A stretch of 64,000 nt of DNA from positions 999 to 64,998 of the forward strand of contig JAPLFI010000202.1 of NCBI GenBank assembly GCA_026390755.1. The letters run 5' to 3'. The notes under the pieces were generated by a model that searched no databases, was not told the DNA's origin, and saw only the letters and a list, made by a program, of their open reading frames with translations. The stretch comes from Ignavibacteriota bacterium. GTDB lineage: Bacteria; Bacteroidota; Ignavibacteria; Tepidaquicellales; Tepidaquicellaceae. Shown here piece by piece: positions 1 to 64,000 of the stretch; positions within the stretch are counted from its first letter, which is position 1, and each line of letters begins with the position of its first letter. The translations under genes and the position numbers were made by a program.

Positions 1-1
1 C

Positions 2-568
2 ATTCAGTACGGATGCTCGGCATACGATGCCATGAAAAACGCACAAAGACTGCAGTTTAAACTCGGCAGTGTAAGCGGTTTATCAGTCGGCGGCGTTGAT
101 TTAAGCAAAGTCAGCAGTTTATCAAACATCAATCCGCTGGATATGCTGAAGCTTACTTCTTCTTTCGCATCGGGAAAATTACCCGCATCATTCACACTCA
201 ATGTTCTTGCGAAAAATCCGAATGACGGAACGGGAGGAACAACGAGCGCCTCTGCTACTATAAAGAGTCTCGACTGGAGACTATTGATTGATAACAAAGA
301 AACCATAGGCGGCAGTATCTCAAATCCAATTGAAATACCCGGAATCGGGCAGACAACCACTATCCCCGTAGCCATATCGCTCGATTTGCTTGAATTCTTT
401 AAAAATGAGGGTATTACTAACCTGATAGGTATGGCAACAGGTTTCGGCGGCTCTTCGGGATCGCCGGCAAGACTTACACTGAAAATCAAACCTACAATAG
501 ATACATTCCTCGGCGGAATTTCCCCGGGCGAAATAAGCGTAATTGATAAAGAATTCAGAAGTCAGTAG
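2..568 (+). CDS. LEA type-2-like (WHy/LEA14-like) putative lipoprotein; 5' end probably outside the window
   Basis: The frame stays open from the window edge. Codons upstream of the first Met at 32 read ..IQYGCSAY, a possible lipobox Cys. The Gly/Ser/Thr-rich, beta-type sequence resembles bacterial LEA_2 lipoproteins. Assigned by eye only. Confidence 0.4.
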   Translation: MQYGCSAYDAMKNAQRLQFKLGSVSGLSVGGVDLSKVSSLSNINPLDMLKLTSSFASGKLPASFTLNVLAKNPNDGTGGTTSASATIKSLDWRLLIDNKETIGGSISNPIEIPGIGQTTTIPVAISLDLLEFFKNEGITNLIGMATGFGGSSGSPARLTLKIKPTIDTFLGGISPGEISVIDKEFRSQ

Positions 569-695
569 CATAGAATAAAAGACGATTATACCGTTTTATT
601 CACGTCGGAAGCGGTTTTAAAGGTTTCTAATTACATTGTAATTGCAATATGGATTAGATAACTTAAAAATTATATTAAAATATTCATATTAATAA

Positions 696-1958
696 TTGGA
701 CACAAACATTAAAAGTTTAGAAAATTGCAAAAGGGAACTTGAAGCAACGCTTGATTATCATGAACTTATACCTCATTTTGAAAAGGCGCTTGCCGAGCAT
801 AAAAAAAGCGTAACTATTCCGGGTTTCAGAAAAGGCAAAGCCCCGATACAGATGATAAAGAAAATGTACGGAGACGCAATCGAATATCGCGCTCTTGAAG
901 ATATTGCTTCCGACGTATTCAGGAATTACATCGTAGAGAACAATATACCGATGATAGGTTTGGGCTCAATAACCGATATGGACTATAAACCCAAGGAAAA
1001 AATGACATTTAAAGTTGAATTTGAAATTAAGCCGGATGTTCAGCTTGAAAGTTATAAGGGCATTGAACTCACTAAGGTGAAATACATCATTGACGATTCA
1101 CTGGTTGATGAAGAACTGCAGTATCTGAAATTCAAAAACGCCTCATTTGAGCTTGACGGAGAAGCGCTTGACAAGGAATATATGGTCACCGTGGATACGA
1201 GTGACCTTGATGAGGAAGGGAATGTTATTGAGGGTAAAGATGAAACCGGACTTCGTTTTTATCTCGGAAGTCCCCATCTTTCTGTTGAGTACGCGGAAGC
1301 GTTTAAAAACATTAAAGAGAATGAAGAAAAAATCGTTGATACCAAAGATAAACAGGGTGAGGCGCGGAAAGTTAAGCTGAAATGTGTTAAAGCCGAGAAG
1401 ATAATCTATCCCGATATGAATGAAGAAACTTTTAAGAAATTCACCGGTAAAGACGATATCAAATCAGAAGAAGATTTGAGGACTTATTTGAGAGATGAGA
1501 TTTCCAAGGCATACGATAACATTACCGAACAGAACATAAGAAATAAGGCTGTACAGGAAATCGTTAAACTGAATGATGTAACCGTGCCTGACGGGTACGT
1601 TGACGCCATACTTAAGGGTTCTTTAGAAGATTATAAAAAACAACACTCAGGGCATAAACACGATACCGTGCTTGATGAAGAAGCATTTATGAACCGGAAC
1701 CGCGCCGAAGCTGTCTTCAGCGGGAAATGGTTTCTGATAAAGGAAAAACTTATTGAGATTGAAAAAATCGAAGTAAATGACGAAGATATCAGAAAATTTG
1801 CGGAAGAGAACGCTAAATTGTACGACATACCAGCAGAGAAATTATTTGAAATTTACACCGGAAATGAAGAGATAAAGAAGTCTGTACTTGACAACAAAGT
1901 TATTGATTGTATCATTGAAAATGCCAATATCACAGAAACAGAAGAAATAAAAAAATAG
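696..1958 (+). CDS. tig: Trigger factor
   Basis: 420 aa. The N-terminus has the ribosome-binding signature ..TIPGFRKGKAP... It sits directly upstream of clpP, the classic arrangement. The first codon is TTG. Confidence 0.9.
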   Translation: MDTNIKSLENCKRELEATLDYHELIPHFEKALAEHKKSVTIPGFRKGKAPIQMIKKMYGDAIEYRALEDIASDVFRNYIVENNIPMIGLGSITDMDYKPKEKMTFKVEFEIKPDVQLESYKGIELTKVKYIIDDSLVDEELQYLKFKNASFELDGEALDKEYMVTVDTSDLDEEGNVIEGKDETGLRFYLGSPHLSVEYAEAFKNIKENEEKIVDTKDKQGEARKVKLKCVKAEKIIYPDMNEETFKKFTGKDDIKSEEDLRTYLRDEISKAYDNITEQNIRNKAVQEIVKLNDVTVPDGYVDAILKGSLEDYKKQHSGHKHDTVLDEEAFMNRNRAEAVFSGKWFLIKEKLIEIEKIEVNDEDIRKFAEENAKLYDIPAEKLFEIYTGNEEIKKSVLDNKVIDCIIENANITETEEIKK

Positions 1959-1996
1959 ATAACAGAAAAAGCCAAAAATTAAAAATTGAGTAGTAT

Positions 1997-2677
1997 ATGG
2001 ATTTTACGAGTATAATAAAATCACGTGAAAAAGAAATAGCCGCAGGTCTTGATAAAGCTTCCGGTATGAGGAATCAGCTCGTACCGATAGTAGTTGAATC
2101 AACATCAAGAGGGGAGAGGGCTTATGATATATATTCAAGACTGCTTAAAGAGAGATTAATTTTTCTCGGTACGCCTATCTTTGATGAAATTGCTTCACTT
2201 CTTGTGGCTCAGCTGCTTTTTCTGGAGTATGAAGATCCTGATAAGGATATTATGCTGTATATCAATTCTCCGGGCGGTAGTATATCAGCGGGTCTCGCAA
2301 TATATGACACTATGAATTATATCCGCTGTGATGTCTCTACTACATGTGTCGGTATGGCGGCATCAATGGGTCAGATTCTTTTAACCGCCGGCGCCGCCGG
2401 CAAGCGTATTGCTTTGCCTAATTCGAAAATAATGATGCACCAGCCTCTTGGAGGTACACAGGGTCAGGCAACCGATATTGAAATCTATACAAAAGAAATG
2501 CTCAGGACACGGGATACTATTTACAGTATAATATCAAAGCATACGGGAAAATCTGTTGAACAAATTGCTAAAGATGCTGACAGGGATAACTATATGACTG
2601 CCGCAGAAGCTAAAGAATACGGGCTTATAGATTCAATATTGACAAAGCGCGAACAGTCCGATAAAAAAGAAAAATAA
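1997..2677 (+). CDS. clpP: ATP-dependent Clp protease proteolytic subunit
   Basis: Contains [21 protein letters not shown], the catalytic Ser context GMAASMG and the His context MMHQPLGG. The true start may be the internal Met at 2066 ([11 protein letters not shown]). Confidence 0.95.
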
Positions 2678-2764
2678 AAGTAATTAACTTTTTAGAAAGG
2701 GTTTAGCAGGTGTAATCTGAAATACACTGTGTTTTTTAAATTTTAAATATCAGGAGGATCATCC

Positions 2765-3679
2765 ATGAAAAGAACATTTTGCATCATGGACAAAAAAATA
2801 GTCGAAACCGGTAATCCTGATGATCCGGTGCTGTTTTTTATTAACCCTGACGCCGAAGAAAAACATTATCTTACAGAACAGCTTAAAATTGACGAGCATA
2901 CGCTGGCTTCTTCTTTAGACCCCGACGAGCTCTCAAGGCTTGAGTTTGAACCCGACCATCTGGCTCTCATAATAAAAAGGCCTAAAAATTATTCGAACTC
3001 TGAGACTTTAAGTTTTAAGATTGCATCAAAAGGACTTTTTTTATTCAAAGATAAACTTGTAATCGTACTTTCAGACGATATTAACATTTTTGAAGGCAAG
3101 CAATTTACCAAAGTAACTTCACTGACTGACCTGACTCTGAGAATTATTTTCAGGTCTATACTTCATTACCTCGAGCATTTGAAAATCTTTAATATGATTG
3201 TCGAGGAACTCGAGAAGAAAATTAACACATCTATGGAGAATAAGTATCTGATTAACCTGTTTACACTCGAAAAAAGTCTGGTATATTATCTCAATTCCAT
3301 AAACTCTAATTCCCTCGTATTCGAGAAAATGAAATATTACTCCGCAAAAATAGGATTTACCCCTGAGGAACTTGAATTTCTTGATGACATAATAATCGAA
3401 AATACGCAGTGTCACATGCAGTCGGATATTTATTCAAGTATTCTTGCCAGTATGATGGACGCCCGCGCGTCAATTGTGAGTAATAATATCAATTTACTGA
3501 TGAAGACGCTGAATATTATCACAATCGGAATAATGGGACCGACACTGATAGTAAGTATTTTTTCAATGAATGTGGGAATCCCTCTGGCAGGACATCCGCT
3601 TGCTTTCTGGATTATACTCTCGCTGGCAGCAGTTTCAGTAATTACGGTTGTGTTTTTTTGGAAAAAATTTAAATGGTAA
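2765..3679 (+). CDS. corA: CorA-family divalent cation transporter (variant SMN pore motif)
   Basis: 304 aa. CorA-like soluble N-domain followed by two C-terminal TM helices. The loop reads FSMNVGIP where CorA normally has YGMNF. AGGAGG Shine-Dalgarno at 2753. The internal Met at 2786 is also a possible start. Confidence 0.75.
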   Translation: MKRTFCIMDKKIVETGNPDDPVLFFINPDAEEKHYLTEQLKIDEHTLASSLDPDELSRLEFEPDHLALIIKRPKNYSNSETLSFKIASKGLFLFKDKLVIVLSDDINIFEGKQFTKVTSLTDLTLRIIFRSILHYLEHLKIFNMIVEELEKKINTSMENKYLINLFTLEKSLVYYLNSINSNSLVFEKMKYYSAKIGFTPEELEFLDDIIIENTQCHMQSDIYSSILASMMDARASIVSNNINLLMKTLNIITIGIMGPTLIVSIFSMNVGIPLAGHPLAFWIILSLAAVSVITVVFFWKKFKW

Positions 3680-3702
3680 CGAACTATCCCGCGAATATAA
3701 AA

Positions 3703-3735
3703 AGAGCCATACACGGAATGTATGGCTCTTTTTTA
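3703..3735. terminator. Bidirectional rho-independent terminator between convergent corA and pyrB
   Basis: Perfect 11-bp stem AGAGCCATACA / TGTATGGCTCT with loop CGGAA. Flanked by an A-run on one side and a T-run on the other. Confidence 0.7.
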
Positions 3736-3755
3736 AAAAACTGAACTGAATTATT

Positions 3756-4838
3756 TCAGGCGTCAAGTATAACTTTATCCGATCCGAAAAGATATGCTAT
3801 AAGCGCCGTTCGGATCCACATACCGTTTCGTTCCTGTCTCCAGTACATTGCCCTCGGGTCATCGTCAACTGCGGTTTCAATTTCCTGCCTGCGCGGCAGA
3901 GGGTGCATGATTATCGCGCTCTTTTTCATGATTTTCAAATGCTCTTTTGTAAGATGGAATTTGCTGTAATCAATTTCTTTTGATTCGTTGTTAATGTCAT
4001 ATTCATCCTGAATTCTGGTCATGTAAACAGCATCTGCCAGTCTGAGAGATTTTGTCAGGTTTGCCGTTTCCTCGTAAGGCATCTTATGTTTTTTCAGAAA
4101 TGATTTTATATCATCTCCGATTCCGAGATATTCCGGTGAAACGTAAATAAGTCTTATGCCTTTATAGTGCTTTAATAAGTAAGTCAGCGAGCGTACAGTT
4201 CTTCCCCGGCGCAAATCCCCCGCCATAACGATAGTTTTATTTTGAATACCTCCTGTCTTGCTGAATGAGAGAAACAAAGTGTAAAGGTCGAGAAGCGCCT
4301 GTGTCGGGTGCTGGTCTTTTCCGGAACCTCCGTTAACAACGCTTATCGGACGTTTTGTTTTATTCAGCATCCATGCGGCTTTTTCAGCCATGCCTTCCTC
4401 AAAATGCCTCATAATAATCATATCCGCATAAGAACTGAATGTCCTGATTGTATCCTCTGCGGATTCTCCTTTCAGCTCTGAAGATGTTGAAGTAGAGCGG
4501 ATTTCGCTGACCTTCATCCCGAGTATATGGCAGGCGCTCTGAAATGATACAAATGTCCTTGTTGATGGCTGTACAAAATAAAGCATTGCTCTTTTATGTG
4601 ACAATAAAGTCTGAAGCCAGTCGAGCCCTTCTTTATTTTTTGCGATTTTTCTTATCTTATCGGCTGTATTGAATAAAGTATCTATAATTTTCGGCGTAAA
4701 CTGCTGTGAAAACAAACAGTCAAAAAGATGTCCGTCTTTTTCAAAGTGTTTAAGTTTGTTAATCATCGGAGTGTTGTGAAACTCATCCCATGAAAGCTTT
4801 TTTAAATCCTGATAGTTTTTTATTTGTGACTTTGCCAT
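3756..4838 (-). CDS. pyrB: Aspartate carbamoyltransferase catalytic chain (long form, about 45-aa N-terminal extension)
   Basis: STRTFVSF (carbamoyl-P site), MRH, HPTQALLDLYT, GDLRRGRTVRSL, YMTRIQDE and HPLPR all line up with E. coli PyrB. Confidence 0.8.
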   Translation of the reverse strand: MAKSQIKNYQDLKKLSWDEFHNTPMINKLKHFEKDGHLFDCLFSQQFTPKIIDTLFNTADKIRKIAKNKEGLDWLQTLLSHKRAMLYFVQPSTRTFVSFQSACHILGMKVSEIRSTSTSSELKGESAEDTIRTFSSYADMIIMRHFEEGMAEKAAWMLNKTKRPISVVNGGSGKDQHPTQALLDLYTLFLSFSKTGGIQNKTIVMAGDLRRGRTVRSLTYLLKHYKGIRLIYVSPEYLGIGDDIKSFLKKHKMPYEETANLTKSLRLADAVYMTRIQDEYDINNESKEIDYSKFHLTKEHLKIMKKSAIIMHPLPRRQEIETAVDDDPRAMYWRQERNGMWIRTALIAYLFGSDKVILDA

Positions 4839-4846
4839 TATATTAT

Positions 4847-5773
4847 TTATTTTGCCATTAAAAGTTTCATTATTGCTTTTTGTGTATGAAGCCTGTTTTC
4901 TGCCTGGTCGAATACTATCGAATTAGGACCGTCAACTACTTCATCGGTGATTTCCTCGCCTCTGTGTGCAGGGAGGCAGTGCATTACAAGTACATCCGGC
5001 TTTGCCTTTTTCATAAGCTCTCCGTTCAGCTGGAATTCTTTAAGATCTTTGATTCGTTTCTGGTTTTCTTCTTCCTGTCCCATACTGACCCAAACGTCCG
5101 TGTAAATGATATCGGCATTTTTAATGGCATCGTATGCGTTATCGGTCGGAGTGATAATTGAGCCTGTAGTTTTTGCAACATCTTTAGCTTCGGTAATAAC
5201 CGATTCGAGAGGACGGTATCCCTCAGGTGAGGCATAATTTATGTTCATACCGACTTTTACGCAAGATTGCACAAGCGAATGAAGGACGTTATTCCCGTCG
5301 CCAATATATGCCATGGTTAATCCTTTCAGCTTTCCTTTATGCTCATATACGGTGAAAATATCGCATAGAGCCTGACACGGGTGGTCGTAATCAGTTAAAC
5401 CGTTAATAACGGGTATTGATGCGTATTTTGCAAGATCCAGCACCGTCTGATGTGCGAAAGTTCTTGCCATAATACCGTTTACATATCTGGATAAAACCTT
5501 GGCAGTGTCATGGATTGTTTCACCGCGTCCTATCTGCAGGTCACGTGAAGAAAAATACATTCCAAGACCGCCAAGCTGATACATACCGACTTCGAAAGAA
5601 ACTCTTGTACGGGTTGACGATTTTTCGAATATCATCGCAAGAGTTTGTCCCGCCAGCACATTAATATTTCGCGGACACTTTTTTAATCTTTCAGTTTCAG
5701 TGAGAATAAGTTCCACTTCTTCAATTGAGAGCAGACTTACGGATATTAAATCTTTTTTTGATAATGTTGTCAT
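4847..5773 (-). CDS. argF: Ornithine carbamoyltransferase
   Basis: STRTRVSFE, HPCQALCD, DVWVSMG (SMG loop) and HCLPAHRGEE. Confidence 0.9.
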   Translation of the reverse strand: MTTLSKKDLISVSLLSIEEVELILTETERLKKCPRNINVLAGQTLAMIFEKSSTRTRVSFEVGMYQLGGLGMYFSSRDLQIGRGETIHDTAKVLSRYVNGIMARTFAHQTVLDLAKYASIPVINGLTDYDHPCQALCDIFTVYEHKGKLKGLTMAYIGDGNNVLHSLVQSCVKVGMNINYASPEGYRPLESVITEAKDVAKTTGSIITPTDNAYDAIKNADIIYTDVWVSMGQEEENQKRIKDLKEFQLNGELMKKAKPDVLVMHCLPAHRGEEITDEVVDGPNSIVFDQAENRLHTQKAIMKLLMAK

Positions 5774-5830
5774 AACATATTTATTTAATTAGTAGTTATT
5801 ATTTAGCATATAAAGTAATTTATACGATAG

Positions 5831-6787
5831 TTAAAGGTGAATCAATGTACCGGCTTTATTTTCAAGAGCTGTGCTTAATTTATCAATACGGGTTATAATC
5901 GCATTATTTCCCGTATTCAGAACAAATTCGATTCCCGAGAGAACTTTTGGTCCCATACTGCCGGCTGAAAAATGTCCCTGATCAAAATAAGTCATAGCTT
6001 CGTCGAGATTCATATCGCGAAGGTCTATTTGATTTGGTTTCTTGAAATTAATATAGCAATTTTCGACATTAGTAAGAATTACGAGCAAATCTGCCCGCAA
6101 ATCAATTGCGAGTTGAGAAGATGCGAGATCTTTATCAATAACTGCCTCGACACCGGAAATTTCGCCTTTATCGTTATAATAAACGGGAATACCGCCGCCG
6201 CCTACACAGATTACGGCATAACCATAGCTTAAGAGGTTACTTATAATGTTTGTTTGTATCACTTTTATCGGTTTTGGTGAAGCTACAACTCTTCTGTATC
6301 CTTTTCCGGCCGGATCTTCATGAAATGTCCAGTTTTTAGTCTTAAGAATTTCTCTTGTCTGCTCGAGCGAGTAGTATGGTCCTACAGGTTTCGAAAGTTC
6401 AGAAAATGCAGGATCATTCTCATCAACAAGGACTTCCGTCAGTAATGTCAGCGTGCTTTTCTTAATATTGTGTTTTTCGAATGAATTCTGCAGGGCTTTC
6501 TGGAGTATATAGCCGATTTCACCCTGAGTTTCAGCCACACAAACGTCAAGCGGCATCGGGGGTACTTTAGATGCTCCTTCTTCATTTTGTATCAGAAGAT
6601 TACCGACCTGAGGACCGTTGCCGTGAGTTAATATTACATCATATTTATCCGATTGAAACAGAGGAATTAATTGTTCGGCAGTTAAAGCCGCGGCGGCTTC
6701 TCTTTCTTCTATCGTTCCTTTCGATTTTGAATCAAGAAGAGCATTTCCGCCGAGCGCTATAACAAGTATTTTTTTGCTTTTATCCAT
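5831..6787 (-). CDS. arcC: Carbamate kinase
   Basis: 318 aa. N-terminal ILVIALGGNALL, then HGNGPQVG and an amino-acid-kinase fold pattern. Directly upstream of argF. Confidence 0.9.
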   Translation of the reverse strand: MDKSKKILVIALGGNALLDSKSKGTIEEREAAAALTAEQLIPLFQSDKYDVILTHGNGPQVGNLLIQNEEGASKVPPMPLDVCVAETQGEIGYILQKALQNSFEKHNIKKSTLTLLTEVLVDENDPAFSELSKPVGPYYSLEQTREILKTKNWTFHEDPAGKGYRRVVASPKPIKVIQTNIISNLLSYGYAVICVGGGGIPVYYNDKGEISGVEAVIDKDLASSQLAIDLRADLLVILTNVENCYINFKKPNQIDLRDMNLDEAMTYFDQGHFSAGSMGPKVLSGIEFVLNTGNNAIITRIDKLSTALENKAGTLIHL

Positions 6788-6974
6788 AACATTGAAAATA
6801 TGAATTTCAAAATACCTATTTTTAACTCTATTCTCAATCCGTTATGGTATCCGTTTTTGTGATTGATTGAAACGTTATAAGTATATATCTTCGGGAAAAT
6901 TGTTATTTGGAAATATTTGGAACACAATTTCATTAGTTATTGTATAAATATATATAAATAAATATCTTCTGTAT

Positions 6975-7823
6975 ATGAACGAAAGAAAATACAAATATTC
7001 TGTTTCTTTATTAACTTTTTCCGTGCTGTTATTCGGTCTGATTTCATTATCGGTTTTTTACAGCTGCGGAGCCAACATATTTTCAGAATCACAGGATGTC
7101 GAACTTGGACAGCAGCTCGATAAAGAAATAAAATCTAATCCTCGGGAATATCCTATGCTTCAGGGAAATCAGGAAATAAAGGATTACGTTAGCGGTATCG
7201 GGAAATATATAATAAACAGTTCTCCCAAAATTGAACGGAAAAATATTTTTCCTTATAATTTTCAGGTAATAAACGATTCAGTCATAAACGCATTTTGCAC
7301 TCCCGGCGGTTATATTTATGTTTACACCGGTCTGATGAAGTTTATTGACAATGAAGCTACACTTGCCGGAGTAATTGCGCATGAAATTGCTCACGCCGAA
7401 AGAAGGCACATGACTCAAAGGCTCACGTCTTATTACGGTGTAAGTATGATTCTGAGTCTGGTTCTGGGTAATAATCCGAGTGCCTACGCAGAGATAGCCG
7501 CAAATCTTTTTGTCGGACTCGGATTTCTTGCCAATAGCCGTTCCGACGAGATTGAAGCGGATAATTATTCCATAGCATATCTGAAAACATCAAAATATTA
7601 TCCAGGAGCGATTATGTTCTTTTTTGACAATATATTAGCAGAACAAAAACTCAAAGGAAATGCACCCGGCGGGGGACTCGACAGACTTCTATCCACACAT
7701 CCTCTCCCGCAGGACAGAATAGATAATGTGCGTGAAATTATGACGGGATTAAAAGATAAAGATTCCTTAAAAGGATTATACGCTGATGAATACAGAATTT
7801 TCAAATCAAAATTACCGAAGTAA
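6975..7823 (+). CDS. M48-family zinc metalloprotease, putative lipoprotein
   Basis: HEIAHAERRH (HExxH). Signal peptide with Cys (SVFYSCG). Confidence 0.8.
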   Translation: MNERKYKYSVSLLTFSVLLFGLISLSVFYSCGANIFSESQDVELGQQLDKEIKSNPREYPMLQGNQEIKDYVSGIGKYIINSSPKIERKNIFPYNFQVINDSVINAFCTPGGYIYVYTGLMKFIDNEATLAGVIAHEIAHAERRHMTQRLTSYYGVSMILSLVLGNNPSAYAEIAANLFVGLGFLANSRSDEIEADNYSIAYLKTSKYYPGAIMFFFDNILAEQKLKGNAPGGGLDRLLSTHPLPQDRIDNVREIMTGLKDKDSLKGLYADEYRIFKSKLPK

Positions 7824-7840
7824 AACTCAAAAATATTTTA

Positions 7841-8356
7841 ATGAAAACTTTAATAATTGTGATCTCACTTCTCATTGCCGTTAATATGTCATTAGCGCAG
7901 AAAAAAGAAATAATTGACGATAATTACAAGTTTCAGATTTCGCTTCCCGCCGACTGGAAAGAAAGAATCCACGAAGAAACCAAGAATAAAGACGCGATTT
8001 CCTATACTTTTGACAGAAAAGATAAAAAGCTCTCAATGCTGATTATAGCTTTCAAACTTGATGCAGTTAAGGATATTAATGATCTCATATATATGATTGA
8101 GAAGGATATAAACCTCAATATACCTTCCCGTACCGGTGAATATTCCGATATACAGGGGGAAAAGTTCAAAGGAAAAATCGGTGAATACAAGGATATGGAT
8201 TTCACTGAGACAATTTATTACATCGGAACTATAAATACTGAAACGACGGAGAATTACGCTTATATGATACGGTTTATCTGCGACAGTAAGTTCAATAATC
8301 CGACAGTAAAAAACGATATTACTTCAATCATAGAGAGTTTTAAAATAAATCTGTAA
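7841..8356 (+). CDS. Secreted hypothetical protein
   Basis: Cleavable signal peptide (..AVNMSLAQ). No motif I recognise. Codirectional with the M48 protease, 17 bp away. Confidence 0.5.
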   Translation: MKTLIIVISLLIAVNMSLAQKKEIIDDNYKFQISLPADWKERIHEETKNKDAISYTFDRKDKKLSMLIIAFKLDAVKDINDLIYMIEKDINLNIPSRTGEYSDIQGEKFKGKIGEYKDMDFTETIYYIGTINTETTENYAYMIRFICDSKFNNPTVKNDITSIIESFKINL

Positions 8357-8374
8357 ATCACACAGAGTGTAAAA

Positions 8375-9013
8375 TCATAAGAACGGATTTTCGCTCTTTT
8401 CATGCCCGATTGTTGTTTCTTCCATGTGTCCGGGATATATTATGTAATCATCTTTACACGCGGTAAATAATTTTCCTTTTATCGAATTAATCAGTATATC
8501 TGAATTTCCGCCCGGTAAATCTGTTCTGCCGATTGATTCCCTGAATATCGAATCCCCGCTGAAAACGATTTTGTTTTTATGGTCAATCAGGCAGATACCT
8601 CCGGGAGAATGTCCCGGTGTGTGAAGTACGGCAAGAGTCGAATCACCTGCCGGAATTACTGAATTATCGTCCAAATATCCGTCGGGCTCGGGTAAATTTT
8701 CGATATCAATTCCGAAATAAACGCCCTGTTCTTTCACGCTCTCCAGAAGAAATCTGTCCTCTTTGTGCAAATAAAGATGAACATTAAACAGATCCTTTGC
8801 GAATGCATTGCCGAGGACATGGTCAATATGTCCGTGTGTATTAATTACGGCGGTAATTGTTATTCCATTATCCGTGATGTATTTTCTCAAACAGCTTTTT
8901 TCAGCTTCCGAGTAAACACCCGGATCAATGATGACCCCATTCCCTGAAGTTTCGTCGAAATATATATAACAATTCATTTGGAATGGATTTACGATAAACC
9001 TTTTAATTCTCAT
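8375..9013 (-). CDS. MBL-fold metallo-hydrolase (glyoxalase II-like)
   Basis: THGHIDHV motif, then HTPGHSPG and a later D/H ligand. Confidence 0.85.
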   Translation of the reverse strand: MRIKRFIVNPFQMNCYIYFDETSGNGVIIDPGVYSEAEKSCLRKYITDNGITITAVINTHGHIDHVLGNAFAKDLFNVHLYLHKEDRFLLESVKEQGVYFGIDIENLPEPDGYLDDNSVIPAGDSTLAVLHTPGHSPGGICLIDHKNKIVFSGDSIFRESIGRTDLPGGNSDILINSIKGKLFTACKDDYIIYPGHMEETTIGHEKSENPFL

Positions 9014-9067
9014 TTAGTTAATTGATTTTACTTTTTACAATAAATAACTTAACACTTTAATATATAA

Positions 9068-9517
9068 TTGGATAACACAGGTAAAATTAAAGTAATTGGA
9101 ACAAATCGGAAAGCTAATTTCCTGTACGAATTATTTACACGGTATGAAGCCGGATTGTCACTTCTGGGAACGGAAGTAAAATCATTACGCGAGTCGAAAA
9201 TAAATTTAACGGAAGCTTACGCGAAGTTCATCGGAAGTGAATTGTGGTTAATCAACTGTCATATAAGCCAGTATAAGTTCGGTAATATTAACAATCACGA
9301 TCCGCTCCGCAGCAGAAAACTTCTTCTGAATAAGCGCGAACTGCGAAAGATAAAATCTCTTCTGGAAGAAAAAGGGCTGACAATGGTGCCGGTGAAAGTG
9401 TATTTCAAAGGCGCGAAAATTAAAATTGAGATTGCAAGCGGGCGGGGTAAAAAGCTATACGATAAAAGAGAATCTTTGAAGAAACGTGATACGGAAAGAA
9501 AATTAAAGAATATTTGA
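9068..9517 (+). CDS. smpB: SsrA-binding protein
   Basis: 149 aa. NRKANFLYEL..EAGLSLLGTEVKSLR and a basic C-terminal tail. TTG start. Confidence 0.95.
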   Translation: MDNTGKIKVIGTNRKANFLYELFTRYEAGLSLLGTEVKSLRESKINLTEAYAKFIGSELWLINCHISQYKFGNINNHDPLRSRKLLLNKRELRKIKSLLEEKGLTMVPVKVYFKGAKIKIEIASGRGKKLYDKRESLKKRDTERKLKNI

Positions 9518-9519
9518 AA

Positions 9520-10731
9520 ATGAATTATTCGTTAAACGAACAAATGGATGTCCTCAAAAAGGGCACTGTGGAAATAATACCGGAAGAGGAACTCGTAAGA
9601 AAGATAGAGAAATCCATAAAACAAAATAAACCTCTTAATATTAAACTCGGCTGCGATCCGTCCGTACCCGACCTTCACATCGGGCATTCGGTGGTGCTGA
9701 ATAAACTGAGGGAATTCCAGGACCTGGGACATACGGCAATTCTTATAGTGGGAGATTTCACAGGAATGATCGGCGACCCTTCGGGCAAGAAGAAAACCCG
9801 TCCGCAGTTGACTTTTGAGGAAACAAAAGAAAACGGGAAATCATATTTTGAACAGGCATCGGTGATACTTGACAGAGATAAAACCAAAATAGTATATAAT
9901 TCGGAATGGTTGAGTAAACTTGACCTTCATGCTCTGCTCGGTATTCTCGGGAAATTTACGGTTCAGCGGATACTCGAGCGCGACGATTTTACTAACAGGC
10001 TCAAAGAGCATCAGGAAATATCAATGCATGAACTTCTTTATCCCATTATGCAGGGTTATGATTCTTATGCTATTGATGCCGATGTTGAACTCGGAGGAAC
10101 CGACCAGAAATTTAATAATCTCGTCGGCAGGGATATGCAGAAACGCTTTGGAAAAGACCCTCAGGTGGTTATGCTTATGCCTTTGCTTGAAGGAACTGAC
10201 GGAAACGAGAAAATGAGCAAATCCCTGAATAATTATATCGGTATTTCCGAGGATCCAAAAGATATATTCGGCAAAACAATGAGTATTCCCGATATACTTA
10301 TATATAAATATTTCACACTGGCGACGCGTTTATCACCGTCTGAACTTGCCGATGTGAAAAAAACACTGGAAAATCCTGATACTAATCCGAGGGATATTAA
10401 AAGGCGGCTCGGATTTGAGATTGTAAAGCTTTATTACGATGAAAAAACAGCGAATGAAGCAATTTCCGGGTTTGATAAAATATTTATTAAAAAGGAAATA
10501 CCCGATGAAATACCCGAATATACTCTTGACGAGAAAAATATTAAGCTTACTGCGTTTATTGTGAAAACTGGTATGGCTGAGTCAAACGCCGCCGCAAGGA
10601 GGCTCATAGAGCAGGGAGGCGTGTCAATGGACGGCGAAAAGATTGAAGATGTAAATTATATTGTGGCTGGGGATTCCGGATTTGTGCTCAAAGTCGGCAA
10701 AAGAAAATTTTTAAAAGTAAAAATTTATTAG
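9520..10731 (+). CDS. tyrS: Tyrosine--tRNA ligase
   Basis: HIGH motif (DLHIGH), KMSKS, and a C-terminal S4-like domain. ATG at 9520. An in-frame TTG at 9514 overlaps the smpB stop. Confidence 0.95.
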   Translation: MNYSLNEQMDVLKKGTVEIIPEEELVRKIEKSIKQNKPLNIKLGCDPSVPDLHIGHSVVLNKLREFQDLGHTAILIVGDFTGMIGDPSGKKKTRPQLTFEETKENGKSYFEQASVILDRDKTKIVYNSEWLSKLDLHALLGILGKFTVQRILERDDFTNRLKEHQEISMHELLYPIMQGYDSYAIDADVELGGTDQKFNNLVGRDMQKRFGKDPQVVMLMPLLEGTDGNEKMSKSLNNYIGISEDPKDIFGKTMSIPDILIYKYFTLATRLSPSELADVKKTLENPDTNPRDIKRRLGFEIVKLYYDEKTANEAISGFDKIFIKKEIPDEIPEYTLDEKNIKLTAFIVKTGMAESNAAARRLIEQGGVSMDGEKIEDVNYIVAGDSGFVLKVGKRKFLKVKIY

Positions 10732-10807
10732 TTATATGTTACAAATATTTTTTATATGTTTGAATCAAATTTATTGTTCATTTAAGCAGTACTGAAAGGG
10801 TTAAAGA

Positions 10808-11353
10808 ATGTTTCAACCGACTAAAATATTTTTCACAAAAGGAGTGGGAAGGCATAAAGATTACCTCCAGTCTTTTGAATTAGCGCTTCGCCATGCGGGA
10901 ATTGAAAAGCTGAATCTTGTAATGGTTTCGAGTATATATCCTCCCGGATGTAAAAGGGTTACAAAGGAGCAGGGAATGGAATTGCTCGTTCCAGGTACTA
11001 TTACATTCTGTGTTATGGCGCGGAATTTCACGAACGAGCCGAACAGGTTAATAGCTACATCAATCGGCGTAGCACTTCCGTCGGATGACAGCCATTACGG
11101 ATATATCTCTGAGCATCATCCTTTCGGAGAGACAGAAAAGATTTCCGGTGAATACGCCGAAGATCTTGCGGCTACGATGCTTGCGACTACACTCGGCGTC
11201 GAATTTGATACAGAAACAGCATGGAACGAGCGCGAACAGGTCTATAAACAAAGCGGAAAGATTTTCAAGACTTTCAATGTGACTCAGTCTGCCGAAGGTG
11301 ATAAAAACGGATTATGGACTACGGCAATCTCCTGCGCAGTACTGCTTCCGTAA
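10808..11353 (+). CDS. pdaD: Pyruvoyl-dependent arginine decarboxylase
   Basis: 181 aa. FFTKGVG..., with the self-cleavage Ser-Ser in [11 protein letters not shown]. Confidence 0.85.
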
Positions 11354-11380
11354 GATACTTTATCATCTGTATAATTTTTT

Positions 11381-11415
11381 ACAAAGGCTGATTTATCGTC
11401 AGCCTTTGTGTTTTC
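11381..11415 (+). terminator. Rho-independent terminator after pdaD
   Basis: Stem ACAAAGGCTGA / TCAGCCTTTGT, 7-nt loop, followed by GTTTTC. Confidence 0.65.
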
Positions 11416-11448
11416 AGATTCAATTATAAAAACAGTAATCCTTTCAAT

Positions 11449-12369
11449 TTGGAAACAGTATATGTTCTCATAGGACCTACAGCCTCCGGAAAGACGGCAA
11501 TTTCCGGAATTCTCGCCGGTATGCTGGATGCTGAAATAATTTCAGCCGATTCACGGCAGATATATAAAAATATTCCCATATCCACATGTGCTCCGGAAAC
11601 AGAACTTCTGAAAAGATTAAAACATCATTTTGTGTGTGAATATGAACTTAGCGCCGATTTTAATGCGGGCTTATTCGGCATAGAAGGTAGAAACAGAATA
11701 AAAGAAATACTTTCGGGAGAAAAAAAAGCACTTATTGTCGGGGGCAGTGGATTGTATGTTAAATCAATAATTGACGGTTTTTTTACGGATGAGACAAAAT
11801 CGGGCGAAATACGAAGAACGCTTGAAGAGCGCCTGATTTCAGAGGGCAGGGATGTATTATATAAAGAACTTATGAAAATTGACCCTGAAACAGCTCTGAA
11901 AATGGATTCCGGAAAATTCAGGCGAGTTATAAGGGCTTTGGAAGTATATTTAGTTTCGGGTAAAAGAATGTCTGAATTGCAGAGCATAAGCGATAATATA
12001 GGGTTCAAATCAGTTCAGGCAGGTTTGTTATGGGACAGAAGGGAATTATATGAACGCATTAATCAAAGGGTTGAAGAAATGCTGAATAACGGTATGGTTG
12101 ATGAGATACAAAACATTAAAAATTCAGGTTACCATTATAAAACCCATAACTCTCTGAATACAGTCGGTATTAAGGAAGTCTTCCGGTATCTGGAAAATGA
12201 ATTAACATATACTGAAATGAAATCCCTGATAAAACAAAACACGCGGCGTTATGCTAAACGGCAAATGACATGGTTCCGAAAAGACAATCGCATTAACTGG
12301 GTTAATATCAACAGCAAATCAATTCCAGGTATAATTTCGGAAAGCATATATAGAATATTTGTTAAATAA
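11449..12369 (+). CDS. miaA: tRNA dimethylallyltransferase
   Basis: P-loop GPTASGKT, then ISADSRQIYK and RRYAKRQMTWFR. TTG start. Confidence 0.9.
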   Translation: METVYVLIGPTASGKTAISGILAGMLDAEIISADSRQIYKNIPISTCAPETELLKRLKHHFVCEYELSADFNAGLFGIEGRNRIKEILSGEKKALIVGGSGLYVKSIIDGFFTDETKSGEIRRTLEERLISEGRDVLYKELMKIDPETALKMDSGKFRRVIRALEVYLVSGKRMSELQSISDNIGFKSVQAGLLWDRRELYERINQRVEEMLNNGMVDEIQNIKNSGYHYKTHNSLNTVGIKEVFRYLENELTYTEMKSLIKQNTRRYAKRQMTWFRKDNRINWVNINSKSIPGIISESIYRIFVK

Positions 12370-12629
12370 AAAGCATTAACTGATAATAAAATAAGGTAAT
12401 TAATATATTTTACTAATGTAAATTATAGATATATACTTAGTGCTAATTCCTGACGAAACGAATTATAAGTATCCGAAACAATGCACAAAAAAAAGTTCTT
12501 TAGCAAGAGGACTGCCGGATTTATATTTGCTCGCTTGCTACTGCCTTAGCATACGGCAACTCCGGCTTAAGACATTTTTGGCTTTTAAGATTTCTGCCAA
12601 CCTGTTAAATCATAATAATTCAAACACAT

Positions 12630-12968
12630 TTAAGATGTTTCGTTAGAAATGAATTTAACGAGCAAACCTGAATATTTTCTTTTACTGTCTATGGACGGTC
12701 TTAGTTCTCTGAATAAACGGGGAAGATCCTGGACTTCGTCTATGATAACAAGTTTTTCTTTATTAATTTCGAAAAATGTCTCCGCGTCATCAAGTTTTCT
12801 TAAATCCTTACTGCTTTCAAGGTCAAGATAAACAGACTTTCTTTTATAAATATTTTCTATTTGTCTTGCAAGTGTTGTTTTTCCGACCTGTCTTGGTCCG
12901 AGCAAGGCGACTGCGGGATTATGCTTAAGCAGGTATTTCAGTTTATTTATAAGTAATCGTTTTATCAT
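12630..12968 (-). pseudogene. Truncated AAA+ ATPase (AAA_14/DUF4143-type); N-terminal fragment only
   Basis: 112 aa with Walker A LLGPRQVGKTTLA and Walker B VIIDEVQ. It stops shortly after. Full-length relatives are about 380 aa, as the neighbour at 13495 is. Only about 260 bp remain before miaA, and I see no recognisable remainder there. Confidence 0.6.
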
Positions 12969-13383
12969 ATTACAAATATAAATATTAACCGTGAAAATTA
13001 AAAGTCTTATTTTTGTTTTTCACGGTTCATTTACTGAGTGTTTTTATATTCCATTACATAATATCAGTAGTTCCCGAATATCAAATAGAATTACCGCAGG
13101 CAATAAATCTAACCGGTTTTATAGACCGGTAATTCACATTTTTAGCTTTCAATATTGAGCTGTATAATTTGCCGCTAATTGTTTGAGTTAAATATTCATA
13201 TTAAAATAAAAGATTAATGAGAAAAATAATAGAACTTCCTATATATATTTACACGTAGGAAGTGAAATCTCGGTCGAAATCTTCTCCTATAACTTCAAAG
13301 TTAAAGCTCTAATAAAATTCTATGTTCTCTTTAACTTTATTTTCCTTGCAATTAAAAAATAAAAGATATATACTTGTAAATAT

Positions 13384-13443
13384 AATCACTAATTATACGT
13401 ATATTTAGTGATTACAATCACTAATAAAAGGTAAATTTAGTGA
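13384..13443. promoter_or_regulatory. Two tandem hyphenated palindromes (candidate operator) upstream of the ATPase gene
   Basis: AATCACTAA-N12-TTAGTGATT at 13384-13413. This is followed immediately by AATCACTAA-N12-TTAGTGA at 13416-13443, 52 bp upstream of the ATG at 13495. Confidence 0.45.
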
Positions 13444-13494
13444 AAATAAGAGCGGTAAACTTTTTAAACTAATAATAATTAGTCACTTAAGAAA

Positions 13495-14628
13495 ATGATA
13501 GAAAGAATATTACAAAAAGACATTGAAAGCCGGCTTTTCAAAGGTAAAATAATAATAATTTCAGGTGCAAGGCAGGTCGGAAAAACTACATTGGCGGAAA
13601 AAATAGCCCGTGACAGCGGTGAGGAATTTATGCTATTAAATTGTGACGAGTATGACGTTAAAACTGCCTTGGAAAATTCAAATTCTGTAAAGTTAAAAAA
13701 TATTTTCGGCAAAACTAAAATTATCATAATAGACGAAGCGCAGAGGGTAGAGAATATAGGGTTAACCCTGAAAATTATTTCAGATAGAATAAAAGAAGTG
13801 CAGGTAATTGCTACAGGCTCGTCATCTTTTGAGATTGCTAATAAAATAAATGAGCCTCTTACGGGAAGAAAATTCGAATTTGAATTATTTCCCATATCGT
13901 TTTATGAATTGACTTCGCAGACGGGATTGCTTCAGGAAAAGAGAATGCTCGGACAGAGAATGCTGTACGGATATTATCCGGAAATTGTTATGAATCCTGC
14001 CGGCGAAATATCCTTACTGAAATCCATCGCAAAAAGTAATCTTTATAAAGACATATTAAATTTCGAAGGCATAAGAAAGCCGGTTTTAGTTGAGAAAATA
14101 CTGAAAGCGCTTGCATTCCAGACGGGCAGTGAAGTATCCTATACGGAATTAAGCCGCTTAACAAATGCCGATAAGAACACAGTCGAAAAATACATAGACA
14201 TAATGGAAAAAGCGTTTATAATTTTCAAGCTGACGTCGTTTACAGGAAACAGCAGAGTTGAAATCCGGAAAGGGAAGAAATTTTATTTTTTCGACAACGG
14301 AATAAGGAATGCGGTTATTAACAATTATTCCCCGCTCGAATCCAGAACTGACACAGGGGCATTATGGGAGAATTTCATAATCAGCGAGAGGCAGAAATAT
14401 CTGAAGAATTCCGGCATAGACGCTTCAACGTATTTCTGGAGAACGATTAATAAAACCGAGATAGATTATATCGAAGAGATAAACGGTAAATTAACTCTGT
14501 ACGAATTCAAATGGAAAACAGGAAAACACGTAAAGCCCCCGAAAATATTTTCCGAGAAGTATAACATAAAAAATGTGAAAGTAATCACAAGCAGTAATTA
14601 CGAGGAGTTTTTAGGATTTGAAGGATAG
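13495..14628 (+). CDS. AAA+ ATPase with DUF4143-type C-terminal domain
   Basis: 377 aa. Walker A GARQVGKTTLA and Walker B IIIIDEAQ. The C-terminal ..YFWRT..EIDYIEE.. is typical of the AAA_14/DUF4143 family. Confidence 0.8.
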   Translation: MIERILQKDIESRLFKGKIIIISGARQVGKTTLAEKIARDSGEEFMLLNCDEYDVKTALENSNSVKLKNIFGKTKIIIIDEAQRVENIGLTLKIISDRIKEVQVIATGSSSFEIANKINEPLTGRKFEFELFPISFYELTSQTGLLQEKRMLGQRMLYGYYPEIVMNPAGEISLLKSIAKSNLYKDILNFEGIRKPVLVEKILKALAFQTGSEVSYTELSRLTNADKNTVEKYIDIMEKAFIIFKLTSFTGNSRVEIRKGKKFYFFDNGIRNAVINNYSPLESRTDTGALWENFIISERQKYLKNSGIDASTYFWRTINKTEIDYIEEINGKLTLYEFKWKTGKHVKPPKIFSEKYNIKNVKVITSSNYEEFLGFEG

Positions 14629-14782
14629 AATATTTATCTATGAAGAGTCGTGCCTTCTATTCCTTTACTCATTGTGTTATACATCATACCTACATTGCCG
14701 GCTCCTGTACCAATTACCCAAAGTGGTCAATTGTTAAGCGGAAAAACAGAGATGCATATTTAGTTTGGAATACAGGCGTCAC

Positions 14783-14818
14783 AAAAGAAAAAGCCGTTGA
14801 AATTTCTTTCAACGGCTT
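14783..14818 (-). terminator. groEL terminator
   Basis: 12-bp stem AAGCCGTTGAAA / TTTCAACGGCTT. On the minus strand it is followed by TTTTTCTTTT. Confidence 0.75.
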
Positions 14819-14863
14819 GATAGTTTATACTTCGGCTCTTAATTACCGATCATTTATCATTGT

Positions 14864-16522
<1,659 letters not shown>

Positions 16523-16538
16523 TTAAATTCTTTTTAAA

Positions 16539-16832
16539 TTAAATAATCGCGTAAACGTCTGATTCGCGCATAATGAGGTATTCTTCTCCGTCAACAGTAA
16601 CTTCGGTTCCGGAATATTTCCCGTAGAGAATTTTATCTCCGACCTTAACTTCCATTGCTATGAATTTACCGTCATCGGTGGTTTTTCCTTTGCCTACTGC
16701 AACTATTTCACCTTGCATCGGCTTTTCTTTCGCTGTATCGGGAATGATTATCCCTGATGCAGTTTTTTCTTCAGCTTTCGAAGGCAGTACTACGACCCTG
16801 TCTGCTAAAGGCTTAATGTTTAATTTAGCCAT
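16539..16832 (-). CDS. groS: Co-chaperonin GroES
   Basis: 97 aa. [10 protein letters not shown]...GKYSGTEV. Confidence 0.98.
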
Positions 16833-16884
16833 TATTTTTATCCTTTCTTTAAGTTGTTAAATATTAATGAATTACAAAATATTG

Positions 16885-16911
16885 TTAGCACTCTATTGTT
16901 GATGGTGCTAA
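16885..16911. promoter_or_regulatory. CIRCE (HrcA operator) upstream of groES
   Basis: TTAGCACTC-N9-TGGTGCTAA against the consensus TTAGCACTC-N9-GAGTGCTAA. The left arm is perfect and the right arm has 2 mismatches. It lies 53-79 bp upstream of the groES start. Confidence 0.75.
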
Positions 16912-16954
16912 TATAATCATTATATAAAACGATGTCAAGTGAATAAAAGTTTCA

Positions 16955-17151
16955 GTAACTACTCAACATCAATTATTTTGACACGAATTAAGACGAATTA
17001 GATCGAATTACACGAATTAAAGATTGTTCTGAATTTATTTCATGATTATTTCAGGATAAGGACTTGCTCTTATTCTCGGGAAAGTTCTTCCCTGCCTGCG
17101 GCAGGCAGGTCTGTGTATCTCTGCGTCTTCTCTGTGACCTCTGAGTAACTT
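16955..17151. repeat. Mosaic intergenic repeat, copy A
   Basis: Left terminus GTAACTACTCAA. Four tandem 10-bp units NNNCGAATTA at 16981-17019. GC-rich palindrome CCTGCCTGC-G-GCAGGCAGG at 17091-17109. Right terminus CTCTGAGTAACTT. The core matches copy B at 54295-54400 in inverted orientation. Confidence 0.6.
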
Positions 17152-17210
17152 CTTTTTATTGCACTTATCTATTCAATATTTGAATACAGCTACTAAGAAT
17201 TAATAAAAAT

Positions 17211-18614
17211 TCAGGCTTGGAGTACAGACAAAGTATTTGCGGATTCATTTAGTAAATCAGGGCTGTTGTAAATAACGAGTATTTTTTCACCGGATTTCAG
17301 TATATTTTTATTTTTTAATATACCGAGAATTTCATTTTCTTTAACTTTAGCTTCACCCTGATTAATTAAAACCGGATAAACACCCCAGAGAAAGGAATTC
17401 AATGAATTAATTTCATACCGGTTTGTTACGGCAATAATTTCGGCTTTTATTCTTTTTCCCGACAAATATTTAGGAGAGTTACCGGTTTTAGTATATGTAA
17501 TGATCATTTTGATATCATTTTTCTCTGCTATTTCCGCCGCGGCTTCGCACAGAGTTTCAAGTTGTTCGTGAACTTCGCGGGGTTTAATGGTCCCGAAAAA
17601 TGGTTTCTTTATTTGTTCTGTCCGGTCAATAATTTTCGACATCATACTGACAACGTTCACGGGATCCACGCCCACAGAGGTTTCGGCTGACAGCATTACA
17701 CAGTCTGACCCGTCGAGTATTGCATTGGCGACGTCGGACGCTTCTGCCCGTGTAGGAATGCGGTTATTGATCATACTCTCCAGCATCTGGGTTGCCGTAA
17801 TCACCGGCTTTTTCCTCTGATTGCTTTTTCTTATTATCAGTTTCTGCAGTACGGGAACCTGTTCGGGCGATACCTCAACTCCGAGATCCCCCCGTGCTAC
17901 CATGATTATATCAGACACATCAATTATTGCGTCAATGTATTCAATTGCCTCGGGTCTTTCAATTTTGGCAATTATCGGTTTGTGAAATCCTTTGGAAACA
18001 ATTATTTTTCTTAAATTTGTAATATCGTCCGGATGCCTTACGAAGCTGAGTGCTAATACATCAATATTTTTACTAAGTCCGAAATCAATATCAAGCAAGT
18101 CTTTTTCGGTAAGCGAGGGTAATGATAATTTTGTTCCGGGGAGATTGATGCCTTTTTTTTCTTTTACAATTCCGCCCTTAATAACTTTGCACTTAACTCT
18201 ATTATCTTCTTTTTCCTGAACCAGAATTCTTATCAGTCCGTCATCAATCAGTATTGTTTCGTCCGGATTTACGTCATTCACAAAACCGCCGTAAGTAGTT
18301 GAAAACATTTCCTGGTTACCCGTGATATTGTCTGAAGTAATATAAAATTCCTGATTGGTTTTAAACTCAATATATCCGTTTTCAAGTTTTCCGACACGTA
18401 TTTTCGGACCCTGCAGATCCTGAATAATCGGGACATTCACTCCTGTTTTCAAAATTGCCTGTCTGACATTATTGATTGTTTCAGTATGCTGTTCATAGCT
18501 TCCGTGCGAAAAATTCAATCTGACTGCGTCCATACCCGATTGAATCAACTCTGTTAATATTTCCACGGAATTACTCGCCGGACCTAAGGTGCAGATGATT
18601 TTAGTTTTATTCAT
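17211..18614 (-). CDS. pyk: Pyruvate kinase
   Basis: 467 aa. TKIICTLGPAS, MVARGDLGVE. Confidence 0.95.
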   Translation of the reverse strand: MNKTKIICTLGPASNSVEILTELIQSGMDAVRLNFSHGSYEQHTETINNVRQAILKTGVNVPIIQDLQGPKIRVGKLENGYIEFKTNQEFYITSDNITGNQEMFSTTYGGFVNDVNPDETILIDDGLIRILVQEKEDNRVKCKVIKGGIVKEKKGINLPGTKLSLPSLTEKDLLDIDFGLSKNIDVLALSFVRHPDDITNLRKIIVSKGFHKPIIAKIERPEAIEYIDAIIDVSDIIMVARGDLGVEVSPEQVPVLQKLIIRKSNQRKKPVITATQMLESMINNRIPTRAEASDVANAILDGSDCVMLSAETSVGVDPVNVVSMMSKIIDRTEQIKKPFFGTIKPREVHEQLETLCEAAAEIAEKNDIKMIITYTKTGNSPKYLSGKRIKAEIIAVTNRYEINSLNSFLWGVYPVLINQGEAKVKENEILGILKNKNILKSGEKILVIYNSPDLLNESANTLSVLQA

Positions 18615-18655
18615 AAATTTAACTTTCGAATAAGTTAGATAATATTCAACACACT

Positions 18656-20026
18656 TTATTTAATCGAAATAATATCATTATATATCACGAATAACATAAA
18701 CGCCAGCAGAATAATAAATCCTACGTTCTGCAAAACAATCTGAACTTTATATGAAACCGGTTTACGGAAAATTGCTTCCCATAACAATATCATGAAATGT
18801 CCTCCGTCGAGAGCGGGGAAGGGAAGTATATTAATAACAGCCAGCGACATGGATAAAAGAGCAACGAAACCAATAAAAGTCATAAATCCTCCTTCAGCCG
18901 ATTGAGCTGATGCCTGTGCGATTTTAACCGGACCGCCGATTGCTTTTTTAAAAGGAATATCGCCCGTAATAACTTTTCCTATTGATTTAAAGAAAACTTC
19001 CACGCCGAAATAATACATCTCTGATGCCGCATGCGGTATTGCGGAAAAAATATTATACGTAATAATTTTTGTGGAACCCTCGTATTTTGATGTAATTTCT
19101 ATACCTATTGTTGAATCCGCCGAAGGAGTGACTTTTGATACAATTTCCCGTCCTTCTCTCAGATATTTTATTTCAGTTTCTTTATTGGCATTTAATTTTA
19201 TTAAATCAATCAGTTTCTGCGCATTAGTGATTTTTTCTCCCGCAAAGCCCGTTACAAGATCACCTTTTTGAATACCGGATTTCTCAGCGGGTTTACCCGA
19301 ACTGACTCCGTTAATTATAGGTACGATCTTTTCGGGATATATACCGAAGTTTTTTTCTCCGATGAAACCGATTTTATCTTTGGGGATTTTTATCGTAGAT
19401 TCCGTTCCGTTTCTCAGAAAATCGATTGAAATTGACTCACCTAAGTTGTCAATATAGAGTTTACTTTGTATATCATCCCAGTATTCGACATTCTTTCCGT
19501 TTATCCGTAAAACTTTATCGCCTTCTGTTATTCCGGATTCGTACGCTATACTGCCTTTTGATACATAGCCTATAGTTGTAGTTTCCGTGAGACTCTTTCC
19601 TTTAACAAGAGTTATTGTATAAAATATAAGGAATGCGAGAAGTATATTCATAATAACTCCGGCAGTTATCACAATCATTCTTTTCCAGACCGGTTTTGAG
19701 CGGTATTCCCATGGCTGCGGCTCGGTATTAATAAATCCTTTATCTAAACTTTCGTCAACCATACCCGATATTTTCACATATCCGCCGATAGGGAAAGCGC
19801 AAATCCTGTAATCGGTATGCTCTCCGAGTTCAATATCTTTCTGAAGTTTCCCGAATGTAAATCCATTAACTTTGTTAAATCCGAAAAGCCTGTAGCCCAT
19901 TCCGAATGCAAATACTTCTGCTCTCATCCCCGTTAAACGGGCGGCTGCAAAATGCCCGAATTCGTGCACAAATACGAGCACTCCGATGACGATTAAAAAA
20001 TAAAATACTGTGCTTATAATTTCCAT
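18656..20026 (-). CDS. rseP: RIP site-2 metalloprotease RseP
   Basis: HEFGH in TM1, PDZ-like central region, C-terminal NILPFPALDGG. Confidence 0.9.
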   Translation of the reverse strand: MEIISTVFYFLIVIGVLVFVHEFGHFAAARLTGMRAEVFAFGMGYRLFGFNKVNGFTFGKLQKDIELGEHTDYRICAFPIGGYVKISGMVDESLDKGFINTEPQPWEYRSKPVWKRMIVITAGVIMNILLAFLIFYTITLVKGKSLTETTTIGYVSKGSIAYESGITEGDKVLRINGKNVEYWDDIQSKLYIDNLGESISIDFLRNGTESTIKIPKDKIGFIGEKNFGIYPEKIVPIINGVSSGKPAEKSGIQKGDLVTGFAGEKITNAQKLIDLIKLNANKETEIKYLREGREIVSKVTPSADSTIGIEITSKYEGSTKIITYNIFSAIPHAASEMYYFGVEVFFKSIGKVITGDIPFKKAIGGPVKIAQASAQSAEGGFMTFIGFVALLSMSLAVINILPFPALDGGHFMILLWEAIFRKPVSYKVQIVLQNVGFIILLAFMLFVIYNDIISIK

Positions 20027-20095
20027 TAAATATTTATGTTGTTAATAATAATACGTTTTTTTTAACTAAAAAGTTCTTTCAAATAGTAATTTATG

Positions 20096-21256
20096 TTAGT
20101 GATAATAATTTGCAGTCATTCTGTTTCTGACATCTTCATCAATAAAGATGAGGTCTTCAATTTTATAATTATCACATGATTTATGGGATTCCAGCTCCTT
20201 TTCGATTAAATCCGCTATCTGAGTAAATCCGATTCTCCCGTCAAGAAACAGCTTAACGGCAATTTCATTTGCCGAGTTAAGCACAACGGGATAAGTTCCG
20301 CCTTTCTTCAATACTTCGTATGCTATAGCCAGGCATTTAAAAGTATCCAAATCAGGTTTTTCAAATGTCAAATCCTGCAGATTAGTGAAATCCATTCTGT
20401 CGTACGAAGACGAAATCCTCGAAGGATAAGTAATTGCGTACTGAATAGGAATTTTCATATCAGGCAAGCCCATTTGAGCTTTTACGGAGCCGTCAGAAAA
20501 TTCGACAAAAGAGTGAATAATAGATTGCGGATGCATAACCACATGGATTCGGTTAACATCTATGTTAAAAAGTGAGTTAGCCTCTATTACTTCAAGTCCT
20601 TTATTCATTAATGTCGCAGAGTCTATTGTAATTTTATCACCCATATTCCAGTTTGGGTGCTGAAGAGCCTGTTCTACAGTTACATTTTTAAGTTCGGAAT
20701 ATTTCCATCCGCGAAACGGACCGCCGGATGCAGTTAATATTAATTTATTAATTTGCGATTTATCCTCGCCTGCAAGACATTGCAATATAGCTGAATGTTC
20801 ACTGTCAATAGGAAGAAGACTTACATTATACTCATTAACAAGTTCATTCACTAATTTCCCCGCAACTACAAGAGTTTCTTTATTAGCGAGGGCAATATTC
20901 TTACCCGATTTTATTGATTCTATTGTCGGAATCAATCCCGCGAAACCTACGATAGCATTAACGAGAGTATCGAAATCAGAAACGGATAAATATTCAAGTA
21001 AATCTTGTTTCGTACGAAGTAATCTTGTACCCGGAACAGGACAATTATTGCTGAATTCAGCAGATTTTTCCCCATTGCCGATAAATATTGCTTCCGGTTT
21101 GAACTCAGTAACCTGATTCCGCAGTAATTCTGTATTACCGTTAGTCGAAAGCAGTGAAACGGAAACAGGCAAACCATTATTATATAAGCTTCTTACTACC
21201 TCGAGCGTATTGCAACCTATAGATCCGGTTGAGCCTAAAACACCAATTTTTCTCAT
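20096..21256 (-). CDS. dxr: 1-deoxy-D-xylulose-5-phosphate reductoisomerase
   Basis: GSTGSIG NADPH motif, LANKE, and the conserved dxr-rseP linkage. Confidence 0.95.
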   Translation of the reverse strand: MRKIGVLGSTGSIGCNTLEVVRSLYNNGLPVSVSLLSTNGNTELLRNQVTEFKPEAIFIGNGEKSAEFSNNCPVPGTRLLRTKQDLLEYLSVSDFDTLVNAIVGFAGLIPTIESIKSGKNIALANKETLVVAGKLVNELVNEYNVSLLPIDSEHSAILQCLAGEDKSQINKLILTASGGPFRGWKYSELKNVTVEQALQHPNWNMGDKITIDSATLMNKGLEVIEANSLFNIDVNRIHVVMHPQSIIHSFVEFSDGSVKAQMGLPDMKIPIQYAITYPSRISSSYDRMDFTNLQDLTFEKPDLDTFKCLAIAYEVLKKGGTYPVVLNSANEIAVKLFLDGRIGFTQIADLIEKELESHKSCDNYKIEDLIFIDEDVRNRMTANYYH

Positions 21257-21354
21257 TTATAAAGCAGCTTATTGCAAAATAGCGATTTAATAAGATAAAG
21301 CTAATGTAATAATAACTACATTAGCTTCATTAAATGTACCTAAGAAAAAACCCG

Positions 21355-21954
21355 CTATAAATGTTTGTTGATACTGCTTAAAAACGTTGCTTTATCCCGT
21401 GAGCCGACAATAGTTTCAACAATTTTCCCGTCTTTATCAATTATAAAAGTTGTCGGTACTGCGCTCATGTCGTTGCCGCTTGCTTTCTTAAAAGCTTCGA
21501 CTAACTGCTCGTTTCCGTCAATCATTGTATAAGATACCGGGTTAGCGGCGAGGAAATCCTCAATTTTCTGAGAATTCGGCTGATGGAAGACATTCATACC
21601 GAGCATTACAAAATTCCTGTCTTTAAGTTCAGTTGCGATTTCAGAAAGATACGGCATTTCTTTTTTGCAGGGAATGCACCATGTTGCCCAGAAATTTATA
21701 AATACAACCTTGCCTTTATAGTCGGAAAGCGAAACCTTTTTTCCGTTTTCATCCCATGAAATATCCGGGACAAGTTTATTGCCTTTAGAATCTTCTATAC
21801 TGCCGATTTTGAATAATTTCACACCTGAAACGTCTTTTTTGGAAGTTTCGGTATTTTGTTTGTTATCGGTAACCGGTTTTGTATCGTCTTTCTTACCACA
21901 GCTTAAAATTGCCGTGCATAATAAAATCAGAATTACTGCTTTTGTTAATTTCAT
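21355..21954 (-). CDS. TlpA/ResA-family thiol:disulfide oxidoreductase lipoprotein
   Basis: Lipobox ILSCG. Thioredoxin motif WATWCIPC. Confidence 0.8.
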   Translation of the reverse strand: MKLTKAVILILLCTAILSCGKKDDTKPVTDNKQNTETSKKDVSGVKLFKIGSIEDSKGNKLVPDISWDENGKKVSLSDYKGKVVFINFWATWCIPCKKEMPYLSEIATELKDRNFVMLGMNVFHQPNSQKIEDFLAANPVSYTMIDGNEQLVEAFKKASGNDMSAVPTTFIIDKDGKIVETIVGSRDKATFLSSINKHL

Positions 21955-22005
21955 TTTAATTTAATTTTAATTTAAAAAGTTATATATAATGAGTTAAAAC
22001 ATATC

Positions 22006-22740
22006 TTAAGCCAATGAGTATTCAACGTCATACCCTTTATTCTTCGCGTAGCCGTATAATTTCTGCGCGAGGAGTTTTCTTGCTCTGTGAAGCCTGCTCC
22101 TGACAGTGCCGATCGGGCACTGAACGAACTCTGCAATTTCTTCATAGCTGAGACTTTCAAGGTCGCACAGTATAATGACCGTTTTAAAATCATCCTGCAG
22201 TGAATTTAAAGCTGTTGTTACTTCATCATCAAGCAAATTATTAAAAACCTTTTCCTGCAAGTCGGATGAATCCATCTTATCGGACTTTATGATTTCAAAA
22301 AAGTTTTCGACTTCATCGTAATCCACCTGTCCCGGAGTCTTTTGTGTCTTTCGATAGTCGTTAATGAACAGATTTTTCATAATTCTGAACAGCCATGCCT
22401 TACAATTAGTGCCTTTTTCAAATTTATGAAAGAACCTGTAAGCGCGCAGATACGTTTCCTGCAGAAGGTCATCGGCGTCAAGTTGATTTCCGGTCATTTT
22501 ATAAGCGTAATTGTGAAGTAACTTAATATGAGGAAGAGCTTCCTTTTGAAATTCCTGTTTAAGAACTTCAATTTCCTCTTCGCTCAAATATCCTTCAATA
22601 CCGGATTCCTCACCGGATTCCTCTTCTTCCTTATATTCTTGGTTTTCGGCGGTGTCATCTTCTTTATACGGCAAAATCTCCTCAATATTCTTCGCTATCT
22701 TTTTACCTGATGTAATATTAGCTGGTTTTTTTTTAGACAT
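22006..22740 (-). CDS. ECF-type RNA polymerase sigma factor with about 65-aa basic-then-acidic N-terminal extension
   Basis: Region 2 LLQETYLRAYRFFHKF..AWLFRIMKN. Region 4 LSYEEIAEFVQCPIGTVRSRLHRARKLL. The N-terminus contains EEEESGEESGIEGYLSEEEIE. Confidence 0.85.
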   Translation of the reverse strand: MSKKKPANITSGKKIAKNIEEILPYKEDDTAENQEYKEEEESGEESGIEGYLSEEEIEVLKQEFQKEALPHIKLLHNYAYKMTGNQLDADDLLQETYLRAYRFFHKFEKGTNCKAWLFRIMKNLFINDYRKTQKTPGQVDYDEVENFFEIIKSDKMDSSDLQEKVFNNLLDDEVTTALNSLQDDFKTVIILCDLESLSYEEIAEFVQCPIGTVRSRLHRARKLLAQKLYGYAKNKGYDVEYSLA

Positions 22741-22899
22741 AAAGTTAATGAAAATAAGCTAATTATTTCATAAAATATAATCAAGCTATATTAAGAAATA
22801 ATAAAGTTCCGCAAAAATAAATAAAAAAATAAAATATTTTTATTGAAATTTATCTGAATAGATGCTTAAAACGACTAAATTATCATTTCACCGGTGATA

Positions 22900-22976
22900 T
22901 GGGGCGAGTAACGGGGCTCGAACCCGTGACATTCAGAGCCACAATCTGACGCTCTGCCAACTGAGCTATACCCGCC
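22900..22976 (-). tRNA. tRNA-His (GUG)
   Basis: Cloverleaf folded by hand. 7-bp acceptor stem, anticodon loop TTGTGGC, TTCGAGC T-loop. Encoded G-1 opposite C73, and encoded CCA. Confidence 0.95.
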
Positions 22977-23258
22977 GTATATTTCAATTTACATTTTTTT
23001 TAATCTTTTTTCAATAATAATCAGATAATTTTTTACTGCGATTGGTTGTACAAATTATTGAAGCATTAATTAATATTCTATATGTACACTTTATCAGAAC
23101 CGGTTGTATTAAAAAAACTATACTTTGAAACAAATCTTTAAGTTCGACGTACAACTGCCTTAAAGGTATAAGAAATATATTTCTCTTTACTTTTCAATTT
23201 AAATTTACGAAATTTGTGCGTTCTAAAATTTTTACAAATTAAAAAATTAAAACAAAGT

Positions 23259-23765
23259 ATGTTAAAAGTAAAATCGTTATTAGTTGTTCTTGTTATGTTC
23301 GGATTTTTCGGAGTAGCAATGGCGACAAGTTTCCCCGGTGACAGAGCCGGAATGAAAGCCGATTATCTCTGGAAAAAACTTTCACTGACAAACGATCAGT
23401 ACACAACAGTTTATCAGTCATTTCATAAATACGAAATAAAAGTTGATGAGATGAAAGCCAAAAAAATGGATAAAAAGGCAATGACGGATGAATTAGCAAA
23501 ACTGCAAACCGGACTCAACGGTGAAATTGAAAAAGCAATCACAAAAGACCAGGTTACAAAATGGACCGGAATGAAAGATAAATTCTGGAAAATGAGCTAC
23601 AAGAAAAAAGTGAGAAAACCGAAAACCGAAACAACCGAAAGTACAGAAAAGAAAGATGTGAAAAAAGAAGAACCTAAGAAAGACGTAAAGAAAGACGTGA
23701 AAAAAGAAGAACCGAAAAAGGACGTGAAAAAAGAAGAACCGAAAAAAGACGAGAAGAAGAAATAG
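23259..23765 (+). CDS. Secreted Lys-rich protein with KKEEPKKDVKK repeats
   Basis: Signal peptide MLKVKSLLVVLVMFGFFGVAMA, starting at the internal Met and not at the ORF start 23214. The C-terminal tail comes from three 27-bp repeats. Confidence 0.55.
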   Translation: MLKVKSLLVVLVMFGFFGVAMATSFPGDRAGMKADYLWKKLSLTNDQYTTVYQSFHKYEIKVDEMKAKKMDKKAMTDELAKLQTGLNGEIEKAITKDQVTKWTGMKDKFWKMSYKKKVRKPKTETTESTEKKDVKKEEPKKDVKKDVKKEEPKKDVKKEEPKKDEKKK

Positions 23766-23786
23766 ATAAATCTTTTTTTAAAAAAC

Positions 23787-23821
23787 GGGCTGTTCCCCGA
23801 AAGGGTTCAGCCTTTTTTTTT
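23787..23821. terminator. Terminator between convergent Lys-rich gene and argS
   Basis: GGCTG..CCC-CGAAA-GGG..CAGCC hairpin followed by T9. An A-run precedes it. Confidence 0.7.
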
Positions 23822-25475
23822 ACATTCTCTCCGGTGCCGATATTCCTATCACGTCGAAACCATTCTTAAGAACCTGTTTCGCAGCGTAACAAAGATACAA
23901 GCGGGCTTTTGACAATTCGGAATTGCCCGCATCAATAACTCTGTTATTGTGATAGAATTTGTGAAAAGCTTCCGCTGTCCTGTTCAGATAATTAATAATT
24001 CTGTGCGGTTCAAGGGCGTATGACGCTTCGGATATTTCATGAGGAAACAATGAGAGAATTTTCAGCAAATCAATCTCGTCGGAGTTATTAATAAGTTCAT
24101 ACCGAAAATCAGGTGCGCAAATTTTTTCCGGAGAGATTATTTCTCCTGCATTCCTTAATATTCCGCAAATTCGCGCGTGCGCATACTGCAGATAATACAC
24201 AGGATTTTTATCCGATTGTTCGCGGGCAAGGTCAATATCAAAATCAAGCTGTGTTCCCGGTGCCCGCATAACGAAGAAAAACTGCGTGGCATCAATTCCC
24301 GCATCGGAAATTAAATCGTCCAGAAGATAAACTTTATCACTTCGCTTACTCATCTTAACAGATTCGGCTGCCGTCTTAAAAGTTACCATCTGATGAATAA
24401 TGACTTTAATATTTTCCGTGCTGTATCCTGCGGCTCGGATGCCGAATAGAACTTCTTTATACGTATCACCGTGGTCTGAGCCGAATATATCAACTATAAA
24501 ATCGAAACCCCTTTTAATTTTATTTATGTGATACGCAATATCCGGAAGGCGGTATGTCGGCTCGCCCGTTGATTTGACGATAACTTTATCCTTTTCAAAG
24601 CCTTCATCTTCCATTTTTAACCATACTGCTCCTTCTTTTTCATAAGAAAGATTATTTTCTCTGAATTTTTCGAGTAATACTTTCAGATCGCCCTGAGAAT
24701 ACAGCGAGGTTTCATTGAAAAAAACGTCATGCTTTATATTAAATTTACCGAGTGTTTCTTTAATACGTCCGAAATTATATTGTTCGGCTGTTTCACGGAA
24801 TAATATATCATCTTCCTTGTCTTTAAGTGCATCACCTTTGTTATTAAATATTATTTTTGCAATTTCTTTAATATACTCGCCGTGATAACCGTCGGGAGGG
24901 AAGGGAAAATCCGGAGTAATTAACTGCATATAGCGCGCATAAACTGATTTTGACAGCATATTCATCTGATTCCCCGCATCGTTGTAATAATATTCCCTTG
25001 TTACTTCATATCCGCTCCATTCAAGAAGATTGGCAATTGCCTTGCCGAGGCATACCTGCCTACCGTGGCCTGCATGAAGAAGTCCGGTTGGATTAGCGCT
25101 TACCCATTCAAGGTTTGCAGTTTTTCCTTCATTTAAACAGCTTCTGCCGTAATTATCTTTTTCTTCCAATATCTTAATGAGAACGGATTTATAATAATCA
25201 TCCGAAATAAAAAAATTAATAAAGCCGGCGCCTGCAACGGTAATTTTACTGATTTTTGTATTGTCGTATTCCAATCTTCCGATAATTCCGGCGGCAATAT
25301 TTCTTGGATTTTCTTTAAGTTCGGATGCTAATGACATTGCAGCATTAACCGAGAAATCCCCGAACGATTCGTTCTTTGGTTTGTCAATCTTATATTCTTT
25401 TATCGTATATCCGAGCGATGCAAGAGCTATATCAATTATCGTCCTTATGTATTCAATCATATTTTCTTCCTTCAC
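23820..25475 (-). CDS. argS: Arginine--tRNA ligase
   Basis: 551 aa. ANPTGLLHAGHGR (HIGH-like), KMSKRS, and a C-terminal DALR-type anticodon-binding domain ending ..ERM. Confidence 0.95.
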   Translation of the reverse strand: MKEENMIEYIRTIIDIALASLGYTIKEYKIDKPKNESFGDFSVNAAMSLASELKENPRNIAAGIIGRLEYDNTKISKITVAGAGFINFFISDDYYKSVLIKILEEKDNYGRSCLNEGKTANLEWVSANPTGLLHAGHGRQVCLGKAIANLLEWSGYEVTREYYYNDAGNQMNMLSKSVYARYMQLITPDFPFPPDGYHGEYIKEIAKIIFNNKGDALKDKEDDILFRETAEQYNFGRIKETLGKFNIKHDVFFNETSLYSQGDLKVLLEKFRENNLSYEKEGAVWLKMEDEGFEKDKVIVKSTGEPTYRLPDIAYHINKIKRGFDFIVDIFGSDHGDTYKEVLFGIRAAGYSTENIKVIIHQMVTFKTAAESVKMSKRSDKVYLLDDLISDAGIDATQFFFVMRAPGTQLDFDIDLAREQSDKNPVYYLQYAHARICGILRNAGEIISPEKICAPDFRYELINNSDEIDLLKILSLFPHEISEASYALEPHRIINYLNRTAEAFHKFYHNNRVIDAGNSELSKARLYLCYAAKQVLKNGFDVIGISAPERM

Positions 25476-25487
25476 ATTTTCCTTGAG

Positions 25488-26468
25488 TTAAAGCCATTTC
25501 ATTTTTTTATACCAGTCTGTCGTAATCTTAAAAGACTCTTCGAGTGTGTGGTTTTCTCTGAAGCCCAGTTCTCTGCATGCTTTCGCATTAGAGCAGACCC
25601 ATCTATCGCTTGTGATGTCCTTACATTTCTCTATGTTAAGCGTAGCGGCGTTCCTGGAGAACACAGAAAAAAACTGTGCTATACCTCCGACCGCATAGAC
25701 AACAGAATGCGGCACCCTCAGTTTTAGGGCTTTTTTATTTAAAACCGCCGAAGTGACTTTCCCGATTTCATCCCAGTTGTATTCTCTGTCCGATGAAATA
25801 AAGAAAATATCACCGCTTATAGTTTCTTTTTCCGCGGCAAGCATTATCCCGTCAACAAGGTCTTCTACATAAATAAGGCTTAAGTATTTATCATTTAATC
25901 CGATAATGCTGTTAAGTCCTTTTGAAAAAGTTTTGAAATAAACGAGAATTTCAGTATCTCTGGGTCCGAATATAGCCGGCGGTCTTATAATTACAACCGG
26001 AAACGTGTTTTTAAACTTCAGTACTTCCTTCTCGGCAAGTCTTTTCGTTAATCCATATGTCGTAATCGGTTTTGGGATATATTCTTCCGTCAGCGGTATA
26101 TCAGTCGGAGTTGGTCCGCATACTGCGAGAGACGATATATAAATAAATTTTTTAAGCCGGGGATTAACTTTTGCGGTTAATTCAACTAAGTTTTTTGCCG
26201 CAAGATTATTGCCTTTCTCAAATCCTTCTTTTGTTTTAGCTTTTACGACACCTGCCACGTGAAAAATATAATCCATATCTTTGATGACGTCCGTCAAAAC
26301 TTCATTTGAAAATAAATCTCCTTCCACGTACGTCAATTTTTTTCCGTCGAGCCATCTTGTAGATGAAGTTTTTCTCTTTAAACAATAAACTTCATATCCT
26401 TTCTCAATTAATCTGTCCGTGAGATAACTGCCTACGAATCCTGTTGCGCCTGTTACAAATGCCTTCAT
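25488..26468 (-). CDS. NAD-dependent epimerase/dehydratase-family (extended SDR) reductase
   Basis: GATGFVGSYL Rossmann motif. YGLTK (YxxxK). Confidence 0.85.
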   Translation of the reverse strand: MKAFVTGATGFVGSYLTDRLIEKGYEVYCLKRKTSSTRWLDGKKLTYVEGDLFSNEVLTDVIKDMDYIFHVAGVVKAKTKEGFEKGNNLAAKNLVELTAKVNPRLKKFIYISSLAVCGPTPTDIPLTEEYIPKPITTYGLTKRLAEKEVLKFKNTFPVVIIRPPAIFGPRDTEILVYFKTFSKGLNSIIGLNDKYLSLIYVEDLVDGIMLAAEKETISGDIFFISSDREYNWDEIGKVTSAVLNKKALKLRVPHSVVYAVGGIAQFFSVFSRNAATLNIEKCKDITSDRWVCSNAKACRELGFRENHTLEESFKITTDWYKKMKWL

Positions 26469-26556
26469 TGTTTTTTGTTTTTATCGTAGAAGTTATCAAT
26501 TAAAATATGTATTTTCTACGTTAAAATTATTACGTGTTTAACTTTAATTTCTAATA

Positions 26557-27753
26557 ATGAGCGATTTATTCAATAAATGTACTGCGTTTACCCGAGCCGA
26601 TGATGTAAAAGCCGCCGGTTTTTATCCTTATTTCAGGCCTATAGAACAGAATGAAGGTCCTGTCGTGAGAATTGAAGGCAGGGAAGTGATAATGGCAGGC
26701 TCGAATAATTATCACGGACTTACGACTCATCCGAAAGTTATTGAAGCCGCCGAAAAGGCGCTGAAGAAATACGGAACAGGGTGCTCAGGTTCAAGATATT
26801 TGACAGGTACGCTCGATTTGCATATCAAACTTGAAGAAAAACTCGCAGATTTTCTCGGAAAAGAATCTTGTCTCTTGTTCTCTACGGGTTATCAGACGGC
26901 GCAGGGAATAATACCCGTATTAGTTAATAAAGGCGAGTATGTTATATCAGATAAAGACAATCACGCGAGTATTGTATCAGGAACGCTTCTTGCCAAAGCC
27001 CTGCTTGCTGAATTCCTCAGGTATAAACATAATGATATGCAGGATCTGGAACGGATTTTGTCTTCTGTTCCGCTTGAAGCTTCGAAACTCGTTGCCACCG
27101 ACGGAGTATTTTCAACAACAGGCGAACTCGTTGAGCTTCCGAAATTAGTCGAATTATGTAAAAAATATAATGCCCGTATTCTCATTGACGATGCTCATTC
27201 TTTGGGCGTTGCAGGTGCTGGCGGCAGAGGAACGGCGTCGGAATTCGGTCTTGCTGAAGATGTTGACCTGATCATGGGTACGTTTTCCAAGACTCTTGCT
27301 TCTTTAGGCGGATTTGTAGTAAGCGAAAAACCGGTAATTAATTATCTGAAACATCATTCTCCGGCGCTTATATTTTCTGCATCTCCCACTCCCTCATCCG
27401 TAGCCGCTGCCGATGCGGCGCTCGATATTCTCTGGGCTGAACCCGAAAGAGTAACCAAGCTTTTGAACAATGCGGATAAAATGAGAAAAGGTTTTAAGGA
27501 TATGGGATTTAATGTCCTTGACGGAAAAACTCCCATCGTTCCCGTAATTCTCGGTGATGACATGCTTGTATTCAAATTCTGGCGCAAACTGTATGACGCC
27601 GGTGTTTTTGTTAATGCTTTTGTCCCTCCCGGCGTACCTCAAAATCTATCTATGCTCAGGACTTCATACATGGCAACGCATGAGGATGTTCATTTAAATA
27701 AAATTCTCGAAGTATTCGGTGATATCGGGAAAGAGTTCGGACTGATTTCCTGA
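26557..27753 (+). CDS. Alpha-oxoamine synthase family PLP enzyme (serine palmitoyltransferase / KBL / cysteate acyltransferase-like)
   Basis: 398 aa. [15 protein letters not shown], and the PLP-lysine context [12 protein letters not shown]. Confidence 0.85.
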
Positions 27754-28163
27754 TGTTAAGATATATCTTTCTGATGACTGCCGCTCTGTTATTACTGTCA
27801 TGCGGGAAAGAAAAAAATAAAAATTCAGCTGAGAATCAAGAAGTTAACGAGGTAACACAGACTGAAGAAGATACAATCCCGCTTGCTCCACAGGAAACAT
27901 TCGGGCTGATTCTGGTTCAGGATATTCTTATGGATGAAAAAGAAACTGACCTTCAGTTATATCTGGAGGAAACCGTTTACCCGCTTGTATCAAAGTCACC
28001 TAAAGTCACAATTGACAGAATATCTTCTTCGGTATATCTTCTTAAATATTTCGACGGCACTGCCGAAAAGAATTTATATATACAAAAATATTATAACCCC
28101 CTGACCGACGAAATTGTTTTTGAAAAAACCGATATTAAGCCCGCTTCCGTAAATATAAAATGA
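27753..28163 (+). CDS. Small lipoprotein, unknown function
   Basis: Lipobox LLLSCG. Its ATG overlaps the TGA of the upstream gene (TGATG). Confidence 0.5.
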   Translation: MLRYIFLMTAALLLLSCGKEKNKNSAENQEVNEVTQTEEDTIPLAPQETFGLILVQDILMDEKETDLQLYLEETVYPLVSKSPKVTIDRISSSVYLLKYFDGTAEKNLYIQKYYNPLTDEIVFEKTDIKPASVNIK

Positions 28164-28708
28164 ATAAAGGGAAAATTGTTGCGGTAATCGGCATGTGCGG
28201 CTCGGGAAAAACCGAGGCAGTAAAATATTTTCTTGATAAAGGTTACAGAAAAGTCTATTTCGGGCAGGTCGTTCTTGACGAACTTCAGAGGCGCGGACTT
28301 GATGTAAACGAAGTCAACGAGAGAAAAGTCCGCGAGGATTTACGCGGTGAATCCGGAATGGGAGTTATGGCTCTGAAAAGTATTAACCGGATAAAAGAAT
28401 ATTCCGAAAAAGACAATGTCGTTATCGAAAGCCTTTACTCCTGGGACGAGTTCAAGATAATAAAAAATGAGTTCGGCAACAGATTTAAATTGATTACTAT
28501 TTATACCACTAAAAGCTTAAGATATGAACGTCTGCTGAAAAGACCTTACAGACAGCTCAGCTTTGAGGAAGCCGAATCGAGGGATATAAGTGAAATAGAA
28601 AACCTCGATAAAGGCGGACCGGTTGCTTTTTGTGATTATCTGATAATAAATGATTCGACTATAGAAAATCTCTTTACGGAACTGGAAAAACTGGGAATGA
28701 CGGATTGA
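28160..28708 (+). CDS. P-loop nucleotide kinase-like protein (dephospho-CoA kinase/UPF0200-like)
   Basis: Walker [10 protein letters not shown] at the N-terminus. 182 aa, the size of a small NMP kinase. Start and stop overlap both neighbouring genes. Confidence 0.55.
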
Positions 28709-29196
28709 AGAGAAAAGAATATATATCATGGGATGAATATTTCATGGGCATTGCAATGCTTTCGGCGAAGCGGAGTAAAGACCCTAACACACAGGTCGGC
28801 GCCTGTATCGTCAGTCCTGAAAACAAAATTGTCGGTATAGGATATAACGGATTTCCTACCGGCTGTTCGGATGACGACCTGCCGTGGGAAAGAAATTCAG
28901 GGGAAATAAATTTAACAAAATATCCTTATGTAGTGCACGCCGAGGCAAATGCGATACTCAACTCGACAAAAGACCTTCACGGCTCCAGAATCTATGTAGA
29001 TTTATTTCCGTGCAACGAATGCGCGAAGCTTATTATCCAGTCGGGCATTAAGGAAGTAATATATATTTCCGATAAGTATAAAGAAACAGATCCGGTGAAA
29101 GCATCAAGAAAGATGTTTAAATTATCCGGTGTAAAAGAAAGGCAGTTGATTATTAAAAATAAAATCATCAACTTGAACTTCGATTCAGTTCTTTAA
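28705..29196 (+). CDS. dCMP deaminase (ComEB/Dcd-type cytidine/deoxycytidylate deaminase)
   Basis: HAEANAI and PCNECAKLI zinc motifs. TTG start overlapping the upstream stop. Confidence 0.9.
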
Positions 29197-29204
29197 TATG
29201 TTTT

Positions 29205-29370
29205 TTTGGTTCCTTTTTCAACAAGGATTAATAGGGAATCCGGTGTAAGACCGGAACTGTCCACGCAACTGTAAACTGAGAAGATTTGTCTATCTGTGCC
29301 ACTGTTCGTATTAAACGAATGGGAAGGCGGATTAAAAATTGCTCGTAAGTCAGGAGACCTGCCATTAACG
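29205..29370 (+). promoter_or_regulatory. Cobalamin (B12) riboswitch aptamer
   Basis: AATAGGGAATCCGGTG..AGACCGGAACTGTCCACGCAACTGTAA, the B12 box GCCACTG at 29298-29304, GGGAAGGC, and AGTCAGGAGACCTGCC at 29348-29363. It lies directly upstream of a TonB-dependent receptor. Confidence 0.9.
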
Positions 29371-29487
29371 ATATTTCATATTCTTCGCTGGAAAGTGTAT
29401 ATGAACTAATAAAAAGACTCCTTTTGTCTTTGTATTCTTGCATATAATCTTCCGGCGGATAATACAAAGTTTTAAGGAGTTTTTTTA

Positions 29488-31416
29488 TTGAAAAGAATTT
29501 ATATATACATATTGTTTTTTTGTTTCACTTCACCGCTGTTCGCTCAACCGGACAACGACTCCTCTCAGTATAAAACCGAAACTATAAACATTTTCGGCAA
29601 CAGAACAGAATCAAACCTTCTTGAATCTCCGGTCTCAGTCACTTTAATTAACCGCAAATCAATCTCGAATATGAACGGGACAAATCTCGCCGATGTTCTC
29701 CAGAATGCCGGAGGTGTTTTTATTAAATCATACGGAGGAAACTCTTCACTTCAAACTATATCCATGAACGGTCTTGGAGCGGAGCATACCTTGATACTGC
29801 TTAACGGTAACCGAATCAATTCTTATCAGAATTCTCAGTTTGATTTATCGATGATAACAAAGGATAATATTGAATCGGTTGAAATTCTTAATAACGGTTA
29901 CAGCGCGGCGTTCGGCAGTGAAGCTTTCAGCGGTGTACTCAATATAGTAACAAAGGGTTTCGGAGCGGCTGATTTAGGCAGTAAATTTTCGGCTGATATT
30001 AAATCGGAATTCGGCTCATATAATTTCCGAAAATACGGAGCATCCGTCAGCAAAGGATTTGGCAGGATGAACTTCAGAGCATTTTACGAACAGGAAAATT
30101 CGGACGACAATTTCGATTATTATTATGATAACGGTGTATATGAACAAAAAAAACAAAGAAGAAACTCGTCTTTTAGCCAGAAGAATTTCAACGTAATTTT
30201 GAATTACTCACCCGATAAACTCCTTAAATATTCTTTCATATCAGCATATACCGATAATTCAAGAAACCTTCCCGGAATCGAAGCTGGGTCAGAACCCTCT
30301 GCGGCTTATCAGCTCGACAGGAACTGGAACAATTTATTCACTATCGAAAAAGAGTTCTCCGGTAAAAGGAAATTAAATACTGCTTTCGGATTTCAGAACA
30401 ATTACATGAAATACAGCTCAGACCCCGGCGGGAATAGTTTCTATAGAAATATCGTCGTCAGCGGGAAAGCAGTATATGATTTCAGGCTCGGAAATAATAA
30501 AACAGCAGTCGGAACAGAAATAAATTACGCTGTTCTCAACAGCAATAACACCGAAGATTTTAACGGAAGATTTCAGACCGCAGTTTACATGTCGTCTGAA
30601 ATTCCCGTTTCAAAACAACTTTTTGTATTTCCGTCGCTCCGTTATGAAAACACTTCCGATGCCGGCAAACAGGCTTTTCTGGGCAGAATCGGGATAAACT
30701 ACAGGATTATACGGGGGAAAAACATATTTTTAAGGTCAACTTTGGGAAACAGTTACAGGGTGCCGTCATTCAATGAATTGTACTGGAAAACAGGCGGTAA
30801 TAAGAATCTGAAACCCGAGCAATCAGTTAACTTCGATGCCGGACTGATATACAATCTGTTTCTCTTCGCAGATTATACACTGGAAGTAAAATACTTAAAC
30901 ATTAACGCCGTAAATAAAATCATCTGGAAACCCGGGTCTTCGTATTACTGGACTCCCGAAAATATCAGCTCTTCAAAGTCGGAGGTATATTCCGTTGATT
31001 TCAAAACAAAAAAGATTTTCAGTGATAAATTATCTTTATCATTGAATTTCAATTATACATATAATAAATCCGTTAAAAAGAGCGAAGATTTCCCCTCGGA
31101 CCCGTCTGCAGGAAAACAACTCATTTACATTCCCCTTGAGATGTCGAAGATCGGCGTCGAAGCAGAAGTATATGGACTGGGAATTAATATATTTTATATT
31201 TACAACGGAAAACGCTATAAAGATTATGAGAATACCGCATATCTTCCCGCGGTTAATTTAGTAAACGGGAATTTAAGTTATGACTTTATTTTTAAAAGTT
31301 TTGGATTCAATGCTAAATTCGAACTTAACAATATTCTCGGTGAAAATTATCAGGTGATTGCCGGATATCCGATGCCGTTAAGAAATTACAAAATAAGTTT
31401 AACTATTAAATATTAA
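29488..31416 (+). CDS. btuB: TonB-dependent outer-membrane receptor, probable cobalamin transporter
   Basis: Signal peptide, plug-domain sequence, and a beta-barrel ending in the aromatic ..LTIKY. B12 riboswitch leader. TTG start preceded by AAGGAG. Confidence 0.85.
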   Translation: MKRIYIYILFFCFTSPLFAQPDNDSSQYKTETINIFGNRTESNLLESPVSVTLINRKSISNMNGTNLADVLQNAGGVFIKSYGGNSSLQTISMNGLGAEHTLILLNGNRINSYQNSQFDLSMITKDNIESVEILNNGYSAAFGSEAFSGVLNIVTKGFGAADLGSKFSADIKSEFGSYNFRKYGASVSKGFGRMNFRAFYEQENSDDNFDYYYDNGVYEQKKQRRNSSFSQKNFNVILNYSPDKLLKYSFISAYTDNSRNLPGIEAGSEPSAAYQLDRNWNNLFTIEKEFSGKRKLNTAFGFQNNYMKYSSDPGGNSFYRNIVVSGKAVYDFRLGNNKTAVGTEINYAVLNSNNTEDFNGRFQTAVYMSSEIPVSKQLFVFPSLRYENTSDAGKQAFLGRIGINYRIIRGKNIFLRSTLGNSYRVPSFNELYWKTGGNKNLKPEQSVNFDAGLIYNLFLFADYTLEVKYLNINAVNKIIWKPGSSYYWTPENISSSKSEVYSVDFKTKKIFSDKLSLSLNFNYTYNKSVKKSEDFPSDPSAGKQLIYIPLEMSKIGVEAEVYGLGINIFYIYNGKRYKDYENTAYLPAVNLVNGNLSYDFIFKSFGFNAKFELNNILGENYQVIAGYPMPLRNYKISLTIKY

Positions 31417-31422
31417 AAAAAT

Positions 31423-32082
31423 ATGGATACAGAAACAAATAATTTACAGAATTCCGGCGGAAATAAGCTTAAAAAGAAAATGCTCGAAACAGTTGAAAAA
31501 TATAAATTACTCACGGATGAAGAAAAAAATTGTCTTCATATATACTACGGATACGGCAAAGGTAAAACCACAAGCACTATCGGTCTGATAATCAGGGCGC
31601 TCGGCGCCGGTAAAAAAGTTGCCCTGGTGCAGTTTGATAAAGGGTATGACGGAGAAAACGAACATTATTCCGAAAGGCTGATTCTGCGGAAACTCGCCGG
31701 TACAGGTTATAATATTGAGATATTCCCGACCGGATGCGAAAGAATGAATTCAGACGGAACTTTCAGGTTTAAAAATATGAAAGAAGATTTTTCCGAAGCG
31801 GAAAGGGGACTTTCGATATCGCGGAGTCTGATTACTGAGGGGACTCAGGATTTACTCGTTCTCGATGAATCTATTGCGGCTGTTGCTTATAATCTTTTGT
31901 CGAAAGCGGCAGTTGAAGAACTGATTGACCTTTACAAGAAAAACAGACGATTTGAACTTGTAATGACCGGTCATAAGCTGTGGAACGGACTTGAGGAAAA
32001 AGCCGACCTTATAACGGAAATGCGTAAAGTAAAACATTATTTCGACAAGGGTATTCCGGCCCGTGCCGGAATTGAATTTTAA
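31423..32082 (+). CDS. cobO: Cob(I)yrinic acid a,c-diamide / cob(I)alamin adenosyltransferase
   Basis: P-loop YGYGKGKTTSTIG, LVQFDKG, LVLDE. The true start may be the internal Met (MLETVEKY). Confidence 0.85.
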   Translation: MDTETNNLQNSGGNKLKKKMLETVEKYKLLTDEEKNCLHIYYGYGKGKTTSTIGLIIRALGAGKKVALVQFDKGYDGENEHYSERLILRKLAGTGYNIEIFPTGCERMNSDGTFRFKNMKEDFSEAERGLSISRSLITEGTQDLLVLDESIAAVAYNLLSKAAVEELIDLYKKNRRFELVMTGHKLWNGLEEKADLITEMRKVKHYFDKGIPARAGIEF

Positions 32083-32097
32083 TATATATACTGCCGA

Positions 32098-33126
32098 ATG
32101 AAAAAGATTATATTCTTATTACTCTCTGCTTTGTTCTTCTGTTCATGCAATACGGGTGAAATTATCACAAATCAAAATCCGGTTGTCGGCACATCGGGTG
32201 TGTATCTTCTGTCCGAAGGCTCCATGGCACCCGGCTCTGCGAAGTTATCTTATTATAATTCAACAAATGATTCACTGTATCAGAATATTTTCAGACCGGG
32301 TAATTTCGGACTATTTCCCGACGGAATGATATTTTACGGCGCGGACATTTATGTAACAGAGCAGGGCAATTATAATTCCACGGGCAGGTTGTATAAACTT
32401 GATACTTCCGGGAATGTACTTAATTCTGTTCTTGTCGGGATCAATCCATATTCTTTATGCGTCTCGAACGGAAAATTGTATATTACAAACGGACCTGCAG
32501 GAAATGTTTCCGTGCTGAATGCGTCAACGCTCGGTTTTATCAAAAATATTTCCGCAGGCGTTTATCCTCAGGAAATTATTGCATTGAACGGACGTGTATT
32601 TGTTTGCAACACAAGTATTTACGGCGGAAATCAGGATTCCACTATTTCTGTTATAGATGCATTAAAAGATTCCGTAATTAAGGTAATTGCATTAGGAAAA
32701 GATCCTTTTTCAATCGCCGTTTCAAAAGATAATAATATTATTGCCGGATGTCTAGGAGCGGACGGAAAACTTTATGAAATTGATCCCGCCGCTTTTGTTA
32801 TTCTCGATACGCTGTCGAATCAATGGGGTTTTGGCAAAGATATCAGCGTTGACATGCAGACCAATGACATATATTTCATTTCAAACTCTAACCACATAGT
32901 AAAATCAAATTTCGCATCAAGAACGTCAGTAATTGCGGTAAACAATTCAGAGCCTGCAGGCAGTTTCTTCTATGGCTATTTATTTGACAGTGTTAACCGG
33001 CGGCACTATATTGCAGATGCGAGGAATTTTTCCGTTTCAGGGCTGTTGAAAATATATGATATTAATTCGGCTTTAATAAATTCTTTTTCAACCGGTATTG
33101 CGCCGCGAAGACTGATGTTAAGATGA
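32098..33126 (+). CDS. Beta-propeller surface lipoprotein (YncE/DUF5074-like) in the B12 locus
   Basis: Lipobox FFCSCN. Repeated roughly 40-aa blades. GVYLLSEGS motif near the N-terminus. Confidence 0.5.
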   Translation: MKKIIFLLLSALFFCSCNTGEIITNQNPVVGTSGVYLLSEGSMAPGSAKLSYYNSTNDSLYQNIFRPGNFGLFPDGMIFYGADIYVTEQGNYNSTGRLYKLDTSGNVLNSVLVGINPYSLCVSNGKLYITNGPAGNVSVLNASTLGFIKNISAGVYPQEIIALNGRVFVCNTSIYGGNQDSTISVIDALKDSVIKVIALGKDPFSIAVSKDNNIIAGCLGADGKLYEIDPAAFVILDTLSNQWGFGKDISVDMQTNDIYFISNSNHIVKSNFASRTSVIAVNNSEPAGSFFYGYLFDSVNRRHYIADARNFSVSGLLKIYDINSALINSFSTGIAPRRLMLR

Positions 33127-33221
33127 GGCTTCCGGAAAATCAATATTGATTCGATTTCGGCAAAAAGTAACGGAAGTATTATAATATTTTTTTAATATTA
33201 CAATATTTATATCTTTACGGT

Positions 33222-34172
33222 ATGAATGACGACAGATTAATAAATAGTGAATACGGCATTATCAGCCGTGAATATCCCGTTAATACAATATTATCAGGCG
33301 CCGAGTCTGACGACTTCAGGATTTATATAAGCAATCTCGCTTTTTCTAAAATGGACGCTTATTTATCTTCGGATGTTGCGCGGGAACTCGGTGGAGTGCT
33401 AACCGGGAATTTATGCCGTAATGATGCCGGTAAGGATTTTATTATGATAGATGATATTATCATCGCAAAGTATGCGGAATCCGACTTAACCAAACTTACA
33501 TTCACACATAAAACATGGGAGTATATTAATAACTCACTTTCTTCCTCCGACTCCGCTAAGTCAATAATCGGATGGTTTCATTCGCATCCCGGACATAAAG
33601 TATTTATGTCCGGTTATGATGTGTTTATACAGGAAAATTTTTTCAACCTGGATCACATGGTGGCTTACGTTTTCGACCCGGTAAATCTCGAGAGGGGATT
33701 CTTTTTCCGGAAAAATAAAGAACTGATTAAAACCGAAGGTTATTATATATATGATAAGGGTTCGGCTGACTCTTACGGCGAAGTATCGGACGGCAGTGTG
33801 AAGGATAAAAGAGGTAATACGAATTCAAAGTTATTATATATTTTGCTTATATTTCTGATTATCAATTTTGCTTTATCCTTTTTTCTCATGTACAGAATCA
33901 GCGAAATGAATTCAAAATATATTGAGATTGCAATGCTTGAAAAGAAAATAAGCGATTTAATAACGGACGTCGGTAATATGAAAATTCAGATTGCAAAAAC
34001 AAACGAGGAAAATCCGAGACTATATACGGTCAGAGAGGGAGAGAATTTAGAAAGCATCGCGCTCAGGTTTTATAATGACAGGACGGGTGTAAATATGCTT
34101 GTTAAACAAAATAAACTCCGTGATGAATTTGATATTGAAGCCGGACGGATTTTAGAAATCCCGGACAGATAA
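33222..34172 (+). CDS. JAMM/MPN+ metallopeptidase - TM helix - coiled coil - LysM protein
   Basis: Glu55 (ARELGG) plus H120-S-H122-x7-S130-x2-D133 (HSHPGHKVFMSGYD) makes a complete JAMM motif. TM helix LLYILLIFLIINFALSFFLMY (about 204-224). C-terminal LysM YTVREGENLESIALRFY...GRILEIP. Confidence 0.8.
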   Translation: MNDDRLINSEYGIISREYPVNTILSGAESDDFRIYISNLAFSKMDAYLSSDVARELGGVLTGNLCRNDAGKDFIMIDDIIIAKYAESDLTKLTFTHKTWEYINNSLSSSDSAKSIIGWFHSHPGHKVFMSGYDVFIQENFFNLDHMVAYVFDPVNLERGFFFRKNKELIKTEGYYIYDKGSADSYGEVSDGSVKDKRGNTNSKLLYILLIFLIINFALSFFLMYRISEMNSKYIEIAMLEKKISDLITDVGNMKIQIAKTNEENPRLYTVREGENLESIALRFYNDRTGVNMLVKQNKLRDEFDIEAGRILEIPDR

Positions 34173-34177
34173 AACTT

Positions 34178-34717
34178 ATGACACCGCGCGAACGAAGACT
34201 GAAATCCGATTTCGAGAAAATTACAGCTGAATTCTCAGATCATCCGTATATTAAAGTTGAATTTGACACGAACGGTTTTATTCCTGAAAAATATCAGATT
34301 ACTTATACAGGTATAAACGGTATCAGATTAATCCCTTCAAAACCCGGAGAAGAGAAAATAGTCGAAATTATAGACGAACATGTTATTGAGATATATCTGC
34401 ACATTGATTATCCGAGAATGAAACCGCAGTGTTACTGTAAAACGGAAATATTTCATCCGAATTTCAGAATGGCGCATCCACATGATATCTGCATAGGGGA
34501 TTACTGGGCATCGGGTGAAACACTTTATGACCTCATATATCAGATTGGCGAAATGATACAATATCAGAATTACAATATTAAAAATCCTCTGAACGGAGTG
34601 GCGGCAAAATGGGCAAGGGAGCATTCCGATACACTGCCTGTGGGAAAAATTAACCTGTGGCTCGGTGAAATAAAACTGGATTTAAGTGAAAAAAATAATT
34701 TAGAATTAAACTTATAA
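34178..34717 (+). CDS. UBC/E2-like (ubiquitin-conjugating enzyme fold) protein
   Basis: IEIYLHIDYPRMKPQCYCKTEIFHPNFRMAHPHDICIGDYW matches the E2 signature (F/Y)P..PP..F.T.I.HPN...G.IC. HPN is at 34454-34462 and Cys105 at 34490-34492. The N-terminal RLKSDFEKI helix is also E2-like. It starts 5 bp after the JAMM gene. Confidence 0.7.
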   Translation: MTPRERRLKSDFEKITAEFSDHPYIKVEFDTNGFIPEKYQITYTGINGIRLIPSKPGEEKIVEIIDEHVIEIYLHIDYPRMKPQCYCKTEIFHPNFRMAHPHDICIGDYWASGETLYDLIYQIGEMIQYQNYNIKNPLNGVAAKWAREHSDTLPVGKINLWLGEIKLDLSEKNNLELNL

Positions 34718-34721
34718 TAAA

Positions 34722-35234
34722 ATGATTATTCCATATAATGGTATTACGCCGGTTATACACGAAAGCGTTTTTATATGCGAAGGAGCGCAGATAATCGGAG
34801 ACGTTGTACTTGAAAAAGACGTCAGCGTATGGTTCAACGCAGTAGTCCGCGGAGACGTCAACTATGTAAGAGTTGGGGAGAGGACCAATATTCAGGACGG
34901 TTCGATACTTCACAATACATATCAGAAATATCCTCTCACAATCGGCAAAGATGTTACAATCGGACACGGAGTCATACTTCACGGCTGTAATGTAAGGGAC
35001 AGGGTGCTTATAGGCATGGGCGCTGTACTTCTCGATGATTGCGATGTCGGCTCCGGTTCGTTTATTGCAGCCGGCGCTCTCGTCAGAGAGCATTTCAAAG
35101 TCCCCGAAGGCGTACTCGTTGCAGGTGTGCCCGGAAAAATTATACGCGATTTGAAACCGGAGGAAATTGCAAAAATTGATTACGGAGTGAAAAACTATCT
35201 GATGTACGTGGAAAACTACAGAAAAGGCAAATAA
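34722..35234 (+). CDS. Gamma-class carbonic anhydrase-like / left-handed beta-helix (hexapeptide) protein
   Basis: 170 aa. PaaY/YrdA-like, with hexapeptide repeats and His ligands (SILHNT.., IGHGVILHG). Confidence 0.85.
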   Translation: MIIPYNGITPVIHESVFICEGAQIIGDVVLEKDVSVWFNAVVRGDVNYVRVGERTNIQDGSILHNTYQKYPLTIGKDVTIGHGVILHGCNVRDRVLIGMGAVLLDDCDVGSGSFIAAGALVREHFKVPEGVLVAGVPGKIIRDLKPEEIAKIDYGVKNYLMYVENYRKGK

Positions 35235-35346
35235 AATACATTTTTTTGGAATAAAATTGCACTCGTTTTTTTGATATTTTGGTATTACATTTACTACTCG
35301 GGGATAAAACTTTAATTAAATTATTCAATAAATTAAAAAAAACAAT

Positions 35347-36399
35347 ATGAAAGCGAAAATTTTTACAGCTCTATTGGTAGTGTTCTCTTTTTACTTCAGC
35401 GCTAATGCTCAGGTAATATTCACGGAAAATTTTGCCTATACGGCCGGTGATTCACTCGGTGCGCATGGATGGACAGGGTTTAGTTCCTTTTTAAATGTAT
35501 TAACGGTTACTTCACCTGGTTTAACATATACCGGTTATCCGTTGTCAGGAATCGGAAATGCGGTTACGGTAAGAACTTCTGGACAGGATGCTTATAAAGA
35601 CTGTTCTGAGATTGACTCAATCGGATCAGTTTATACTGCTTTGATGGTAAGGGTTGATTCCGCGAAAGCCATAGGTGATTATTTCTTAGCGCTTCTGCCT
35701 CAGACATCAACTTCATTCTACTCTCCGAGATTATTTGTGAAAGATACTTTAAGCGGGGTTTGCTTCGGTATTTCAAAATCTTCGATTAACGCCACGATAG
35801 TTCCGACATGGGGAACTACTGTATTCAGTTACGGGACTACTTATTTATTAGTACTGAAGTATAAATTCTTAACCGGTTCAACCACGGATGATCAAGTGAG
35901 TTTATTTGTATTAACGGCGCCTGCGCTTCCTTTAACCGAGCCGGCTACACCTTACGTAGGACCTATCACATCAACACAAACAGATGCCACAAGCATCGGA
36001 CGAATTGCTTTACGTCAGGGTTCTTCATCATTAGCTTCCCTTGCTGTTGTTGACGGAATCAGAATCGCAAAACTCTGGTCAAATATTGTATCAGGTGTAA
36101 GGACCATAAGCACTGTTGCGGATAATTTCAATCTTTCACAGAATTACCCTAATCCGTTCAACCCGTCAACGACAATAAATTTCTCGATTCCGAAAGACGG
36201 ATTTGTTGCATTGAAAGTTTATAATGCGCTCGGACAGGAAGTAAGTTCACTTCTCAGTGAAAACCTTAAATCGGGTGTGTATTCGAAAGTGTTCAGCGCT
36301 GTCGGAATTAATTCCGGCTCGTACTTCTACAGACTTACATTTACAGGAATTGATAACACTGTAATGACAGACACAAAAAAATTCATGATTATAAAATAA
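35347..36399 (+). CDS. Secreted protein with T9SS C-terminal sorting domain
   Basis: Signal peptide. C-terminal LSQNYPNPFNPSTTINFSIP...YFYRL motif. Confidence 0.7.
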   Translation: MKAKIFTALLVVFSFYFSANAQVIFTENFAYTAGDSLGAHGWTGFSSFLNVLTVTSPGLTYTGYPLSGIGNAVTVRTSGQDAYKDCSEIDSIGSVYTALMVRVDSAKAIGDYFLALLPQTSTSFYSPRLFVKDTLSGVCFGISKSSINATIVPTWGTTVFSYGTTYLLVLKYKFLTGSTTDDQVSLFVLTAPALPLTEPATPYVGPITSTQTDATSIGRIALRQGSSSLASLAVVDGIRIAKLWSNIVSGVRTISTVADNFNLSQNYPNPFNPSTTINFSIPKDGFVALKVYNALGQEVSSLLSENLKSGVYSKVFSAVGINSGSYFYRLTFTGIDNTVMTDTKKFMIIK

Positions 36400-36424
36400 T
36401 TCTTAAATTCATATTTGCTTATCA

Positions 36425-36463
36425 AAATTCCGGGTTTTCCAGATAAAATCCGGAATTTTTTTT
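36425..36463 (+). terminator. Rho-independent terminator
   Basis: AAATTCCGG ... TCCGGAATT stem followed by T8. Confidence 0.65.
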
Positions 36464-36495
36464 ATAAAAATTTACTGATATAATTCGGCTCAATT

Positions 36496-37434
36496 ATGAA
36501 AAACCGCGCTGTTGCAAATACCGGGGATTTCTTAAAAGAAATGCTTTCTTCTTTCTGGCATTATTTAAAAAAACTTTATGATAAATTTGATAAAGACCAG
36601 ATATGGATACTTTCTTCCGGTGTATCTTTCAGCATCATTCTTGTAATTATTCCGTTGGTTTTGATTCTCTTTACGGTACTGGGGATTTATCTGGATAAAA
36701 CTGACGCCGTGCTGAAGATAAACGAGTATATCAACCAGCTATTCCCTCTGAACATCAGTTACAAAGAAAAGTTTTTGGCAAATATCATGGAGAAAGTTGA
36801 CGAAATTTCAAAACACACTTTTCTCACAGGCGCTCTGGGGATTGCCGGTGTACTCTGGACTATGAGCAGTTTATTCAGCTATATGCGCGATGCTATGAAC
36901 CGTATTTACAATGTTGACCAATCCCTGAATTTCTTTAAAGGCAAACTCAGGGATTTTATGCTGTTGATTATAATAGTTGTGCTTTTTATTGCATCTACAC
37001 TCGTAACTTCTTTCTATCACTTCAGCGTCGCTTATCTTAAAGACTTGCCTGATATTTTCAATAATATAGTTCTGATTACCTACATTCTTCCGATTTCACT
37101 GTCATTAGTCATTACTTTCGGACTATTTTACTTTCTTTATGCGCTCGTGCCTCATTACAGAATTCCGCAGAAAGCATTGTTACTGTCAACTTTAATCGCA
37201 TCTGTTTTGTTTGAAATAATGAAGTTCTTGTTCTCTTACTACGTACTGAACATATCAAACTATAAATATATATACGGAGCGTACGCGGCTGTTGTAATAA
37301 CTTTGCTCTGGATTTATGTTATTTCGCTGATATTCTGTATCGGAGCAGCCATTGGACAGATATACGTTGAAAAGAACAAGCTCAAAATAATATTAAATAA
37401 CGATAAGAATAATGGAACAGAGAAGACTGTCTAA
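36496..37434 (+). CDS. YihY/BrkB-family membrane protein
   Basis: 312 aa with about 6 TM helices. Family-like N-terminus and layout. Confidence 0.75.
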   Translation: MKNRAVANTGDFLKEMLSSFWHYLKKLYDKFDKDQIWILSSGVSFSIILVIIPLVLILFTVLGIYLDKTDAVLKINEYINQLFPLNISYKEKFLANIMEKVDEISKHTFLTGALGIAGVLWTMSSLFSYMRDAMNRIYNVDQSLNFFKGKLRDFMLLIIIVVLFIASTLVTSFYHFSVAYLKDLPDIFNNIVLITYILPISLSLVITFGLFYFLYALVPHYRIPQKALLLSTLIASVLFEIMKFLFSYYVLNISNYKYIYGAYAAVVITLLWIYVISLIFCIGAAIGQIYVEKNKLKIILNNDKNNGTEKTV

Positions 37435-38659
37435 AACCATAGAGAAATTTCTTACAGATGCCCCCGGTATTGAAACTGTCGAGGAGTTATTGTCTTATGT
37501 TTTGAAGCAGATAATTGATACGGGTGACATCGGAATAACAGGAGGGAGAATATGGAAACTGAAAGATAATAAAACGACATATATACTTATAGAACAGACG
37601 GGTGATGTTTCGATAATTGATGAGAAATATGAACTCAAAGTCAGGGATTTTTCCGTTCTAAAGGAAATCGGCAAACGAAGAACAATTACCAGTACAGAGA
37701 CCGACAGATATCTGAAGAAAAAAGGAATATATCATTACTCGGCGACGGGCGTGGGTCACAGGTATAAAATAAAAAAAGAAAAAGAAATATATTTCCTTTA
37801 CCAGTATCTTATTGCCCTTAACGGCAACGAACTCGATGATGAATTCATTTACACTTTAAATATCATCGGTACAACCATTAATTCGATATTAAGAACGAAA
37901 CGGATTGAGTTCAAAGCCAAAGAAAACATTGCAGAGCTCGAAAAGGCGAGCGAAATACAAAACAGCATTCTCCCCGAGCATTCGATGAAATTCGGCAATT
38001 ATGAGCTTTACGGGATATCAATTCCCGATAAAATTGTAGGCGGAGATTTTTTTGATTATATAAAAACAGCAGATGACTATAAATTATGCGTGGCGATAGG
38101 GGATGCCGCTTCAAAAGGCATATCAGCCGCAGCTCAGTCATTATATGTATCCGGCGCATTGAAAATGGGCGTTGATTATGATGTTAATATGCCGTCTCTT
38201 ATACGCAAAATCGGCAACCTGGTAAACGATACATTTCCCGACGAGCGCTTTGTGACTTTATTCCTCTGCGAATTATATACTGACCAGAAAGGGCTGTTTG
38301 TTTATGTCAATGCAGGACATAATTTGCCATTTTATTTCGACAGAAGTGAAAATACTCTCGAAAGTCTGCTTACTACGGGTTCGGTATTGGGTCCTTCACC
38401 CGACCAAAAATACTATACGGACAGTTTTTACATAGAAGAAGGGGATATTGTTGTGTTATATACGGACGGAATTGTCGAAGCGATGGACGCTGATTTCGAA
38501 TTATACGGGGAAGAAAGGCTTCGTAAAGTGATTATGGATAACAGTGACCAATCTCCGGAAATACTATCACAGAAAATCATTCAGGATGTTCAGGTTTACT
38601 CTGCCAACGGTAAATATTCGGACGACAAAACACTGGTAATAATCAAACGGATTTCTTAG
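37412..38659 (+). CDS. PP2C/SpoIIE-family serine phosphatase with N-terminal sensor-like domain
   Basis: GGDFFDY, GDAASKGISAA, NAGHN, LYTDGIVEA. Overlaps the upstream gene by 23 nt. Confidence 0.8.
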   Translation: MEQRRLSKTIEKFLTDAPGIETVEELLSYVLKQIIDTGDIGITGGRIWKLKDNKTTYILIEQTGDVSIIDEKYELKVRDFSVLKEIGKRRTITSTETDRYLKKKGIYHYSATGVGHRYKIKKEKEIYFLYQYLIALNGNELDDEFIYTLNIIGTTINSILRTKRIEFKAKENIAELEKASEIQNSILPEHSMKFGNYELYGISIPDKIVGGDFFDYIKTADDYKLCVAIGDAASKGISAAAQSLYVSGALKMGVDYDVNMPSLIRKIGNLVNDTFPDERFVTLFLCELYTDQKGLFVYVNAGHNLPFYFDRSENTLESLLTTGSVLGPSPDQKYYTDSFYIEEGDIVVLYTDGIVEAMDADFELYGEERLRKVIMDNSDQSPEILSQKIIQDVQVYSANGKYSDDKTLVIIKRIS

Positions 38660-38676
38660 TTTTATGATATTTTATT

Positions 38677-39834
38677 ATGCTTTCTGATATCAGAATAAAA
38701 TTCAGTTTTTTTTTCCCGCTGATAATAATTTTATTTTTTGGGAATTCTGTTTTGAACGGGCAGGAAAATCCGGAGATTCTTGAACCCGGAATTAATTGTA
38801 TATACGGCATGCAGTTTGACTCTGCAAACATATTCTTTTCTGACTACATTAAAAAAAACCCTTCCGATCCTTCAGGTTATTTTTTCAGTTCGATGATTGA
38901 ATGGTGGAAAATAAATGTGAATAAAAATGATGTGACTTCCGATGACATTTTCCTCAGTAAAGTCAATACAACAATCAAAGTTTGTGATGATTTATTGGAC
39001 GTAAATGAGCGTAATTTCAGAGCGCTATTTTTTAAAGGCGGAGCTCTCGGTTACCGCGGCCTGGTGAGGAGTTTACGGGACAGCTGGCTGCAGGCGGCTG
39101 AAGACGGGAAACAGGCGCTGAATCTTCTGCAGGAAGCACTTGAGATAAAACCTGAAAGTAAAGACGCACTTCTTGGGATAGGAATTTATAATTACTTTGC
39201 AGAATATGTTCCTGAATATTATCCGTTTATCAGACCTCTGATGATAATATTTCCGAAAGGCGACAGGATTAAAGGTCTTATGCAGATAAAAGAAGCTGTA
39301 AACGGAGCGGTTTACGCTAAAACAGAGTCCATGTACATACTGGCATATCTTAACATAACTTATGAAAAAAACTATCAGGAATCTGAATATTATTCAAGAA
39401 AGCTTTATGATAAATATCCCGAAAACCCCGTGTTTGAGAAATATTTATACAGCAGTCTCGTCGGTCTTTCCAGATTTCCGGAAGCACTTGAAGGATGGCT
39501 GAGCATTCTGAAAAAAAACAGAGATAATAAAACTGCTTACGGGAATAAATTTGTACAGAGGGAAGCGCTTTATTACATATCTCTTTGTTTGCTGAAAACC
39601 GAACGTATAAACGAAGCGGAATCATATCTCTTCGAATGTTATGAATTAAACAAGCAAATTGACAGCGAAGCGACTTCATATACCGCTTTTACTAATCTCC
39701 TGCTCGGAATGTTCTATGATATAAAAGGGGACAGAAATAAGGCATCGTACTATTACGATGCAGTGCTTAGTATGAAAAATTTCAGCAATAGCCACGCTGA
39801 AGCGGAAAAACTGAAAAAAAACGGTTACCGGTAG
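38677..39834 (+). CDS. TPR-like secreted protein, unknown function
   Basis: N-terminal hydrophobic signal followed by helical-repeat composition. Confidence 0.5.
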   Translation: MLSDIRIKFSFFFPLIIILFFGNSVLNGQENPEILEPGINCIYGMQFDSANIFFSDYIKKNPSDPSGYFFSSMIEWWKINVNKNDVTSDDIFLSKVNTTIKVCDDLLDVNERNFRALFFKGGALGYRGLVRSLRDSWLQAAEDGKQALNLLQEALEIKPESKDALLGIGIYNYFAEYVPEYYPFIRPLMIIFPKGDRIKGLMQIKEAVNGAVYAKTESMYILAYLNITYEKNYQESEYYSRKLYDKYPENPVFEKYLYSSLVGLSRFPEALEGWLSILKKNRDNKTAYGNKFVQREALYYISLCLLKTERINEAESYLFECYELNKQIDSEATSYTAFTNLLLGMFYDIKGDRNKASYYYDAVLSMKNFSNSHAEAEKLKKNGYR

Positions 39835-39919
39835 GGAAATGCTTAGTTATTGCTTAAATTTAAAGAAATAAGTAATTTACTGTTTATATAATAATAAAAT
39901 TTTAAAAGGGGTAATACTT

Positions 39920-40117
39920 TTGATTAAAGTAGTTGTACAGGACAATGAGTCTTTGGATAAGGCTCTTAAGAGGTTTAAAAAGAAATATGAAAAAGCCGGA
40001 ATTTTGAAAGAGTTCAGAAGAAGGCAGTTTTATACTAAGCCTTCGGTTGACAAAAAAATGGATAAAGAAAGAGCTGTAAGAAAATGCAGAAGGATCATTG
40101 CCGAAGAAAATGTATAA
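39920..40117 (+). CDS. rpsU: 30S ribosomal protein S21
   Basis: 65 aa. SLDKALKRFKKKYEKAGILKEFRRRQFYTKPS. TTG start with an AAGGGG Shine-Dalgarno 8 nt upstream. Confidence 0.9.
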   Translation: MIKVVVQDNESLDKALKRFKKKYEKAGILKEFRRRQFYTKPSVDKKMDKERAVRKCRRIIAEENV

Positions 40118-40255
40118 CTAATTTTTGTTTTGTATAAGGCTCACCGCGCTTAAAGCGCAGTGGGTCTTATTAGTTATAAATGTTTTTTTCTTATCCGAAA
40201 TTTTATTATTTAAAATAACTTTAATCCGAACAATAATTTTCTTGTTTATTTAATA

Positions 40256-40774
40256 ATGGAAAAAACAAAATTACAGGTTTTTATAAAGCCGAGTCAGCTC
40301 TCGCGCAGGATTAAACAGCTTGCCGCCGATATTAATCACGATTACAGGAATAAAATACCCATTTTTATAGGTGTTCTGAACGGTGCCTTTATTTTCATGT
40401 CCGATTTAATCAGGGAAATAGACGTTAAATGTGAAGTTGATTTTCTTAAACTTTCAAGCTATGGTGACAGCAAAATATCTTCAGGCGAGGTTAAGACTAT
40501 AAAAGAACTGAACTGTGACGTAAAGGGAAGGGATGTCATAATTGTTGAAGATATTATTGATTCCGGATTATCTATGAAATACATGCTGTCGCAGATTAAA
40601 AAGCATAAACCGAAATCAGTACGGCTGGCCGCTCTTCTTCATAAGAAAGACGTGGCGAAAATAGATTTCAAAATTGATTATCTCGGTTTTGCGATTGATA
40701 ACAAATTTGTTGTCGGTTACGGGCTTGATTTTGCTCAGAGATACAGGAATTTAAAAGGTATTTATGTGTTATAA
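40256..40774 (+). CDS. hpt: Hypoxanthine phosphoribosyltransferase
   Basis: PRPP motif VIIVEDIIDSGLS. C-terminal FVVGYGLDF. Confidence 0.9.
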   Translation: MEKTKLQVFIKPSQLSRRIKQLAADINHDYRNKIPIFIGVLNGAFIFMSDLIREIDVKCEVDFLKLSSYGDSKISSGEVKTIKELNCDVKGRDVIIVEDIIDSGLSMKYMLSQIKKHKPKSVRLAALLHKKDVAKIDFKIDYLGFAIDNKFVVGYGLDFAQRYRNLKGIYVL

Positions 40775-40794
40775 ATATCAAATGAATTGAAATA

Positions 40795-42831
40795 ATGCCG
40801 GAAAAAGATAATAAGAATAAAAGTAACGAAGAATTCAACTGGAACAAAATATTAAAAATTGTACTCGGATGGAGCGTGATTTTAATAGGTTTTTTTCTGA
40901 TAATGATATATACGAAGAGTTCGGACGGAAAAAACCTTGAAATAACATTTGATCAGTATCAGAAATTCCTTACGGATAAAAAGATAGAATCGGCTGTCAT
41001 AAAGAAAGCGGATAATAACTACGAATTTCTCGGGAAACTGCGCGCGCCGGAAACGCTTCCTATAGGCGGCAGACAGGTGAACGTTGACCGTTTTACACTT
41101 TATCTTCCTTATACGAATACGGACGACGCTTTAATAAAATCCTGGTCGGAAAACATACCCTCTTACACGTTTGAAAAGGATGACGGCGGATGGATAGGAC
41201 CGATACTCGGAGCTTTACCCTGGATTCTGATAATAGTATTCTGGATTTTTATTATGAGGCGTATGCAGAACGGCGGAGGTGGAGCTAAGGGAATATTTTC
41301 TTTCGGCAAATCCAAAGCCAAACTGATGAATGCATCGCAGATGAAAGTAACCTTTGCCGATGTAGCAGGTGCCGATGAAGCCAAGCAGGAATTATCGGAA
41401 ATAATAGATTTCCTGAAGAGCCCGGCAAAATTTCAAAGGCTCGGCGGAAAAATTCCAAGAGGTGTTTTACTGCTCGGTCCTCCGGGAACGGGTAAAACTC
41501 TGCTTGCAAGAGCAGTTGCCGGTGAATCAGGTGTTCCTTTCTTTTCTATAAGCGGCGCTGATTTTGTTGAAATGTTCGTCGGTGTGGGTGCATCGCGTGT
41601 CAGAGACCTTTTTGAACAGGGAAAGAAAAATGCCCCCTGCATAATTTTCATTGATGAAATTGACGCAGTAGGCAGGCATCGCGGCGCGGGACTCGGCGGA
41701 GGACATGATGAGCGTGAACAAACTCTTAATCAACTGCTCATAGAAATGGACGGTTTTGAGCAAAACAGCGGAGTAATTATTATTGCCGCAACTAACAGAC
41801 CCGATATACTCGACCCTGCTCTGCTGAGACCCGGACGGTTTGACCGGCAGGTAGTAGTTGACAGACCTGATGTCAGAGGGAGAGAAGGGATACTTAAAGT
41901 TCATACAAGAAATATTCCGCTTTCAAATGATATTAAAATTGATATACTTGCGAAAGGTACACCCGGTTTTTCCGGTGCCGACCTCGCAAACCTCGTAAAC
42001 GAAGCGGCTTTACTTGCCGCCCGGCGCAATTCCGACAATGTTACAATGAGAGATATGGAGAGCGCTAAAGATAAGGTTATGATGGGAACGGAAAGAAAGA
42101 GTATGATAATATCCGAGAGGGAAAAACGCCTCACTGCATACCATGAAACGGGACATGTACTTGTAGCCAAGCATACACCTGAAGCGGACCCGGTGCATAA
42201 GGTAACTATAATACCGCGCGGACGGGCGCTCGGAGTGACGACATATCTGCCGATTGATGAAAAACATACTTACTCAAAAGAGTATCTTGAAGCCATGATT
42301 ACATACGCAATGGGCGGCAGAGCCGCCGAAAAATTAGTATTCAATGAATATACTACCGGCGCGAGTAATGATATACTGCGCGCTACTTCGCTTGCGCGGA
42401 AAATGGTATGTGAATACGGTATGAGCGAAAAACTTGGACCCATAACGTACGGTAATAAACAGGAAGAAGTATTCCTCGGTAAAGAACTGCATGAGCATAA
42501 GAATTTCAGTGAAACAACTCAGATAATTATTGACGACGAAATAAAGAAAATTGTGCAATCGTGTATGGACAGGTCTGTCAGAATCCTCACTGAAAATATG
42601 GACGAACTTCACAGAGTATCACTCGTACTTCTCGAAAGGGAAATTCTGGACTCGGATGAAATTGACAAGGTAATGAGGGGTGAAACCCTTCCTCCTGTCA
42701 TAAAAGAAGAAGTGTTTGAGAGTGTACAGGAAAACGGAAAACCCGAAGGAAAACCCGAAGGAAAACCCGAAAGTAAATTAAAAGATGAAAAGCCGATAAC
42801 CAAAAAAAACCTGAGACGGTTTGAACTCTAA
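40795..42831 (+). CDS. ftsH: ATP-dependent zinc metalloprotease FtsH
   Basis: [21 protein letters not shown], and HETGH zinc site. The C-terminal tail contains [12 protein letters not shown]. Confidence 0.97.
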
Positions 42832-42849
42832 TAAAATATTTTTCGAAAA

Positions 42850-42876
42850 AAGGCGAGTTCAGGCTCGCTTTTTTAT
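42850..42876 (+). terminator. ftsH terminator
   Basis: GGCGAG-TTCAGG-CTCGC hairpin followed by TTTTTT. Confidence 0.65.
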
Positions 42877-42886
42877 TTAATTAATT

Positions 42887-43513
42887 TTGAACAAAGATTC
42901 ACAAAAATTGAGTCTCAAATATGAACTGCTGAGAAAAAGCATTCATATTATTTCAACATTTATTCCTGTTCTGTATTATCAAACGAATAAAGAGTTTATG
43001 CTTATCTTTATCGGAGCGGGGACATTATTTATGATATTAATTGATATTCTGAAAAGATATATACCTTTTGTGTCAAGGTTATACAGAGGGATTTTCGGAA
43101 AAATACTCCGTGAAGATGAATCTGATTTCAGTTCAACATTATTTACAGGCGGAACCTGGTACGCGCTGGGAATATTTCTTGCGTTATTATTATTTTCACG
43201 TGAAACGGCAGTTGCATCAATTTTAATAATGATTTGGAGTGATTCATTCGCGGCAATTATAGGCAGGAATTTCGGAAAACACAAAATTGGGAACAAGACT
43301 CTCGAAGGTTCATTCGCTTTTATATTTATTGGCATGGTTATTATATTAATCGTTCCCGGTTTAACCGTAACAAAACCGGCTTTAATTTGCGCGTCGTCGG
43401 CAGTTATACTCACTGCCGTGTTCGAACTTTTACCTCTCAGAGTTAATGATAACTTAACCTTGCCTCTGTTTTTCGGTTTTACTTTCAATTTTTTATTAAA
43501 ATTAACAATATAA
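42887..43513 (+). CDS. Dolichol/polyprenol/diacylglycerol kinase-family (CTP-dependent, SEC59/VTE5-like) membrane protein
   Basis: 208 aa, multi-TM. N-terminal ELLRKSIHI.. and ..[14 protein letters not shown] motif. TTG start. Confidence 0.55.
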
Positions 43514-43520
43514 ACAAATC

Positions 43521-44650
43521 ATGGCATTAAGATGCGGTATAGCAGGGCTTCCGAATGTGGGTAAGTCAACATTATTTAACGCTCTGACTGAATCACAAAC
43601 AGCCGAAGCTTCAAATTATCCGTTTTGTACAATTGAACCTAACATCGGTACAATAATTGTGCCTGACGAAAGGCTGTATAAATTGTGCCTGACGAAAGGC
43701 TGTATAAACTTGCGGAAATTTATAATCCAAAGAAAATTACTCCGAGCACCGTGGAGTTTGTTGATATAGCGGGACTCGTCAGGGGAGCCTCAAAGGGTGA
43801 AGGGCTGGGAAATCAGTTCCTGTCGCATATACGTGAAGTTGAAGCCATTATTCATATTGTAAGATGCTTTGACGATGAAAATGTAGTTCATGTTGAAAAT
43901 AAGATTGACCCCGCAAGTGATATAGAGATAGTCGAAACAGAACTGATACTTAAAGACCTTGATACTATTGAGAGCAGGCTTGATAAATCACTGAAAAATA
44001 TAAAAGCAGGCGATAAGAAATCCCTGATAGAAAGAGAAGTTCTGATTGGATTAAAGGAACATCTCTCAGCCTCGAGACTTGCCAAATATTATACTGATAC
44101 ACTTTCCTTTGACAGGAAGTTAATTATACGTGAATTACAGCTGTTGACCGATAAACCGGTTCTTTATATTGCGAACGTTGACGAAGCGAACGTCGGAGGT
44201 AATGAATACACTAAGGCAGTCGGCGAAATTGCGGCTAAAGAAAATGCGAAATTTCTCATACTTTCCGTTAAAATTGAATCTGAAATTGCCGCGCTTGAAA
44301 CCATAGAAGAACGAAAAGAATTCCTGAATGATTTAGGACTGCATGAATCGGGACTCACGAGACTTATTCACGAAAGCTATATACTTTTAAATTTAATGAC
44401 CTTTTTAACGGCAGGGGATAAGGAAGTTCATTCATGGACGATTGATAAAGGATTAAAAGCCCCGCAAGCCGCAGGAAAGATACATACAGACTTCGAGAAA
44501 GGGTTTATCAGGGCGGAAGTTATAAAATACAAAGATCTTATTGAACTGGGTTCAGAGCAGGCAGTCAGGGAAAAAGGGCTTCTCCGAATTGAAGGCAAGG
44601 ATTATATAATGGAAGACGGAGATATAGTTTTCTTCAGATTCAATATCTGA
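43521..44650 (+). pseudogene. ychF: Ribosome-binding ATPase YchF, reading frame broken by a 26-bp tandem duplication
   Basis: The N-terminal ORF (43521-43769) holds the G1 motif GLPNVGKST. The C-terminal ORF (43685-44650) holds the rest of YchF. Removing one 26-bp copy gives a continuous 1104-nt (367-aa) gene reading ..[18 protein letters not shown]... Confidence 0.85.
43655..43706 (+). repeat. Perfect 26-bp direct tandem duplication inside ychF
   Basis: AATTGTGCCTGACGAAAGGCTGTATA occurs at 43655-43680 and again at 43681-43706. Confidence 0.95.
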
Positions 44651-44659
44651 AGAGATTTT

Positions 44660-46771
44660 TTACATCAAAAGATTCAGTCCGTTAAACGTAATAAAAGCCA
44701 GCATGTAAGCTAAAATACTGTATGCGGCAAGCTGTATTATAGGAATTCTCCATCCGCCGGTTTCTTTTCTTGTAACGGCTAATGTTGAAATACACTGCAG
44801 GGCGAAAACAAAAAAAACAATCAATCCAATTATTGCAGGGAATGTAAACAGCTTTTTCCCGCCAGTTCCGGTTTCTGCTGTATGCATAGCGTTAACAAGG
44901 CTTTCCCGCGTATTACCTTCGTTTTCAGTAACTTTAAATATCAGCGCAAGAGAGCTGACAAAAACCTCCCTTGCCGCAAAAGTTGCAATAAGTGAAACTC
45001 CGACTCTCCAGTCGAGACCTATAGGTTTCATCAAAGGTTCAATGATTTTACCAAAGGAAGCCGCGTATGAATTTGAAATACGTTCAGAAGATTTCAGGAA
45101 AGAAATTTGCTCTGTTGACAGACCTTCAGTAACTTTAAATTGGGGGTCAGGATTTGGAAAATAAGTGAATATCCAGAGAACGACCGAAAAAGACAGAATT
45201 ATCGGTCCTGCTTTTTTGACGTATTGCCATGAATTATCGAGAGTTGACTTAAATACAAATCCGAACTGAGGAATTCTGTAAACCGGCAATTCCATAATAA
45301 ATGAAGAATTATCTTCGACTTTAATAAAACTGCTTCTGTATTTGTTTATAAATCCAGCGACAACTAAAGAAGACAATATACCAAAAAGGTAAATTGCAGC
45401 GAGAGTAATCCCACTGTAAAAATGTTCATCGCCGAAAAGGTAACTAACAAGAAGTCCGTACACCGGTAATCTGGCGCTGCAGCTCATAAGCGGTATGATA
45501 AAAATTGTAATATATCTTTCACGTTTGTTTTGAATCGTCCGTGCCGCCATAATTGCAGGAATAGCGCATGCAAACCCGGAAAGCATAGGAGCGAAAGAGC
45601 GGCCGTTGAGTCCGATTTTAGATAATGGTTTATCAATAAGCATTGCCCCGCGCGCGAGATATCCGCTGTCTTCAAGGACACCAAGTATAAAGAACAAAAT
45701 AACAATTTGCGGAAGGAATACAAGAACCCCCCCGGTACCTCCGATAATACCGTTCGAGATGAAATCCGAAAACCATGAATCACCTGCCGCATCGGTAAAA
45801 TAATCAGCCGAGTATCTGAAGATAAAATCAATCAGATTCATAACGGGACTGGCGAGCCAGAATATTGAAGTAAATGTAAACGCCATAATACACAGAAATA
45901 TAACAATACCCCAGTATTTATGAAGCATGAAACTATCAATCTTTAAAGTTGTACGGTCGGGTTTATTAAGTCCCTTTCTATCATAACCTGCAATTACAAG
46001 GGATTTGTTCGCGTTTGTAATGTCCGGTGTTAATCCGGAAGAATTATCATATTTTATTATTACATTTTCAGAAATCCTTTCAATTCGTCTGAAAAGATTT
46101 ATCAGATTTACTTCTTTCAGTTCGGGTCCCGGAGCAGTAACGATAATATCCGGAATATCAGGATTGTTTAAATGATAATTAATCAGTACCGAAAGTTCTT
46201 CTTTACCGTAACCGCTTATGCCGTCAAAAAAAACTGCATCACATCCGGTCAAACTCCTGATTTCGGCAAGTTCAATATCATACCCTTTTTGATTAAGTAT
46301 ATCACGCATTGTTATCACGAGAATAACATTAACGCCGGTATCCTTGAGCTGAAGCGCCGGCAGAAGATGCCTTGATAACTGTGAGGCATCAAGAGTAACA
46401 ACAAATAAATCCGGTGTTCCGAAAATCTTGTGCCGGAAAAGATTTTCGATTGTAACTTTTTCATCTGGAGAAGAAGGGATAAGGCTGATTATTCCGGGTG
46501 AATCGAGAATTTTGGAATTAACGGAAAAACATTCAAGAAAATCTGCATAAGAATATTCTACCGTTGCGCCCGGATAATTCACAGTCCTGGATTTTCTTCC
46601 GCTGAGATGATTGAAAAGAGTTGTTTTACCCGAGTTGGGAGAACCTACAAGAGTAATAAGCGATTTACTATGCAGTTTACTTTGCGGTGTACTATTCGAT
46701 TTACCATGCAGTGTATTCTTATTCTTCGCCGTCAAGCTCAATACACTTTGCATCGGTCTTCCTGATCGCAA
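44660..46771 (-). CDS. feoB: Ferrous iron transporter FeoB
   Basis: G-domain GSPNSGKTTLFN plus a polytopic membrane domain. The start overlaps the feoA 3' end. The Met at 46753 is an alternative start. Confidence 0.95.
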   Translation of the reverse strand: MRSGRPMQSVLSLTAKNKNTLHGKSNSTPQSKLHSKSLITLVGSPNSGKTTLFNHLSGRKSRTVNYPGATVEYSYADFLECFSVNSKILDSPGIISLIPSSPDEKVTIENLFRHKIFGTPDLFVVTLDASQLSRHLLPALQLKDTGVNVILVITMRDILNQKGYDIELAEIRSLTGCDAVFFDGISGYGKEELSVLINYHLNNPDIPDIIVTAPGPELKEVNLINLFRRIERISENVIIKYDNSSGLTPDITNANKSLVIAGYDRKGLNKPDRTTLKIDSFMLHKYWGIVIFLCIMAFTFTSIFWLASPVMNLIDFIFRYSADYFTDAAGDSWFSDFISNGIIGGTGGVLVFLPQIVILFFILGVLEDSGYLARGAMLIDKPLSKIGLNGRSFAPMLSGFACAIPAIMAARTIQNKRERYITIFIIPLMSCSARLPVYGLLVSYLFGDEHFYSGITLAAIYLFGILSSLVVAGFINKYRSSFIKVEDNSSFIMELPVYRIPQFGFVFKSTLDNSWQYVKKAGPIILSFSVVLWIFTYFPNPDPQFKVTEGLSTEQISFLKSSERISNSYAASFGKIIEPLMKPIGLDWRVGVSLIATFAAREVFVSSLALIFKVTENEGNTRESLVNAMHTAETGTGGKKLFTFPAIIGLIVFFVFALQCISTLAVTRKETGGWRIPIIQLAAYSILAYMLAFITFNGLNLLM

Positions 46772-46946
46772 TCAGTGTGCCGCGAAGGGAAACGGACAGA
46801 GGGTCTCCAAGAAAAGCTTTGTTCATAATTTCTATCTCCTGCCCCGGAGTGAAACCGTATTCCATAACGCGGAATGACGACGGATGTGTGAAATCTATCG
46901 TTTTTATTCTTGCTTTCCTGCCTGATTTTAAGTCTGCAACTGTCAT
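46719..46946 (-). CDS. feoA: FeoA-family protein
   Basis: 75 aa, SH3-like (..RVMEYGFTPGQEIEI..). Directly upstream of feoB. Confidence 0.85.
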   Translation of the reverse strand: MTVADLKSGRKARIKTIDFTHPSSFRVMEYGFTPGQEIEIMNKAFLGDPLSVSLRGTLIAIRKTDAKCIELDGEE

Positions 46947-46948
46947 TA

Positions 46949-46979
46949 TATCTTATTTAGACTAAATCTAAATAAGATA
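46949..46979. promoter_or_regulatory. Large AT-rich palindrome between fur and feoA (candidate Fur operator)
   Basis: TATCTTATTTAGA-CTAAA-TCTAAATAAGATA with perfect 13-bp arms. It ends 3 bp from the feoA start codon. Confidence 0.5.
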
Positions 46980-46994
46980 CAGGGAATTATCAAG

Positions 46995-47501
46995 TCATAA
47001 TTTCCCGGTGCTCTTGCCCGATTTGATTATATTGCTGTTTGCCCGGGATTTAATTTTACGGCAATTGCAGTGACCGGATTTATAACAAGAGGCAAAAACC
47101 TGCAGACTGTGGTCGAGCAGTTTTAACTCCTTGCCTTTGCAAATTTTATCAAGAGTTTTTCCGATTGAATCATTTTCAAATTCCAGTATCGTATTACAGC
47201 TCAGGCAGATTATATGATAATGGTTTTTTCTTCCGTATTTAGTTTCATATCTCGCCCTGTCTCCTTTAAAATTGTGCTTGGTCAGTATATTACAGCCGTT
47301 CATCAGCTCGAGCGTATTATAAACAGTAGCGCGCGAAACCCTGATATAATCACCCGACATTTTAATGTAAAGTTCGTCTGCATCGAAATGACTTTCCATC
47401 GAAAGCGCGGAGTCAAGTATCAGAAATCTCTCATTCGTGATTCTATGACCGTTATCTCTCAGAAACTTTATAAAAAGGTTTTTTATTTCGTCTTTAATCA
47501 T
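46995..47501 (-). CDS. fur: Fur-family transcriptional regulator with Cys/His- and Lys-rich C-terminal tail
   Basis: Winged-helix N-domain (RITNERFLIL..VSRATVYNTLE). Metal sites HYHIICLSCNTILEF. About 30 extra C-terminal residues. Confidence 0.85.
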   Translation of the reverse strand: MIKDEIKNLFIKFLRDNGHRITNERFLILDSALSMESHFDADELYIKMSGDYIRVSRATVYNTLELMNGCNILTKHNFKGDRARYETKYGRKNHYHIICLSCNTILEFENDSIGKTLDKICKGKELKLLDHSLQVFASCYKSGHCNCRKIKSRANSNIIKSGKSTGKL

Positions 47502-47533
47502 AAAAAAAATCCCGGCAGAATAATCTGCCGGGA
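47502..47533 (-). terminator. lat terminator
   Basis: TCCCGGCAGA / TCTGCCGGGA 10-bp stem. On the minus strand it is followed by T8. Confidence 0.75.
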
Positions 47534-47558
47534 ATAAAATAATATATCTATAATTAAT

Positions 47559-48884
47559 TTACAACTTGCTAATAACTTCATCAATAATTCCGATTCCCTC
47601 ATCAATTTTGGTTTTATCAATGGTAATCGGGGGGCGGAACCGTATGGAATTACGTCCGCACCCAAGAATCATTAATCCGTTTTTCATACATTCCTGCGAT
47701 ATTTTATTGCGTGTCTGAGTATCTTTAACATCAAAAGCGCAGAACAGACCGAGACCTCTGCCGTTCGACAGCAAACCCGGATACTTAAAGCACAGTTCCT
47801 GAATTCTCTCCTGCAAATGATTGCCTGTTAACAGGCAGTTTTCAACAAGGTTGTCTTCCTCAATAATTTCAAGAATCTTTTTAAACCTGAACATATCGGT
47901 AATATTTCCGCCCCAGGTTGAATTAATCCTGCTGGGGATTCTGAACACATTATCCTCAATTTCATCAATTCTGTCGGTAGAGAGAACTCCGCAAACCTGA
48001 GTTTTTTTACCGAAGGACATCAAATCCGGTTTAACGTAATACTGATGAGCCCACCATTTTCCTGTCATTGCTATACCGGTTTGCACTTCATCAAAAATTA
48101 ACAGAATATCGTTTTCATCGCATATCTGGCGGAGCTGTATGAAAAATTCCTTGCGAAAATGATTATCTCCGCCTTCTCCCTGAATAACTTCGGTAATAAT
48201 TGCGGCGATATCATCTTTATTTTCCGAGATTGTTTTTTTAATTTCTGAAATTGCCTGTTCCTCCAGCTTGATTACAGCGGCGAGATTTTCATTATTAAGA
48301 GGAAACGTAATTTTCGGATTAGTTACTCTCGGCCAGTCGAACTTCGGAAAAAGGTCAATCTTAACTGGGTCCGTATTCGTAAGAGAAAGACAGTACCCAG
48401 ACCTTCCGTGAAACGATTCTTTGAAATGAATAATCTTGTGACCTTTTTCTTCTTTATAACCTTTCAGGAAGTTTTTCTTGACTTTCCAGTCGAAAGCCGC
48501 TTTGAGGCAGTTTTCAACGGCAAGACTTCCGCCTTCAATAAAAAACGAATACTTAAAATACGAAGGAACTGCTATTCTGAAAAATGTTTTCACAAATTCA
48601 GCCTGTTCCTGAGCGTAAACGTCGGAAAGAGACGGTTTTGATAAGGCAATCCTGCCAATCTGATAAATGAACTCATCATTGTTAAGCTTGGGATGGTTCA
48701 TACCAAGCGGATTTGAGGCTACAAATGTAAAAAAGTCGAGAAACTTTCTGCGGCTTTTGGAATCGTACAGATACGCGCCCTCGGAAGACAGTAAATCGAG
48801 CGTCATGTCAAATCCGTCAACAAGCATGTGTTCACGAAGCGCATTTTGCACGTCTTCCGGTTTAATTCTAAAATTTTCTTTCAT
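47559..48884 (-). CDS. lat: Class-III aminotransferase, L-lysine 6-transaminase-like
   Basis: 441 aa. N-terminus LVDGFDMTLDL..SEGAYLYD, then DEVQTG and the PLP-lysine context SFGKKTQV. Confidence 0.75.
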   Translation of the reverse strand: MKENFRIKPEDVQNALREHMLVDGFDMTLDLLSSEGAYLYDSKSRRKFLDFFTFVASNPLGMNHPKLNNDEFIYQIGRIALSKPSLSDVYAQEQAEFVKTFFRIAVPSYFKYSFFIEGGSLAVENCLKAAFDWKVKKNFLKGYKEEKGHKIIHFKESFHGRSGYCLSLTNTDPVKIDLFPKFDWPRVTNPKITFPLNNENLAAVIKLEEQAISEIKKTISENKDDIAAIITEVIQGEGGDNHFRKEFFIQLRQICDENDILLIFDEVQTGIAMTGKWWAHQYYVKPDLMSFGKKTQVCGVLSTDRIDEIEDNVFRIPSRINSTWGGNITDMFRFKKILEIIEEDNLVENCLLTGNHLQERIQELCFKYPGLLSNGRGLGLFCAFDVKDTQTRNKISQECMKNGLMILGCGRNSIRFRPPITIDKTKIDEGIGIIDEVISKL

Positions 48885-48921
48885 AACAATACTCCGGTTT
48901 AAAAATTTTCTTAAAAATTAG

Positions 48922-49929
48922 TTATTTAACTTTGCCTATAATAAAGGCTTTCTCCTTAATCTTTGAGAGATAATTCAGGTATCCCTTTACGTCTTTATTT
49001 GAAACAATTGCAATAAGTCCGATTCCGAGATTGAATGTCCTTCTCATGTCCTCTTCTGACACATTTCCCATATTTTGTATCAGCTTGAATATATCTGGTC
49101 TTTTCCATGCATCCCAGTTAATCTGAAGGGTTAATCCATCGGGAATAACTCTGACTGTATTACCGGCAATTCCGCCGCCTGTGATGTGTGCAAAAGATTT
49201 TATATTATACCGTTTCAAAGAATACTGAATAATTTTCAGATAAGACCTGTGAGTTTTCAGCAATTCTTTACCAAGAGTATTCTTTAATTCATTATAGTAA
49301 GTGTTGTAATCCTTCAGACTGAAAATATTTCTGACGAGCGAATATCCGTTTGTATGCAGACCGTTTGATTTGAATCCGATAAGCACGTCAGTTTTCCTGA
49401 CATTCCGGAAATCAACAAGTTTGGATTTATCCGCTATGCCGACAATTGCCCCTGCTAAATCGAAATCACCTGCGGCATACACGCCCGGCATTTCCGCCGT
49501 CTCGCCTCCGATAAGTGAAAGACCGTTAAGTCTGCATCCTTTTACGAGACCCTTTACAATGTCAACCGAGTTTTTCAAATTCAGTTTACCTGTTGCGAAA
49601 TAATCAAGAAAGAACAGGGGAGTTGCTCCGCAAACGGCGATGTCATTAACGCAGTGATTAATCAGGTCTTCGCCTACAGTATCAAACTTTTTCATTACTG
49701 CGGCAATTTTTACTTTCGTACCTACTCCGTCAACACTGGAAATGAAAACAGGATTAGTAAAACCCTTCTTAGGAATCTCGTAGAGAGCGCCGAAATTTCC
49801 CAAACCGGAAAGAACATTTTTAGTAAACGTCTTTTTTACGTAAGGCTTTATCTTATTTACAAATGAATTAGCTTTAAGAATATCGACGCCGGAAGATTTA
49901 TACGATTTAATCACCGTATAAAATAGCAA
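48922..49929 (-). CDS. purM: Phosphoribosylformylglycinamidine cyclo-ligase (AIR synthetase)
   Basis: SYKSSGVDI, DGVGTK, GGETAEMPG. The ORF begins with TTG at 49929. A GTG at 49914 (..IKSYKSSGVDI) is an alternative start. Confidence 0.93.
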   Translation of the reverse strand: MLFYTVIKSYKSSGVDILKANSFVNKIKPYVKKTFTKNVLSGLGNFGALYEIPKKGFTNPVFISSVDGVGTKVKIAAVMKKFDTVGEDLINHCVNDIAVCGATPLFFLDYFATGKLNLKNSVDIVKGLVKGCRLNGLSLIGGETAEMPGVYAAGDFDLAGAIVGIADKSKLVDFRNVRKTDVLIGFKSNGLHTNGYSLVRNIFSLKDYNTYYNELKNTLGKELLKTHRSYLKIIQYSLKRYNIKSFAHITGGGIAGNTVRVIPDGLTLQINWDAWKRPDIFKLIQNMGNVSEEDMRRTFNLGIGLIAIVSNKDVKGYLNYLSKIKEKAFIIGKVK

Positions 49930-49944
49930 ATAAACCGCTAATTT

Positions 49945-50697
49945 TCAATTCATTACGGCGGTATCCGTATCGGAATATTTATTTTTTTTGTCAACGACGA
50001 TAACAAATTCACCTTTCAGCTTTTTATCTTCTGATTTCGCCGATATTTGATGCAGTATATTTTTAATGTTCCCTCTGAAAATCGTTTCATCGTCCATTGT
50101 GAGATTAAAAGCTGTAATTGCATTTCTATCGGGAAATATTTCGGCAAGGTCAGTCAGGAGTGCAGTTAATCTGTAAGGAGTATCAAGAAGCACGAATGGT
50201 TCTTTAAGGAATGCGAGTCCGCGGAGTTCCTGCCGCCTTATATCTTTTTTTGGCGAGAGAAATCCGGAATAATAAAAACGGCTGATATCGAAGCCGCAGA
50301 CAGCGAGAGCCGCAAAAACTGAATTTGCTCCGTGAACAAATTCAATTTCCTGTTTATATGCGATACATTCATTTATCAGTTTATTCCCGGGATCGGCAAA
50401 CGAGGGTGTTCCGCAATCCGAAATAAGTCCGACGGATTTTCCTTCGAGTATGTGATGAACATATTCGGAAGCAAATCCTTTTTCATTATGCTCGTTTAAC
50501 TGTAACAATTCTTTTTCTATTCCGAAGAAATAAAGAAGGCGCCTTGCTTCTTTAAACTCTTCACATATCAGAATATCACAATCCTCAAGAGCTTTCACTG
50601 CGCGTATCGTCATATCAGCGTAGTTGCCTATTGGTGTTGTAATAACATAGAGCTTACCGGTGCCGGGTTTATCAGGATTTTGTTCCCGTGCTTCCAT
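49945..50697 (-). CDS. rsmI: 16S rRNA (cytidine1402-2'-O)-methyltransferase
   Basis: LYVITTPIGN, ISDCGTPSFADPG, and the tetrapyrrole-methylase fold pattern. Confidence 0.85.
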   Translation of the reverse strand: MEAREQNPDKPGTGKLYVITTPIGNYADMTIRAVKALEDCDILICEEFKEARRLLYFFGIEKELLQLNEHNEKGFASEYVHHILEGKSVGLISDCGTPSFADPGNKLINECIAYKQEIEFVHGANSVFAALAVCGFDISRFYYSGFLSPKKDIRRQELRGLAFLKEPFVLLDTPYRLTALLTDLAEIFPDRNAITAFNLTMDDETIFRGNIKNILHQISAKSEDKKLKGEFVIVVDKKNKYSDTDTAVMN

Positions 50698-51124
50698 ATC
50701 CTCCGGTACCTCTTTCCGTTTCGGCTAAATTATCAGAAACATACAAATCGGCTCTTTCATGTTTAGCGATAATCAGTTGCGCAATTCTGTCGCCGCAGGA
50801 TATTCTGAAAGTATGTTTTCCGTGATTAATCAAAAGCACTTTTACTTCTCCGCGGTAATCGGAATCAATAGTGCCGGGAGAGTTCAGAACAGTGATGCCA
50901 TGCTTCAGAGCAAGCCCGCTTCTCGGTCTCACCTGTCCTTCAAGCTCCGCGGGAATTTCAAGAATAAGATTTGTATTAACTAATTTTATTTCACCGGGAT
51001 TTATATCAACCGTTTCACGCGATGAAGAGCATAAATCCATACCTGCCGAGCCGTTCGTTGCATACTTAGGAATAAAAACTTCTTCTTCCGGATTATATTT
51101 TGTGAATTTTATTCTGATATTCAT
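50672..51124 (-). CDS. dut: dUTP diphosphatase
   Basis: GSAGMDL, RSGLALK, GTIDSDYRGE. Overlaps rsmI by 26 nt. Confidence 0.95.
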   Translation of the reverse strand: MNIRIKFTKYNPEEEVFIPKYATNGSAGMDLCSSSRETVDINPGEIKLVNTNLILEIPAELEGQVRPRSGLALKHGITVLNSPGTIDSDYRGEVKVLLINHGKHTFRISCGDRIAQLIIAKHERADLYVSDNLAETERGTGGYGSTGTKS

Positions 51125-51189
51125 AAGGAAAAAGGGACATAATAAATAAAATAATTAATATGTCCCGAATACTTGAACTCTGTTCTCGT

Positions 51190-51231
51190 TTAGCTGTTAG
51201 TTGTTAGCTGTTAGTTGTTAGCTGTTGGCTA
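51190..51231. repeat. Tandem repeat: 14-bp unit x3 (heptamer TTAG[C/T]TG x6)
   Basis: TTAGCTGTTAGTTG at 51190-51203 and again at 51204-51217, then the variant TTAGCTGTTGGCTA at 51218-51231. The third unit contains the stop codon and last codons of the gene at 51218-51598. Confidence 0.9.
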
Positions 51232-51598
51232 TTGAACCTAATAATCCTAAAGCAAACAATAATCCGATAACTATCACTGCGAGAATAGATAAAACAACCT
51301 GAATAATACCAAGCCACATACCAATTTGCGCCATAACTTTACCCGCCTGGTCAGACTGACCGGCATTAATAGCGTTAATTTCCTTCTTTCCGACAATCCA
51401 TGCAGGTACAGCGGCAAAAAATCCGCATAAAACCCATGCAAGAATCCCTAATATAAGAGCCCATATAGCCGCTGAACTCGCTTTACCGGATGAGCCGGTT
51501 CCGCCTGTATATACAGGAGGAGGCGGTGGAGGCGGAGGTGGCGGCGGCGGATTGAATGAACCCGGTCCGCTGTCCTGAAAATGTAAACTGTTGTCCAT
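51218..51598 (-). CDS. DUF4190-like small membrane protein with a 12-residue polyproline tract
   Basis: FNPPPPPPPPPPPPVY (codons at 51515-51550). Two TM helices (AIWALILGILAWVLCGFFAAVPAWIVG..). Confidence 0.6.
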   Translation of the reverse strand: MDNSLHFQDSGPGSFNPPPPPPPPPPPPVYTGGTGSSGKASSAAIWALILGILAWVLCGFFAAVPAWIVGKKEINAINAGQSDQAGKVMAQIGMWLGIIQVVLSILAVIVIGLLFALGLLGSIANS

Positions 51599-51665
51599 AG
51601 TAAAATAATTTAAATTTAGAAAAGCACTTTCACAATATAAGTCAATAATATCTATTTGTAAATAA

Positions 51666-52436
51666 CTAAATTAGTTTATAAAATAAACTGATTGTGTTAT
51701 TGTGTATTAAATCAGCTAAATTGACCGGGTCAATTTTCTTCAACTCTGCAATTTTCTCCAGTGATTTCACTATCCATGCAGGTTGATTCTTTTTCCCGCG
51801 GAATGGCTCGGGAGGCAGAAAAGGGGAGTCGGTTTCAGCTAACAATCTCTCAGGGGGAACTGCTTCAATCACTTCCCGTCCTTCATATTTCTTATACGTA
51901 ATATTGCCGCAGAAAGATACATAAAAATCATCAAATCGGAGAATACATTCCAAATCCTTTTCATCTCCGGAAAAGCAGTGGAATTGTCCTTTCAGTTCCG
52001 GGCATTTCATTTCTCCGATAATTTCAATCGCATCTTTAATCGAATCCCTTGTATGAATTACGACCGGAAGCTTATTCTCCAGTGCAAGTTCAATCTGCTT
52101 TCTGAAAATCTGTTTTTGTATCTTTATATTGCTTTTATCCCAATAGTAATCGAGTCCGGTTTCACCGACGGCGACTACCTTATCGTGTTTCAGTAAATCC
52201 CTTAATTCCGTAAAATCATCAATTTTGATTTTATTGACATCACATGGATGGACACCAATTGCGGCAAAAATCATTTTGTGTTTCGAGGAAAGTTCAAGGA
52301 TTGTCCGGGAGGTTGCCATATCAACCGCAGGTACGATAATCCTTTCAACTCCTGCGGCAATCGCCTGCTCCAGAATAGTATCAATATTATTTAACAAGTC
52401 ATCATAATAAAGATGCGCATGAGTATCAATTATCAT
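51666..52436 (-). CDS. tatD: TatD-family metal-dependent hydrolase
   Basis: IIDTHAHL, GETGLDY, HCFSG, TDSPF. Confidence 0.9.
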   Translation of the reverse strand: MIIDTHAHLYYDDLLNNIDTILEQAIAAGVERIIVPAVDMATSRTILELSSKHKMIFAAIGVHPCDVNKIKIDDFTELRDLLKHDKVVAVGETGLDYYWDKSNIKIQKQIFRKQIELALENKLPVVIHTRDSIKDAIEIIGEMKCPELKGQFHCFSGDEKDLECILRFDDFYVSFCGNITYKKYEGREVIEAVPPERLLAETDSPFLPPEPFRGKKNQPAWIVKSLEKIAELKKIDPVNLADLIHNNTISLFYKLI

Positions 52437-52645
52437 AAATAATATATTTTATTAACTTACTCAGGCTGAGAGTCCGAAGACGTCTTTTTATTGTAAACAT
52501 TTTACTCTTAGTTTTGCATTAAAATAAATTATAAAAAGAGAATATTACAGACAAAACGGACAAAGTGTTTTAAAATAAAGATAGTATCTATACTGAGCCG
52601 TAATTCTTTATCAGCTTGCAGTAAACAAAAGTTTTGAAAATATAT

Positions 52646-53227
52646 TTAAACTGCCGGCATAGCGGCAAGTTCTTTTTTCCGTTTACGTTTCTTGTATCGG
52701 TAATAAAGTAGGCACAGCAATAAGATAACAAGTATAATTCCTAATATTGGTATTATTATTGAAATTATTGTTATAAATATTGACGATATGGATTCAAAAG
52801 TTGAAAAAATCGGATTCGCAAACCCCCCTGTAAATAACGAAGATAGAGCGCGTGTTTTGGCGGTTAACAGGTGAAAAGAAATAGATGTTCCGCCGCCGAC
52901 TATCACCATTAAAGTCCATTTTATCAGTGGATTCACATCAATTATTACGGCGCCGGAAAGTAAAATACCGGATATTATCGCTAACGGAGAGGCAATCAAA
53001 TCAAGAAGATTATCAACCCAAGGAGTATAATACCCAATAATTTCAACAACAACCGCAACCGAAAAAACTATAAGCGCCGGTATTGAGCCAATCCAGGCGA
53101 AATCGTCAGCTAATTGCATATACCCCGCCATGGATGCGATGTTTATGAGCAGAAGCGGTATAAATACTCTGAATCCGGCTGCCGCCGCCAAACATATGCC
53201 AAGAAGAATGCTGATTATTATTTCCAA
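52646..53227 (-). CDS. DUF4126-like polytopic membrane protein
   Basis: 193 aa with 5-6 TM helices and a basic C-terminal tail. Confidence 0.55.
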   Translation of the reverse strand: MEIIISILLGICLAAAAGFRVFIPLLLINIASMAGYMQLADDFAWIGSIPALIVFSVAVVVEIIGYYTPWVDNLLDLIASPLAIISGILLSGAVIIDVNPLIKWTLMVIVGGGTSISFHLLTAKTRALSSLFTGGFANPIFSTFESISSIFITIISIIIPILGIILVILLLCLLYYRYKKRKRKKELAAMPAV

Positions 53228-53467
53228 ATTATTCTGTTTATTTTTCCTAAATTACACTCACGGAGAGCTTTACAGTATCCGTGTATATCACATATCACAG
53301 CTATTTTATTTTTCTTATTTATATGTAATATTGCTGTTTTATTAATGGGAAAAGTTTCAGGTCGAAATATACAAATAAATATTATTAAATTGAATTAACA
53401 TAGGTGGAAATTTTACGCAGAATATTGGTCAGTTTTGGACGGAATTAACGCTATAAATATTTTGTCA

Positions 53468-54187
53468 CTAAAGAGACGATTGGTTGTGAATAATGTGTTT
53501 TATTAATTCAGATAGGTTCTTATATGCCGCTTCTCCTGCGGCGATTACCTCTTCATGGGATACGGGCGCGCAATCTGAAGATTGGGATGAGCTGAGTTTA
53601 TTCGTAATGCACGAAATGGCTGATACTTTAATGCCGTATTCCCTCGCTTTGAATATTTCAGGAATTGTTGACATGCCGACTGCATCCGCTCCTGACTTTC
53701 GTATAAAGGATGTTTCTGCCTTCGTTTCATAAACCGGACCGGAGGAGGCGTAATAAATTCCGTGATGAAGCGGTATTCCGTTTTTTACGGCAATTCCGAG
53801 AATTTCGTTGTTCAGATTTATGTCATATAAATCACAGTTACGTTCTTTTGCAAAGTTAATAAAGAACATATTTATATGTCCTTTGATTAACATCAGATCA
53901 GAAACTTTATAGTCATTATTTATTCCGCCTGCCGCATTTGTGATTATCAGATGTTCTATTCCGAATTTTACGGCAAGTTCAATATTAAAAAATATTTTAT
54001 CAGTATGGTTTCCTTCGTAATAGTGATTCCTGCCTGAAAAGATGATAATATTTTTTCCTTTAACTTGTCCTCCATATACACGTTTATGGTGAATACCGCT
54101 GTTATCTTCAAAAATCAATGTTTTATTATCAATTTCTTCGGCAAACCGCCCTAAACCTGAACCGAGTATTACGCCAATTTTATTCAT
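53468..54187 (-). CDS. Purine nucleoside phosphorylase (PNP/MTAP family)
   Basis: GVILGSGLG, GRNHYYEG, VGMSTIPE. I place the start at MNKIGV (54187). The TTG-initiated extension to 54247 runs into repeat copy B. Confidence 0.85.
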   Translation of the reverse strand: MNKIGVILGSGLGRFAEEIDNKTLIFEDNSGIHHKRVYGGQVKGKNIIIFSGRNHYYEGNHTDKIFFNIELAVKFGIEHLIITNAAGGINNDYKVSDLMLIKGHINMFFINFAKERNCDLYDINLNNEILGIAVKNGIPLHHGIYYASSGPVYETKAETSFIRKSGADAVGMSTIPEIFKAREYGIKVSAISCITNKLSSSQSSDCAPVSHEEVIAAGEAAYKNLSELIKHIIHNQSSL

Positions 54188-54228
54188 TTTTTTAAAATAT
54201 GAAATAAATTCAGCAAAATTAAGCCATT

Positions 54229-54440
54229 CGTAACTACTAAGTAACAATTTTTAAACACGAATTAAAGAAAGAACTTTTTTAGAATAAGAGCTAAAGAAGT
54301 TACACTGAGGACACGGACCTGCCTGCCTGGCGCAGACACCTGTCTGCACAAGGCAGAGGCAGGCAGGGAAGAACTTCCCCAAGAATAAGAGCTAAAGAGC
54401 TAACAAAACAACGGAGACACAGAAAGCATAGAGAAATATA
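54229..54440. repeat. Mosaic intergenic repeat, copy B
   Basis: Terminus GTAACTACTAAG. A single ACACGAATTAAAG unit. The 17-bp direct repeat AGAATAAGAGCTAAAGA (54280-54296 and 54381-54397) brackets a GC-rich hairpin (54317-54366). It shares exact blocks with the reverse complement of copy A. Confidence 0.6.
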
Positions 54441-54542
54441 AGTTTTATGTTCAACACTGTAATAAGCATGTTATATGGATTTAAATTAGGTGAAACTTTT
54501 GATATATTGCGGCAGTTGAATATTGTAACAGACATATTTTAA

Positions 54543-55028
54543 ATGAGCGCGAAAAATCTTATAGAGATATCTAAAGAATTCTTCGAAAAAGCGTATAAGT
54601 TTCAAATGGACGGAAATTTTGAAGAGGCAATTGAGTATTATAAAAGATCTCTCGATTATTATCCGACTGCCGAAGCTTATACATTTCTCGGCTGGGCGCT
54701 TAGCGCGCTGGGTGACTATGAAAAGGCAATTGACGAGTGTAAAAATGCGATTCAAATGGATCCTGATTTCGGAAACCCATATAACGATATAGGCGCTTAT
54801 CTGATAAATCTGGAGCGTTTCGAAGAAGCTATTGCATGGCTCGACCTTGCCATTTCTGCCAAAAGATATTCTAACCGGGAATTCGCTCATTTTAATCTCG
54901 GTGTCGTTTATGAGAAAATGGGTCTGTGGTTCGAAGCCCTCGATGAATATAAAAAAGCATTTTCACTGGCTCCCGATTATAAACTTGCAAAACATCATTT
55001 AAACAGATTACAAGGATTACTTAATTAA
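54543..55028 (+). CDS. TPR-repeat protein
   Basis: 161 aa, with about 4 TPR-like 34-aa repeats (..AIEYYKRSLDYYP.., ..ALDEYKKAFSLAPDY..). Confidence 0.6.
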   Translation: MSAKNLIEISKEFFEKAYKFQMDGNFEEAIEYYKRSLDYYPTAEAYTFLGWALSALGDYEKAIDECKNAIQMDPDFGNPYNDIGAYLINLERFEEAIAWLDLAISAKRYSNREFAHFNLGVVYEKMGLWFEALDEYKKAFSLAPDYKLAKHHLNRLQGLLN

Positions 55029-55074
55029 AATTTTGTTAAATTAAAATTATCTTTAAATTAAATTACTTATTCAG

Positions 55075-55821
55075 ATGAAAAAACTATTTACACTTTCTTT
55101 ACTTATTTTTGTTATTTTAGTCTCGAAAGTCAATTCGCAGACTTTTACATTCTACAGAGTCAGTCCAGCAATTGTTTACGGAGATACGTCTTCGACATCA
55201 GTGACTCCAACAAAAGGCGTATTCAAAAATACAGGCACAACAAGTCTGAGTTTTAAAATTGTACGGGTTCTTAATAATCTCCCGGGACCTACATGGTCAT
55301 CGCAGATGTGCGTTGGGGTTAACTGTTACGCACCTACGGTGGACAGCGTTCCTCCGAGAGGGATGTCTCCTATGATTCTGACGGCGGGTCAGCAGGACAC
55401 TTTGCTTATTGACCTGGTAGGACAGTCAATCGGTACGGCTGTAATAGCCATACAGTGCTATGTAAACAATAACCCCGCGGTTTCTATCGTTGATACTTTC
55501 CGCGTGGCTCTCGGTCCTGTAGGCATAACAAAGATATCTTCCGAAGTTGACGGATATTCGCTCAAGCAGAATTATCCGAATCCGTTTAACCCGTCAACCG
55601 TAATTTCATTTTCAATTCCTAAGAAAGATAATGTATCTCTGGTGCTTTATGATATACTCGGTAATCAGGTTGCAAATTTGATAAATAACGAATCAATTGC
55701 GCCCGGTAAATATAATTATGAGTTTAATGCTTCGGAATTTAATCTCTCAACCGGAACTTATTATTACAAAATTACGACTTCTGCATACAGTGCCGTGAAA
55801 AAGATGATTTTAATAAAGTAA
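55075..55821 (+). CDS. Secreted protein with T9SS C-terminal sorting domain
   Basis: Signal peptide. LKQNYPNPFNPSTVISFSIP...YYYKI. Confidence 0.65.
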   Translation: MKKLFTLSLLIFVILVSKVNSQTFTFYRVSPAIVYGDTSSTSVTPTKGVFKNTGTTSLSFKIVRVLNNLPGPTWSSQMCVGVNCYAPTVDSVPPRGMSPMILTAGQQDTLLIDLVGQSIGTAVIAIQCYVNNNPAVSIVDTFRVALGPVGITKISSEVDGYSLKQNYPNPFNPSTVISFSIPKKDNVSLVLYDILGNQVANLINNESIAPGKYNYEFNASEFNLSTGTYYYKITTSAYSAVKKMILIK

Positions 55822-55826
55822 TCTTG

Positions 55827-56318
55827 ATGGATTATATAAAGAATAGTGATTTAACTCTATTCGAAAAAACTTATATTCCGCAGATTGTAAAAGGTCTCGC
55901 GCTGACGCTTAAGCAGGTTTTCAGGCCTAAATTTACACGACAGTATCCTGAAGAAAAATGGGTTCCGCCGCCGAGTTTCAGGGGGAGACCAGTTCTTGTT
56001 CTGGAGGATAACGGTGTTGAGCGATGCGTTGCCTGCGGTCTGTGTTCAAGGGTCTGTCCTGCTCTTGCAATTGAAGTTCAGGCAAACGAGACTGAACTGC
56101 TGAAAGAAAGGTTTCCCGAGAAGTTTGAGATTAATATGGTGCGGTGTATTTTTTGCGGTTTCTGTGAAGAAGTGTGCCCGGAAGAGGCGATTGTTATGAG
56201 CGATGAATTTGAACTCGTTTTCAAATCACAGGAAGAAGCCGTTTTTGGAAAGGATAAACTTCTTGTACATAGAAATAAGCTTGAGAAGCGTTTACAGTTT
56301 TTGAAAGATAACAGATAA
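55827..56318 (+). CDS. nuoI: NADH-quinone oxidoreductase subunit I-like 2x[4Fe-4S] protein
   Basis: The N-terminus YIPQIVKGLALTLKQVFRPKFTRQYPEE is typical of NuoI. CVACGLCSRVCP and CIFCGFCEEVCP cluster motifs. No other nuo gene is in the window. Confidence 0.8.
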   Translation: MDYIKNSDLTLFEKTYIPQIVKGLALTLKQVFRPKFTRQYPEEKWVPPPSFRGRPVLVLEDNGVERCVACGLCSRVCPALAIEVQANETELLKERFPEKFEINMVRCIFCGFCEEVCPEEAIVMSDEFELVFKSQEEAVFGKDKLLVHRNKLEKRLQFLKDNR

Positions 56319-56320
56319 TA

Positions 56321-56983
56321 ATGCGTGTTTGTATAAAGGTTTTACTGATTTTACTTATTACCGGCTCATGCGTCTTTTCGCAGGAAGAAAGCATTAATCT
56401 GATTAGCGATGTTTCTGCGCGTATTGTAAAGAAAAGCGTAGAGTTAAAATGGAGAGTGGAAAAGGATTCCCCTGCGGCTGTATTCAGAATTGAATATAAA
56501 AAGGGCAGTGAGGAAATATATTTACCGGTTGATAAAATCAGTTTATCTGAATTTGAGTTTAAAAGGGAAAAGGATTCGGTTGAATATCTTTTCTTTTCTC
56601 TGAAGCATGTACCTGTTTCAAACGGAGTATTTCTATACAGGATTGCGATGCTGGACAATTTCGGCAATGAATTATCATTTCAGGAAATAAAGGTTGGTTA
56701 CTCCGAAAAGAGCGATTTACTTCTGCATCAGAATAACCCCAATCCTTTCAATCCGGTTACGAATATTTCATTTGAACTGAATTCTACAACGCGCGTGAAA
56801 CTTAAAGTCTTTTCAATAGACGGAAAAGAAGTCGCAGTTTTACTTGACGAAGTGAAAAATCCGGGAAGTTATAAAATTGAGTTTAATATTTCAAAATACG
56901 GTAATTATTCAAGCGGAATATATTTTTACAAAATTGATACCGATTATTCATCCGATATAAAGAAAATGATTTATACAAAATAG
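56321..56983 (+). CDS. Secreted protein with T9SS C-terminal sorting domain
   Basis: Signal peptide. LHQNNPNPFNPVTNISFEL...YFYKI. Confidence 0.65.
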   Translation: MRVCIKVLLILLITGSCVFSQEESINLISDVSARIVKKSVELKWRVEKDSPAAVFRIEYKKGSEEIYLPVDKISLSEFEFKREKDSVEYLFFSLKHVPVSNGVFLYRIAMLDNFGNELSFQEIKVGYSEKSDLLLHQNNPNPFNPVTNISFELNSTTRVKLKVFSIDGKEVAVLLDEVKNPGSYKIEFNISKYGNYSSGIYFYKIDTDYSSDIKKMIYTK

Positions 56984-56990
56984 ATTTCGT

Positions 56991-58301
56991 ATGGAGATAA
57001 AATCTGTTCTTTTCGATATTTTTATAATAGGTTTGCTCATCCTTTTCAACGCATTATTCGTGGCAATTGAGTTCGCGATAATCCGCGTCAGAGCATCGGA
57101 AATTGAAGCGGACGGAGAGAAAAGGGATAACAAAAGGCTGAAATATCTTCGTGTTGTCAAGGATAATATTGATGTTTATGTTTCTGCGGCTCAGCTTGGA
57201 ATTACACTTGTAAATATTCTTTTAGGATGGATCGGAGAGGATTCATTTTCAAGATTGTTTTTACCGGTTTTCAGATTTATGGGACTTGAATCTGCTTTGG
57301 GAGGTACTGCCGCAACGATAATAGGAATTCTTCTGATAACTTTCATAACTGTTTCTGTAGGGGAACAGGCTCCGAAAATGATTGCAATTCAGTATCCGAG
57401 GACAATTGCTCTATGGCTTACAATCCCGCTTCATATTTTTTATAAAATATTCAAGCCGTTCATACTTTTTTTAAACTGGATAGCAAACAGCATCATCAAA
57501 ATGCTGGGTATGAAACCGGTTACAAAGGACGAAATATTACATTCTGAAGAAGAAATCAGATACCTCATAGCCGAAGGCAGGAAGACCGGTGTTATAGATT
57601 CGACGGAGCATCAGCTTATTGAAAAGATATTCGACTTTAATGATAAAATGGCACGAGATATTATGGTCCCAAGAAACAGCATGATCGCACTTGATATCAG
57701 CGACCATCGTGACAGAATTATTCAAACAGTTATAGACGAAGGTTATTCACGAATTCCGGTTTACAACGAAAACTTCGATAATATTATCGGAATCATTTAT
57801 TCAAAGGATTTAATCAGCGCAACCGAGCACAGGGAACTGATTGTTTTAATGGATATTTTGCGTCCCGCTTATTTTGTGCCGGAAACTATACATATCGGTG
57901 AGCTCCTGAAAGATTTTCAGCGTAAACATATTCACCTGGGTATTGTAGTTAATGAGCACGGCGGAGTTGAAGGGTTAATAACTCTTGAGGATATTATTGA
58001 AGAAATTGTCGGTGAAATTGAGGATGAATATGACATCGAAACAAGAAATGTACAGAAAGATAAACTCGGGATATTTTTGGTTGACCCGGTGATTTCTATC
58101 GAAGAATTTAACGGTAAATTCAATTCTGATATACCTGTTGATAACGACGATTATCATACTTTAAGCGGTTTTCTGCAGATGGTGACAGGTCATGTGCCGG
58201 ATATTTACGAGAGAATTGATTATAAGGATATTGTTTTTACGGTAACGAAAAAATCCGGAAATAAATTACTGCAGGTTAAAATGCAGAGAATGCAATTGTA
58301 A
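56991..58301 (+). CDS. CNNM/HlyC/CorC-family transporter (DUF21-CBS pair-CorC_HlyC)
   Basis: Four N-terminal TM helices, CBS pair (..ARDIMVPR.., ..VVNEHGGVEGLITLEDIIEEIVGEI), and a C-terminal transporter-associated domain. Confidence 0.85.
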   Translation: MEIKSVLFDIFIIGLLILFNALFVAIEFAIIRVRASEIEADGEKRDNKRLKYLRVVKDNIDVYVSAAQLGITLVNILLGWIGEDSFSRLFLPVFRFMGLESALGGTAATIIGILLITFITVSVGEQAPKMIAIQYPRTIALWLTIPLHIFYKIFKPFILFLNWIANSIIKMLGMKPVTKDEILHSEEEIRYLIAEGRKTGVIDSTEHQLIEKIFDFNDKMARDIMVPRNSMIALDISDHRDRIIQTVIDEGYSRIPVYNENFDNIIGIIYSKDLISATEHRELIVLMDILRPAYFVPETIHIGELLKDFQRKHIHLGIVVNEHGGVEGLITLEDIIEEIVGEIEDEYDIETRNVQKDKLGIFLVDPVISIEEFNGKFNSDIPVDNDDYHTLSGFLQMVTGHVPDIYERIDYKDIVFTVTKKSGNKLLQVKMQRMQL

Positions 58302-58308
58302 GAAAATT

Positions 58309-59079
58309 ATGTTTATTAATTTAGTATTAAAAAAGATTTACACTTTCTTTAAGGATATTGAGGATTATTATCTGATGTTTATCGGTGTAGTCAGGTATCT
58401 GCCGCGAGTCTTTAAAGACAGGAAACTTATTCTCGACCAGATGGTGCATATAGGGGTTAACTCTCTTGTCCTTGTATCAATTATCGGTTTGTTTACAGGC
58501 GCCGTATCAGCATGGCAGGCGGCGTATCAGATGGCAGGAATGGTACCTTTGAGCATTATGGGCTCGGCTACGCCGAGGGCAATTATTATTGAGCTCGGAC
58601 CCGTACTTTCTGCGATTGTTCTTGCCGGCAGGGTAGGCGCTTCAATTTCGGCTGAAATAGGTACTATGAAAGTAACCGAGCAAATAGACGCGCTTGAGGC
58701 AATGGCAATCAGCCCTATCAGATATCTTGCAATGCCGAGAGTCGTAGCGGCGACAATTATGCTGCCGGTATTGGTTATTTATGCATGTACGGTTGCTATC
58801 GTTGGTTCATATCTTGTATCAACAATGTTTCTTGATATATCAGGGGGAGTGTTTTTAAACGGATTCAGAAAATCGTTTGCAATAAAAGACGTGAATGCGG
58901 CGATGATAAAAGCGTTTTTCTTTGGTTTTTCAATATCGTCTATAGGATGTTTTGTAGGATTTAATACAACAGGCGGGGCGCAGGGTGTAGGACAATCAAC
59001 AATTAAATCATTCGTTATCTGCGCCGCAATGATTCTTATACTCGATGCTTTATTATGGAATTTTCTTATTGGTTCATAG
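58309..59079 (+). CDS. mlaE: MlaE-family ABC transporter permease
   Basis: 256 aa. ..GARVGASISAEIGTMKVTEQIDALE.. is the MlaE signature. Confidence 0.85.
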   Translation: MFINLVLKKIYTFFKDIEDYYLMFIGVVRYLPRVFKDRKLILDQMVHIGVNSLVLVSIIGLFTGAVSAWQAAYQMAGMVPLSIMGSATPRAIIIELGPVLSAIVLAGRVGASISAEIGTMKVTEQIDALEAMAISPIRYLAMPRVVAATIMLPVLVIYACTVAIVGSYLVSTMFLDISGGVFLNGFRKSFAIKDVNAAMIKAFFFGFSISSIGCFVGFNTTGGAQGVGQSTIKSFVICAAMILILDALLWNFLIGS

Positions 59080-59098
59080 TTTGTAACTTAACACAGAA

Positions 59099-59172
59099 GG
59101 GCAATTGGCACAGTCGGTTAGCGCGCTTCCTTCACACGGAAGAGGTCACTGGTTCGAATCCGGTATTGCCCA
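59099..59172 (+). tRNA. tRNA-Val (CAC)
   Basis: Cloverleaf folded by hand. Acceptor GGGCAAT/ATTGCCC, anticodon loop TTCACAC, TTCGAAT T-loop, discriminator A. CCA is not encoded. Confidence 0.9.
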
Positions 59173-59200
59173 CATTTTTAGTTAGTTTTATTCTTTCAAT

Positions 59201-60493
59201 TTGAATTTATTATTTAAAAACATAACTCTAATATCTCCTTCGGATAATATAAACGGTGTAACGGATGTTTATATACGCAATGGCGTAATTGAAAGTACTT
59301 CCGTGCAAAATAATGTTCCGGATGATGTTGAGATAGTCGAAGGAAATTCACTCCTGTGCGCGCCCGGATTTTTTGATATGCATGTTCACTTCAGATACCC
59401 GGGGCAAACTGAAAAGGAGGATTTACCCGAAAGTATTTCGTCGGGAGCTGAATCAGCCGCAAACGGAGGATTTACAGGTGTATTGTGTATGCCGAATACA
59501 AAACCGCCTGTTGATAATGCAGAAGTATTAAAGGATATATTAAACAAATCCGACGGTAATATCGTAGATGTTTACGCCTCGGCATGTGTTTCGAAAAACA
59601 GAGAAGGTATGGTGAGTTCCGATTATTTTGAGTTGCAAAGAGCAGGTGCTTTAGCGCTGACCGATGACGGAAGTCCTGTTTACAGCGAAGCGCTGATGCG
59701 GACTGCCCTCGGGTTTTCTTCAAAATCGGGATTACCGGTTCTTCAGCATGCCGAAGATTATAAGGCTGGCGGCTCGGGAGTCATACACAAAGGGAAGGTA
59801 TCGGAGAATCTCGGAGTTGCGGGAATTCCGCATGAAAGTGAGACTGAAATTGTATCGCGTGACCTGAAAATTACGGCGGATATTAAAGGCGCTTTGTATC
59901 ACTTACAGCATATATCATGCGGCGGCAGTGTGGATTTGATAAGAAAAGCAAAAGCTGACGGACTATCCGTTACGGCTGAAGTATGTCCGCATCATTTCGT
60001 TTTAACTGATACTGCTGTTGAAAAAGAGGGGAGTAATGCGAAGATGAATCCGCCTCTGCGGACTGAATCCGATATTAAGAATATTTTAGATGGCTTACGA
60101 GATAATATTATTGAAATTATATGTACAGACCATGCTCCGCATACTGCAAAAGAGAAATCGGCAGATTTAAAAACCGCGCCGTTCGGAATTATCGGTCTTG
60201 AAACCTGCGCCGGACTTTCGTTCACGTATCTGGTCAAAACAGGCGTTATTTCTCTGAGTGAATTTATACGGAAAATCTCTGTGAATCCGCGGAAATTATT
60301 AAATCTTCCGGAAATCAGAATACGGAAAGGCGAAAAGGCAAATCTGACTATTCTTAATATTAATAAAGAATGGACAGTTGACAGTTCTAAATTTAAATCT
60401 AAAAGCCGGAATACTCCTTTCAATGGTTTCAAGCTTATCTGTAAACCTTTTGCCGTGATAAATAACAATCAAATATTTTATTCCATACTGTAA
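59201..60493 (+). CDS. pyrC: Dihydroorotase
   Basis: DMHVHFRYPG, CTDHAPH. 430 aa. TTG start. Confidence 0.9.
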   Translation: MNLLFKNITLISPSDNINGVTDVYIRNGVIESTSVQNNVPDDVEIVEGNSLLCAPGFFDMHVHFRYPGQTEKEDLPESISSGAESAANGGFTGVLCMPNTKPPVDNAEVLKDILNKSDGNIVDVYASACVSKNREGMVSSDYFELQRAGALALTDDGSPVYSEALMRTALGFSSKSGLPVLQHAEDYKAGGSGVIHKGKVSENLGVAGIPHESETEIVSRDLKITADIKGALYHLQHISCGGSVDLIRKAKADGLSVTAEVCPHHFVLTDTAVEKEGSNAKMNPPLRTESDIKNILDGLRDNIIEIICTDHAPHTAKEKSADLKTAPFGIIGLETCAGLSFTYLVKTGVISLSEFIRKISVNPRKLLNLPEIRIRKGEKANLTILNINKEWTVDSSKFKSKSRNTPFNGFKLICKPFAVINNNQIFYSIL

Positions 60494-60495
60494 AA

Positions 60496-61176
60496 TTGAA
60501 AAAATATATAAAAATATACGATTCAGAGGAATTATTCGAAGTGCACAATATATTCTGCGTCGGACAGAATTATACGGAGCATATAAAGGAGTTTAATTCC
60601 ACCTGTATTCCCGAGAAACCTGTAATATTTTCGAAACCGGATACAGCCGTTATCTCCGGCGGAGAAACAATTTCTATTCCCTCGGTTAACGGTGAAAAAA
60701 TATCGGATTGCCTCCACTATGAAACCGAAATGGTTGTGGCAATAGGGAAGGACGGGTATAATATTCCGGAGGAAAATGCAAAAGATTATATTTTCGGCTA
60801 TGCCGTAGGTCTGGATATGACGCTCAGGGATGTCCAGTCTGAACTGAAAAAGAAAGGTCTTCCATGGACTGTGGCAAAAGGGTTTATTACCTCGGCGCCG
60901 GTTTCAAAAATCCTTCCCTCCGAAAATATGCCTAATCCAATGAATACAGATATTGAGTTATATTTGAACAATAATAGAATACAGTTTAGTAATACATCAT
61001 TAATGATATTTAATATATATAAGTTAATAGCTTATATATCAAGTATATTCTCGATATCTAAAGGCGATTTGATATTCACCGGTACACCGGAAGGAGTCGG
61101 GAAAGTTATTAAGGGAGATTTATTAAAAGCGAAGCTCGGAAGTTATATTGAACTTCAGGCAGGTGTTGATGGGTAA
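60496..61176 (+). CDS. Fumarylacetoacetate hydrolase-family protein
   Basis: ETEMVVAIGK and LIFTGTPEGVG motifs. TTG start. Confidence 0.85.
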   Translation: MKKYIKIYDSEELFEVHNIFCVGQNYTEHIKEFNSTCIPEKPVIFSKPDTAVISGGETISIPSVNGEKISDCLHYETEMVVAIGKDGYNIPEENAKDYIFGYAVGLDMTLRDVQSELKKKGLPWTVAKGFITSAPVSKILPSENMPNPMNTDIELYLNNNRIQFSNTSLMIFNIYKLIAYISSIFSISKGDLIFTGTPEGVGKVIKGDLLKAKLGSYIELQAGVDG

Positions 61177-61942
61177 AGTTATTTCAGTTTGTATTTCGAA
61201 AGGCGGGGCAGGAAAAACTACGACTGCCGTAAATCTCGCCGCTTCACTCGCAGTTTCTGAGAAGAAAACTCTTCTTATTGATGTCGATCCGTTCGGTTCT
61301 TCCGCAGTTGCGCTTGGATTTACGCCGGATAAGATTAAGGCGGGAATTTCAGAAATTTTCAATTTTACAAAATCAATAGCTTATACGATTCATAAGACAG
61401 ATATTGATTACCTCGATTTTATTCCCGCCAACATCAATTCAATTCAACTTGATGAAAAGTTCTCGAAAGTAACCGAAAACCGTGTTATACTGAAAAACGC
61501 CCTTAAGGAAGCGCGTATGAAATATGATTTTGTTATTATTGACTGTCCTCCAGTTTTAAGGGGAATAACAGCTAACGCTTTAACGGCTTCCGATTCTATT
61601 TTGATTCCTGTTAAATGCGGACATTTGTCATTATATGCCGTTGACCGATTGTTTCAGTATCTGGAGTGGATACGGGAAATATCTAACCCGTATCTTGAGA
61701 TTGAGGGTATTATTCTGACGATGTATGAATCAAATTCCAAGGTAACTGAGATTTCCGAAAGGGAATTGAAAGTGAAATATGGTGAGTATATGATGAATAC
61801 GATAATTCCTGTGTCGAATCTGCTTAATGAAGCAACATTTTTCGGAAAACCTCTTTGCCTGTACAGGATTAACTCAATCGGAGCCATTGCATATATGAAT
61901 CTTGCCTGTGAAATAATGGAAAAAATGAAAAAAAATGTATAA
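61169..61942 (+). CDS. ParA/Soj-family ATPase (no adjacent parB)
   Basis: Deviant Walker A KGGAGKTTTAVNLA, then IIDCPP. ATG at 61169 (MGKVISV) overlaps the upstream stop by 8 nt. Confidence 0.85.
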   Translation: MGKVISVCISKGGAGKTTTAVNLAASLAVSEKKTLLIDVDPFGSSAVALGFTPDKIKAGISEIFNFTKSIAYTIHKTDIDYLDFIPANINSIQLDEKFSKVTENRVILKNALKEARMKYDFVIIDCPPVLRGITANALTASDSILIPVKCGHLSLYAVDRLFQYLEWIREISNPYLEIEGIILTMYESNSKVTEISERELKVKYGEYMMNTIIPVSNLLNEATFFGKPLCLYRINSIGAIAYMNLACEIMEKMKKNV

Positions 61943-62160
61943 TTACTCAGCGTTATTAAAAATAGCCACAGATTCACAGATTTAGCTAATGAAATATTCA
62001 AAAATAATATTCAGTATAAAAGAAAGTTGTGAAATTAGAAGAACTATTTGGGGTATGAATAGAAATTCATCATATTTTAGGCGAAAATCGCTAATAACAT
62101 AAAGAATAGTTTTATAATCTGTGAATCTGTGGCAATTTATTTTTATGGCTGAGTAGTTAC
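61943..62160. mobile_element. MITE-like 218-bp element with long terminal inverted repeats (repeat copy C)
   Basis: Left end TTACTCAGCGTTATTAAAAATAGCCACAGATTCACAGATT. Reverse complement of the right end GTAACTACTCAGCCATAAAAATAAATTGCCACAGATTCACAGATT. The two share a perfect 18-bp block GCCACAGATTCACAGATT and the ACTCAGC terminus. No coding capacity. Confidence 0.5.
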
Positions 62161-62193
62161 AAAAATGTTAATATAAATTAATGATGTTATTGC

Positions 62194-64000
62194 ATGTTTG
62201 AAATTCCCCCTAAATACAGCGCACCTGAAATTGAGCAAAAATGGAGAGATTTCTGGGAAATCAATAAAACTTATAATTCAGTCGTAAATTCCGGGAAGAA
62301 GAAATATTCAGTCGTTATTCCTCCGCCGAATGTCACCGGTATTTTGCATATCGGACATATTCTCAATAATACTATTCAGGATATATACTGCCGCTGGAAG
62401 CGAATGCTGAATTACGAAGTATGCTGGGTGCCCGGTATGGATCACGCAGGAATTGCCACTCAGATTAAAGTTGAAGAGGATTTAAGGGGTAAAGGTCTGT
62501 CTAAAAATGAACTCGGCAGAGATGAATTCATACGGAAAGTATGGGAATGGAAGGAATTATACGGCGGAATTATTTTAGTACAACTGCGCAAACTCGGAGT
62601 TTCGGTTGACTGGTCAAGGGAGCGGTTTACGCTCGATGAAGGCTTATCGAAAGCAGTTAAACATGTTTTCGTGGATTTATACAAAAAAGGGCTGATATAT
62701 AGAGGAAAGAGAATTGTTAACTGGGATAGTATTTCTCAAACTGCGCTCAGCGATGACGAAATTAGCTATGTCGAGAAAAACGATAAATTATATTATATCA
62801 GGTACCCGATTGCCGGGGAAGATAATTTTCTGATTATCGCAACTACAAGACCGGAAACAATGCTGGGCGATACTGCCGTTGCAGTGAATCCTTCTGACGA
62901 GAGATATAACTGTCTTTCAGGTAAATCAGTTATATTGCCCTTAGTGAACAAAATTATACCAGTTGTTTTCGATAATTATGTTGATGTTGAATTCGGAACA
63001 GGGGCTTTGAAAATTACTCCCGCTCACGATGCAAACGATTTTGAAGTAGGTAAAAGACACAACCTTGATATTGTTAATGTGCTGACAAAAGACGGAAAGA
63101 TAAATGAGAACGGTATTGAGTTTGAAGGACTTTCCGTAAAATCTGCCCGGAAGAAAATTCTCGAAAAGCTTGAGGTGCTCGGATTTATTGAGAAAATTGA
63201 GGATTTTACACATAATGTAAATATTTCTGAAAGAACCGGAGCCGTTATTGAACCATATCTTTCTGATCAATGGTTTGTTTCTATGAAGAAACTTGCCATA
63301 CCTGCGATAAAGGTTGTCGAAGAAGGTAAGATTAAATTTCATCCCGATAAATGGACTAAAACTTATTATTACTGGCTTAATAACGTCCGCGACTGGTGTA
63401 TTTCACGTCAGCTTTGGTGGGGACATCAGATTCCTATCTGGTATCACAAAAATACGAATGAGATTTACTGTGAAACAGAGCCGCCTTCGGATATTGAAAA
63501 CTATAATCAGGATCCGGACGTTTTGGATACATGGTTTTCGTCATGGTTATGGCCTTTCAGCGTTTTCGGATGGGAGAATTCTCAAAAGGACGCTGAAAAT
63601 GCTGATTTGAAGTACTTTTATCCGACTGATTTTCTTTCAACCGCTCCCGATATAATTTTCCTTTGGGTTGCGAGGATGATAATGTCAGGTTTGGAATATA
63701 TGAAGGATATCCCTTTTAAAGATGTGTATTTCCATTCAACCGTCAGAGACGGAATCGGCAGGAAAATGTCGAAATCGCTCGGTAATTCTCCCGATCCTCT
63801 GCAGATTATGGATGATTACGGTACTGATGCGCTGAGGTTTACAATTGTTTATCTCGCTCCGCTCGGCTCAGATGTTTTATTTGATACGAAAAATACGGAA
63901 ATCGGCAGGAATTTTATTACTAAATTGTGGAATGCCGGCAGATTCCTTATGCTGACACGGAATAAGATTGAAACTTCTCCCGAATCCGGTAATGCCGGAC
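62194..64000 (+). CDS. valS: Valine--tRNA ligase (3' end beyond window)
   Basis: Translated by hand: MFEIPPKYSAPEIEQKWRDFW..PPPNVTGILHIGH (HIGH) ... GRKMSKSLGNSPDP (KMSKS at about 63760) ... TKLWNAGRFLMLT. The frame is open to the window end. It is absent from the ORF track only because it has no stop codon. Confidence 0.92.
   Translation, partial: MFEIPPKYSAPEIEQKWRDFWEINKTYNSVVNSGKKKYSVVIPPPNVTGILHIGHILNNTIQDIYCRWKRMLNYEVCWVPGMDHAGIATQIKVEEDLRGKGLSKNELGRDEFIRKVWEWKELYGGIILVQLRKLGVSVDWSRERFTLDEGLSKAVKHVFVDLYKKGLIYRGKRIVNWDSISQTALSDDEISYVEKNDKLYYIRYPIAGEDNFLIIATTRPETMLGDTAVAVNPSDERYNCLSGKSVILPLVNKIIPVVFDNYVDVEFGTGALKITPAHDANDFEVGKRHNLDIVNVLTKDGKINENGIEFEGLSVKSARKKILEKLEVLGFIEKIEDFTHNVNISERTGAVIEPYLSDQWFVSMKKLAIPAIKVVEEGKIKFHPDKWTKTYYYWLNNVRDWCISRQLWWGHQIPIWYHKNTNEIYCETEPPSDIENYNQDPDVLDTWFSSWLWPFSVFGWENSQKDAENADLKYFYPTDFLSTAPDIIFLWVARMIMSGLEYMKDIPFKDVYFHSTVRDGIGRKMSKSLGNSPDPLQIMDDYGTDALRFTIVYLAPLGSDVLFDTKNTEIGRNFITKLWNAGRFLMLTRNKIETSPESGNAG

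Follow-up and report, generated by a model that had tools for sequence, protein, structure and literature searches.

A conserved E2 and JAB-LysM gene pair of Ignavibacteria related to predicted ubiquitin-like conjugation operons

Related conjugation systems

Operons combining genes for an E1, an E2, a Prok-RING E3 and a JAB peptidase have been predicted computationally (Burroughs, Iyer & Aravind, Mol Biosyst 2011; cited in PMC3417536 and PMC7159879). Full operons of this family comprise genes for a YukD-like ubiquitin-like protein (Ubl), a ThiF-type E1, an E2 that is often fused to an FHA domain, a trypsin-like protease, a Prok-RING E3 and a JAB protein with a LysM domain (JAB-LysM), and are found in Clostridia, gut Clostridia among them, Armatimonadota and other phyla. 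For instance, the gene order in locus L007 is Ubl, E1, E2-FHA, trypsin, Prok-RING_1, FHA and JAB-LysM, and further full operons surround distant and close-outgroup relatives of the proteins described below (L008, L009/L010 and L013). The Pfam family Prok-RING_1 stems from the 2011 work of Burroughs, Iyer and Aravind. The RING, FHA, trypsin and JAB-LysM components of the full systems are membrane-bound. In a scan of the genome collection, the family is represented by at least 553 species representatives. Among the best 80 of the at least 553 E1-anchored matches, a YukD gene precedes the E1 gene in every locus, and E1, E2 and JAB occur together in 69. The Ubl ends in ...LRLQPEITAG in 69 of the 83 open reading frames (ORFs) with a YukD-like domain, with a propeptide that is absent or up to 10 residues long. 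No experimental study of the family was found in the literature searched.

The stretch of Ignavibacteria DNA analysed here (64 kb; hereafter, the window) carries orthologues, at 45-50% identity, of two of these components, a JAB-LysM protein and an E2. The E2 proteins of the full systems are 44-51% identical to the window E2 (44-49% by tblastn), and tblastn searches align their JAB-LysM proteins with that of the window at E values of 1e-30 to 1e-42; orthology is also indicated by profile scores of 150-250 bits and by HMM labelling of the loci. The profile of the window E2 retrieves 1802 cluster representatives, of which 211 reach E<=1e-30. Both types of locus encode a classical UBC protein with HPN and Cys and an Rpn11-like JAB with the TM and LysM architecture and the common signature GW.H.HPG...FLS.YD.FI.ENFF. 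The first-pass annotation, which considered the pair to match no known system, has to be revised on this point, given that the E2 and JAB orthologues sit in the YukD-Ubl/E1/RING/JAB-LysM operons predicted in 2011. By contrast with these operons, neither the window nor any of the 46 related non-redundant loci contains genes for E1, the ...EITAG Ubl, RING E3s, FHA-TM proteins or the trypsin-like protease, and the E2 of these loci is never fused to FHA. Furthermore, the window-type locus is not sporadic but belongs to the core genome and is syntenic, always has a gene for a left-handed beta-helix (LbH) protein attached and encodes an E2 with an insertion in the HPN-Cys loop. What is new is this Ignavibacteria version, namely, JAB-LysM, E2 and LbH without partners in cis, whereas the parent operon class was known before.

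Several other systems share parts of this inventory. The eukaryote-like operon of Caldiarchaeum subterraneum and Asgard, which encodes ubiquitin, E1, E2, a small RING protein and an Rpn11 homologue, has been reconstituted, and the Caldiarchaeum Rpn11 homologue acts there in the maturation of pro-ubiquitin as well as in deconjugation (PMC5654768). It resembles the window locus in having a classical UBC E2 and an Rpn11-type JAMM protein, the latter being the best structural match of the window JAB, but the proteins are only about 20-27% identical, the operon includes its own ubiquitin, E1 and RING genes, and its JAMM protein is soluble, without TM helix or LysM. The Bil and Bub operons (types I and II of each) combine an E2 with a JAB/JAMM peptidase, except for type II Bub, which lacks the JAB; an E1 and a Ubl are invariably part of these operons, joined in Bub by a DUF6527 protease, and the operons are sparsely distributed and, in some cases, associated with defence (PMC11601603). 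The window likewise has an E2 and a JAB in one operon (not the case in type II Bub) but no E1, Ubl or DUF6527 at the locus. With type II CBASS, the window shares a weak similarity in the JAB domain (E 4.9e-8 with PADLOC JAB; E 2e-4, well short of the cut-off, with NCBIfam cap2_3), but the CBASS Cap2 is an E2-E1 fusion, whereas the window E2 is a stand-alone classical UBC with no E1 domain, CD-NTase or effector at the locus. The separation of the pair from Bil, Bub and CBASS in the first-pass annotation is upheld by the lack of E1, Ubl and CD-NTase at the locus and by an E2 without a PADLOC match. Finally, in the archaeal SAMP/UbaA/HvJAMM1 and the Thermus TtuB/TtuC systems, the genes for E1, Ubl and JAMM are dispersed, and the E1 has a second role in sulfur metabolism. 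These systems provide a precedent, and a model, for an E1 acting in trans; they have no E2 at all, whereas the JAMM protein of the window locus has an E2 as its conserved partner.

The locus and its two proteins

The features of the locus are collected in Table 1. The JAB and E2 ORFs are separated by 5 bp, and the LbH ORF follows after another 4 bp; the coordinates and spacing agree with the first annotation, which had described the third gene as gamma-carbonic-anhydrase-like. Its assignment of the left flank to a B12-uptake operon is likewise borne out by the cobalamin riboswitch, followed by genes for a TonB-dependent receptor, BtuR/CobO and a DUF5074-like lipoprotein. The promoter-like match in the 95-bp gap 5' of the JAB gene may be the pair's own promoter, although, with 13 such sites against 9.2 expected by chance, this sequence match alone is not significant. 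The promoter and terminator scan yielded no terminators.

Table 1. Features of the JAB-LysM/E2 locus in window coordinates
Feature	Coordinates	Strand	Basis
Cobalamin riboswitch, left flank	29190-29380		116 bits
Sigma-70-like promoter match TCGGCA-17-TATAAT (weak)	33157..33185	+	Score 10/12; in the 95-bp gap 5' of the JAB gene
JAB-TM-coiled coil-LysM gene, 316 aa	33222..34172	+	ORF list, Pfam, alignment, model
Rpn11-like MPN+ (JAMM) domain, residues about 23-177	33288..33752	+	Motif, AF2, Foldseek, PDB profiles
JAMM catalytic codons E55; H120; H122; S130; D133	33384-33386; 33579-33581; 33585-33587; 33609-33611; 33618-33620	+	
Single transmembrane (TM) helix, residues about 204-224, LLYILLIFLIINFALSFFLMY	33831..33893	+	Sequence, hydrophobic-window scan, model
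Coiled-coil-like helical stalk between TM helix and LysM, residues about 225-260	33894..34001	+	Alignment, model
C-terminal LysM peptidoglycan-binding domain, residues about 266-314	34017..34163	+	Pfam, PDB matches, model
Classical UBC-fold E2 gene, 179 aa	34178..34717	+	Pfam UQ_con, invariant residues, AF2, Foldseek
E2 HPN codons; catalytic Cys105 codon	34454-34462; 34490-34492	+	
Gamma-carbonic-anhydrase-like left-handed beta-helix (LbH, hexapeptide) gene, 170 aa	34722..35234	+	Pfam Hexapep 64 bits

The product of the first ORF is, as judged from its motifs and modelled fold, a JAMM/MPN+ metallopeptidase whose fold is closest to Rpn11/CSN5. It matches the Pfam families JAB (32.8 bits against a cut-off of 22.5) and LysM (30.6 bits against 20.9), whereas Prok-JAB scores under its cut-off (16.7 against 25 bits), placing the domain with the Rpn11 type (PF01398). 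The JAMM motif, E55...H120-S-H122-x7-S130-x2-D133, is complete and, in the alignment, invariant in 49 orthologues. The best Foldseek match of the AF2 model (pLDDT 81.8) is 6fnn, the ubiquitin-bound Caldiarchaeum Rpn11 homologue (TM-score normalized to the target, 0.79), and a PDB profile search with the protein retrieves Rpn11, CSN5 and AMSH at E values of 6e-11 (approximately, for Rpn11) to 1e-7, as well as LysM structures for the C-terminal domain. In the model, a continuous helix spans residues 202-260, and the LysM domain adopts the beta-alpha-alpha-beta fold; the stalk differs in length between orthologues, and LysM is kept in most of the JAB orthologues listed (precomputed Pfam annotation). 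Because the stretch preceding the TM helix is rich in Lys and Arg, the positive-inside rule places the N-terminus inside and the C-terminus outside, so that the JAB domain is predicted to be cytoplasmic and LysM periplasmic. Overall, the initial description of this protein as a membrane-anchored JAMM peptidase with LysM is supported by both Pfam matches, the TM helix and the invariant motif.

The product of the second ORF is, by its catalytic residues and modelled structure, a classical UBC-fold E2. UQ_con is its only Pfam match at E<=1 (27.8 bits; cut-off 27), and none of the families Prok-E2_A to Prok-E2_E is matched at this threshold; of the two kinds of Pfam E2 family listed for checking at the outset, only the former applies. 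Residues H93, P94, N95, C105 and W110 are invariant, the first four across 50 orthologues, and in the profile alignment C105 coincides with the catalytic Cys of Ubc13. The AF2 model (pLDDT 87.8, pTM 0.83) has E2 enzymes as all of its top 50 Foldseek matches in the PDB (TM-score normalized to the target, 0.59-0.70), with Ube2N, Rad6 and Ube2S being the best (E about 5e-7). Modelled fold, structural matches and invariant HPN/Cys105 concur with the E2 identity assigned in the first place. The core signature had been described there as HPNF-x9-C; HPN and C105 are indeed present, but only eight residues separate F96 from C105, and the spacing is HPN-x9-C. This is one to two residues above that of canonical UBCs owing to a clade-specific insertion (R97, A99, P101).

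Beyond the active site, the surface residues E18, N139, K144, E148 and R161 are invariant in, and particular to, the Ignavibacteria-type clade, whereas R4, R6, R7 and D11 of helix alpha-1 are conserved in the reduced and full-system clades alike. In eukaryotic E2s, helix alpha-1 is the docking surface for E1 and E3. Hydrophobic and charged residues alternate in the tail of the protein (residues about 161-179); the idea that the E2 itself might end in Gly, as a Ubl does, was considered and rejected, since the last residues of the tail are of these two kinds and do not include a terminal Gly.

Conservation in Ignavibacteria and the missing partners

We sampled 49 Ignavibacteria-type loci (46 non-redundant; 429.5 kb; 20 loci of at least 10 kb). 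The order JAB-LysM, E2, LbH is constant in all 46 non-redundant loci, and the JAB-E2 pairing is kept in each of the 38 related loci that have upstream sequence, extending the adjacency on which the first-pass annotation had focused to related genomes. Ignavibacteria assemblies with the pair include GCA_036262055.1, GCA_020437585.1 and GCA_008363245.1, and it also lies on a 1.9-Mb JGI contig. The LbH gene follows the E2 gene in 46/46 clade loci, compared with 0/113 full-system loci; the gaps between the two genes in the loci compared are 4, 3, -4 and 17 bp, and this adjacency hints at a functional link of LbH with the pair. On one side, the cassette is bordered by argS and genes for an aminotransferase, a TonB-dependent receptor (TBDR) and BtuR, and on the other side by CSD, YbeY, TopA and TldD genes, a housekeeping synteny that is broadly conserved over about 15 kb. 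Both ORFs are intact wherever the contig end does not cut the locus, at overall identities of 52-65% for E2 and 36-45% for JAB. We found no relevant literature on the pair in Ignavibacteria.

In a rough neighbour-joining tree, built without support values and with outgroup sequences entered by hand, the 38 tips of the reduced clade form a monophyletic group that is sister to an 87-tip full-system clade, with other full-system lineages branching deeper than both. A monophyletic clade that is confined to one lineage fits vertical inheritance, and monophyly, together with the housekeeping synteny and the retention of catalytic residues in at least 46 loci, indicates a stable reduced variant and not a decaying fragment. 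The first-pass annotation had equated the presence of orthologues in full operons with a decayed fragment of a known system: the nearest relatives outside the clade do reside in full operons, but the pair is not decaying. The locus is very probably a lineage-specific reduced derivative of the YukD-Ubl/E1/E2/RING/JAB-LysM operon.

The partner genes could not be recovered in the neighbourhood. Searches with the cognate E1, Ubl, RING, FHA and trypsin proteins (tblastn) against the whole window gave nothing at E<=1, and HMM scans of the six reading frames, run without filters, gave only noise (best E 0.07-0.96), in agreement with the initial observation that E1 and Ubl are missing nearby. The same applies to CD-NTase, which does not appear in the Pfam annotation of the neighbouring genes (about 15 kb downstream and about 10 kb upstream). 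Among the 49 Ignavibacteria-type loci, up to 10 kb on each side, there is no match to E1, YukD, RING, FHA or trypsin. We also considered, and rejected, a Ubl concealed in a short conserved ORF near the pair: clustering of all ORFs of at least 60 aa from the 46 non-redundant loci produced no candidate, and the sole conserved small gene around the pair encodes a cold-shock protein.

Further afield, a scan of the genome collection with an E1 alignment has no Ignavibacteria E1 among its 80 top-ranking matches, out of at least 553. When proteins were searched with an E1 query from the nearest full-system lineage, none of the best 120 of at least 7963 clusters is labelled as Ignavibacteria, and none of these 120 lies on a long Ignavibacteria contig. 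At these depths, neither scan provides positive evidence that an E1 acts in trans.

Possible roles of the pair

The most likely reading, which we hold tentatively, is that the locus encodes a pair for conjugation and deconjugation, reduced in content and fixed by vertical descent, that receives E1 and Ubl from elsewhere in the genome. The cassette of JAB-LysM, E2 and gamma-carbonic-anhydrase-like LbH would have been fixed in the core genome of Ignavibacteria and inherited vertically. The residues for thioester chemistry (HPN, Cys105) and those of a Zn-dependent isopeptidase (E, HxH, S, D) are retained, and both enzymes are, to go by their sequences, probably catalytically active. The soluble E2 would still bear a Ubl as a thioester on Cys105, and attachment of the Ubl to its targets would take place on the cytoplasmic side of the inner membrane. 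There, a cytoplasm-facing JAB, kept at the membrane by one TM helix, would mature the tag and/or remove it, while its periplasmic LysM would tie it to peptidoglycan; with the processing enzyme bound in this way, tagging would be spatially linked to the cell wall. The supply of E1 and Ubl in trans, which we put forward with reserve, could take two forms: either a YukD/E1 pair relocated to an unlinked locus or a housekeeping MoeB/ThiF with a MoaD/ThiS-type partner, as in the archaeal SAMP/UbaA/JAMM systems. Given that E1 and Ubl are tightly linked to E2 and JAB in every other lineage, such a dispersed arrangement would be unusual for the family.

The absence of E1, Ubl, RING, FHA and trypsin from 46 of 46 loci, along with an LbH gene that is always present here and never in the 113 full-system loci, would also suit a new function independent of E1, in which E2 and JAB-LysM have been kept, with LbH, for other chemistry or as a signalling scaffold. 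Cys105 might then carry a non-Ubl acyl or peptidyl group that is hydrolysed by the JAB, or LysM might sense the state of the peptidoglycan and control a cytoplasmic E2/JAB/LbH complex. The overlapping or nearly abutting E2 and LbH genes (gaps of -4 to 17 bp) and the lack of an Ignavibacteria E1 among the E1 matches listed are in line with this explanation, and the HPN-Cys loop insertion and the clade-only invariant surface residues fit a changed function equally well. Nevertheless, we regard it as rather unlikely: an invariant HPN/Cys and a full JAMM motif are exactly what Ubl chemistry needs, the alpha-1 docking residues common to the E1-linked relatives are kept, and LbH adjacency within one monophyletic lineage with about 15 kb of conserved synteny may be inherited gene order instead of functional coupling. 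To our knowledge, no E1-independent UBC-fold enzyme has been described. Less probable still is the specific case in which the E2 and the Rpn11-like isopeptidase have persisted throughout the history of a bacterial class with no dedicated E1, Ubl or E3; the UBC-fold enzyme would then be loaded by something other than a ThiF-type E1, or act on a non-beta-grasp substrate, and would form with the LysM-anchored JAB and LbH a hitherto unknown envelope-coupled device for protein modification or signalling.

Two further explanations fare considerably worse. Known bacterial operons with E2 and JAB are mostly defence systems, and the JAB weakly matches PADLOC JAB models (best E 4.9e-8) as well as the JAB part of the E1-E2 and cap2_3 models (E 3e-5 and 2e-4), as might be expected for an anti-phage module, perhaps degenerate, that is akin to Bil, Bub or type II CBASS (Cap2/Cap3). 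The JAB, as noted, is of the Rpn11 type and under the Prok-JAB cut-off, the E2 has no PADLOC or NCBIfam match at E<=1 and no Prok-E2 Pfam match, E1, Ubl, CD-NTase and effector are absent from the locus, the surroundings are conserved housekeeping synteny and not a defence island, and the monophyletic, single-lineage clade fits vertical inheritance. On context, distribution and the lack of a PADLOC match for the E2, we reject a defence system as very improbable. The loss of most full-system partner genes from the locus could signal a non-functional remnant of the full operon in decay, but ORFs that are intact wherever the contig end spares them, a gene order fixed across at least 46 loci, and catalytic and many structural residues that remain invariant despite the modest overall identities of both proteins effectively refute this, leaving it with next to no probability.

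In the bacterial Ubl systems studied so far (CBASS Cap2/3, Bil and Bub), the genes for E1, E2, Ubl and peptidase occur together, sporadically and mostly linked to defence. In the present case, the genes for an E2 and a peptidase of the deconjugase type behave across an entire class as housekeeping genes do, without their usual partners in cis, and LysM is predicted to tie the pair physically to the cell wall. The comparison also brings to light a large parent operon family with an almost invariant Ubl tail, ...LRLQPEITAG, that looks promising for biochemical work. If E1 and Ubl are supplied in trans, the pair would belong to a dispersed, core-genome ubiquitin-like pathway in bacteria, possibly for the control of membrane or envelope proteins; if no E1 and Ubl exist, it would be the first case of a catalytic UBC fold that works without an E1.

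Genomic setting and distribution of the three-gene type

The JAB-LysM, E2 and hexapeptide (LbH) genes are co-directional, and their coordinates confirm the tight spacing reported in the first-pass annotation, with 5 bp between the first two ORFs and 4 bp between the E2 ORF and the gamma-carbonic-anhydrase-like gene. The proposed domain assignments also held in profile searches: JAB (32.8 bits; cut-off 22.5) and LysM (30.6; cut-off 20.9) on the first ORF and UQ_con (27.8; cut-off 27) on the second all exceeded the Pfam cut-offs, and the third ORF matched Hexapep/gamma-CA-like families. None of the Pfam Prok-E2 families matched the E2, and Prok-JAB scored under its cut-off on the first ORF; in PADLOC and NCBIfam, the first protein gave weak JAB-domain and LysM matches and nothing stronger, and the E2 gave none.

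As had been proposed, the left flank is a B12-uptake operon, identified by a cobalamin riboswitch (116 bits), a TonB-dependent receptor (TBDR) and BtuR/CobO. The 95 bp between this operon and the JAB gene contain no recognizable terminator, so that read-through from the riboswitch-controlled unit into the JAB gene is possible. Downstream, the BrkB/YihY-like and SpoIIE-type phosphatase genes overlap by 23 nt and are followed by genes for a TPR protein and FtsH and, further on, by YchF and FeoB. A gene for a Por_Secre_tail (T9SS-sorted) protein comes after the LbH gene.

Features of the window, with the domains and segments of the two encoded proteins
Feature	Window position	Strand	Protein residues	Remarks
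tRNA gene	22903-22975	-
Cobalamin riboswitch	29190-29380			left flank
TonB-dependent receptor	29488-31416			left flank
BtuR/CobO	31423-32082			left flank
DUF5074-like beta-propeller lipoprotein	32098-33126			left flank
JAB-LysM ORF	33222-34172			316 aa
JAB N-terminus	33222-33250			orthologue pattern M-K-I-E-I-K-E-N, hydrophobic/charged alternation
MPN domain			23-177	model; disordered linker after
Long helix			202-260	model
LysM			266-313	model
E2 ORF	34178-34717			179 aa
HPN-Cys insertion	34466-34483		97-102	E2; adjoins active site
E2 C-terminal tail	34658-34714			alternating hydrophobic and charged, GE-I-D-I-x-L ... I-D-I-E-L-K
LbH ORF	34722-35234			170 aa
BrkB/YihY-like membrane protein	36496-37434			downstream
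SpoIIE-type PP2C phosphatase	37412-38659			N-terminal sensor-like region
FtsH	40795-42831			downstream
tRNA gene	59099-59172	+

At E<=1e-3, we identified 172 database relatives of the E2; among the 120 listed, identity to it is 48-69%, with the exception of one near-identical copy (99%). Where these have a named source, it is an Ignavibacteria, Ignavibacteriae, Bacteroidota or Chlorobiota MAG, or no more than 'bacterium' or soil metagenome, and members of the JAB-LysM family are distributed in the same way. Across six MAG or metagenome loci, the order JAB, E2, LbH lies within housekeeping synteny, with argS, an epimerase, an aminotransferase, a TBDR, BtuR and the DUF5074-like gene upstream and CSD, YbeY, TopA, TldD/PmbA and XerC downstream, a vertical, core-genome context. 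A metagenome scan added 79 loci, and labelling with custom HMMs identified 49 loci (46 non-redundant, 429.5 kb, 20 of them >=10 kb) in which E2 is followed by LbH; JAB and/or LysM precedes E2 in all 38 whose upstream sequence spans at least 400 bp. The partner genes are absent locally, as claimed for E1 and Ubl: we found no E1, Ubl, RING, FHA or trypsin gene in any frame of the window, and the corresponding HMMs (YukD-like for the Ubl) had zero matches in the 49 E2-LbH loci, where clustering of ORFs of at least 60 aa likewise revealed no conserved small ORF that might be a hidden Ubl. In 20 of 32 Ignavibacteria-type loci, the cold-shock gene and ybeY flank a gene for a conserved protein of ~142 aa without a Pfam match, about 1.3 kb downstream of E2 (1933-2403 in locus L116, also L132 and others); it is not found at the corresponding position in the window.

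Folds and conserved residues of the two proteins

The PDB structures that best match the AlphaFold2 model of the E2 (pLDDT 87.8, pTM 0.83) are all E2 enzymes (Ube2N, Rad6, Ube2S and Ubc9; E about 5e-7), as expected for a UBC fold, and a profile search of PDB sequences aligned C105 with the catalytic cysteine of Ubc13. Across 50 aligned orthologues, residues H93, P94, N95, C105, W110, P137 and W145 do not vary. The residue numbering in the first-pass annotation stands, but its spacing of the E2 signature needs correction: the arrangement is HPN-x9-C105, with only eight residues between F96 and C105. The alpha-1 helix of eukaryotic E2s is the docking surface for the E1-UFD and E3, and alpha-1 residues R4, R6, R7 and D11 are kept in both the three-gene and full-system clades, as are H68, the YPxxPP-like Y78-P79-R80...P83, HPN, C105, W110, G124-M126, P137, A142-A143, W145 and P154. 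Found in the three-gene clade alone are the HPN-Cys loop insertion, with invariant R97, A99 and P101 and no counterpart in full-system E2s, and invariant E18, N139, K144, E148 and R161. The insertion could change the substrate or partner specificity of these E2s.

The JAMM motif of the JAB-LysM protein is complete, as described, with E55, H120, S121, H122, P123, G124, H125, S130 and D133 invariant in 49 orthologues. The model of this protein (pLDDT 81.8) comes closest to 6fnn, the complex of ubiquitin with the Caldiarchaeum Rpn11 homologue (target TM-score 0.79), and next to CSN5 and Rpn11, and sequence profiles concur. The first ~20 residues of the long helix form a hydrophobic TM segment; given the basic residues ahead of it and the peptidoglycan-binding LysM past it, the JAB domain is probably cytoplasmic and LysM periplasmic.

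Short strings such as IEIELK, MKIEIKEN and DFEIxxxEL occur at the E2 C-terminus, at the start of the JAB protein and within full-operon proteins of the FHA, RING and trypsin types (L007, L008), several of which carry D-F-E-I-x-L-like strings. The alternating motif is weak where the JAB protein of the window itself begins (MNDDRLINSEY). These hydrophobic/acidic strings may form a shared docking strand.

Full-system operons and the direction of change

A profile search with the E2 of 1.84 billion cluster representatives yielded 1802 relatives (211 at E<=1e-30), among which fusions to FHA, double zinc ribbon (DZR), TPR, trypsin-like and membrane domains are common. The genomic contexts of these wider-family E2s are full operons: L007 encodes a 61-aa Ubl (...LRLQPEITAG-RW), ThiF E1, E2-FHA, trypsin, Prok-RING_1, FHA and JAB-LysM; L008 encodes E1, JAB-LysM, RING/RDD, E2, JAB, FHA and RING; L009/L010 encodes E1, E2, YukD, JAB-LysM and RING/DZR/RDD; and L013, with one of the closest outgroup E2s, encodes E1, JAB, YukD, E2, FHA, E2 and trypsin. 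A scan anchored on E1, with each species represented by one genome, produced at least 553 matches, mostly in Clostridia (Oscillospiraceae, Lachnospiraceae, Acutalibacteraceae), mainly of gut and rumen, and Armatimonadota, with fewer in Sumerlaeota, Planctomycetia, Synergistales and others. Among the best 80 of these loci, the canonical order is RING, YukD, E1, E2(-FHA), trypsin, JAB, RING, JAB-LysM, and YukD lies directly upstream of E1 in every one. Membrane anchoring is predicted for almost every component (L007-L010, L013-L093, L134-L172). The almost invariant Ubl end ...DGDVLRLQPEITAG (69 of 83 ORFs with a YukD-like domain) either closes the protein or precedes at most 10 more residues as a propeptide, the classic signature of a tag that would be matured by a peptidase.

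Some Clostridial operons carry, just upstream of E1, a YukD-like-domain ORF of 196-262 aa in which a hydrophobic TM-like end replaces ...ITAG (L025, L030, L031, L034, L042, L046, L061, L078, L080, L083); it could be a membrane-anchored Ubl requiring internal cleavage or a non-conjugatable paralogue, and its start sites are uncertain since the ORF caller picks the longest ORF. In other relatives (protein P0243; L162, L165, L170), a YukD-like Ubl is fused to the E2 N-terminus, matching the 'Ubl combined with E2' architecture in PMC7159879. Some genome records with Clostridia/Armatimonadota-type operons bear unexpected titles (L034, CAVGWF010000065.1; L015; L020): one reads 'Escherichia coli isolate ... 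cleanbin', and others name MAGs of Chitinophagales and Methylocystaceae that belong to one BioProject; these are probably binning or labelling artefacts, and full-system taxon labels therefore need care.

The first-pass annotation had asked whether orthologues sit in full operons. In the metagenome set, this is so for every locus with an E2 at most 51% identical to that of the window, all lacking LbH, whereas every locus above 51% is of the three-gene type. A rough neighbour-joining tree built from 152 E2 domains, without support values and provisionally rooted on two human E2s, places the three-gene clade (38 tips) as a monophyletic sister to an 87-tip full-system clade, with other full-system lineages deeper. 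By parsimony on this tree, the E1/Ubl/RING-linked state would be ancestral and the Ignavibacteria state derived, the E1, Ubl and RING genes having been lost or relocated and the LbH neighbour gained.

Relation to known systems and proposed mechanism

Burroughs, Iyer and Aravind (2011) reportedly predicted a class of E1/E2/RING/JAB/Ubl operons. Its E3s are marked by Pfam Prok-RING_1, and it is the closest known kind to the window cassette. The claim that no known system matches is thus not upheld, both proteins being clear orthologues of components of this class. However, the cassette lacks an operon-encoded E1, Ubl and E3, and we accordingly file it as a new, reduced, domesticated form. The class is cited in PMC3417536, PMC7159879 and PMC11601603. 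Protein conjugation in bacteria has been shown experimentally for three operon families, type II CBASS, Bil and Bub (PMC11601603); the literature searched yielded no experiments on the YukD/RING/JAB-LysM family, nor did the Ignavibacteria pair come up in it.

The best-supported mechanism is a reduced conjugation/deconjugation pair, with both enzymes presumably active. The E2 would carry a Ubl thioester on Cys105, and the Rpn11-like JAB, membrane-anchored and tethered to peptidoglycan, would mature the tag and/or remove it on the cytoplasmic side of the membrane. We infer that E1 and Ubl are supplied in trans, from elsewhere in the genome, and infer likewise the nature of the conjugation targets. 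The main rival holds that the E2, with its constant LbH neighbour, has acquired a new, E1-independent function; the E2 retains the alpha-1 residues of full-system E2s, and this reading ranks below the reduced pair. A defence system is poorly supported, the setting being one of housekeeping genes, and so is a decaying remnant, the active-site residues of both proteins being invariant. The pair offers a clean, testable case of a core-genome Ubl pathway with dispersed genes or, with lower probability, of an E1-independent UBC enzyme.

Follow-up and report, generated by a model that had tools for sequence, protein, structure and literature searches.

Neighbouring bacterial genes for a ubiquitin-like protein (Ubl), an E1, an E2, a RING protein and a JAB peptidase were reportedly predicted by Burroughs, Iyer and Aravind (Mol Biosyst 2011), whose paper is also said to be the source of the Pfam family Prok-RING_1 (PF14446). 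This prediction is cited in passages of later work (PMC3417536, PMC11601596, PMC11601603). The Rpn11 homologue of Caldiarchaeum subterraneum (CsRpn11), whose operon holds genes for ubiquitin, E1, E2 and a RING protein like the bacterial system, trims the ubiquitin precursor and deconjugates (PMC6043591; PDB 6FNN, 6FJU). The same 2018 paper names 'bacterial lysM-associated JAMM sequences'. According to passages of two further papers, the CBASS Cap2/Cap3 and Bil E1/E2/JAB systems act in phage defence (PMC11601596, PMC11601603). Bil, Bub and CBASS resemble the system described here in their E1/E2/JAB chemistry on a Ubl or protein C-terminus, which the JAB peptidase trims or reverses (PMC11601596, PMC11601603, PMC10557695). 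Nevertheless, these systems occur in mobile or defence contexts, and the passages concerned predict no E3 for them and do not mention a membrane-anchored peptidase. As described there, Bub (6E) has Ser-type E2s and a DUF6527 protease, and CBASS requires a CD-NTase and an E1-E2 fusion.

The Ignavibacteria system reported here is of the kind predicted in 2011, and its JAMM protein adds a member. It has the same parts: a YukD-like Ubl, a ThiF E1, a UQ_con E2, a Prok-RING_1 E3 with a transmembrane (TM) helix and a JAB peptidase. However, it differs from the versions that keep these genes in one operon. The genes lie in two distant loci (JAMM-E2 and Ubl-E1-RING), fixed among the housekeeping genes of one family; there is one JAMM protein instead of two; and the E2 is a UBC core of 179 aa, against about 550-700 aa in Clostridia. 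The comparison with CsRpn11 is similarly mixed. Ubls of the bacterial system carry tails past the glycine, as the CsUb precursor does, but CsUb ends in Gly-Gly and the bacterial Ubl in Ala-Gly; moreover, CsRpn11 is archaeal and soluble and lacks both TM helix and LysM, whereas the bacterial JAMM protein is membrane-bound with a LysM domain. The MPN+ fold and the E...HxHx7Sx2D zinc site of the bacterial protein are also those of the eukaryotic enzymes Rpn11, CSN5, BRCC36 and AMSH. These enzymes belong to large soluble complexes, often as MPN+/MPN- pairs, whereas the bacterial one is bitopic with a peptidoglycan-binding domain, and no MPN- partner was seen.

Layout and topology of the JAMM protein

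The window, that is, the whole 64-kb stretch of DNA that was analysed, contains the JAMM gene with the following features.

33222..34172, + strand: gene of the JAMM-TM-helix-LysM protein, 316 aa (open reading frame, stop included; Pfam JAB and LysM above cut-off; AlphaFold2 model)
33288..33752, + strand: JAMM/MPN+ catalytic domain, residues 23-177, predicted cytoplasmic (AlphaFold2 secondary structure; Foldseek; invariant columns)
33579..33620, + strand: zinc-binding/catalytic motif H120-S-H122-PGHKVFM-S130-GY-D133, HxHx7Sx2D (sequence reading; 120/120 homologues)
33753..33830, + strand: low-complexity linker, residues 178-203, ending in the basic stretch KDKRGNTNSK (pLDDT < 50 at 181-199)
33831..33887, + strand: single TM helix, residues 204-222 (Kyte-Doolittle mean 2.74)
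33888..34004, + strand: predicted periplasmic helix, residues 223-261 (39 residues), with a weak heptad pattern (continuous helix 201-261 in the AlphaFold2 model)
34023..34163, + strand: LysM domain, residues 268-314, predicted periplasmic and peptidoglycan-binding by family (PF01476 and model fold)

The Pfam JAB family (PF01398) matches residues 34-140 at 32.8 bits against a cut-off of 22.5 (E 6.5e-8), and it is also matched in 139 of the 140 closest representatives of the JAMM family. The JAMM domain is intact, with both the catalytic E55 and HSHPGHKVFMSGYD found. The zinc signature H120-S-H122-x7-S130-x2-D133 is present in 120/120 homologues; in a 58-sequence alignment E55 and the motif residues are unchanged, and the invariant columns of the domain include E55, G57, G58, L92-T95, W99, G117, W118, H120-H125, S130 and D133. 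The AlphaFold2 model (mean pLDDT 82.8, about 90 over residues 20-177) consists of an MPN fold at 23-177, a disordered linker at 181-199, a continuous helix at 201-261 and a beta-alpha-alpha-beta LysM at 266-313. Among solved structures, Caldiarchaeum Rpn11, yeast Rpn11 and CSN5 come closest to it. The top Foldseek match is the Caldiarchaeum Rpn11 homologue 6FNN (E 1.1e-10, 26% identity, TM-score 0.79 on target), and the Foldseek probability is 1.00 against Rpn11, CSN5, AMSH and BRCC36. Judged from sequence and model, the protein is most likely a membrane-anchored Ubl isopeptidase and processing peptidase.

A preliminary description of the locus had proposed the domain order JAMM, basic stretch, TM helix, helix and LysM, which the two Pfam matches (JAB 32.8 bits, LysM 30.6 bits) and the TM helix at 204-222 bear out. 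The LysM limits that it gave, 268-314, are identical to those of Pfam PF01476, whose score of 30.6 bits clears the cut-off of 20.9 (E 3.3e-7). In the model, the domain is made up of strand 266-269, helices 276-284 and 289-296 and strand 310-313; residues G273, N297, G308 and P314 are invariant among 58 sequences. Since both Pfam matches exceed curated cut-offs and the full JAMM-TM-LysM layout recurs in more than 100 protein clusters, the layout is beyond chance. The helix between membrane and LysM had been described as heptad-like. A continuous helix does appear in the model, and the best register places I/L/V/M at 8 a/d positions against 5.9 in shuffles (P about 0.03); this support is modest, and the helix or spacer region is little conserved in sequence among relatives and differs in length by 0-70 residues.

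The topology was derived from several features. A hydrophobic N-terminus was looked for in the JAMM protein and was absent, so the protein has no signal peptide; exactly one hydrophobic segment of the TM type occurs in 119/120 homologues. The basic stretch SDGSVKDKRGNTNSK sits N-terminal to this segment, and the 15 residues ahead of the TM helix contain 4 K+R, compared with 2 behind. Among 119 homologues, K+R is higher on the N-side than on the C-side flank in 95, equal in 22 and lower in 2, with mean net charges of +2.1 and -0.3, respectively. The partner proteins Ubl, E1 and E2 have neither TM helix nor signal peptide. Taken together with the ATP requirement of E1, these features place the JAMM domain in the cytoplasm and LysM in the periplasm, as far as topology can be predicted from sequence. 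The orientation suggested earlier, with the peptidase inside and LysM outside, thus agrees with the flank bias (95/119), the single TM helix and the lack of a signal peptide, and given this topology 'spatially restricted deconjugation' is a fair description; the envelope-signal gating proposed alongside it is conjectural.

The layout had also been called an unusual architecture, and this view did not hold. JAMM-TM-LysM is the usual remover of a widespread bacterial five-part Ubl/E1/E2/RING/JAB system, so that the layout is standard and not an oddity. The JAMM family comprises 2,232 cluster representatives at E <= 1e-10. A survey of how often MPN and LysM co-occur had been proposed; about half of the best 140 of these 2,232 representatives carry LysM. 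Other outside domains among the best 140 are a GH25 muramidase and a PBP dimerisation domain, in one representative each. The lesson is mainly corrective: layout and topology are as proposed, yet they are the norm for the system and had been noted in passing in the literature (PMC6043591).

Partner genes and their distribution

The gene directly downstream encodes an E2, which the preliminary description overlooked, as it did the Ubl, E1 and RING E3 genes elsewhere in the genome.

34178..34717, + strand: UBC-type E2 gene, 179 aa, starting 5 bases past the JAMM stop (Pfam UQ_con; invariant residues; AlphaFold2/Foldseek)
34454..34492, + strand: E2 active-site stretch, from HPN (34454-34462) to the catalytic Cys105 (34490-34492) (sequence; 118 homologues)

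The E2 matches Pfam UQ_con at 27.8 bits against a cut-off of 27, and its residues H93-P94-N95 and C105 are invariant in 118 homologues. The AlphaFold2 model (pLDDT 87.7) has a UBC fold, which Foldseek matches to the eukaryotic Ubc13, Rad6 and UbcH5. In every related locus long enough to tell, the E2 gene adjoins the JAMM gene.

E1 and Ubl were searched for within the 64-kb window and none was found; a whole-genome search located both on contig C555. Together with contig C189, this contig makes up the second locus of the same genome, encoding Ubl, E1 and RING E3. The Ubl (L001 214-480; 89 aa) matches YukD at 58 bits and has the C-terminus ...LRLYPEITAG. The motif GDVLRLxPEITAG is invariant in five phyla and is followed by a variable tail of 0-9 residues, as in ...EITAG-SIHR or ...EITAG-K; the Ubl of the source genome stops exactly at the glycine, and precursor trimming is therefore unneeded there. 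The E1 gene begins 2 bases after the Ubl gene and encodes a single ThiF-domain protein of 395 aa (ThiF match 170 bits), in which GxGxxG, the zinc cysteines and C186 are all conserved. Its nearest solved relatives are the eukaryotic UBA1/7/6, NAE and SAE2; MoeB/ThiF rank behind them.

A RING E3 gene lies downstream of the E1 gene in 11/11 relatives examined, and Prok-RING_1 scores 43-55 bits in the four that were scanned (cut-off 29.1). The E3 spans the membrane once and carries an NTF2-like domain on the outside. The flanks of its TM helix carry 4-8 K+R on the N-side versus 1-3 on the C-side, which places the RING domain inside the cell. In the source genome (C189), the RING motif is present and the frame is broken after the TM helix, in the stretch C189:7255-7385: the frame shift lies near T7/A6 runs, the second zinc ribbon is missing and there is a 21-bp tandem duplication. 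This broken frame may mean that the system is impaired in the source genome, or it may reflect an assembly error. The assembly comprises 628 contigs with 3.5% contamination, and the contig that carries Ubl and E1 is 1.8 kb long; binning and the pattern in relatives are what tie these two genes to the organism. In the NCBIfam and PADLOC scans, no family exceeded its cut-off for Ubl, E1 or RING, and the E2 had no match whatsoever.

The two loci are kept and lost together. The E1 orthologue, E2 and JAMM are all present in 12 of 24 related genomes, and all three are absent from the remaining 12. The JAMM-E2 pair is found in 64 of the 86 genomes of the same Ignavibacteria family, representing 20/23 genera, and the whole system has been lost at least twice in this family (genus g148 and part of g145). 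Both loci are single-copy and occupy fixed sites among housekeeping genes (B12 uptake, LbH, YbeY and topoisomerase I). Orthologues with 30-66% identity make up a single operon of all five parts in Clostridia, Synergistales, Chloroflexota, Verrucomicrobia and Planctomycetes. These one-operon versions end with the JAMM-TM-LysM gene, and their first JAMM paralogue has a TM helix and no LysM.

Proposed working and alternative readings

We think it likely that the JAMM protein is an Rpn11-type metallo-isopeptidase that is anchored in the membrane and belongs to a complete ubiquitin-like conjugation system of bacteria. The parts list, the topology and the co-occurrence of the genes come from the present analysis; for E1 charging, E2 transfer and E3 delivery, the following steps draw on knowledge of the families. 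E1 would adenylate the C-terminal glycine of the Ubl and form a thioester on its conserved Cys186, from which the Ubl would be handed over to Cys105 of the E2. The RING E3, at the inner face of the cytoplasmic membrane, would then direct E2~Ubl to targets at the membrane or close by. Held by its TM helix at the same membrane face, the JAMM enzyme would cut the isopeptide bond after ...TAG so that the Ubl is recycled; it would also trim Ubl precursors in which 1-9 residues follow the glycine, as archaeal CsRpn11 does. The periplasmic helix and LysM would bind peptidoglycan and thereby set the position of the enzyme along the envelope, and perhaps its oligomeric state; in this picture LysM would act as an anchor. 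The placement of both E3 and remover at the membrane suggests that the targets are membrane or envelope proteins. To our knowledge, this lineage has no recognised proteasome to receive tagged targets. Our search of the literature on Ignavibacteria E2, JAB-LysM and Prok-RING/PF14446 found no experimental study of any member of the system.

LysM domains are usual in wall hydrolases, and some phage tail and wall-active proteins contain MPN domains. These associations would favour a JAMM domain that lies outside the cell and acts on wall peptides or secreted proteins independently of the Ubl. We give this arrangement almost no credence: the protein lacks a signal peptide and has its sole hydrophobic segment C-terminal to the JAMM domain, the 119 homologues show a consistent positive-inside bias, the nearest folds are Rpn11 and CSN5, and the gene shows strict coupling to those of E2, E1 and Ubl. 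A reading that keeps the JAMM domain inside is trans-envelope gating, in which LysM and the NTF2-like domain of the E3 would act as sensors, not mere anchors; wall state or muropeptides would switch JAMM and RING on or off, and Ubl tagging in the cytoplasm would thereby mirror what happens in the envelope. It gains from the bitopic build of both E3 and remover, each with a folded outside domain, from the LysM signature residues invariant in 58 sequences, and from the relatives with other wall-related outside domains (GH25 muramidase and PBP dimerisation, one each among the best 140). Nevertheless, a single TM helix followed by an ill-conserved spacer varying by 0-70 residues is a weak conduit for a conformational signal, LysM is missing from about half of the closest 140 representatives, and the one-operon versions have a first JAMM paralogue whose TM helix is not accompanied by a LysM, so we regard gating as unlikely. 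It is similarly doubtful that remover and RING E3 form a trans-envelope switch by which wall condition or a periplasmic ligand sets Ubl tagging versus untagging of membrane proteins. If true, bacteria would have an equivalent of receptor-coupled, membrane-RING ubiquitination, assembled from the nearest bacterial relatives of the eukaryotic E1/E2/RING/Rpn11 set, and the switch would belong stably to the cell physiology of this Ignavibacteria family instead of being a mobile defence element.

The system might instead defend against phages by tagging phage proteins at the membrane, as Bil tags phage tail proteins, with the JAMM enzyme restraining it. This idea draws on the defence role that passages of PMC11601596 and PMC11601603 ascribe to the characterised E1/E2/JAB systems (CBASS Cap2/Cap3, Bil), on a generic similarity of JAB and E1 to the PADLOC JAB and E1-E2 models, and on a patchy spread across distant phyla that suggests horizontal transfer. 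We hold it to be improbable. PADLOC models match neither E2, Ubl nor RING, and the available passages on Bil operons predict no E3 and do not mention TM-anchored parts (PMC11601603). The loci are single-copy and fixed among housekeeping genes in 20/23 genera, which looks more like vertical inheritance interrupted by occasional losses than like a defence island; this housekeeping placement in most genera of the family favours a cellular role at the membrane over a mobile defence role. We also doubt that the system of the source genome is a decaying remnant whose JAMM and E2 are heading for loss, as in genus g148 and part of g145. The RING frame on C189 is indeed broken and altered, and whole-system loss has happened at least twice in the family. 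However, none of JAMM, E2, Ubl and E1 is truncated or lacks a catalytic residue, the frame shift falls at homopolymer runs, and the highly fragmented assembly contains numerous perfect short tandem duplications; an assembly or sequencing error is no less probable.

This is the bacterial system most like eukaryotic ubiquitination part for part, with an E1 closest to UBA1/NAE/SAE2, a UBC-type E2 with HPN and Cys, a RING E3 and an Rpn11-like remover. The Ignavibacteria version, with only a soluble 179-aa E2 and a single JAMM protein and divided between two loci that genomes retain or lose jointly, offers a useful natural experiment, and the small five-gene set could be expressed in a laboratory host to learn what a membrane-bound bacterial ubiquitin system tags.

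Neighbouring genes and related families

Two further features flank the JAMM-E2 pair.

33127..33221, + strand: intergenic region upstream of the JAMM gene (consensus scan)
34722..35234, + strand: gamma-carbonic-anhydrase-like LbH gene, a conserved neighbour outside the system (comparison of genomes)

No terminator was predicted between the upstream genes and the JAMM gene (33127..33221). A weak sigma-70-like site lies at 33157-33185, as scored by a scan whose consensus does not cover the promoter type of the host lineage. The riboswitch of the B12 operon upstream was confirmed; a functional tie of JAMM-E2 to this operon was rejected, since the pair stands behind unrelated genes (S8 peptidases) in other genera, and the proximity is taken as local synteny only. 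The LbH gene was likewise rejected as a component of the system: it is present in all 10 system-less genomes tested, with 58-78% identity and directly after the B12 genes, and is missing from the one-operon versions of other phyla. The JAMM-E2 pair is thus a clean two-gene presence or absence between the B12 genes and LbH.

The JAMM gene was not assigned to any of the described defence systems. No Bil, Bub or CBASS partner genes stand beside the JAMM gene. For CBASS Cap3 (6A-MBL Cap2_3), NF058523 reaches 20 of the 320 bits required, and the neighbours are B12-uptake genes and LbH. As for Bil (BilABCD), whose four genes are ordered Ubl-E2-JAB-E1 in an operon without an E3, the E1 has a single ThiF domain, not the tandem IAD-AAD-CYS, the system includes a RING E3 and its genes lie in two loci; the lack of any PADLOC match for E2 or Ubl also speaks against Bil membership. 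With respect to Bub, the E2 has a conserved Cys105, not Ser, and no DUF6527 was found among the neighbours, to which that scan was confined.

The JAMM protein also has features in common with envelope proteins. FtsB, FtsL and DivIC are alike in having an N-in single TM helix followed by a periplasmic helix, and some sources label JAMM relatives 'FtsB/FtsL'; assignment to this group was rejected on a TIGR02209 score of 12.3 bits against a cut-off of 42.45 and a context without division genes. DipM-like envelope proteins share LysM as a wall-binding module. The corresponding matches of the JAMM protein are weak and below threshold (FtsL, E 0.12; DipM, E 0.039).

Architecture and topology of the JAMM–LysM protein

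The remover of a ubiquitin-like tag (Ubl) that is predicted in the window adjoins an E2 gene, and a RING E3 gene lies on another contig of the same genome (C189, locus L138).

33222-34172, forward strand: JAMM–TM–helix–LysM gene, an open reading frame of 316 residues
34178-34717, forward strand: UBC-type E2 gene, 5 bases downstream of the JAMM gene
C189:7023-7776, reverse strand: RING E3 gene, frame broken

In the 316-residue protein, Pfam matches JAB (PF01398) at residues 34-140 with 32.8 bits (cut-off 22.5) and LysM (PF01476) at residues 268-314 with 30.6 bits (cut-off 20.9). The signature of an active JAMM enzyme is complete, with Glu55 within ELGGVL and the stretch H120-S-H122-PGHKVFM-S130-GY-D133; the HxHx7Sx2D motif occurs in 120 of 120 homologues, and in a 58-sequence alignment both the catalytic residues (Glu55, H120, H122, S130 and D133) and the LysM signature residues (G273, N297, G308 and P314) are invariant. 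The protein has one hydrophobic segment (residues 204-222, Kyte–Doolittle mean 2.74), preceded by the basic stretch KDKRGNTNSK, and its N-terminus is not hydrophobic, with no signal peptide. An AlphaFold2 model calculated with 58 homologues as input (mean pLDDT 82.8) comprises four parts.

Residues 23-177: MPN fold
Residues 181-199: disordered linker
Residues 201-261: continuous helix
Residues 266-313: beta-alpha-alpha-beta LysM

The structure closest to the JAMM domain is that of CsRpn11, the Rpn11 homologue of Caldiarchaeum (6FNN), with E = 1.1e-10, a target-based TM-score of 0.79 and 26% identity; yeast Rpn11, CSN5, BRCC36 and AMSH follow. The preliminary description had listed a JAMM domain, a basic segment, a TM helix, about 40 residues with a heptad-like pattern and a LysM module, the last to be checked by its profile score, and Pfam, hydropathy and AlphaFold2 recovered each element where that description had placed it. 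The helix after the membrane is present in the model, but its heptad-like pattern is only weakly supported (eight a/d positions are I, L, V or M, versus 5.9 in shuffles, P about 0.03), and the stretch is highly variable in sequence and length between relatives.

Among 119 JAMM homologues with one TM segment, the mean net charge is +2.1 in the 15 residues before the helix and -0.3 in the 15 after it; K+R are more frequent on the N side in 95, equal in 22 and fewer in two. Together with the absent signal peptide, this charge bias supports a topology in which the JAMM domain would be cytoplasmic, with the helix and LysM outside the cytoplasmic membrane, as previously proposed from the sequence. 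This arrangement fits the partner proteins: neither TM segments nor signal peptides occur in Ubl, E1 or E2, and ATP is required by E1.

Partner genes at two loci

The E2 passes its Pfam threshold (UQ_con, 27.8 bits against 27), and all of 118 homologues share its residues H93-P94-N95 and Cys105. Its AlphaFold2 model (pLDDT 87.7, pTM 0.83) matches the eukaryotic Ubc13, Rad6 and UbcH5. The protein has 179 residues in the present genome, compared with about 550-700 in versions from one-operon loci.

No E1 or Ubl was found inside the window. The genome's single match to the ThiF family lies on contig C555 (1.8 kb), where an 89-residue Ubl (YukD PF08817, 58 bits; C-terminus ...GDVLRLYPEITAG) is followed two bases later by the start of a 395-residue E1 (ThiF, 170.5 bits). 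Among proteins of solved structure, the E1 is closest in sequence to eukaryotic UBA1, UBA7, UBA6, NAE and SAE2, in each case to the active adenylation domain (E = 1e-27 to 1e-19), with MoeB and ThiF ranking behind them (1e-16). An alignment of 34 E1 sequences drawn from several phyla shows conservation of the nucleotide-binding glycines, of a CxxC...C/H zinc site and of Cys186. Ubl identity across phyla is 56-66%, and the C-terminal ...GDVLRLQPEITAG is invariant, as is GDVLRLxPEITAG in the Ubl genes compared (L001, L039-L049 and L083-L137); such conservation is unusual for a bacterial accessory protein and reminiscent of that of ubiquitin itself. One to nine residues extend beyond the glycine in 19 of 21 one-operon loci and six of 12 Ignavibacteria loci, and such a tail is the mark of a precursor needing trimming. 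The Ubl of the present genome stops at the glycine.

The Ubl–E1 pair is followed in 11 related genomes by a protein of about 280 residues. Four of these were scanned, and each combines a zinc ribbon and an NTF2-like domain with a finger that scores 43-55 bits for Prok-RING_1 (cut-off 29.1). Each of seven RING proteins analysed for hydrophobic segments has one TM helix, with four to eight K+R before it and one to three after; these flank charges would place the RING inside the cell and the NTF2-like domain outside. The same membrane protein, polytopic and convergent (C-terminus ...MTAQLNxQFGLTL...), adjoins the locus downstream of RING in most relatives (L039-L049), which suggests that the second locus also occupies a fixed chromosomal site.

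In the present genome the locus continues on C189 with the end of E1 and with the RING gene. There the RING gene lacks the second zinc ribbon found in relatives and runs in two frames after the TM helix, with the break near T7 and A6 runs; towards its 3' end, 21 bp are perfectly duplicated in tandem (TIWKWKK/TIWKWK). The cause is either pseudogenisation or an error of assembly. Past the E1 stop, the final codons with their stop (VLSVKC*) stand three times in tandem at the end of C555 (C555:1660-1838), which diverges there from C189. The assembly contains about 150 perfect tandem duplications (unit length 15-40 bp), which may be assembly or amplification artefacts, a possibility that would matter for the ychF duplication noted earlier as well.

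Proposed working and relation to known systems

CsRpn11 has been shown to trim a nine-residue tail from its ubiquitin precursor and to strip ubiquitin off conjugates (PMC6043591). By analogy, the JAMM protein would take the ...PEITAG Ubl off target lysines and, in species with a tailed Ubl, would also mature the precursor; since the Ubl here already ends at the glycine, deconjugation alone would be needed. The RING E3 and the JAMM remover are both bitopic with catalytic domains predicted inside, so tagging and untagging would both be restricted to the inner membrane face, and the likely targets are proteins in the membrane or close to it. LysM would bind the enzyme to peptidoglycan; it may only position the enzyme or may also regulate it, as in the envelope-signal gating of the preliminary description. 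The analysis itself establishes the set of parts, the conserved active sites, the charge bias behind the topology, the co-occurrence and the synteny, and from these the chemical steps, the class of targets and the function of LysM are all inferred.

The system matches the prokaryotic E1/E2/RING/JAB neighbourhoods that Burroughs, Iyer and Aravind reportedly predicted in 2011, in the study from which Pfam Prok-RING_1 stems. That work is cited in PMC3417536, PMC11601596 and PMC11601603. [quoted passage not shown] An identity with Bil or CBASS was rejected, and one with Bub is unlikely: as described in PMC11601596 and PMC11601603, these encode no predicted E3 and use other partners, whereas the present system has a Prok-RING_1 E3 in relatives, its frame broken on C189. 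No part of the system has a specific model in NCBIfam or PADLOC, and literature searches found no experimental work on such a system. The gene is a further member of a computationally predicted kind of system, a compact ubiquitin machinery that resembles the eukaryotic one and is anchored in the membrane of a bacterium.

Distribution and synteny

An exhaustive search of 1.84 billion cluster representatives found 4,476 relatives with E <= 0.001, of which 2,232 reach E <= 1e-10. Of the best 140 representatives, 139 match JAB and 67 LysM; one carries a GH25 muramidase in place of LysM and one a PBP dimerisation domain. JAB–JAB tandems occur among relatives of 600-1100 residues (representatives P0257, P0281, P0282, P0296 and P0305), and TPR or Listeria–Bacteroides repeat domains in others. 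A scan of named genomes placed relatives in Clostridia (Lachnospiraceae, Oscillospiraceae, Acutalibacteraceae and Christensenellaceae), Synergistales, Roseiflexaceae, a Verrucomicrobia bacterium and a Brocadiia bacterium, all with a one-operon layout, typically Ubl–E1–E2–JAMM(a)–RING–JAMM(b). Nearly all full-length copies of the two JAMM paralogues at these loci (L082-L134) have the catalytic motif and one TM segment, and LysM occurs only on the last paralogue, usually at its end. Given the LysM count and the recurrence across phyla, MPN and LysM in one protein are common; the architecture, at first thought unusual, is ordinary for its system. The simplest version occurs in the Ignavibacteria family Tepidaquicellaceae.

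Within this family, 64 of 86 genomes, spread over 20 of 23 genera, carry the JAMM–LysM gene, and one genus lacks it in all of its 17 genomes. Outside the family, none of the other genomes sampled in the class has the E2; the phylum sample gave only two distant matches (32% identity), L009 (G167:C1, E = 3e-9) and L010 (G143:C65, E = 9e-8), both from genomes outside the class. When 24 genomes from the same order were sampled, E2, JAMM–LysM and an E1 orthologue (56-63% identity) occurred together in 12, and the other 12 have none of the three, with distant ThiF paralogues only. This joint presence and absence is evidence that both loci belong to a single system. In genomes without the system the flanking genes, CobO–(DUF5074)–LbH, are directly adjacent, about 20 bases apart, so JAMM–E2 is a clean two-gene presence/absence at one site. 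LbH, a gamma-carbonic-anhydrase-like gene, follows E2 throughout the family and was rejected as a member of the system, being kept in all 10 tested genomes without it.

The pair sits between LbH and a B12 cluster (29190-33126) in which a cobalamin riboswitch (RF00174 in Rfam, 116 bits) stands ahead of the genes for a TonB-dependent receptor, for CobO and for a beta-propeller lipoprotein with DUF5074. As no terminator is predicted before the JAMM gene, read-through into JAMM–E2 from the riboswitch-controlled B12 operon is possible.
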